DNA of 64,000 nt from Octopus vulgaris (taxonomy: Eukaryota). The stretch is taken from positions 22,568,001-22,632,000 of the forward strand of contig OX597823.1 of the NCBI GenBank assembly GCA_951406725.2. Reading direction: 5' to 3'. Numbering within the stretch: position 1 is the stretch's first letter; each line of letters opens with the position of its first letter. Below the pieces are notes generated by a model. The model ran no database searches and had not been told where the DNA came from. It saw nothing but the letters and a program-made list of their open reading frames with translations. Made by a program: the position numbers and the translations under genes. Below are positions 1-64,000 of the stretch, one piece after another.

Positions 1-11938: not shown

Positions 11939-13451
11939 ATATGTTTATGTATGTGTAAATGTATGTATATATGCTTTTATATATGATAACCTTCCACACA
12001 GTTTCCACTTACTAAATTCACTCACAGGACATTAGTTGATCCGGGGTTACAGTAGAACAGGTTTTCTCAATGTGCACCTTGAATTCGAAACCATGTAGTT
12101 GCAGAGTGAGCTTCTTATCTGGAGGCGCCGAGCAATGCCACTCAGTTAATGTTTCGCTGAGATGGTATTCAACCGAAACGCTAACACTCAGGAGTTGTCG
12201 TCAGCAGACTGTGCAAGATCAGATTCCTTTCTCACGCTATTCTATATTTAATCTTAATTAATGAAAATTACTTTACTTAATTTGTATGAATGACAACATA
12301 AATCAACTCATATGACTGGGGAGCGTTCAGTGAATGTCAAAGTGACAAATTACAGAACACGTGACCGCAACAACAACAACAACAACTAATATCTAAATTC
12401 TAAAACAAATCTCTTAATTCATTCCTTTTATTTGTCTTTTTGGATTTCATAATAGACTAATGAACCAATTAACTAATTGTTATTCATTGATATTTAAATA
12501 ATGGATCAACAAAACAAAAGTAATGTATAATAACCACATTGACGTTTAATGTAAATCAAGAAAAGCTTGTTCGAAAATAGAGTTCTTAAAATTCGATAAT
12601 GAAACAAAATTTCTATATTACTGATATGGCCTTCTACTAGAGCTTCTGTTACATCCGCTGCACTTCTATTATTACAACTGCTTCTTAAGGTGATGAGCTG
12701 ACAGCATTTCGTTGGTAGCACTTCGTCCGGCTCCTGGCGTTCCTGAGTTCAAATTCAACCAAGGTCGACTCTACCTTTCTTCCTTTTGGGGGTCGATGAA
12801 ATAATTATCAGTCAAGTATTGGGGTCGATGTCCCTTTCTCTCAAAATTGCTCTCTTTGTGCTATAATTTGAAACCTTTATTACAACTGCTTCTGCGATTG
12901 TTGCTGCTGTTGTCTTCTTCTTCTTCTTCTAATCAGGACTCACGCCAATAGCCACAAAGAATAATCTCTAAATCGAGCCTACTCTAATCTACTAAGAATG
13001 CGTGTGGCAACTTGAAGATCCACCTACCACACGCGATAGACTGGCGGTTGCACGGACGTGAAAGCTACGTTGTTATCCTCATTCCGTAAACGGTGGCTTT
13101 TAACGGGTGGAGAGCTGAACCATCCTGGGGTACAGAGGATTCGTAATCTAGACTAGGGTCTGAAAGTTTACCACACTATAGTGGGTTACACTATGGTTCC
13201 TCTGCCTGTGCAGGCTGCTGTTGTTGCTGTTATAAAAAACCACATTACAACACACTACTTCTCAACTGCTATCTCTACACTACACCACTTCATCACTGCC
13301 ACCTTAATATCACAACACCATCATTGTTGCAACATCACCACCACTTCTCTCAATTATGAAGTATACATTGGTAGAGCCCGCTCATCTTCAAGTTATACAA
13401 ACAATATCTGTATTTGAACTCAGCATCGTCAGCTAACAAACAACTTGTTAC

Positions 13452-14335
13452 CATTGGTTTCAAGTTTTGTTATAAAGCCAGAAATTTCAGGGGATGAATT
13501 AATCTGATTACATCGATCCCAGTACTCAACAGGTACTTATTTTACTGACTCCGAAAGGACGAAAGGCAAGGTCGACCTCAGCGGAATTTGATTTCAGAAT
13601 AGGGAAGATGGGCGAAATACCGCTAAGGTTTTTGCCTGGTGTGCTAACGGTTCTGCTAGCTTGCGGCCTTGCAGCTTGTTAATATTACAATACTGTTGTA
13701 AAGTGGCAAGCTGGCAGAATCGTTAGCACACCGGGCGAAATGCTTAGCGGTATTTCGTCTGCAGTTACGTTCTGAGTTCAAATTCCGCCGAAGTCAACTT
13801 TGCTTTTCATCCTTTCGGAGTTGATTAATTAAGTACTAGTTATGCACTGGGGTCGATGTAATTGACTTAATCCCTTTGTCCGTCCTTGTTTGTCCCCTCT
13901 ATGTTTAGCCCCTTGTGGGCAATAAAGACATAAATATTACATTACTGTTGTAAAGCGGCGAGCTGGCAGAATCGTTAGCACGCCGGACGAAAGGCTTAGC
14001 ATCATTTCGTCTGTCCTTACGTTCTGTGTCCAAATTCCACCTAGGTCGACTTTGCCTTTCATCCTTTTGGGGTCGACAAATTAAGTACCAGTTGCATACT
14101 GAGGTCGATCTAATCGACTGGCGCCTTCCCCCAAAATCTCGGGCCTTGTGCCCAGAGTAGAAAAGAAAAGAATATTACAGTGCTGTTGTAAAGCGACGAG
14201 CTGGCAGAATCGTTAGCACGCCGGGCAAAATGGTCTTTGCGTTCTCAGTTCAAATTCTGCCGAGGTATTATATAATTCAATTATTATATTAACTACCATT
14301 CATCCCGATCGGGATCGATAGAATATGTAGTAGTT
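13452..14335. mobile_element. Cluster of family A SINEs (minus 13452-13670; plus ~13702-13930, ~13953-14165, ~14191-14335)
   Basis: Repeated GCTGGCAGAATCGTTAGCAC heads, each preceded by AATATTACA.T.CTGTTGT. Confidence 0.9.
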
Positions 14336-16590
14336 GAACCCTACATTCTCTTATGTATACTTTAAAAAAAAACAAAGGCTGGATGAAGTTTAAATATGTT
14401 GATGCTCTTTCTAACAGCATTTATGAAGGCAAGAAGCTGACGAGAAGTGAATTTGGTTATTGGGCCATGTCACACTTGAGTGCTTTAGGCGGTCGATGTT
14501 TTGGTAGAGTGTCGTGATACTTTTGTATGCAATAACCTCAGAGTGTAACGTATCACTCTTAGTGTGACATGTTACACTGGGATATATATGTTGGCACACA
14601 TCAATTCAGGCACGACACACACGCGCTAAATCGCTTGCATACACCACACATGCAAGCATAGGCATTCCATTTGATACATACACACAAGCGCACACATACA
14701 CAGATTCATTGATATACACAAAAGCACCATACACTACATAGAAAGGTACACATGTACATACCGGAAAATAAACACATAATAATAAATTATACCATACTTA
14801 CATGAATATTTTAGAGGACACACTCGAAGAAAACAGAAAAATAGCAAAATTGATTAGTTTTCTTGGGTTTTATTTACAAAATATTAGAATATATACAAAC
14901 AGCTTGTGAAATTAAATCAATTAATACAGCTGATAAATCTCCTGGTTTCTTTGACGTTTTTCTTCTCTTTTTTCCGAACGTTTGGTAATTTAAGTTAGAA
15001 GAAAGATATCTTTTTAATTACTTGAGAGAGCAAAAAGAAAGAAGTCTTTCTGTGATCTGTCTCAAAAAAAAATAATAATAATAATAAATAAAATAGGTGT
15101 TAGACAAAATTTAATGATTACACAACGTTTGTTAATCTAGTTATTAAAACAAATGTTGTTTCTTTATTCTTTCAACTGCATGAGATGTTTCACTGTAACT
15201 TGTTCCTAAAACTTGTTAACTTAGCTTCACAAAATGCTTTATTTTTCTTATTAAAGGTCAATGCTACAGAAAAAGGTCAAATTGGGTTAGGAAAAAATTT
15301 AAGATATCACATTTCATCTAAATAAGATAAGAAACAGTTATATTAATTAAATGATTAATATTTCAAGTCTTGTTAGCTGACGATATATGACTTCTACACA
15401 GTGACAACTTTGTCCTTATTATAATGATTGTATTGAAGATATATCTGTGTAACCAATACTTTAAACACTCGCTTGGATGTCTAACTTCAACTCTTTTTTC
15501 TGTCACGGCAATATTGTTACAACAATTATAACTATAAAAAAAAAGGAGATATTGTTTGCATAAAGCAAGGAGATCAAATAAACATAGTTTCACATTTCAC
15601 TATTTTTCCTAGTTTTCCTATATTTCCTAGTTTTCTTTTAAATCCTTAAAAATTATTAATGGCTCTTAAAAATTTTTTAATGTTTCGTTCTTATGAATAT
15701 TTGACGGTTATTTCGTTTCAGCTTCGTGTTTCCTTTTTCGTCTTTCATTTCCCTGCCGCATGTCATTATATTATAGCAGACATTATTTTCTTAATCCCTG
15801 TAGCTTTTCTACTTTGTAATAATATATCAGAAACACTATACAGTGACGAATAAACCGAGATCTTCGTTTAAAGTAGTGTTCTACCTTTTAACGCATTCAT
15901 TTTTATTGCTTAAACCTATAATAAAGTTTTGTTCCACGACATATAATTCAATTATTATATTAACTACCTACAAATTCTTATAAAGCCAAAATTTATTAAG
16001 CTTCGAATATTATGTAAACATAACTAATTTTACATAACTTGTTTTCCAAACAACTCTAATTCATCTAATAATCTATTCACATTTTCAATAATTACTGCAG
16101 ATTATATAATCTCCAACAGCTGCTTGTGCAAGCTTCTACTCTATCCCTTTCTCTTTATTTCTTTATATTAATCTAATTTATTTTCTAACTTCCACACGTT
16201 TTCTTAAAATTTTATGGTATGTCTTGTATTTAAGTCTTTATACGTCGAAGCTAGTGAAACGTTTCTTTAGTACACTTTCTTATCCGAAATTGCAAATATT
16301 TTCTATCGCTTCTTTAACTTAATCTACTTTTTGGTATATTTTAATCATTTTTATTCTAATTTTCCAATGTTTCCTTTTCACATATTTTTTAAAACTTTAT
16401 ATCATATTATATTTATTTTGTGTTTTTATTTTTCAAGTATTTATTCATTTATTCATTCATTTATTTATTTATTTACCTTTTAATTCATCTATTTATTTAC
16501 CTTTTAATTCATCTATTTATTTACTTATTTATCTATTTTGATTTTCACTATTTCAGAATATAGATAATTGCTCTCAATAAGAAATTGTAA

Positions 16591-16808
16591 TATTGGTTTC
16601 AAATTTGGCACAAAGCCAATAATTTCAGGGGAGGTTACTACTCGATTACATCGACCCTAGTATTGAACTGGTACTTATTTTAATTGACCCCGAAAGGATA
16701 AAGGGTAAAGTTGACCTCGGTGGAATTTGAACTCAGAACGTAAAGACGGACGAAATACCGCTAAGCATTTTGCCCGGCGTGCTAACATTTCTGCCAATTC
16801 GACGCCTT
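16591..16808 (-). mobile_element. SINE family A
   Basis: Reverse complement of the family A head and core. Confidence 0.85.
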
Positions 16809-17559
16809 AAAACCTTGTAATATTAATATGACGCAATCCTATAAACGAATATGTTTATTTTATGGCATGCATGTTTTATATACATCTCTTTGCACATCAT
16901 TATCTCGCCTTATAGTCTTCTCTGCGCAGATCTTACCAAGTAAAATGATTCTTTGCGCGATAATAAAGAGAAATATTCCGTCCAGATATTGTAATTTTCA
17001 CGTCACCTTTAATACAAGATTATATAAAAATACATACGCACATACATATATGTACGCGCATACACATACAAATACGCGTATCCATGTGCATGTGTGTTTT
17101 GAATGTAACATATTCCAACGGATCTAATCTGAAACATAATACCACACAGACTGCTGTTTAATTAGCTAACTTCAATTACTTAAGATATTTAGAGCTGTCA
17201 CATCAGTCGTTTTGATAAAAATGAGATAGAGTTAAACATCTCAGAAAAATAGCATCGAACATATGTAAAGAAAATGTATATAACGCTGGGACAGGACTTG
17301 TTTCTTCAAACCGAAATCACATGGTTTTCTTCATTAACCAGCCTCAATAAATGATGTCTTGATAATTGCACGATATTACATCGCAAGAAGAACGTGTATT
17401 TTGATGGGCCATCATTTCAAATGAAATAAATGATAAATTCATTTCAATTTGTTAATCTCTTCTTTTATGGAAAAAGTATCCCCAGAGAACTTAACTGTGT
17501 GGTAAAAAAAAAAGCAGATTTTATCATAGGATTTAGACATGTATGTGTTAAACGAAGTA

Positions 17560-17926
17560 CGAAGTGCGTTCAAAAAGTATCCGACTTTATTTTTTTCCCG
17601 ACACTAATGCCGCGCGGGCAAAATCCTTTGGGTGGGAGGTGACGCCACCCTTTCTGCGCATGCGTGAAACTTTTCGCGAAAGGCCGCTGCGGCTCGCGGC
17701 TATAACGCTTAGAGTACAGAAGCGTAATGCGTGCTCGTCAGAATTTTGCTTTCCGTAAGATGACAGAACGCATCGAGCAGAGACCATAATAAACCCATTT
17801 CTCATCACCAGTGATGATGATCTTCATGAAGTCTGGGTCACCTCCCAACCAAAGGGTTTTCGCCCACGGTGCATTAGTTTTTTTGGTGGTTAAAAATAAA
17901 GTCGAATACTTTTTGAATGCACCCTG
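17560..17926 (+). mobile_element. Mariner-derived MITE (internal deletion derivative)
   Basis: TIRs GTGCGTTCAAAAAGTATCCGACTTTATTTTT / AAAAATAAAGTCGAATACTTTTTGAATGCAC; TA flanks; residual transposase-like start MTERIEQR at ~17760. Confidence 0.85.
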
Positions 17927-18667
17927 TATATTCCAACCGATGTCTACTTCTCTTCTCTGTTTCTTTGTAATCCTAGTTCACCACTTCCTGTTTCCGTTCT
18001 GACTATTTTTCTGACTTATTTTCCAACTCGTTTAGCCAGCACACCTATCTTTCTCTTCTCCATTGTTTGCTCAAGAACATCGTCTAGCACTTAAAGCGCC
18101 TTTTCTTTCTCTCCGATTGCTCCAGTTGCTTTATTGTTTTATGTTGTTTCGTTTTCTTTTATTTATATAAAAAAAATCTTGTTTTATTTAATTTTATCGT
18201 AAATAAATATATAATATTTTCTTCTTTTCTATTCACTAGCCTCAACAATATATCCGTTTCATGTTTTGTTGCTAAGATTCGACTCCATTTTTTCCTTATT
18301 TGTTTCCGACATGCCTTCAATGCATCTTTCTCACAACCGTATCCAATGGTTGTTGATAGCCTTAGGGGACGTTCAAGTGTCGAAACGGTTTTAAATCGGA
18401 GTGAGACAGCTTATGGTCGTTTAATTTTGGCTTATTTTTGTCTTCTGTAATTATCCTCATGCGCTTTTATAGTTTGTGTCCTTTGCTTGTATTTTCGATT
18501 GACCACGAACACAGACATATTGTCAAATATGTTTGTTTTATACATGCATGCATGCATGCATACATACACTACATACATACATACATACATACATACATAC
18601 ATACATACATACATACATACATACATACATACATACATACATACATACATACATACATACATAGGTG

Positions 18668-18940
18668 GTGAATTCGATTCTCGGACTTAGCTGTGTGTTA
18701 TGTTCTTGCGCATGACACTTTATTTCACGTTGCTCCAGTTCACTCAGCTGTAGAAATGAGTTTCGACGTCACTGGGGCCGAACTGTTTCGGGCTTTGCCT
18801 TTCCTTTTGATAACATCGGTGGCGTGGAGAGGGGAGACTGGTATGCATAGGCGACTGCTACTCTTCTATAAACAACCTTGCTCGGACTTGTGCCCAGGAT
18901 TGGAACTTTCTAGGTGCAATCCCATGGTCATTCAAGGCCG
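18668..18940 (+). mobile_element. SINE family D, 5'-truncated, following (CATA)n at 18540-18662
   Basis: GACACTTTATTTCACGTTGCTCCAG central domain plus GGAGAGGGGAG.CTGGTATGC tail; related copy at 54028-54295 minus. Confidence 0.75.
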
Positions 18941-20489
18941 AATTAAATATTGTTATCTGAAAACTTGAATGTTATTTTTTTTATCCATTTCTACAGCCTA
19001 ATGTATCGCAAGATTTTGTTTAACTGGCATGACCCATTAAAATCCACCCATTCAGATTGTACTCATATTTTCATAATGACCTTTAGCCCTAATTATTTGG
19101 CGGTTTTCCAGATCTAATAATCTAACAGTATCCTCTTTCAGTTCCACACAACCACCGACAGGATGACTTCTAAACCAACTGTTTTTACAAATACATTTTC
19201 TCAAATTGCCTCACTAACACGAAAAACAAACGTGATTTTACAAAAAATGCTTTTTACATCCATCCCTCTGGACATTATACGAACTATAAGAATTATCTGC
19301 ACGAACATTAATTGGTACGATTGTAACTAATTGATTTCTTGGCTGTTTACAATATATGTATTTGTGTATGTATATATTTATTCAAGCTTCATTGTTCTTT
19401 TGATCTACTTGTTCATGTTGTGTTCGTTATGTTTTCATTTGAATAATTTCCCCTAAAGATAATTACTTAGCTAATTGCTAAAGCTAGTATCCTATAAGCA
19501 TCCGTTTTACACAGACTCAGCACTATAAAGGATTCCTCTTGATCCAGTTTTTATGTACACAAGTTCTTTTTCTCCAAAATTAAGTCACCTGATGCTGTGT
19601 TTTTAATTAAGTTTATTAATATTTTCAACCGAAGCATAACTTTTTCATTTATCATTTTAATTTCCGTTCTGTGATGTGCAACGCACTGGAACGTCCTTGG
19701 ATGGCTTCATTAATTTATTAATTTTTCTATAGGAACATGTTACTAACCCTTCATTTCTATATTTCTGGAGAAATGGACGCTGTGAGTGATCTTTAGGGTC
19801 ACTTATCACAGCGCAATGTATTCAGTTTAGAGAAATAGACAGAAAGGGAGACGAGTCGGCCGCAGTATTTGACTAGTACCATGTAAGAGCAAAAGGCAAA
19901 GATGACCCCGGTTGGACTTGAAATCAAAGTACAGAGAGTCGAAACAAACAGTGCAAAATATTCTATCTTACTGCATAACGACGCTGTCAATGTGCCTCTC
20001 ACCTTATTTATCAACAGTCAGTATAGCTTTAAACTGTTTTGATCACTAAGATTTTAGTTCTGTTAGTCATTTTCATAGAACTAGTAAACACAATCGTATG
20101 GCTGCTTCTAGCTTACCTTTTCTCATTTTTGTTCACTTATTACTGTGGCGAAAAATTCATTTACTACAAGCTACGTTGATTTAAACCAGCGACTTCCCTG
20201 TTACAAACATGAAGGAATTTTTAATTATTCTTAAATCATAATTACATTTATAATGCATTTTGTAAAGTATTCATAATTTTCCTTACTTTTGTTGTGATTC
20301 TTCGTCTAGCCTTTCTTATTTCATTTACAATTAACATAAATTCCTGTTTGTTTCGCATTATTTGTAATGTCACAAGTTACATGTGTCTACTATAACATCG
20401 TAAGATCTTTCTGAGTCCGATCTCTTTATACATGTTGCGTTTTTATCAAAGTGCAATGTCCTTTTCGGGATGTGATCGTTCGGTAGAAT

Positions 20490-20880
20490 AGAGATGCATC
20501 GTAGATATACTTAAGGAAATATTCATTTCAGTGTATTCCGGCGTCTATCGTGATGACCGACTAGCCGTTTCCAGTAATGCTAGTTTACTTGTAGTAGACA
20601 CATTTAGGAAGGACATGAACCAAAACTTCAGGGCGAAAATCATTATAGCGACTAATATGTACCACCCTGTACTCAATTTCTTATATGTCATCTTAACCTT
20701 AGCACCAACCAATACAAATGTTATTAGAAATTCAAGCAGGATCGTATTATCCGCTCATAATCTTTAAGAACCTATTTATTCAAGAATAATTACAGAAAAA
20801 AAAATCGAGCCTGTCTATAACTGATCTTTCCTATAAGGTATATTTTATAATAAGGAAGCTCTGAAGGCCAATGAATTTAC
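20490..20880 (+). mobile_element. Penelope-like reverse transcriptase remnant
   Basis: GVYRDDRLAV (cf. GLYRDDGL) followed by KIII.TN...NFLYVIL.L (cf. NFLDVTLNL). Confidence 0.65.
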
Positions 20881-20919
20881 GGAAAAGCTAGCAATAACTC
20901 AAACAAGATATTTTCAAGG

Positions 20920-21935
20920 CCTCCAAAAAGAAAACAAACCACAGTCTCTCTCAGACAGGACTTGCTAAACAACAGCAGTAAAAATAAATACATTAGCTTA
21001 GTGTTGAAAAGTGAAGAAAACAATATCTTATGTGTTGGAAGTGAGCTCCTCAGGAAGTGCTCTCTTCTTGATGACCTCCCATACATCCCCAAATCGACGG
21101 GACTGGCACACCTCAAAGAAGATCTGAAAGTGAAACGCTCAGCATTGTAATTAAATAGACCATGCATGGGTATGTTTCCCGTAGACTTGAAGAATATTGA
21201 AACATTATCCAGAAGCGAAGCCTCTCTTGGACTCCTGACCGCTGCATCACACTTCGAAGGCTATGCATTTGCAATCCAAGAACAGTAGATTTCTACTAGA
21301 TACCTCATCAACAAAAGAGACAGCGAAGCCTTTGAAGTTCCAATATGCAACTGTAAATGTAGATTATGTCAAATTTCTGCCGAAGACTTCACACATGATT
21401 AGTAGCTGCTCAAATATGTCATTAAGGTATTAACCCCCTTTGCAATATGATGTCGTCGCAGAAACAATATACAATGACATTTGGAAAAAGACTGTCCTGG
21501 AATAAATATAGGGAATACCCTTGTTATTGAATACGTACACAACTATCAGCACGAGGAATACGAGTGGAATATTCCCATCAAAACATCTGTCAAGTGTAAG
21601 CATAACAGGCCGGGTATTGTTGTTTGGAACAAACAAGAAAAAGTATCTACTGTCACAGAGGTCAGCTGTCCTGTTGATGTGAATATCTCTTTGGAAATCA
21701 AAGAGAAAGAGGATAACTATGGACAACTGCTTCAAAACCTCCAGCCTCTATATCTAGATTGCAAATTTATGTTTATACCACTGATATTTGGAGGACTTGT
21801 TTTTTGTAAATAAATGCCCAACTGTTAGCCTGGAAAGCTTTGATTTTCAGAAAAAGAAATTAACCAACTGACTCGCACATTACAAATACAATTTGTAAGT
21901 AGAACAGTAAAACTCTGCAAGACTTCTCTAACATG
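20920..21935 (+). mobile_element. Degenerate R4/Dong-type LINE C-terminal region
   Basis: SHFEGYAFAIQEQ, CRLC..ED..H..SSC, WNIPIKT..HNRPGIVVW..EVSCP..KEKEDNY. Confidence 0.8.
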
Positions 21936-22149
21936 TTAGGTATATAAACCTCTCTTTATACTCCATTCATTCTTTCTTTTCTTTCTTTCCCAACTGGGTA
22001 GCCATGTCTCTCTATCTTCCTTTCTAACTATCTCTTAATTCCTAGCTTTCCTTTCCTAACTGGGTTACAATGTATCTCCTCCACAGCAAGACAATTGTCT
22101 CTTTTCTTCTGTTATACTCTAACCTTTCTCCGCTCTCAAGAGGTCTTAG

Positions 22150-22470
22150 TCTTGAAAGTTACTTGGTGTTGGTACCACGTAAAAGGAAATTGGTACTGAT
22201 GCCATATTAAAAGCACCCTGTACACTCTATAAAGTAGTTGGCATTAGAAGGGGCATCCAGCCTAAGAAACCATGCTGCCGTGCTGAGCCACATGAAAAGC
22301 ACACAGAACACTTTGTAAAGTGGCTGGCTTTAGGAAGAGCATCCAGCTATAGAAACAATGTGACATCAGACATTGGAACCTGGTATAGTGTTCTTGTTTT
22401 GCCAGCTCCGGTCAAACTGATAAACCTATGCCAGCATAGAAAACAGATGTTAAATGATGATGATTATGAC
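22150..22470 (+). mobile_element. Retroposon fragment with (GAT)n tail (RTE-like 3' end); related copy at ~46510-46658
   Basis: GG.ATTAG.AAGGGCATCCAGC.TAGAAAC...GCCAGCAT.GAAA.CAGA.GTTAAATGATGATG shared with 46510-46658. Confidence 0.6.
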
Positions 22471-22621
22471 TTCAATTGAAGATCGACAAATTACATAATC
22501 AATAATGAAATCATGCTTATGCAATAACTTTCATAACATAACCGACCCCCACCACCACCACCATCAAAAGCAAAGACATTCGGCAGAAGCACGATAATCA
22601 GTAACAATATACGGCAATAGA

Positions 22622-23068
22622 AGGATGGCGAGCTGGCAGAACTGTTAACACGCCGGGCGAAATGCATAGCGGTATTTCATCTACCGTTACGTTCTGAGTT
22701 CAAATTCCGCCGTGGTCGGCTTTGCCTTTCATCCTTTCGGGGTCATTAAATAAGTACCAGTTACGCACTGGGGTCGATATAATCGACTTATATCCGTTTG
22801 TCTGTCCTTGTTTGTCCTCTCCGTGTTTAGCCCTTTGTGGGTAGTAAAGAAATAGGTATTTCATCTGCCGTTACGTTCTGAGTTCAAATTCTGCCGTGGT
22901 CGGCTTTGCCTTTGATCCTTTCGGGGCCGATTAAATAAGTGCAAGTTACACACTGAGGTCGATTAAATAAGTGCAAGTTACACACTGGGGTCGATGTAAT
23001 CGACTTAATCCTTTTGTCAGTCCTTGTTTGTGCCCCCTTATGTTTATCCACCTGTGGGCAATAAAGAA
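22622..23068 (+). mobile_element. Tandem family A SINEs
   Basis: One full copy followed by a partial copy with an internal duplication. Confidence 0.85.
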
Positions 23069-23730
23069 ATAAATATAGAGCAATAGATTCAAAAACAAAC
23101 ATTCATCCAAGTACATTTGTTTCTTTTACTTGAAGTCCATTAACTTATTCATTATATCAGTTTTAACAATTTCTTGCAAAATTAGTATCACATCATTTAT
23201 ATTCATTGGTACCTTCAGATATTTATTCAGTAACACAAAAAACAAACAATACAGACCCATCACAACCACTATAAAGACACCAGACTTTCAGAGCATAATT
23301 TGTAGGATTTTACAATGATACAAATGTACCTGTTGGACTCGCTAAAATGTCAGGAATGACCTTGGGATTATACGATAATTTAAAAAGAAAATAATGTCTA
23401 ACATGCTGTAATAATATACACAAAACTATATTCAGAAATGATTCCAGCATATTTCAATAATGCACATAGTATTCCTTTCAATAGCAGCCAAATCTCCCTT
23501 AAATCGCACCTAAATAGTGAAACAACACGCCACCCTTCGTTGAACATTGTTCCCGCCTGTATGCTATATGTATACTTATGCATATACACTAAAGGGATAT
23601 ATGATATAATGAGATCAAATCAATGTAAAATACGCAATCTTAAAAATAGCGCGTTCGCACTAGTATAAATATATATATATACATACATATATCAAATGAA
23701 ATAAAATAAAAAACAGGACACAAAGGATGT

Positions 23731-23824
23731 CGCGGTACACATGTTTCGAGCTTTATAAAACAACTTATTCTTACAGCAATGTATAATCGACATAACAGAT
23801 AGTTTAAAGCCCTCTTCAGCCGCA
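23731..23824 (-). ncRNA. Type I hammerhead ribozyme with extended stem II
   Basis: Minus strand reads TGCGG-CTGAAGA-GGGCTTTA...TAAAGCTC-GAAAC-ATGT-GTA-CCGCG; intact core, GUA cleavage triplet. Confidence 0.8.
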
Positions 23825-24007
23825 TGCAATTGCTACAACAAAGACTTGTATCACATTATGAAAGGTTTGAGAAAGAACATTTGGTATTATTTATAATGGT
23901 AGGTAAACTGTGTATCACTGAGAAAGTATGTTTGTAAATCTTCATAATCAAATAAGGGTACAGGGTATTATTGGACTCCAAAAATCCGTCCATACCGTTT
24001 TCTTACT

Positions 24008-24042
<35 letters not shown>

Positions 24043-24570
24043 TAATGCAATACAAAGTATTGCCTTCCAGTAAAAAGTAGCCCGTGAGGGAAAAATACAC
24101 AAATTAGTAAATAAATGGCACAACTAAGTATATATTGTGTGTGTGTGTGCGCGCGCATGTATGATTTGTCTTTGAGTTTAAGTTCTTGAGAAAGTTCCAG
24201 CTGGTCGCTAACAGAGCAACAAGTCATTTTAAGCTAAGAGAGTTCCCGGTGTTTGTGAATGTGTGGTTGAGTTGGTGTGTCGGTTGAACTGTCGATGCAT
24301 ACACCCAAGTGTGGGCATCTATTCACATAAGAAACGCAAATAGAGAATTTATGGAAAGCCATACAAACCTTCGCTGTGACTGGATTCTGATGGACACCTG
24401 ACCTCTACAACAGTGTGTGTATATATGAATGTATGTATGTACAATGATGCATATAGGACAACTGAACCCAAAACAAGAGCATATTTTTATCACTAATAAT
24501 CACCATAACTTACATAGTGACTGGATAGCAGTGAGTTTCATGCAGTGGCGCTTATCAGGTTTGATAAGTG

Positions 24571-24611
<41 letters not shown>

Positions 24612-24619
24612 GCCAGCTT

Positions 24620-24835
24620 AATTTAATTCCTCCTTAGTCGAAAGACACCTGTTGTTATGTCCTGTCATTTGTATTTGTGTAACATTCTCCGTTTTTTTCC
24701 GTCCTTGTTTTCGTATGCATTCGCTGCTTTCTTCCAAGGAATCTAATGTTCTTAGCTTAGTTTTTCCTTGAGGCTGGCCAGATTGGAGCAATCTCAAGTA
24801 TAACCACCCGAAATTGCAAAGATAATCTGGAACTC
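24620..24835 (+). repeat. Diverged, 3'-truncated relative of the structured repeat at 60372-60634
   Basis: CCAAG.AATCTAATG...AGCTTAGTTTTT..TTG.GGCTGGCC...GGAGCAA...CCGAAATT shared. Confidence 0.75.
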
Positions 24836-26372
24836 TTAAAGTCTATTTTAAATATTTTTCTGATAAATTTACAAATTGTATCTATGAAGTGCGTATTATT
24901 CACTCTTTTTTTTTTGCTCCAAATATTTACCCACTGAAACAAGTGCACCAAATTATTGGTGTAAATGCGAATTCATAATCAAGAGAGGAGAGCAGTAGGT
25001 TTCGAAGCAACTATCGCTATATACTGTCTTTCTCGCCGTTTCTGGTAGTGATGTTCACATTTTCAGTGCAATTTATCCGACGACGCCTATCGGATTCTGC
25101 TTGCTCTCCGCCTTACATCTGTGACATATCTTATTCAAACTATACCCTTGTGATGAATCATTTTGTATAATCTTTTCTCTTTAAGTAATTAGTTTTGATA
25201 TGAATTCTTGTAATACTTAGAAATATTTATCATATAGTATTATTTATGAAACCATAAAATATTGGAAGGGAAATACCTCTTTTGTTTTATATCGATAATT
25301 TTTCTTCGCTCGAATAACTAGGACGGAAATGTTGCTTCCTACAATGTTGGTTGTTCAGAGCAATTTCAATATTATCTTCAATTAGGTTGCGTGGGATGGT
25401 TATTATTCAACGACGTGATTAGCCTCCCAATATGTGTAGGAGTACACATAAGTGTGTGTGTGTGTGTGTCTGTGTGTCTATGGATGTGTGTCATTGTATG
25501 TGTGTGACACTACGTGTGAGCGTGTTTATGTGTCTTATGTAAATGTGTATGTGTTTTATGCGCGTGTGTGTGTGTGTGTATGTGAGTGTGTGGTGCAATA
25601 GAAAGCCCAAGACTTTGTGTAAACAACACAGTGTGATGGCGGTTAAAAATATAAGATAAAAGGAACGGGAACGGAGATTCGCTTCTACTGTCAACCATGT
25701 CGCTCAACCACATGTACGGATATCTCCCACTTTTTGGCATTTTTTTTTTTTAATTGTAATTTTTAAGGGCCGGGCGTTTGTGTTCGTAAGAAGAATATAT
25801 GATGTTTGTGGCGATAAGCATAACCGTGGAAAAGTGTAAATAGATATAGAGAATATAGGGATTAAAGTTATAGGAAGTAAGAGGAGAAACTAAAAACACA
25901 TTGTAAGAAAAATTCCTTAAGAATATATATACCTACGGATTAGTGTTGGGACAACCGCATTTTCGGAGATTGGCAAATTATGAACTTCTGTCTTGGTGTG
26001 TCTATGTCAGTGTGTATTTATGCGTACGTGTGTGCGTGCATGAGTGCATGTATGTGTGGGGGAGGGGGCAATTGTTTTACTAAAGTGGAGAAACGTTTAT
26101 CATACGAAAAGCACTCTCTACTCAAAGTGACTACGAGTAAAGTGCAAAATTACTTCGTTTGAGTCTCAGTTTGAGTTTGCGAAACTATAAGTTGGTAAAT
26201 CATAGGTTGTTATATTAGGAAGGCGCAGAACAAGATACGATGGATGTTCGTCAGACTGAAGACCTGGTCCGTCAAAGATAGCCAAAGCGGGTTTGATTTA
26301 TAACACCAATTAATTAACACAGTTCAGCAAGCGAGCACAATATCGTTAATGTCATCCCTGACTTACGGAACG

Positions 26373-26721
26373 ATTACCTGTGTATGTGTGTGTTTTTGTT
26401 GTGTATGTGTTTGCGTGTGTGTTATTGTTGTGTATGTGTGTGTGTTATTGTTGTGTATGTGTGTGTGTTTGTTTTGTTGTGTATGTGTGTGTCTTTTTGT
26501 TGTGTATGTGTGTGTGTGTCTTTTTGTTGTGTATGTGTGCGTGTGTTGTGTATCTCTTAAATCGATAAATTTCGTCGCCCAATAAAAATATTAACGATAT
26601 TTTTTGAACTTTGATATCGTTAATATTTTTATTGGGCGACGAAATTCATCGATTTAAGAGATACACTACACACGCACACATACACAACAAAACACACACA
26701 CACACACATACACAACAAAAA

Positions 26722-26761
<40 letters not shown>

Positions 26762-26810
26762 AATACACACACACACACACACAACAAAAACACACACACA
26801 CACAGGTAAT
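26373..26810. repeat. Foldback palindrome (~200-230-bp arms, 13-nt loop) with TG/CA microsatellite arms
   Basis: ATTACCTG...TGTATCTCTTAAATCGAT.AATTTCGTCGCCCAATAAAAATATTAACGATAT and its reverse complement ending CAGGTAAT. Confidence 0.9.
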
Positions 26811-27171
26811 AAGCTCTCAAATTCCTGGAAGTATATCCTAATTTCTTGTGAATATACCCGTACTTCATGTAAATATACTTCAAGTTCTTGTGGAATATAC
26901 AGCATGTTCTTTGGAATAATTCCCCAAAGTATTAACAAAATTGTAGATATATCTATACAGACGCAGAGTCTTTCTTGAATACAGACAGGGAGAAATGGGT
27001 GAGTTGAATGTAGAATGTAAAGACACAATATCAAATGCTGTCATAAATTTAGTCTGGCACTCCACCTGCCTTAATAGTTTGTTTCTAGTCATTGGTAAAT
27101 TCGGAGAAATTTCCTTAGCACTACAGACCCACTTAACAGATGACAATTGTAATTATGGCTTTTATCAAAGA

Positions 27172-27321
27172 GTACAACAGGGATCACTACCAACCCCTGC
27201 CGGAGCTTCGTGGAGCTTTTAGGTGCTTTCGCTCAAATAAACATACACAACGCCCGGTATGGGAATCGAAACCGCAATCCTCCGACTGCAAGTCCGCTGC
27301 CCTAACCACTGGACCATTGCG
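27172..27321 (-). mobile_element. SINE family C 5' fragment (another at 43781-43925)
   Basis: Reverse complement of the tRNA head and TTGAGCGAAA.CACCTAAAAGCTCC. Confidence 0.8.
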
Positions 27322-27965
27322 ATCCTATTTCCATCTGCCAGGATAAAGGGCTAAAGACAGAAACGCTAAGGTTTTATTCTTCCAGACACTTATTTAGATT
27401 CCCATATTTACTCATGGAATACTTGTTGACGACGGATAGAGAAATACCTATTTCTTTACTACCCACAAGGAGTTAAACACAGAGAGAACAAACAAGGACA
27501 GACAAACGGATAGAGAAATACCAGTTTGCTTCGAACATTAATAATGTTTGTTTTATATCATAAGCCACAGGGTCTTAAGTTTGAAGCCGAGATAAGTCGA
27601 TTGCATCGATCCCAGTATTTGAGTGGTATTTTATTTTATCGATTCCGGTGAAATGAAAGCAAAGTCTATCTTGGCTGAATTTGAACTTTGAGCCTAAAGA
27701 GCCGAAACAATTCTGCCAGATATTTTTGTCCAACGTTCTAACCATTCTACCAATCTATTTCCCTCACTTTAATTATAATGATCTCTAACACACACTTAGC
27801 GGGGTGGGACATGTACATAAAATCGATTTAATCACCACCTCTAATAAAAATGGATTTATTCAGTCGACTCCAGACAGGTAAAACGTGATATTTTTCTAGC
27901 ATAGATATACACCCATTATTTTTAAGAAGAAACTGTATGGAAACCTTGAAGTGGGATACCGTTCC

Positions 27966-28353
27966 GGATCTTTTCGGTTTGAACGGCAGTTTTTAACATA
28001 ATTTCTAGGTAACTAAAAAATGTTAAACTTCGTATACTGTTTATAAAACATCTTTTTCTCTTGGATTTATTGAGAAAATTCTATAGTTTGTAAGATATTT
28101 GTTGTTGTTTTTTTCTTCAATTTCTGCAATTTCAACCAATCACTGACGTCTATTGAGTTAAAAAGCATTCTGTGCCGTATGAAGATTGGGTTTATTTACA
28201 TTTGTGAAGAAAAAAAGATACCCTTCCCCACCCCTAATCCTAACTCTAACCAACAGATTGAAATGCAATAGATTGATACTAGGGTTATAATTATGGGTGA
28301 CAATTTCATATGACACTGCTAGAAAAAAACTGTCGTTCAAACAGAAAAGATCC
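27966..28353 (+). mobile_element. Merlin-type MITE with 9-bp TSD
   Basis: TIR GGATCTTTTCGGTTTGAACGGCAGTTTTT; TSD TACCGTTCC at 27957-27965 and 28354-28362; internal CCTAA-like repeats. Confidence 0.88.
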
Positions 28354-28639
28354 TACCGTTCCTGTTCTTGAAAGCCGACTTCGTCCACCGCTCGGTTTAA
28401 CGTCACCACTTGATATTTGTGTACATTCAGCAGAGTCCATTATGTACGCAAGAGTATTTGAGCGAGGTCTTCAGTCTGAAGATAACCACTTCTTTCTTGT
28501 TTCAAAAGCCATTAAAAAGTTTCGTTTTCGCTGCCGCTTCTCCACTGACAAAGTAATTTAAAGAGGACCGAGCTGTTGAAAGCGAAATGTCTTGGCTATG
28601 GACAGATACATTCTACTAAACACTTGGTACTTCAATACA

Positions 28640-28960
28640 GGCGCATGGCTTAGTGGTTAGGGCATTCGGCTGACGATTGTAAGGTCGTGAGTTCGATTCC
28701 CGGCGATGCGTTGTGTCCTTGAACAAGACACTTTATTTCACGTTGCTCCAGTCCACTCAGCTGGCAAAAATGAGTTGTACCTGTATTTCAAGGGGCCGGC
28801 CTTGTCACACTCTGTGTCACGCTGAATCTCCCTGAGAACTACGTTAAGGGTACTCGTGTCTGTGGATTGCTCAGTCACTTGCACGTTAATTCCACGAGCA
28901 AGCTGTTCCGTTGATCGTATCAGCTGGGACCCTCGTCGTCGTAACCGACGGAGTGCTCCT
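28640..28960 (+). mobile_element. Chimeric SINE: distinct tRNA head, family D-type central domain, family C-type tail
   Basis: TGTGTCCTTGAACAAGACACTTTATTTCACG centre; GGCCGGCCTTGTCAC...CGTAACCGACGGAGTGC tail; TTCAATACA on both flanks. Confidence 0.85.
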
Positions 28961-29377
28961 ACTAGTTCAATACAACGGCTTCTGTACTGCCCTTGTGCGC
29001 TGTTTCACTGTTTTGTCACGTGTGATATTTTAAACAGTTGAGAGCGTAGTGGTACGTCAGCTAACTTAGCTTTATGAACAGATTGAATCTGTATATTTAC
29101 CCCCTCGCACATTCACTCGACACCAGGCGAGTCTAACAGATAACCCTCTCGCCCTCTTTTCACACAGGTCTGGGCTTTTTAATGAACTGATCATCAACCT
29201 GGTTAACTTGATTGCAAAGTGGACATAACATTTTATGTTTGCTATTCACGTCTCCTTAACATCTGAGCTCAAAAGCTGCTGAGTTCACCTTTGCCTCAAA
29301 GTCGATAAAAGAATGTATCGATCTAGTCGGTTATATATTACCCAAAATTTCAAACATTATTCCTTTCTTAGAAATTC

Positions 29378-30139
29378 TTTTACTCTTTTATTCTTTTACT
29401 TGTTTCAGTCATTTAAATGCGGCCATGCTGGAGCACCACCTTAAAGGATTTTAGTCGAATAAATCGACTCCAGGACTTATTCTTTTCGAGCCTAGTACTT
29501 ATTCTATCGGTTTGTTTTGCCGAACAACTAAGGTAAGGGGATGTAAACACACCAACATTGGTTGTCAAGTGATAGTGGTGATGGGGGGGACAAACACATA
29601 AATATACTCACACACACAAACACACGCACACATTATATATACGACGGGCTCCTTTCAGTTTCCGTCTACCAAGTCCATTCGCAAGGCTTTGGTCGGCCCA
29701 AGGCTATAGTAGAAGATACGCAGCGGGACTGAACCCGGAACCATATGGTTGGGAAGCATGCTTCTTACCATACAACCACGCCTGCGCCTATTCTTACCAC
29801 ACAGCCACAATGTAAAAAATTAAAGGAATTGTTCGTAGAGATTAGTAACAATGCTCTTTACTCTCTTTTACTCTTTTACTTGTTTCAGTCATTTGACTGT
29901 GGCCATGCTGGAGCACCGCCTTTAGTCGAGCAAATCGACTCCAGGACTTATTCTTTGTAAGCCGAGTACTTATTCTATCGGTCTCTTTTGACGAACCGCT
30001 AAGTTACGGGGACGTAAACACACCATCATCGATTGTCAAGCGATGTTGGGGGGGGGGCAAGCACAGACACACAAACATACACACACACATACATATGACG
30101 GTCTTCTTTCAGTGTCCGTCTACCAAATCCACTCACAAG
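29378..30139 (-). mobile_element. Two family B SINEs (29378-29788 and truncated 29853-30139)
   Basis: Reverse complement of 4911-5348. Confidence 0.85.
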
Positions 30140-30780
30140 AGTGGGAAGAGGGTCGAAAGTGTGACTCACATTGTTAGTACTCGTGAAAGTCTTACACAGA
30201 TAGAATACAAGTGCAGATACGACAAGGTTGCCCGAAACCTTCACTGGCTACTATGCCGGAAGTATGGATACAAGGTAACGGATGCTTGGTACCAACATAC
30301 ACCGCAAAAAGTAATGTACTTTAAGGGAAAGGCAAAAATCCTCTGGGACTTAGACTTTCTGGTAGACAATGCGTTAGGGCACCGAAAGCTGGATATAGTA
30401 ACCTTTAGGAGGGACAAATAAGAGTGGCTAATAACCGACGTTGCAGTCAGAGGATCAACATATTACCATGAAAAAAAGGATTAATGAATATGGATAGCTG
30501 AGGATTAAGATCGCTAAGAGTAGGTTATTCCTATTGTCATTGGTGCATTGGGTTCAATATCACCCAACCTGACAAAAAAAAACAAAAAACATCTGGAAAC
30601 TTTAGAATTACCCTACAATCTAGGTGTATTGCAAAAACAGCATTACTTGGAACTGCACGCATTTTGCGTAAAGTATTGTCTGTCTGAGGTCCTTGTTGTG
30701 ACTTGACAGGCAGTACAAACCCTCGGTAGACACAATATCTTCAATCAACATCACGATATTGGATACTGTATGACGTCTTA

Positions 30781-30852
<72 letters not shown>
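30140..30852 (+). mobile_element. R4/Dong-type LINE 3' fragment with (TAA)n tail
   Basis: ESVTHIVS...YKCRYDKVARNLHWLLC...KILWDLDF...HRKLDIV; LQKTALLGTARILRKVL; (TAA)n at 30781-30852. Confidence 0.85.
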
Positions 30853-31243
30853 TAGAAGGCTTGATTTAGTAATTGTAAACGAAGAGAGTAGAAAGTGCCA
30901 GGTAATTAATTGGCTTTACAGTCTTAAATGAGGAGGAAAAATCAATATGAGAGGTATAGAGAAAATAACTAAGTACCAGCACCTAGTCATTGAGTTACAG
31001 AGGCTATGGAAAGAGTGGGTAAAATGCCTCCCCGTAGTTATAGGTGCATCAGGAACTACCCCCAGAGATTTGAACGGATGGATAGAGGAAATGGGCATAA
31101 AACCTAGTTTAGTAAAGCCCCGTAAAACGGTGTTATAAGGGACAGCTGGATTACTTAGGAATGTTCTTGACATCTAAAGTTACTTATAATAACCTGATGT
31201 TAGGATTTTTTCCAACAGTTTAATCTGTTGTGTATATATGAAC

Positions 31244-31304
<61 letters not shown>
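30853..31304 (+). mobile_element. Second R4/Dong-type LINE 3' fragment with (TAA)n tail
   Basis: EKITKYQHLVIELQRLWK..LPVVIGASG; (TAA)n at 31244-31304. Confidence 0.8.
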
Positions 31305-31305
<1 letters not shown>

Positions 31306-32699
31306 GTGGTAATGATGAGGATTATGATTTATAAAATACTGATATGCGTTTTGATAGTCATAAGAATAAGTTTAATTTTTTCGGAAAATAAACACTTTTG
31401 TAATTCGTTTAATTACTATATGTAATCACACGCGCACACTCACACCAACACTGACACACATATTGTGAGTGTGTATAAATGCATATATGTGCGTGTATTT
31501 ATTTGGGTATGTGTGTGTGTATTTATCTGTGTGTTTGTGTGGATATGTGTGTCTAGGTATGTGTGTTCAAATATTTCCGAATGGATGTTAATTATTTGCA
31601 CTGAGATGAAAGTAAAAAAAAACACAACAAATGACGGATTGAATTGTCATAACATGTGTGTGTGTGTGCATGTGTGTGTGATTGTATGCGTGTGTGTTTC
31701 CATTCCATTATTCATGGAATTCACCATTTGTTATCCATAAAATGCAGCTACAATATGGAAATGAGTGTCTCATATGCTGTATAAATATATTAATAACCAT
31801 TAACGTTTGTTAGCTACAAACGACAGTCGTAGCTGTGTTTTTCATGAATACTTTATCCAAGCAATTTTCTCATTTCATGTCTCGTTCAAGGGTAATAGAG
31901 ACATCGTGTTGATTTTGGTATCGTCAAGGAGAATCTCTGAAAGTGTGTAGGTGAGGAGACTGGCTAGTGGTGGAGACGGTAATGGTGGTGGTTCGGAGAA
32001 AAGAGAGGTGGGAAGTTTTGCATCAGTAAGAGTTAATTCAGTGAAGAGAAAAAGAGAGAATGAAGAAGAGTACTGATGAAAGGATGAGAACAAAGAAACA
32101 AAGGAGAGTAAGGGGAAACAGTGTAAGGTTTATGGTGTTTGTTGACCAGTGTTGAATATGGCCTCGACCTAGAGTATCATAAAGAATAACACTGTGTGTG
32201 CTTTAACCATCTGTGGTTGATCAATACGATACGTTGGTGTTTAGACTTTACAGCATCATAAAAGGCGATGACAACTATTTCTATACAAAGAATAACCCTG
32301 CCTTCCAGCTTGAAACAACAGCCAAATATCCCTTATATATTACACGCGTTCCATTCTTCAAAGAGGTAAGGAAATAATAATGTATCTGTTATATAACATT
32401 AACGAAATGGCCAAGGCCGGAATTCCCTAGGATTATAGTCCTGCTCAATTAAGCCTTTCCCGAGGTTAAACAACACTAACAACAAAGACAACAACAACAA
32501 CAATTAATATTAATACTGTGATTAGTTGAGTACTAGATATAGCAGCTAGATCTCCCAAGATTTATGTTATGATAAAAATAAAGAACAAACCGGTCATATT
32601 TGGAATGGCTTTCATCAGTGTTAATCTAGGGCCAAACACCTCAAACTACCTCTGTTATAGAATATTCAGTATGGATGGTAATGTGACCACGTATCATTC

Positions 32700-33218
32700 T
32701 GAGTGTCTGATTATATACGTATCTTGCAGTATATCGAAAGAGCGATCCCTAGAAATGAAATTGCCAATAATAGTGAAGTACATATTCAGTGTAACCTCAG
32801 ATGAAACGCATTGATTACAATGGCATATTAAAGGACCGTGGCTTCAAAAATAGAATACATGCATGTACACTGCAACATAATTTCTTTTCCTCAATAGGCC
32901 CTGCCCTATCTAACATTGTCCCGAGGGAGATCAAAAAGGAAAAGGATCCCATCAACTTTAAACAGAGTCTGGATAGATTCCTTCAAAGAATATCAGATAA
33001 GCCACCCATAATTGGATTCAACTCACCCAACAAGAACTCACTACTTGAACAAAACTGGATACAACTCACCCAACAAGAACTCACTACTTGAACAAAACTT
33101 GACTTAAACAAAACTTGACTTAAACAGGATTCGAATAATCCTATCAGGTGGTGCTATTAAGTTAGACATGGCCTGGACCAATCTTTGGTCGAAACATATC
33201 TAAGTTTATCTAAGTTTA
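32700..33218 (+). mobile_element. LINE (CR1/L2-like) 3' end; the 3' UTR is also present at 41166-41280 minus
   Basis: FSSIGPALSNIVPREIK...FKQSLDRFLQRISDKP...NKNSLLE; UTR with GACCAA/TTGGTC stem-loop and (ATCTAAGTTT) tail. Confidence 0.75.
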
Positions 33219-33369
33219 CATCGCGGCCAAAAACAACAATGATATTCAGAAGCAGAAAAAAATCAACGAAAGCAGAATATTGCAAGATATACTCGTCCCT
33301 GTAATTTAAATGTTCATTTAAATGTAATTTAAACGTTAATACATACATATACATATATATATACATACC

Positions 33370-33538
33370 CTTTTATTTGTTTCAGTCATTTGTCTGTGGC
33401 CATGCTGGAGCACCGCCTTCAGTTGAGCAAATTGACCCCACGACTTATTCTTTGTAAGCCTAGTACTTATTCTATCGGACTCTTTTGTCGAACTGCTGCC
33501 AGCTTCGGTTGTCAAGCGATGTTGGGGGACAAACATAT

Positions 33539-33602
<64 letters not shown>

Positions 33603-33751
33603 TCATATATACGACGGGATTCTTTCAGTTTCTGTCTACCAAATCCACTCACAAGGCTTTGGTAGGCCTGAAGCTATAGTTGAAGACACTTGCCCAAGGT
33701 GCCACGCAGTGGGACTGAACCCGGAACCATGTGGTTCGTAAACAAGCTACT
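33370..33751 (-). mobile_element. SINE family B, interrupted in its tRNA head
   Basis: Family B sequence ends at CAAGCTACT, where a LINE-like 3' end begins. Confidence 0.85.
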
Positions 33752-34848
33752 TTATTTCATTAAGATTTGCCATAAAGGCATTACAAAGAGTAGCTTGCGG
33801 GCTGGATATATACACTGAGGAGGTGAATGATGAAATAGGGATGATATTGATGAGAGAGGGCAAAAAACGCCCGCCAATGTTCTTCTTCTCTAAAACATTG
33901 TTCTTTTTTTTTTTTAAACAGAATAACCAAAACGAAGTATTGAATGTCTCGCGACAGTTTTCACAGTTATTGGATTTAATAGTCCATTACAAATATTAAC
34001 ATGTAATAACATACAATAAAATATTCAATATACAATCAAACAGTTCAATAAAGAGTCACAATAGAAGAAGAAAATAATAGTTCCTAAAAAGAAAACACAG
34101 CAAAAAAATCTCCTGGGCATTCATGTACTCCAAACCCTTATGCGGTACTAGTAGCGTAGACTGGACCCGGTTTGCGCACATGCGTAGACGCGCGTCCGCG
34201 CTAACCAGACGTAGGCAGTCGATCCTACAAGCTGACTGGCGCATGCACGATATATACAAGTATATATCGTATATATCGTGCATGCGCCAGTCAGCTCTTA
34301 GGATCGACTGCCTACGTCTGGCTAGCACGGACGCGCGTCTGCGCGTGTGCGCAAACCGGATCCAGTCTACTCTACTCCAATTAGAACCTGGACTGCTCCA
34401 CTTGAATACAACTTTCCAACGTACTTGTAAAATATACACTATTTACTAACAGCGAATGACTTTCGGTGGTAGGATAACTCACCAAACTATATTTCTCACA
34501 ATGAGAAAAAATTTTCACTTCATGTGAACACTTCAAATACAGTTTTCCAATAATGGTAAATGTTGTTGTTGTAAAAACAAAGTATTTGAAGGATACGCCC
34601 ACTAGACAATGAGAAAAAAATTTACTATGGACCATATTACTGAACCACAAGTAGACCAACATCCTGAATTCAGTGAGGTTTCCTTGTTTGTAAAACATAT
34701 AAGCACAGACAACGACCCTCACCAGGTCCAAGAGAAAAGTCTTACCTTGCAACAGCTTCTTTTGGCCGGCTAAACACAGCCGACTATCTTCTTCAGTGCA
34801 CAACACAATGACGCATGCGCACACTGACAACTGAGACTCATAGGAAAT
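33752..34848 (-). mobile_element. Non-coding retroelement sharing its 3' UTR with the Tx1-like element at 34861-36945
   Basis: TTTATTTCAT..TTTGCCATA.AGGCA..ACAAAGA...CGCCCGCC...TCTCTAAAACATTGTTC shared; flanked by TAA(A/G)CAAGCTACT duplication. Confidence 0.6.
34150..34376. repeat. GC-rich near-perfect hairpin MITE (~110-bp arms)
   Basis: GTAGACTGGACCCGGTTTGCGCAC...GCGCATGCACGATATATAC and its reverse complement. Confidence 0.9.
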
Positions 34849-34860
34849 AAGCAAGCTACT

Positions 34861-36945
34861 TTATTTCATTTCATTTGCCATAGAGGCAGCACAAAGATGG
34901 GTGGAGGCGCAATGGCCCAGTGGTTAGGGCAGCGGACTCGCGGTCGTAGGATCGCGGTTGGTTTCGATTCCCAGACCGGGCGTTGTGAGTGTTTATTGAG
35001 CGAAAACACCTAAAGCTCCACGAGGCTCAGGCAGGGATGGTGGTGATCCCTGCTGTACTCTTTCACCACAACTTTCTCTCACTCTTACTTCCTGTTTCTG
35101 TTGTACCTGTATTTCAAAGGGCCGGCCTTGTCACTCTCTGTGTCACGCTGAATATCCCCGAGAACTGCGTTAAGGGTACACGTGTCTGTGGAGTGCTCAG
35201 CCACTTACACGTTAATTTCACGAGCAGGCTGTTCCGTTGATCGGATCAACCGGAACCCTCGTCGTCGTAACCGACGGAGTGCTTCCACACACACCACACA
35301 AAGATGGGTAGCTTTGCGGGTTGGACATAGACATTAATGAGGCGGATGATTATGATCAAAAAATAATAAAGAAGAGAGAAGGCAGAAAGCGCCCGCCGAC
35401 TCTCTGCTTCTCTAAAACATTGTTCTTTAAAAATGCATATACAGAGGTATTAACCTTCTTACAATTTAAGATACAATATATTTGGACTAAAAAGTCCATA
35501 CAATTATAAATTACAATTTATACACAAATTAGAGGCGATAAACCTCTACAATTCTTTCCCGAGTAAATTTCTTGCAACTTGCAAGCATTGCTGCCACCGA
35601 AATCTGGGACTCCAAAACAGGATTCTATAATTCTCGTTTTTACACGAGTCAATTATCAGATCACAATACTTTCCTTCCAGCACCAGGGCAGTCACCTGCG
35701 AAGGACACTCAGGGCTGTCAATATAATTCGGTTCCCTCAGGACCCGACTATCCATATAATTCTCCACGAAACTGTCAAAAGCTCTTCCCCTGAGATAGCA
35801 GAACATACATTCTTCACCACCTTCACTGGAAGGGGCCTCAACTCCTTCATTCGGAAGCACACATCCCACTGACGAGGTCATCTTCGTCCCCCCTCCGGTG
35901 GCGCACATACCACCGAAGGGGTTTCGGGCCATTCCGTCACCGGCAATGGCCCGTTTTTTCTTTTTTCTCTTCTTTTTTTTCCTTTTACGACGGGAAGGTG
36001 GAGTTCCTTCGACATCTCCGGAGGACCCTCCCTCGCCCCCGCCGTCTCAGGATTCATCGGTGGGCAACCAGTGTTGTCCCTCTTCTTTCTTTTCTTCCCC
36101 TTTGTTTTCGAGGAGGTTACCCCCTCCTCAACTTTTTCCTCCACTGGGGGAGCAGGGAACACCTCTTCAATTAATTGTTCCAGGACCTTTGCTTGGTCCT
36201 GGCAACAGTTCTTCCTTATGTGGCCCGATTCCTGGCACAAGTGACACTTGAGGGTGGGGTGTCCCTCAACCATCACCGGGTACCTGGAACCGGCCATTAT
36301 TTAAAAATCTGGTAAAACCAGATCATCGGCTGATTGAGTCCATAGGGTCAAAATTGCTTTTGTCCCGACCCAATCAACCGCAGGCAACATTTTAACATTT
36401 AAGAGCTTGGCAGGGCCGCCACCCAGGCCCCGAAGGATAGTGTCTTCTATCCCTTCGGCCTCTATATCGGGTGGCAGCTCGCACACCCAGGCTCTTGTCA
36501 ACCCTCTACCGCCATAAGTAGGGAGAAACAAAATTTTCTCCCCCTCCAAAGGCGTGTTCGCAAAATTACGAGCTTCCGCAGGAGTGTTAAAAAGTACACA
36601 CACAGTTTCACACTTCACACCCCTGCGGATAAACTTAACAGTTGGAGATAGTCTGCCAACTCCTCCTCAATTTCTTCCTCAGAGAAGACTTTGATGGTGT
36701 CAAGAACCCTAGAATAAGTCCTTAACATCACCGTTCTCTCCGTATAATTTTTAACCCTTTCTTTGGGGGCCAGAATTTGCCACTCCAAAGCGGATTTCAC
36801 CGGTGCCATGTTGATAGCCAAAACAGGAAAAGTCTACAAACAAAAATCAAAATGTTCAAATGAAAGTCTATAAAGAAACTCAAAAAAAAGATCAGAAAGA
36901 CAGACAGGAGAAGAAAGAGCTAAGGAAAATAGTCCAAAATGCAAC
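34861..36945 (-). mobile_element. Tx1/L1-like element carrying only a disrupted ORF1 (gag-like CCHC knuckle)
   Basis: ORF pieces 36615-36821, 36301-36618, 35878-36297, 35546-35932 join into one ORF1-like protein with VEGHPTLKCHLCQESGHIRKNC; directly followed by a 3' UTR; no endonuclease or RT motifs seen. Confidence 0.7.
34903..35296 (+). mobile_element. SINE family C nested in the Tx1-like 3' UTR
   Basis: TSD CACAAAGATGGGT at 34890-34902 and 35297-35309. Confidence 0.92.
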
Positions 36946-37399
36946 ACAACACAATTCTGCTATTCTGGTAATCCAAACTCGTAGTCCTTCGCAGCACAAA
37001 TGGTATCCCGTCCAACTCTGGTGGTAATACAACTCAAAGACACCGCATTAACAAATAAATATCCTTCATTATTAAATAACAACCATGTCTGAATTCTAAC
37101 TGTTGAGAAAGAGGGACACCAACTACCAATAACAATTCTATAAACCTTAGTGGGGCCTCTGCTACAACCACTGCTAGGTGTAAAGATGGACAACTGCTCT
37201 AAGCCAAGACAACCACTACTACTAGCTAGGAGATATTATTTGAATAGGAGTTTTGAAAAGATCTTGTTTTTAATGTTTTCGTATATGTATGAGTGTTTAA
37301 GTCAAGCAGACTATTTTCTTTTTTGTGTAGTTGTATCTGCCAAGTCTTACCATGTATTTTTGCATCGGTTATACTTATTTGTTTCCTTTGGGTTCAATG

Positions 37400-51953: not shown

Positions 51954-53589
51954 ACATTAATATCAAAACTATCCTCACTTCACTCCCCTGACAAGTAAAA
52001 GCCTCAACCTCCAACTCATTGTGGCTGTCTCTGCTTTACCATAAATCATATGTCATTGTGTGTACATGCATATGTATGAGAAAAGCTTCGCTAAATGACG
52101 ATTCTAATCTCTTCAATTAATAAAATGTAATTACTAAGCCACAACACTACTGAGGTATAGAAGACTGGAAACGTTCTTTTATGTCACCAGGAATCACAGA
52201 ATAAGGGATAAGGGGAGCAATAATTCCTTTCAAGTTGTGTTCATGATTACACATTGTTAGGAAGATTACAGTGGGTTAAATATTTCAGTTACCTCCGTGG
52301 TATTTTTTACTAGGAATTTAAATATCTAAATACCGCGAAGTATTTTATCTGGCGATCCACTTGTGCATGTTTATGATCCACAGCTGATATTAATAAATTT
52401 ATTAATGATATTAGTGCACAGTGAGAAAAATATAAATTTCTCTATGAACTTACTACGAATACTGCTTAGAACGTAATAATCTCCCTTGCAACCATTCAGG
52501 GGAAGTAACTCTCGGAGAAACCGATTTGGCTGACGTTATTTTGATTGACGAAACAATTTACTGGTAAGAGAAGGGAAATCTAATAGTTTAAATTAAACCT
52601 AATATACTACATTATTTATTTATACATCCAAGAATATTGACATCATCACTGTGGCTGGAAGTTATTATAAGGCAACTTAATGAAATACACAATCAAAACA
52701 GTCTCTTCAGTATTCTTTTGTTCCAGCAATCCAGCAATATTGATTTAAAATTTTCATACAGTAATTCCCCAATAATTTCGGTTGTGGCGAAATTATTAAC
52801 TGGTACTTATTTTATCGACCCTGATAAAGGATGAAAGGCAAAGTCGACTCCGGCTGAATTTGGACTCAGAAGGTAAAAACGAACGAAATGCCGTTCAGCG
52901 TACTACCTGGTGTGCTAACGATTCTGTCAACTCACCGCCCTCTATATTGATAAAAAATCGAAACTTTAGCAGATATTGTATGTTAGTGATATCCGCTTGA
53001 AAGGGATACACCCTATACATATGAGGGGAGCGACGTGAATGAGTGTAAATATGATATTTCGTTTTAGTTTCACTTTCATTTTGTCAATCAAATTTTGAAA
53101 TGCTGATTTTTGCCAATTTGTTTTCAGATTCGTAATCTTTGTACCTGAAAACGGGGGTTTCTGTAAAAATTAAAAATAAATAATAAAGGGGTTTTTTGGA
53201 GTGGTACAAAAGGAAGCCTTGCTCCAATAAATATCATATTTTATGTTGAGAAGTTGTACGTAGAAATTTATATGAATAACGGACAGTATCAACATCTATT
53301 GACAAGGCTGCAAAAACAAAGAAAAATTTTGAAAGAAGAAAATATAAAAAATAAATGAGTGGAAATCGAACCGATGCGTGTGTTAGATAATAAGACATTA
53401 AGACAATATGACTCTCCCTAGACAACAAAATATATGAAATGAATTACTCTGCAATAATTCTGTTGTTTTGTTGTATCATTACTTAATCTGAATAGAATTT
53501 GTTATCGAAGTTAATAATGCACATTTAGGAAAGATGATTGATTCGGTACGAACGAGTAAAAGCAAAAATTGTACGTTTGTTTTGGAGTT

Positions 53590-53995
53590 ATTTTTTAAAA
53601 TTGATCTCGTGGAAAGGTTCTGTGTTCAAGGTGTTGTGAGCGAGGATGACTTCCAAGACCGACGCGATAGATGTCTCCATAGATCTCTGCATGTTAAAGT
53701 TAGCATGAAAATCTGGGCAGGGATGGAATTCCAGAAGTCTGACGTTCTGGGAAAGAAGGATTGAATTATGTAGTTGGTGTGGATCATTGAAGTGGATATA
53801 AAATATGACTGATGAGAGGAGGAGAAATGGGTCAGTCGGCGATACTAGAGGATCTAACTCCGAAAAGCAGAGGTCACTATAAGAGTTGAAAAGGTAAATT
53901 GAAGAGACAAGCACCTCTGTAGGTCGGAGGCTGGAGTGCATCGTTGAGAAGCTTCATGGCTATCAATGGGATGGTTTCTATGATGGGGGTAGTCG
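53590..53995 (-). mobile_element. Degenerate Jockey/CR1-like LINE 3' end
   Basis: LQPPTYR..C.F, CFSELDPLVSP, F.ANFN.Q pattern resembles LINE C-terminal LQPL.HRR...CS.EL. Confidence 0.5.
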
Positions 53996-54027
53996 TAAGC
54001 AAGAAAGAAAGAAAGATAGAAAGAAAA

Positions 54028-54295
54028 AGACCCCCTTCGGTCACATGAATGACCACGGGATTGCACCTAGCAAGTTCCCCTCTGAGACACGCATACCAGC
54101 CTCTCCTCTCCACGTCACTAATATTATCCAAGGGAAAAGGTAAAGGCCGATACACTTTGACACCAGTGAGTTGCAACTCATTTCTGCAACTCGGTGAACT
54201 GTAGCAAGGTGAAGTAAAGTGTCTTGCTCAAGAACACAACACACAGCCCGGTCCAGGTATTGAACTCACTACCTCATGATTGTGAAACAGACGCT
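54028..54295 (-). mobile_element. SINE family D
   Basis: Reverse complement of 18668-18940. Confidence 0.75.
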
Positions 54296-54580
54296 CTAGT
54301 GTCTTAGTTGAGCTCTAAGTTTCCAGTGATGCTCTTGCAAAGAGTGCGGTGCTGGGTGGGGACTGTTGTGTTTATTCAAGCCAGCAATTTTTCTTAATTA
54401 CTGTCGAGTTTGTTCTTTGCATGATTTACTGTAACTCAGCTACGAGTGAAGCACTCAGGGAGAGGGGTTAGGGCTTTGGCGGAAGTGGGGATAGATGTAG
54501 AAAGATAGACATGTTTAAGATGATGGTTTCACATGCCCGCACAACTGCCTTTCATTGGTAAAGTGTTAAACACATTCAGG

Positions 54581-54629
<49 letters not shown>

Positions 54630-54631
<2 letters not shown>

Positions 54632-55178
54632 TATTATTAATATTATTATTATTATTGAGTGAAAGAGCAGTTCATGACATCAAAGTGACACTGGGGTAAA
54701 ATATACGAAGCCCAATATACCCATCATGACTACCTGTCTGATAAGAGTACACCAGGCACATGCATCACAACCATATGTGCGCGACATGGTGATCTTATAT
54801 CATGCACATGACCTTGCAGGTGGGGCCCAGTTAGAATTTTCTTCAGGTTGAGTAGCCCATCCCGCTCAAAAGGTCCCTGAATAAGAGTTATTTAAGGATG
54901 TTGAAAGAACCACCCATGTTTCCATAGGTGAATTATTCAAACCCCAAAGAATCCCTCTCAACACATGGCTATGATGCTCCCCCACTACTTCTGCTCGTGA
55001 TCAGAGATGCACATATCGTCAGCCACTAAGGTACATGCTCAACTGGTTAAGGTCAAACAACTGACAAGCAAATCTGTGGTATTGAGCAGAATATTTGCTG
55101 TAGCCCATCTTTTATACCAAGACAAAACAATGTACATGATAACACATCCAATCAGTTAAGATCAGAAGCCATGAGAGC
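54630..55178 (-). repeat. Interspersed non-coding retroposon-like segment ending in (TAA)n
   Basis: Higher-GC block bounded by (TTA)n and (AAC)n; family not identified. Confidence 0.4.
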
Positions 55179-55569
55179 CAAGAAGAAGAACAACAACAAC
55201 AAGAACAACAACAAGAACAACAACAATGACGACGACAACAACATCGAAAAATACCTAAGGAATGAGAACCCAAGTTCGAAATTTCCCGCAAGACACCTGT
55301 TTAAGGCTGGAGGGTATATCAGCCGAAGCGTTGTGTTAACAACAAACAAGATGACGACAAATATCCGTCAAATGTAAATAATGTACATAATTCTTCATCT
55401 CTTAAATGTAGATCTGTTATTCGGTTTAGTTGAATGTAAAAAAGTAAATAAAAATTAAGGGAGAGATAAGTATTAAAAGAAGTAAATAGACATTGGGTAT
55501 TCGGTGGCATAGAGAGAGTCTCAATAAAGTGGTTTTTGGGTCGAAGTACCTGACCGCACAGAAGAAACT

Positions 55570-56282
55570 TTAACTGAACTGATTTATCTGAACAGGATTT
55601 TGCCTGGGTCTCAAACAGTCAGCAACGGATGGCAAGAATATAATAACATCAGTATTCTCAATGGTGATACCTACACGCATGGGATAATTATACACCAACA
55701 TTGTGTTGATCCTCATGATCAAGACGTCCACACACAAAATGTGGAAAATATTTGGATGCGGGTGAAACGGAAGTTGAAACGACATTTTGGGACATCTGCA
55801 TGAGTTTCTCTGGCGTAATTCCACTGAGAAAATGAGGACATTTGTTCACTTTCTGGCGGGGATCGCCGGTCTTTATGCTGTATAAAAAGTTATGCTGTAT
55901 AAAAATTTCTAGGTAACTAAAAAATTTTAAACTTCGTATACTGGTAGAATGTGTTTATAAAACATCTTTTTCTCTTGGTTTTATTGAGAAAATTCTATAG
56001 TTTGTAAGATATTTGTTGTTTTTTTTCTTCAATTTCTGCAATTTCAACCAATCAAATACGTCTATTGAGTTAAAAAGCATTCTGTGTCGTACGAATATGT
56101 CTCTCGTTTAAGAAACAGATTGGGTTTACATTTGTGAGGAAAAAAAGGTACCCTTCCCCCCACCCCTAACCCTAACCCTAAAAGAGATTGAAATGCAATA
56201 GATCGATACTAGGGTCATAATTATGGGTGACAAATTCATATGTCACCGCTAGAAAAAACTGCCGTTCAAACCAAAAAGATCT
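55570..56282 (+). mobile_element. 3' part of a Merlin (IS1595/ISXO2-like) transposon: transposase remnant, 3' region and right TIR
   Basis: VSNGWQEY...YTH...H.HCVDP...HTQNVENIWMRVKRKLKRHFG...HEFLWRN; continues into the MITE body and ends AAAAACTGCCGTTCAAACCAAAAAGATC. Confidence 0.85.
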
Positions 56283-56329
56283 AAAGTAAGTTGCTTCTTG
56301 TACTACTTATCTTCCTTTAATTTTATTTA

Positions 56330-56384
<55 letters not shown>

Positions 56385-56409
56385 CGAAACTGAACAATTA
56401 CTTAATATA

Positions 56410-56550
56410 TTAGGTTGTCCCGAAAGTTCGTAAACACTTGCGAAAATTGAATTTTTACTTGCCAAGTACTAACAAAAACAACAAAAATTATTCCTCAAAA
56501 TAAAGACCATTATTTTCCAAGACTTTCTACGAACTTTTGGGACAACCTTA
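56410..56550. mobile_element. Small mariner-type MITE
   Basis: TIRs AGGTTGTCCC.AAAGTTCGTA / TACGAACTTTTGGGACAACCT; TA flanks. Confidence 0.8.
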
Positions 56551-57100
56551 TAGAGCAGTCGCGCAAAAAATTGGTTGCGGGGTCACTGGCCTTTGACCAT
56601 AAGAATAATTGTCTAGTGCTGAATTAGGCAAAACAACAACACACCACCACAACTACTACCACCATCACCACCAACAACAACACTACTACCATAACTACTA
56701 CTGTCACACGGCCGCTCTAGTTTCTAGGTATAACGGCCGAATCCCTATACTCTCTTTCTCTGTCTCTCTCATATAAAAGCCAGCTTTTTAAGCAAGAGAG
56801 AATAAATTGGTTCATGATGTATTTCTAGACATAATAGAAGCGGGGGAGGGGGGCCTCTTTGATCGGAACTGATTTGGGAGATAAACAATCGATATTGATG
56901 AAAGTACAGCTGGGAAGGGGTTAATTGATGGTTAATTATTAGAACCTGTGTGAAAGTCAGAGAAGTAATAAGCCTAATTAGATTGTAGTAATTCTCTGTA
57001 GACAAACTCTCAAGTAAACTCATTAATTGTTTAGAGGATATTCCCACGTGACTTTAATTAAATTTCAGATTATGTGAGCATTTAACTAAAGAGGAGAGGA

Positions 57101-57143
<43 letters not shown>

Positions 57144-57534
57144 TGAGTGAGGAAGAGAAACAGACGAAGAGATGCGAGAGACAGGCAGACAGACAGACGG
57201 TGTGTGTGATCAAGTGGTAGAGAACCGAGAGATCGAATACTCGTTTTTTCCCCCCTTTTTAAGGGTTTGCTCGGTTTGCAGAGATGTAAAGAAGTACTAC
57301 AGAGTAAGAAGCTCATGAAACAAAGTTTAACTGATCACGTGAATATATGGCGGTGCCCCAGCATGGCCACAGCTCGTGAGCTGAAACTAGATAAAATAAA
57401 ATCAAAATAAAATATATAGCCAGGATAGGGATGAGGCCTCTCGCAAGATGGCTTTATATTATTTATTTGCCACCTAGATGATGCGGAGAAAAAACGAGAT
57501 GTCCAAACAACCTTATAACGAAAGATCGCCGAAG

Positions 57535-58314
57535 GGCGATGTTTCGTTTGTCGTAGCACAGGTTTCCGTCGATTTCCTCCGTCGATTTCCGTAAAAAATG
57601 TAAACACTGAATCGGCCATACATACATACATACATACATACATACATACATACATACACACATACATACACACACACATACATACATACACACACACACA
57701 TACATAGATACATACACACACACATACATGCAGACATACATATACACATACACCGAGTAAAAAATTTCAGTTATCCCTCTCTTTCACACATTACTCTCTC
57801 TGTCTCTTCGCACACACTAACAGAAGCACTTCACTTACACAACATACTATCTGTCTCCCACACCCCATCAAACACACACGGAGACTTCAAAGAGAAATTT
57901 CCTCGTCATAAAATCGCTTCCTCTTAGTCTCTTTCGCTCTCATTACTTATGTAAAAAATAAAAGTTTTTTACGGAAATCGACGGAAACGTGTGCTACGAC
58001 AAGCGAAACATCGCCAATTTGGCGATGTTTCGTTTCGCCAATTTCAGTTATCTCTCTCTTTCACACATTACTCTCTCTGTCTCTTCGCACACACTAACAG
58101 AAGCACTTAACTTACACAATATACTGTCTGTCTCCCACACCCCATCAAACACACACGGGGACTTCAAAAAGAAATTCCCTCGTCATAAAATCGCTTCCTC
58201 TTAGTCTCTTTCGCTCTCATTACTTCAAATATTCCCGCAAAGCCATATGTAAAAAAATAAAAGTTTTTTACGGAAATCGACGGAAACGTGTGCTATGACA
58301 AACGAAACTTCGCC
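57535..58314. mobile_element. MITE with ~60-bp TIRs (57535-58015) plus tandem duplication of its right half (58040-58314)
   Basis: GGCGATGTTTCGTTTGTCGTAGCAC...TTTCCGTAAAAAA inverted at ~57965-58015 and again at ~58265-58314. Confidence 0.8.
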
Positions 58315-58319
58315 TCTGC

Positions 58320-58637
58320 GGCAATCTTACGATTCTAGTATATTTTACGTCAACTGACCACGTGTATTTGTTTATATATGTCGTCGATTTCCGTAAAAAC
58401 CTTTTATTTTTTTACATTTATTTTGTTACATATGGGGTTGAGGGAAAATGAGATCTTTGGGATTAGGGTTAGGGTTAGGGTCGACCCTAACCCTAACCCC
58501 AAAGATCCCATTTCCCCCCAACCCCATATGTAACAAAATAAATGCAAAAAAAAAGTTTTTGACGGAAATCGACGATCATATATAAACAAATACCCGTGGT
58601 CAGTTGACGTAAAATATACTAGAACCGTAAGATTGCC
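58320..58637. mobile_element. Palindromic MITE centred on head-to-head telomere-like repeats
   Basis: GGCAATCTTACG.TTCTAGTATATTTTACGTCAACTGACCACG and its reverse complement; centre (TTAGGG)3-TCGA-(CCCTAA)2. Confidence 0.88.
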
Positions 58638-59278
58638 AAATCTGTTTGATGGTCCGTTAGTATTTTATTTCTATTTATTGAGATATTTCGCTTTTTTAAT
58701 GGTAACACTTTTGTTTCATAAATCTTCAAAAAGATTTTTCCCCCAAAAAATGATAACCCCACCCCTATTATTTCGAAGGCTGTGGTGGAAGAAGGATTAG
58801 GGAAAATGTTAAATCTTGGTAAGTGCACCAGCACGCATTTCATTAAGAAAGAAAAAACCTCGTATTTTTTGCGTGGAATCAAGTGTCCTGACCTTCTTAA
58901 TGTGCTGCAAACCCCTTATTTTTGTTTTAAAAAAAAGGGATGGGTAGGAAACCGTCCCACCCATCCTGGAATGGTTGGAATTTTTTCCTTTTTTTCGTTG
59001 AATGAATTAAGGTGACCTAATATACCACAAAACACTTTTTGGGACCGGAAAACGTGTCGGGAATCCTCGGAAATTTTACCCCACCATTTTACAGAAATAC
59101 GTTTTCGAGAGTGATGATTGAACGGTTCGTTATTAAATAAATATTTACTAGTTTGTACTATAGGATTTTATATGTTAACATTTATATTGTGTATTTTATG
59201 TTAAAAATATTTTTTCTGAAGTCATAGTCTACGAAATGTGTGTGTAAGTATATATACATATATAAAAGTGTGTATGTA

Positions 59279-60320
59279 TATATAGACACACACACACAAG
59301 GGTTAGTACCAAATTGTTTCAGAAAAGTACTTATTACATACCTTGCTGTTAAATCATTGAATTAATCCCAAAATACAAGCTTTTTTCTAAAGTTTATCAA
59401 TATAAATAATAGTTCGATTAAACGTTTCAAGCTGTGTAGCAGCGTTTAAAAGAAATCCCTTTTGCTTTGCATACTTCCCGCTTAAACTCCAATTGGGTTT
59501 CATTTTTGCTTGGGGGTGGAGGGTGAGAGAATAAAAGCTTTCTCTCTACAAAGAAGCGATTAAAAATAAATATATCTTAATTGTTGTGTGAGAGAATATA
59601 TATATTCTCAAGATAAAATATTGTATCTTTTAAATACTCCCTTATTTTACAGAGTATATATTGTGTGTTTAAGAAAAAAAAACATTTGCTTTCTCTTCCA
59701 CAGTACTGTGTGAAAGAAAGATGAGGAGGGAGAGTGGAGAAGGAGAGAGGAGAGGGAGAGAGGGGAAGGAGAGGGGAATCATAAAAATTATAAAAATAAG
59801 AATTCTGTAGACATTTAGCTGTTATTTTTACCATCTCGACATTTTCAGTTTCAGACAGCGAAAGGGGTATGGATCAATTTTGGAGCTTTTCATAGAAAAT
59901 TTGAAATTAAAAATAAAATTTTCCATATTCTTAATCTCCGTATTTCTCCACGTAGATTGGCAAAAAAAAAAATTTTTTTTAAAGTTTAAAATTAAAAATT
60001 GTGGTGGGAAAATTTAAATTTTGAAAACGTTCACCTGGAAATACGCAACTTTTATATTCTCTCTCAATCTCTCTTCTCACTCACAAAAATGAAACCTAAT
60101 TGGAGTTTTAGCGGGAAATATGCCAAGCGATAGTGATTTTTTTTTTTAAACGCTACCACACAGCCTGAAATGTTTAGTCGAACAATTATTTATTTGATAA
60201 AATTTAGAAAAAGTTTGTATTTTGGGGGGATTAATCCAATTATTTCACAGCAAGGCATGTAATAAAGTACTTTTCTAAAACAATTTGGTACTAGCCCTTG
60301 TGTGTGTGTGTCTACATATA
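59279..60320. mobile_element. ~1-kb foldback/long-TIR non-autonomous element (~230-bp imperfect inverted arms)
   Basis: AAGGGTTAGTACCAAATTGTTT...GTTTCATTTTTG (59298-59508) inverted at 60084-60299; symmetry extends into CA/TG flanks. Confidence 0.85.
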
Positions 60321-60335
60321 CACACTCTCTCTCCC

Positions 60336-60371
<36 letters not shown>

Positions 60372-60373
<2 letters not shown>

Positions 60374-61327
60374 TTCGTTTTCGTCTCTTGTATTCACATC
60401 CGTCTTGTGCGTTCACATTCCTGTCTTCGACCAAGAAATCTAATGCTTACAGCTTAGTTTTTTTTCTTGGGGCTGGCCGAGTTGGAGCAAATATCAGAAT
60501 TGAACAGCCGAAATTTGCTATGATGATTCGGTGTCTGACTGAAGATTGAAGGCTTCGAATGATTTGTCTGTGTTCCGTGTTCGTCCCTTCCTGTATTTCA
60601 CGTTCATTATATATAAAAACATTCATTCTTATATTATTGCGGCGTTACGTGCACCCCCCCGTTTGTTTGTCCAATTTTAAACCCTGCACGACTTCTATAC
60701 ACACTGTCTTTTACTACCCGCCATTGCTTCTTCACCAAACTTTTTGGCGCCCTCCGATTCTTCCCCTCTCTTCCTCCCATCCTCCTTAATCCCTTCTTTC
60801 TCCTCTCTTGGTCACTGATTCTGTCCCCTGCCTTCCACCCTCTTTGATTCCCTCTCTCTCTGTCTCTCTTTCTCTCTCTCCTGCGACCTGCTGCTTCTTC
60901 AACCATTCTGTTGGCCTTCGTATCTCGACCAACATGTGTCCCCGCTACCGAAACGGTAATTATTTCTACGCCAGCTGCTATGTTGTTGTTGTTTTGTCTC
61001 ATTTGGTCTAAAGTCGTATGACAACCACCGTTATATATGTTTTGTTTTTTCATTACTGTTTTCAATTTCGTTTTCGTCTCTTGTATTCACATCCGTCTTG
61101 TGCGTTCACATTCCTGTCTTCGACCAAGAAATCTAATGCTTACAGCTTAGTTTTTTTTCTTGGGGCTGGCCGAGTTGGAGCAAATATCAGAATTGAACAG
61201 CCGAAATTTGCTATGATGATTCGGTGTCTGACTGAAGATTGAAGGCTTCGAATGATTTGTCTGTGTTCCGTGTTCGTCCCTTCCTGTATTTCACGTTCAT
61301 TATATATAAAAACATTCATTCTTATAT
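60372..61327 (+). mobile_element. Non-coding element with 263-bp direct terminal repeats (60372-60634, 61065-61327), pseudo-LTR-like
   Basis: Repeats appear identical (offset 693 bp); (TA)n flanks; no TG..CA ends or PBS seen. Confidence 0.85.
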
Positions 61328-61669
61328 ATATATATATATGGGGAGAATTCAAAAAAGACGAAGACAGGTGGTGTAGAGAACAGATGTTTTATGAGTGTGG
61401 GACAAAAGCCCTATAGTTATTGTGTGAAAGTGGACAAAAGCCCCACGGTTATATTTTTCGGATTTTTATTATGATTTTTTTCACCTTTTACTTGTTTCAG
61501 TCATTAGACTGTGGCCATGCTAGGGCACTGCTTTCAAGAATTTTTAGTTGAACGTATTGACGCCAGAATTTTTTTCGTAAGTTTTGAAAAGTGCACCCGC
61601 ACGCGTTTCACTAAGAAAAATAACGCGCCTAATGTGCCGCAAAACCCCTTACTTTTGTTCGGAAAAAAT

Positions 61670-61932
61670 AATGGCACTGCCCTCTCCAGGAATCATTGGT
61701 TTTAGGGTTAGGGTTTTAGAGTTAGTGTTGGGGAAAAAAGTTAAAATTGAAGGAGTTGGGGGAAGGGGAAATTTCACAATGCCGATTTCTTTTTGAAAAC
61801 GTTCAGCTGGAAATGGCCATGCCCTCTCCAGGAATCATTGATTTTAGGGTTAGGGTTTTAGAGTGAGTGTTGGGGAAAAAAGTTAAAATTGAAGGAGTTG
61901 GGGGAAGGGGAAATTTCACAATGCCGATTTTT
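61670..61932. repeat. ~120-bp tandem duplication containing TTTAGGGTTAGGG
   Basis: GCCCTCTCCAGGAATCATTG...AATGCCGATTT occurs twice; upstream 61590-61660 resembles 58820-58925. Confidence 0.8.
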
Positions 61933-63152
61933 GGCAAAAGAAATTACAAAAATAAATTTGGGAGAAAATGGGGTGGGGGAACGGACGGAAGTCTTTCCTT
62001 TTTACTTTTAAAGGTAAACGATTCTCATAGGAGCAAGCACGATATTGCTAAGCTCTGTATTTTTCCAAGTAGATTGACAAAAAAAAAATCGAAAAAAGTT
62101 AAAAGTTTAAAAATTTGGGTGAGGAGTGGGAATTAAAAATTTTTTAAACTTGATTTTTTGGATGTTCGGAATCTCCATCATCGAAAACCTAAGAATCGAC
62201 TGAGAAAAAAAGATTTCCGAAAGCTCGTATTTTTCTTTTTTTTTTTTTTTTTGGTGGGGAGAGGTGACTCGTCCAGCTCCACCTTTTATTGAGCCCGTAA
62301 GGACGAAAGGCAAAATCGACCTCGAAAGAATTTGAGCTCAGAACAAAAAGACGGACGGAACACCGCTAAGCATTTTGCTTGGTGGCCTAATGACTCTACA
62401 AGCTAACTGCCTTTTTAAAAGTTAAATAGTCCTTTCTATTATAGGTACAATGCCTGAAATTTTGAAGGAGTGGGGCTGGGTGGGGGCTAGTCGATTACAT
62501 CGATCCCAGTGCGAAACTGGTACTTATTTCATCGACCCCGAAAGGATAGGCTGAATTTGAACTCAGAAAGTAAAAACGGACAAAATGCCATTTAGTAATT
62601 TTTGTTCAGCGTGCTAACGATTCTGCCAGCTCGCCGCTTTAACTAATTAATTAATTAATTAAATTAATAATAATCATAATCCATTAAAAAGTTAATGACA
62701 AGAGCGAAATAAACTGTTGGCGCGAAATGAATATCTCCAGAAATAACTGAGAAAAAACAGCTCATTTGGAAGACAGGAAGCAGAAATATTAAAAACAAAC
62801 ATTAATAAGAAACATGGCGTCCGAAAGAGATAAAACTCAATAAAATGAAATGGGTTTTAAGATGAGTGGCGTGTATCTAAAGACAACAGCATTTACCTGA
62901 GAGAGAAAATAGGATTTGTGGTCAATACTTCAAACTTTAGACATTGGTATCACTTGCTATGAAGTCCATTAATTCGAGTAACACTGAAATTGAATCAAAT
63001 TACACTTATCTCTATAGACCTTTTGCGCAGGTGCAAACTGTATGTGTGCATGTATCTATGTTAGCGCGTATATGTATGATTGTGTGTGGATATATGCATG
63101 TGTATATATGATTGCTAGCTATCTAGAAAGATAAATAGATTGATATTAATGT

Positions 63153-63183
<31 letters not shown>

Positions 63184-63560
63184 GCTGTGTGCGTGTGTAC
63201 TTATATGTTTATAATATATCTGTGTGTATGTATGTATGTATGTGTATATAATTCTATGTATATTCGGACAGATAAATAAATAGAGAGAGAGGGAGAGAAG
63301 GAAAGATTGAGAGGGGAGGAGAGAGACGCTGAGCTGAAAGATCAAGAGTTCAAAAGATGGTCCAATAGAAATTGTTTCAATGTTGAAGCATGCAATGTAC
63401 ATTACATTTTACTGAAGCTGTTCACACAATTACTCACACACACACAAACATGAACACACTCATATATTCATTGGGCATACTTGTGTGAATATGTAAATCT
63501 ATGTATGCAATGCATGTATATATATATATATATATATACGTGCGCGCGCGCAAACAGTAT

Positions 63561-63964
63561 ACTCTTTTACTTGTTTCAGTGATTTGACTGCCGCCATGCT
63601 GGAGCACCGCCTTTAGTCGAGAAAATCGACCCCAGGACTTATTCTTTGGAAGCTTAGTACTTATTCTATCGGTCTCTTTTGCCGAACCGCTAAGTTACGG
63701 GGATGTAAACACATCACCATAGGTTGTCAAGCAATGTTGAGAGGACAAACACAGACACACAAACATATACACACACATACATATAAATATATATATACAT
63801 ATTTACGGCGGGCTTCTTTCAGTTTCCGTCTACCAAATCCACTCACAAGGATTTGGTCGGCCCGAGGCTATAGTAGAAGACACTTGCCCAAGGTGTCACG
63901 CAGTGGGAATGAACCCGGAACCATGTAGTTGGTAAGCAAGCTACTTACCACACAGCCACTCCTG
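63561..63964 (-). mobile_element. SINE family B, full length
   Basis: Reverse complement of 4911-5348. Confidence 0.9.
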
Positions 63965-64000
63965 TTTTTATATATATTTATAGAATATATAAATGTATAT

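Follow-up and report, generated by a model that had tools for sequence, protein, structure and literature searches.

The window, by which we mean the whole 64-kb stretch of DNA that was analysed, contains a non-autonomous tandem retroelement insertion bounded by direct repeats (Table 1). Each repeat carries a multi-pseudoknot RNA motif, which a first-pass annotation had proposed as a candidate ribozyme or cis-element. All ten helix strands listed there were found at their positions, and the segments 60431-60560 and 61124-61253 are indeed the same letter for letter; the full perfect repeat is longer and reaches 263 nt. No protein-like open reading frame was found in the insertion (60372..61327), and none lies 3' of the motif. 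The other features of the window are scattered upstream and downstream of the insertion. Among these, the fragment at 29897-30421 is one which we take to resemble the C-terminal endonuclease of an R2/NeSL-type non-LTR element.

Table 1. Features of the window, with the elements of the motif given for its first copy.
Feature	Position	Strand	Description and basis
Non-autonomous tandem retroelement insertion	60372..61327	+	One 693-nt unit + 263 nt; between (TA)n runs
Direct repeat 1, pseudo-LTR-like	60372..60634	+	Identical to 61065-61327 (263 nt perfect, period 693)
P0, 5' strand	60416..60430	+	CAUUC (60416-20) + GUCUUCGA (60423-30), pairs with 60546-60561; MFE fold, covariation
P1 hairpin	60431..60470	+	8-bp outer stem + inner CUAA-U-GC..GCUUAG stem; second junction arm; last base abuts G10.1
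Helix II, 5' strand	60471..60475	+	GGCUG (G10.1 = 60471), displaced upstream of cleavage block; alignment, covariation, descriptor
P2, 5' strand, and GA of predicted kink-turn (60485-86)	60477..60486	+	Covariation; G 51/54, A 52/54
Block S	60487..60498	+	Helix III strand GCAAAU (U16.1 = 60492), H17 = A60493, predicted cut 60493|60494, helix I strand UCAGA; 54-row alignment, descriptor, 5'-end pile-up
Block G	60505..60518	+	Helix II strand CAGCC (C11.1 = 60509), G12-A13-A14 (60510-12), A15.1 (60513), helix III strand; alignment, covariation
Predicted kink-turn 3-nt bulge (60519-21) and GA (60522-23); P2, 3' strand	60519..60531	+	G 53/54, A 52/54
Block C, first half	60534..60545	+	Helix I strand UCUGA, then C3-U4-G5-A6-A7-G8-A9 (60539-45); alignment, covariation, descriptor
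P0, 3' strand	60546..60561	+	Begins directly after A9; covariation, MFE fold
Second ribozyme copy, identical to first	61109..61254	+	Predicted cut 61186|61187
Decayed, 3'-deleted copy of sister subfamily	24610..24835	+	Without CUGANGA; predicted inactive; unmatched by core descriptor
599-aa open frame	47095-48894	-	
Fragment behind a SINE	29897-30421	+	
Minisatellite	11575-11932		35-nt x10
Repeat with TTAGGG words	61670-61930		142-nt x1.8
Dispersed SINE-like repeat family	3611, 13709, 13961, 22631, 51731		5-8 copies

Read in the hammerhead numbering scheme, the motif contains all conserved hammerhead nucleotides and three helices, in a permuted order, so that the first-pass annotation was wrong to set it apart from the hammerhead consensus. 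The helix formerly named P3 corresponds to helix III, apart from its outer A-U pair, which belongs to the bulge of the putative kink-turn described below. Of the two pseudoknots, GGCUG/CAGCC forms helix II and UCAGA/UCUGA forms helix I. The blocks follow one another as S-G-C (60487-98, 60505-18 and 60534-45), i.e., in a non-circular permutation. Because every conserved nucleotide and the three helices are present in this permuted order, the motif represents a known ribozyme in a new topology. Thus, the idea of a candidate ribozyme with several pseudoknots was sound, and that of a new ribozyme class or of a translation element was not.

Conservation was followed in an alignment of 54 rows. Of the 68 sequences that represented the clusters of 123 copies, 17 were left out as truncated, rearranged or false, and 3 old copies were then included. 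In this alignment, whose conservation and shuffle figures are inflated because 17 of the 54 rows come from loci first found with the core letters and because the rows are related, U4, G5, A9, A13, and U16.1 are present in 54/54 rows and the other core positions in almost all of them (C3 51, A6 53, G8 51, G12 53, A14 52, A15.1 53); genomic copies decay neutrally. N7 is unconstrained (A30 G16 U7 C1), H17 is a G in a single row, and the G10.1-C11.1 pair that closes helix II is found in 46/54 rows. The textbook GUC triplet and GAAAC are present in old subfamilies. Using a generic descriptor made of core letters and pairing only, exactly the two copies were retrieved from the 64-kb window, together with 30/30 loci of the window family and 9/30 and 23/30 loci of two further samples. 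The same descriptor found nothing in 995,511 shuffled bases and recognised 0/62 metagenome loci, these being the 62 matches of a metagenome pattern scan, which was rejected since none has the fold. Helix II is contiguous with A9 in 0 of the 75 descriptor-positive loci.

As the first-pass annotation had anticipated for several known ribozymes, an Rfam search gave no match at the gathering score or at any credible E-value, and the covariance models of the HDV-like, twister, pistol, and hatchet families gave none at the gathering score. Hammerhead types I, II, and III (CGS, GSC, and SCG, with a three-way junction and without core pseudoknots) were rejected in view of the S-G-C order and of the negative Rfam search. 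A second, minimal hammerhead placed further downstream (CUGAAGA..GAAU) was also discarded, no partner for helix II or III being seen by inspection, as were likenesses to IGR-IRES, xrRNA, twister, pistol, HDV, and SECIS elements, the topology of which differs.

The fold model places a perfect four-way junction at A9/G10.1, which would split the catalytic strand. Two of its arms are the P1 hairpin and P0, a helix absent from the first-pass annotation. In the MFE fold of the window copy, zero unpaired bases separate A9 from P0, P0 from P1, and P1 from G10.1. The base following A9 is U, A, G or C in 25, 23, 3, and 3 of the 54 rows, respectively; in the window copy, it is unable to pair with C11.1. 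Over the whole model, 87% of the cells are paired, versus 30-47% in slid controls, and 29/53 pairs show double changes; 0/500 shuffles reach any of five measures, a test inflated by row relatedness. Helices I, II, and III are paired in 93%, 92%, and 96% of the cells and show double changes at 3/5, 3/5, and 4/5 pairs, those of helix II amounting within the genome to 8 cells from few old copies. Double changes affect 6/8 pairs of P2, which is separated by 1 nt from the helix II strand and by 2 nt from the helix I strand, and 9/16 pairs of P0, whose middle is 77% paired and poorly aligned between subfamilies. Hence, the compensatory changes claimed earlier are recovered, helices I, II, III, P2, and P0 all covarying in the 54-copy alignment. 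The GAAG/CTTC hairpin is not retained: its covariation score is 0.142 vs 0.143 for shuffled data, and its bases pair with 60416-60430 instead. The + strand was correctly chosen, since one-sided changes keep G-U pairs on this strand, on which the core also reads; a minus-strand fold, which is the better one for a single decayed copy, was rejected on these grounds.

Between helix III and P2, a 3-nt bulge is flanked by tandem G.A/A.G pairs, an arrangement which we take to be the kink-turn consensus. Positions 1 and 3 of the bulge take all four bases, and the tandem G.A pairs are conserved. A kink-turn is therefore predicted to join helix III to P2. It is also seen in the Naiad-type copies discussed below and is missing in subfamily L069/L090. 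The subfamily represented by L069, L081, L087, and L090 has an 850-nt unit with a duplication before P1, lacks the kink-turn GA and shows a compensatory change in helix III, which makes it a natural experiment on dispensable parts. The inner P1 hairpin (60440-60457; CUAA-U-GC..GCUUAG) is conserved in sequence in all window-type subfamilies and absent from the Naiad-type version; it is a candidate protein-binding or docking site and presumably resembles a branch point with a 3' splice site. In three dimensions, P0 and P1 would stack together beside the helix II/III stack, leaving A9 and G10.1 spatial neighbours, and the kink-turn would bend P2 back, such that P2 ties helices I and II. The junction and the kink-turn might thereby act as natural control points.

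The ribozyme fold belongs to a family of non-coding tandem retroelements, each repeat of which carries it once; there are about 10,000 genomic copies. The pattern of the P1 hairpin (CTAATG-N-GCTTAG-N-GGCTGG) has 4,721 exact matches in the 2.8-Gb genome vs 1 for the reversed control, which excludes chance for the motif, and a core pattern has 9,697 matches vs 4 in controls. The suggestion that the motif occurs once per repeat of a Penelope-like or retrozyme-like element is borne out by arrays with one motif per unit. Copies of the window-type family have a common 3' end, fixed about 140 nt 3' of a cut site, and a variable 5' end, and they form arrays of 2-4 units. Array periods are 685-715 nt, and units measure 690-860 nt. 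The window-type family is young, with 55 matches (from 40 scored of 2,024 genome candidates) that are mostly 95-100% identical. In the window, a G at 60429 and 61122 is common to both repeats and occurs in none of 22 other arrays examined; this G restores a pair beside the four-way junction, and its presence in both shows that a single template position was the source of the two repeats.

That only two variants are visible holds for the 64-kb window; in the genome, many subfamilies exist. The diverged relative noticed at 24734 is real, but it is a relic of another subfamily, which has 3,132 genome candidates. Its homology to this sister subfamily spans 24610-24835 and ends before the catalytic strand, CUGANGA being absent. 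The CCACCC of the relic, once read as a divergent helix strand, is a point change of CCAGCC.

The 5' ends of genomic copies bear on self-cleavage: where cleaved RNA serves as the template of reverse transcription, 5'-truncated insertions are expected to end at the cut. They were counted in the first 95 matches on contig C1, out of 3,718 matches of a pattern anchored about 62 nt downstream. In 14-nt windows approaching the predicted cut from downstream, ends were found at frequencies of 3/91 (+29..+42), 8/88 (+15..+28), and 26/80 (+1..+14). On the upstream side, they fall to 4/54 (-14..-1, with none at -1..-3) and 1/50 (-28..-15). The difference across the cut (26/80 vs 4/54) corresponds to a Fisher p=0.0006, and the strongest step in the raw data lies at +1, the best of 85 boundaries tried. 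When 5 rows that on visual inspection looked like internal deletions or a duplication are left out, the counts become 25/77 vs 2/52; in a sample of 99 copies anchored at GAAA and partly overlapping the first, they are 26/96 vs 5/70. Because the predicted cut is where truncated copies start, it is likely that the motif cuts itself. Whereas 41/95 copies start 3' of the cut, 54/95 extend upstream past it, so that cleavage may be slow, gated or followed by circularisation. Taken together, we assign a probability of roughly 0.8 to the reading, drawn from sequence comparison, of a hammerhead fold with blocks in the order S-G-C, whose catalytic strand is split at A9/G10.1 by a four-way junction and which, once per repeat, likely cuts itself after 60493.

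The alternative that survives best, which we nevertheless consider unlikely, is that the fold derives from a hammerhead and is barely or no longer catalytic. It would then be kept as a binding site for reverse transcriptase, and the pile-up of 5' ends would reflect an enzyme that stalls at the pseudoknots, or else a site where transcription starts. The copies that read through the cut site suit such an explanation, as does the hammerhead of the Poseidon element PAc, which can be dispensed with in vitro and does not cut unless protein is present (PMC11167929). Many 5' ends also lie at +10..+14 instead of +1, and TA micro-homology biases their positions; however, AT micro-homology at -3/-2 gathers no ends, and the step falls exactly at the base that the hammerhead predicts. 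Old Naiad-type copies show no clear pile-up, with 8 ends after and 6 before the cut (n=14). Conservation nevertheless tracks what catalysis requires (a free N7, an H17 other than G) in subfamilies with changed helices.

Two further explanations concern the identity of the fold. An ordinary type-SGC hammerhead could be imagined whose helix II is built from GGCU 60551-54, five bases past A9, the upstream GGCUG being a decoy or a switch. We hold this to be very improbable: these bases can pair with AGCC in the window copy and in the largest subfamily, but at this place the sister subfamily reads AAGAAAACUC, and the letters differ again in old subfamilies. Moreover, they covary with the P0 5' strand, and it is the upstream strand that changes jointly with CAGCC in old subfamilies and in Naiads. 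There is equally little to recommend a new ribozyme class or a translation/recoding element with coincidental hammerhead words, which would fit the negative Rfam search and the sequence conservation of the inner P1 hairpin, unaccounted for by the hammerhead model, but not the eleven core nucleotides in exact register with three helices, the absence of descriptor matches in about 1 Mb of shuffled sequence and the lack of an ORF after the motif.

If the split hammerhead is active, read-through transcripts of the arrays would be cut once per unit, giving unit-length 693-nt RNA. A Penelope-like reverse transcriptase would then nick (TA)n and start internally, about 140 nt 3' of a cut. A linear cleaved template would yield short stubs starting at or just after +1; an uncut or circularised template would yield longer copies and arrays of 1-4 units. 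For comparison, the PAc Penelope-like enzyme starts internally on its RNA, and the PAc hammerhead needs protein (PMC11167929). Four contig sets, whose RNA nature is guessed, cover parts of the unit and list no ends or joints. One 687-nt contig, also guessed to come from RNA, wraps round the unit, which tandem read-through explains as well. Among 23 arrays, 5 private substitutions are present in all units (3 arrays) vs 4 true single-unit ones, one array being mixed, and read-through would again explain this distribution; the count set aside 25 'differences' due to misaligned flanks of two truncated units.

The ribozyme likely derives from the 3' end of Naiad-type Penelope-like elements, as suggested by the comparison of motifs. 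Craig et al. 2021 (PMC8557442) reported that Naiads are without canonical hammerheads, marking some as 'HHR_core' or 'HHR_half_core', and this absence served as an argument that Penelope-like elements might simply be parasitised by hammerheads. From File S5 of that paper, the last 330-400 nt of 53/54 Naiad consensi, with targeted excerpts, were judged by eye, a range from which ribozymes further upstream would escape. The split S-G-C form with P0 and P1 was recognised in 8/53 ends, namely three near-identical ones from Acropora, Clytia-3, Morbakka-2, Pomphorhynchus, and two from Octopus. The authors of PMC8557442 annotated these ends at most as 'HHR_core/half_core'. The helix II sequences of these eight are wholly different; Beroe and Euprymna provide two weak further cases. 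A motif of the published Octopus Naiad consensus has 398 genome matches vs 0 in the control, from which the genome is probably that of an octopus. This Octopus-type split ribozyme lies about 1 kb behind broken Naiad reverse transcriptase remnants, on the same strand, the remnants being assigned to Naiad by resemblance to the sequences of PMC8557442. A Pfam search returned nothing on these remnants of the genome, and no intact Naiad ORF was found among 105 matches, the longest open frame having 292 aa. The covariance model of the window-type families fails to detect the Naiad-type ribozymes of the genome, and no Naiad reverse transcriptase fragment lies beside any window-type copy examined.

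A young Neptune family was also considered as the motif carrier and rejected, the motif being found in 1/30 loci. This Neptune-type Penelope-like family (L214, L216, L221; G000 C12, C15, C2) is very young: 148/150 scored copies are stop-free over the query stretch, and open frames of 811 aa are numerous. No CUGANGA-GAAA core follows its stop codon in the loci examined. It is possible that this family supplies the helper enzyme in trans.

The closest known ribozymes are the type-SGC hammerheads (HRIMA-1; Eckert et al. 2023), which cleave in vitro at 0.007-0.19 per min (PMC10085705). They were described from metatranscriptomes and from no genome of a known organism; CUGAnGA runs into helix II in them, as in the other published permutations, and block C is assumed to be indivisible (PMC10085705). 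The motif of the window shares with type SGC the S-G-C order, two core pseudoknots, a short helix I-helix II linker and the full core consensus. Type SGC also has a stem tying the distal sides of helices I and II (PMC10085705), and P2 stands in that place here, an equivalence suggested by topology. In contrast to type SGC, the link between CUGAnGA and helix II is broken, the helix II 5' strand lying upstream of block S. Also unlike type SGC are the modelled P0/P1 four-way junction, the putative kink-turn between helix III and P2, and the chromosomal location in an animal with about 10,000 copies. The motif is therefore outside types I-III and outside type SGC as defined, and is a rearranged form of a known ribozyme.

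As carriers, the elements resemble the non-LTR retrozymes and the Penelope-like pseudo-LTR hammerheads in being non-coding tandem repeats with one hammerhead per unit, an AT-rich target, a fixed internal 3' end and a variable 5' end (bioRxiv 10.64898/2026.07.22.740005; PMC6765202; PMC11167929). According to the same sources, however, those elements carry type I, often minimal, hammerheads, whereas the ribozyme here is a 146-nt split S-G-C form in units of 690-860 nt. Likewise, the (TA)n target, the partial tandems and, in 8/53 of the 3' ends, the split topology are shared with Naiad elements (PMC8557442), but the window family is without an ORF and the covariance model shows no homology to the Naiad-type ribozyme of the genome. 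In the pseudoknot (PK) hammerhead (PDB 8YDC; PMC11300833), helix II is also formed by a pseudoknot; unlike here, the block order is circular, the catalytic strand is intact and there is no A9/G10.1 four-way junction. In the openly accessible literature searched, including passages of PMC13725137, PMC10162972, PMC11300833, PMC3088659, PMC6765202, and bioRxiv 10.64898/2026.07.22.740005, neither a split-core hammerhead nor an animal genome with a permuted one was found. Within the same scope, no hammerhead interrupted at A9/G10.1 had been put to an experimental test.

With less assurance than for the fold itself, we lean towards a wider proposal, namely that this is a seventh hammerhead topology, outside the six-permutation scheme, which presupposes an unbroken catalytic strand. 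It would be an active ribozyme with a catalytic strand broken at A9/G10.1, in which the four-way junction possibly acts as a protein- or folding-gated switch. It would be the standard processing ribozyme of a branch of Naiad elements in at least cnidarians, acanthocephalans, and cephalopods, and its roughly 10,000 retrozyme-like copies would move as RNA circles of about 700-860 nt. If this is true, a natural, high-copy four-way junction inside the catalytic strand extends the structure rules of hammerheads, and descriptor-based surveys all missed a class of animal ribozymes. It would also answer the puzzle of Naiads said to lack canonical hammerheads (PMC8557442). Finally, the genomic 5'-end step offers a possible readout of ribozyme activity for which assemblies suffice.

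It seems that ribozyme types are exchanged among Naiads. All 8 nematode Naiads of File S5 (Pristionchus x2, Nippostrongylus x3, Haemonchus, Heligmosomoides, and Ascaris; PMC8557442) have, close to the 3' end, what on visual inspection is an intact type-CSG hammerhead. Eckert et al. (PMC10085705) had two CSG sequences, from metagenomes. In the bivalve and hemichordate Naiad 3' ends of the same file, a different conserved structured motif is seen, which is not hammerhead-like (PMC8557442).
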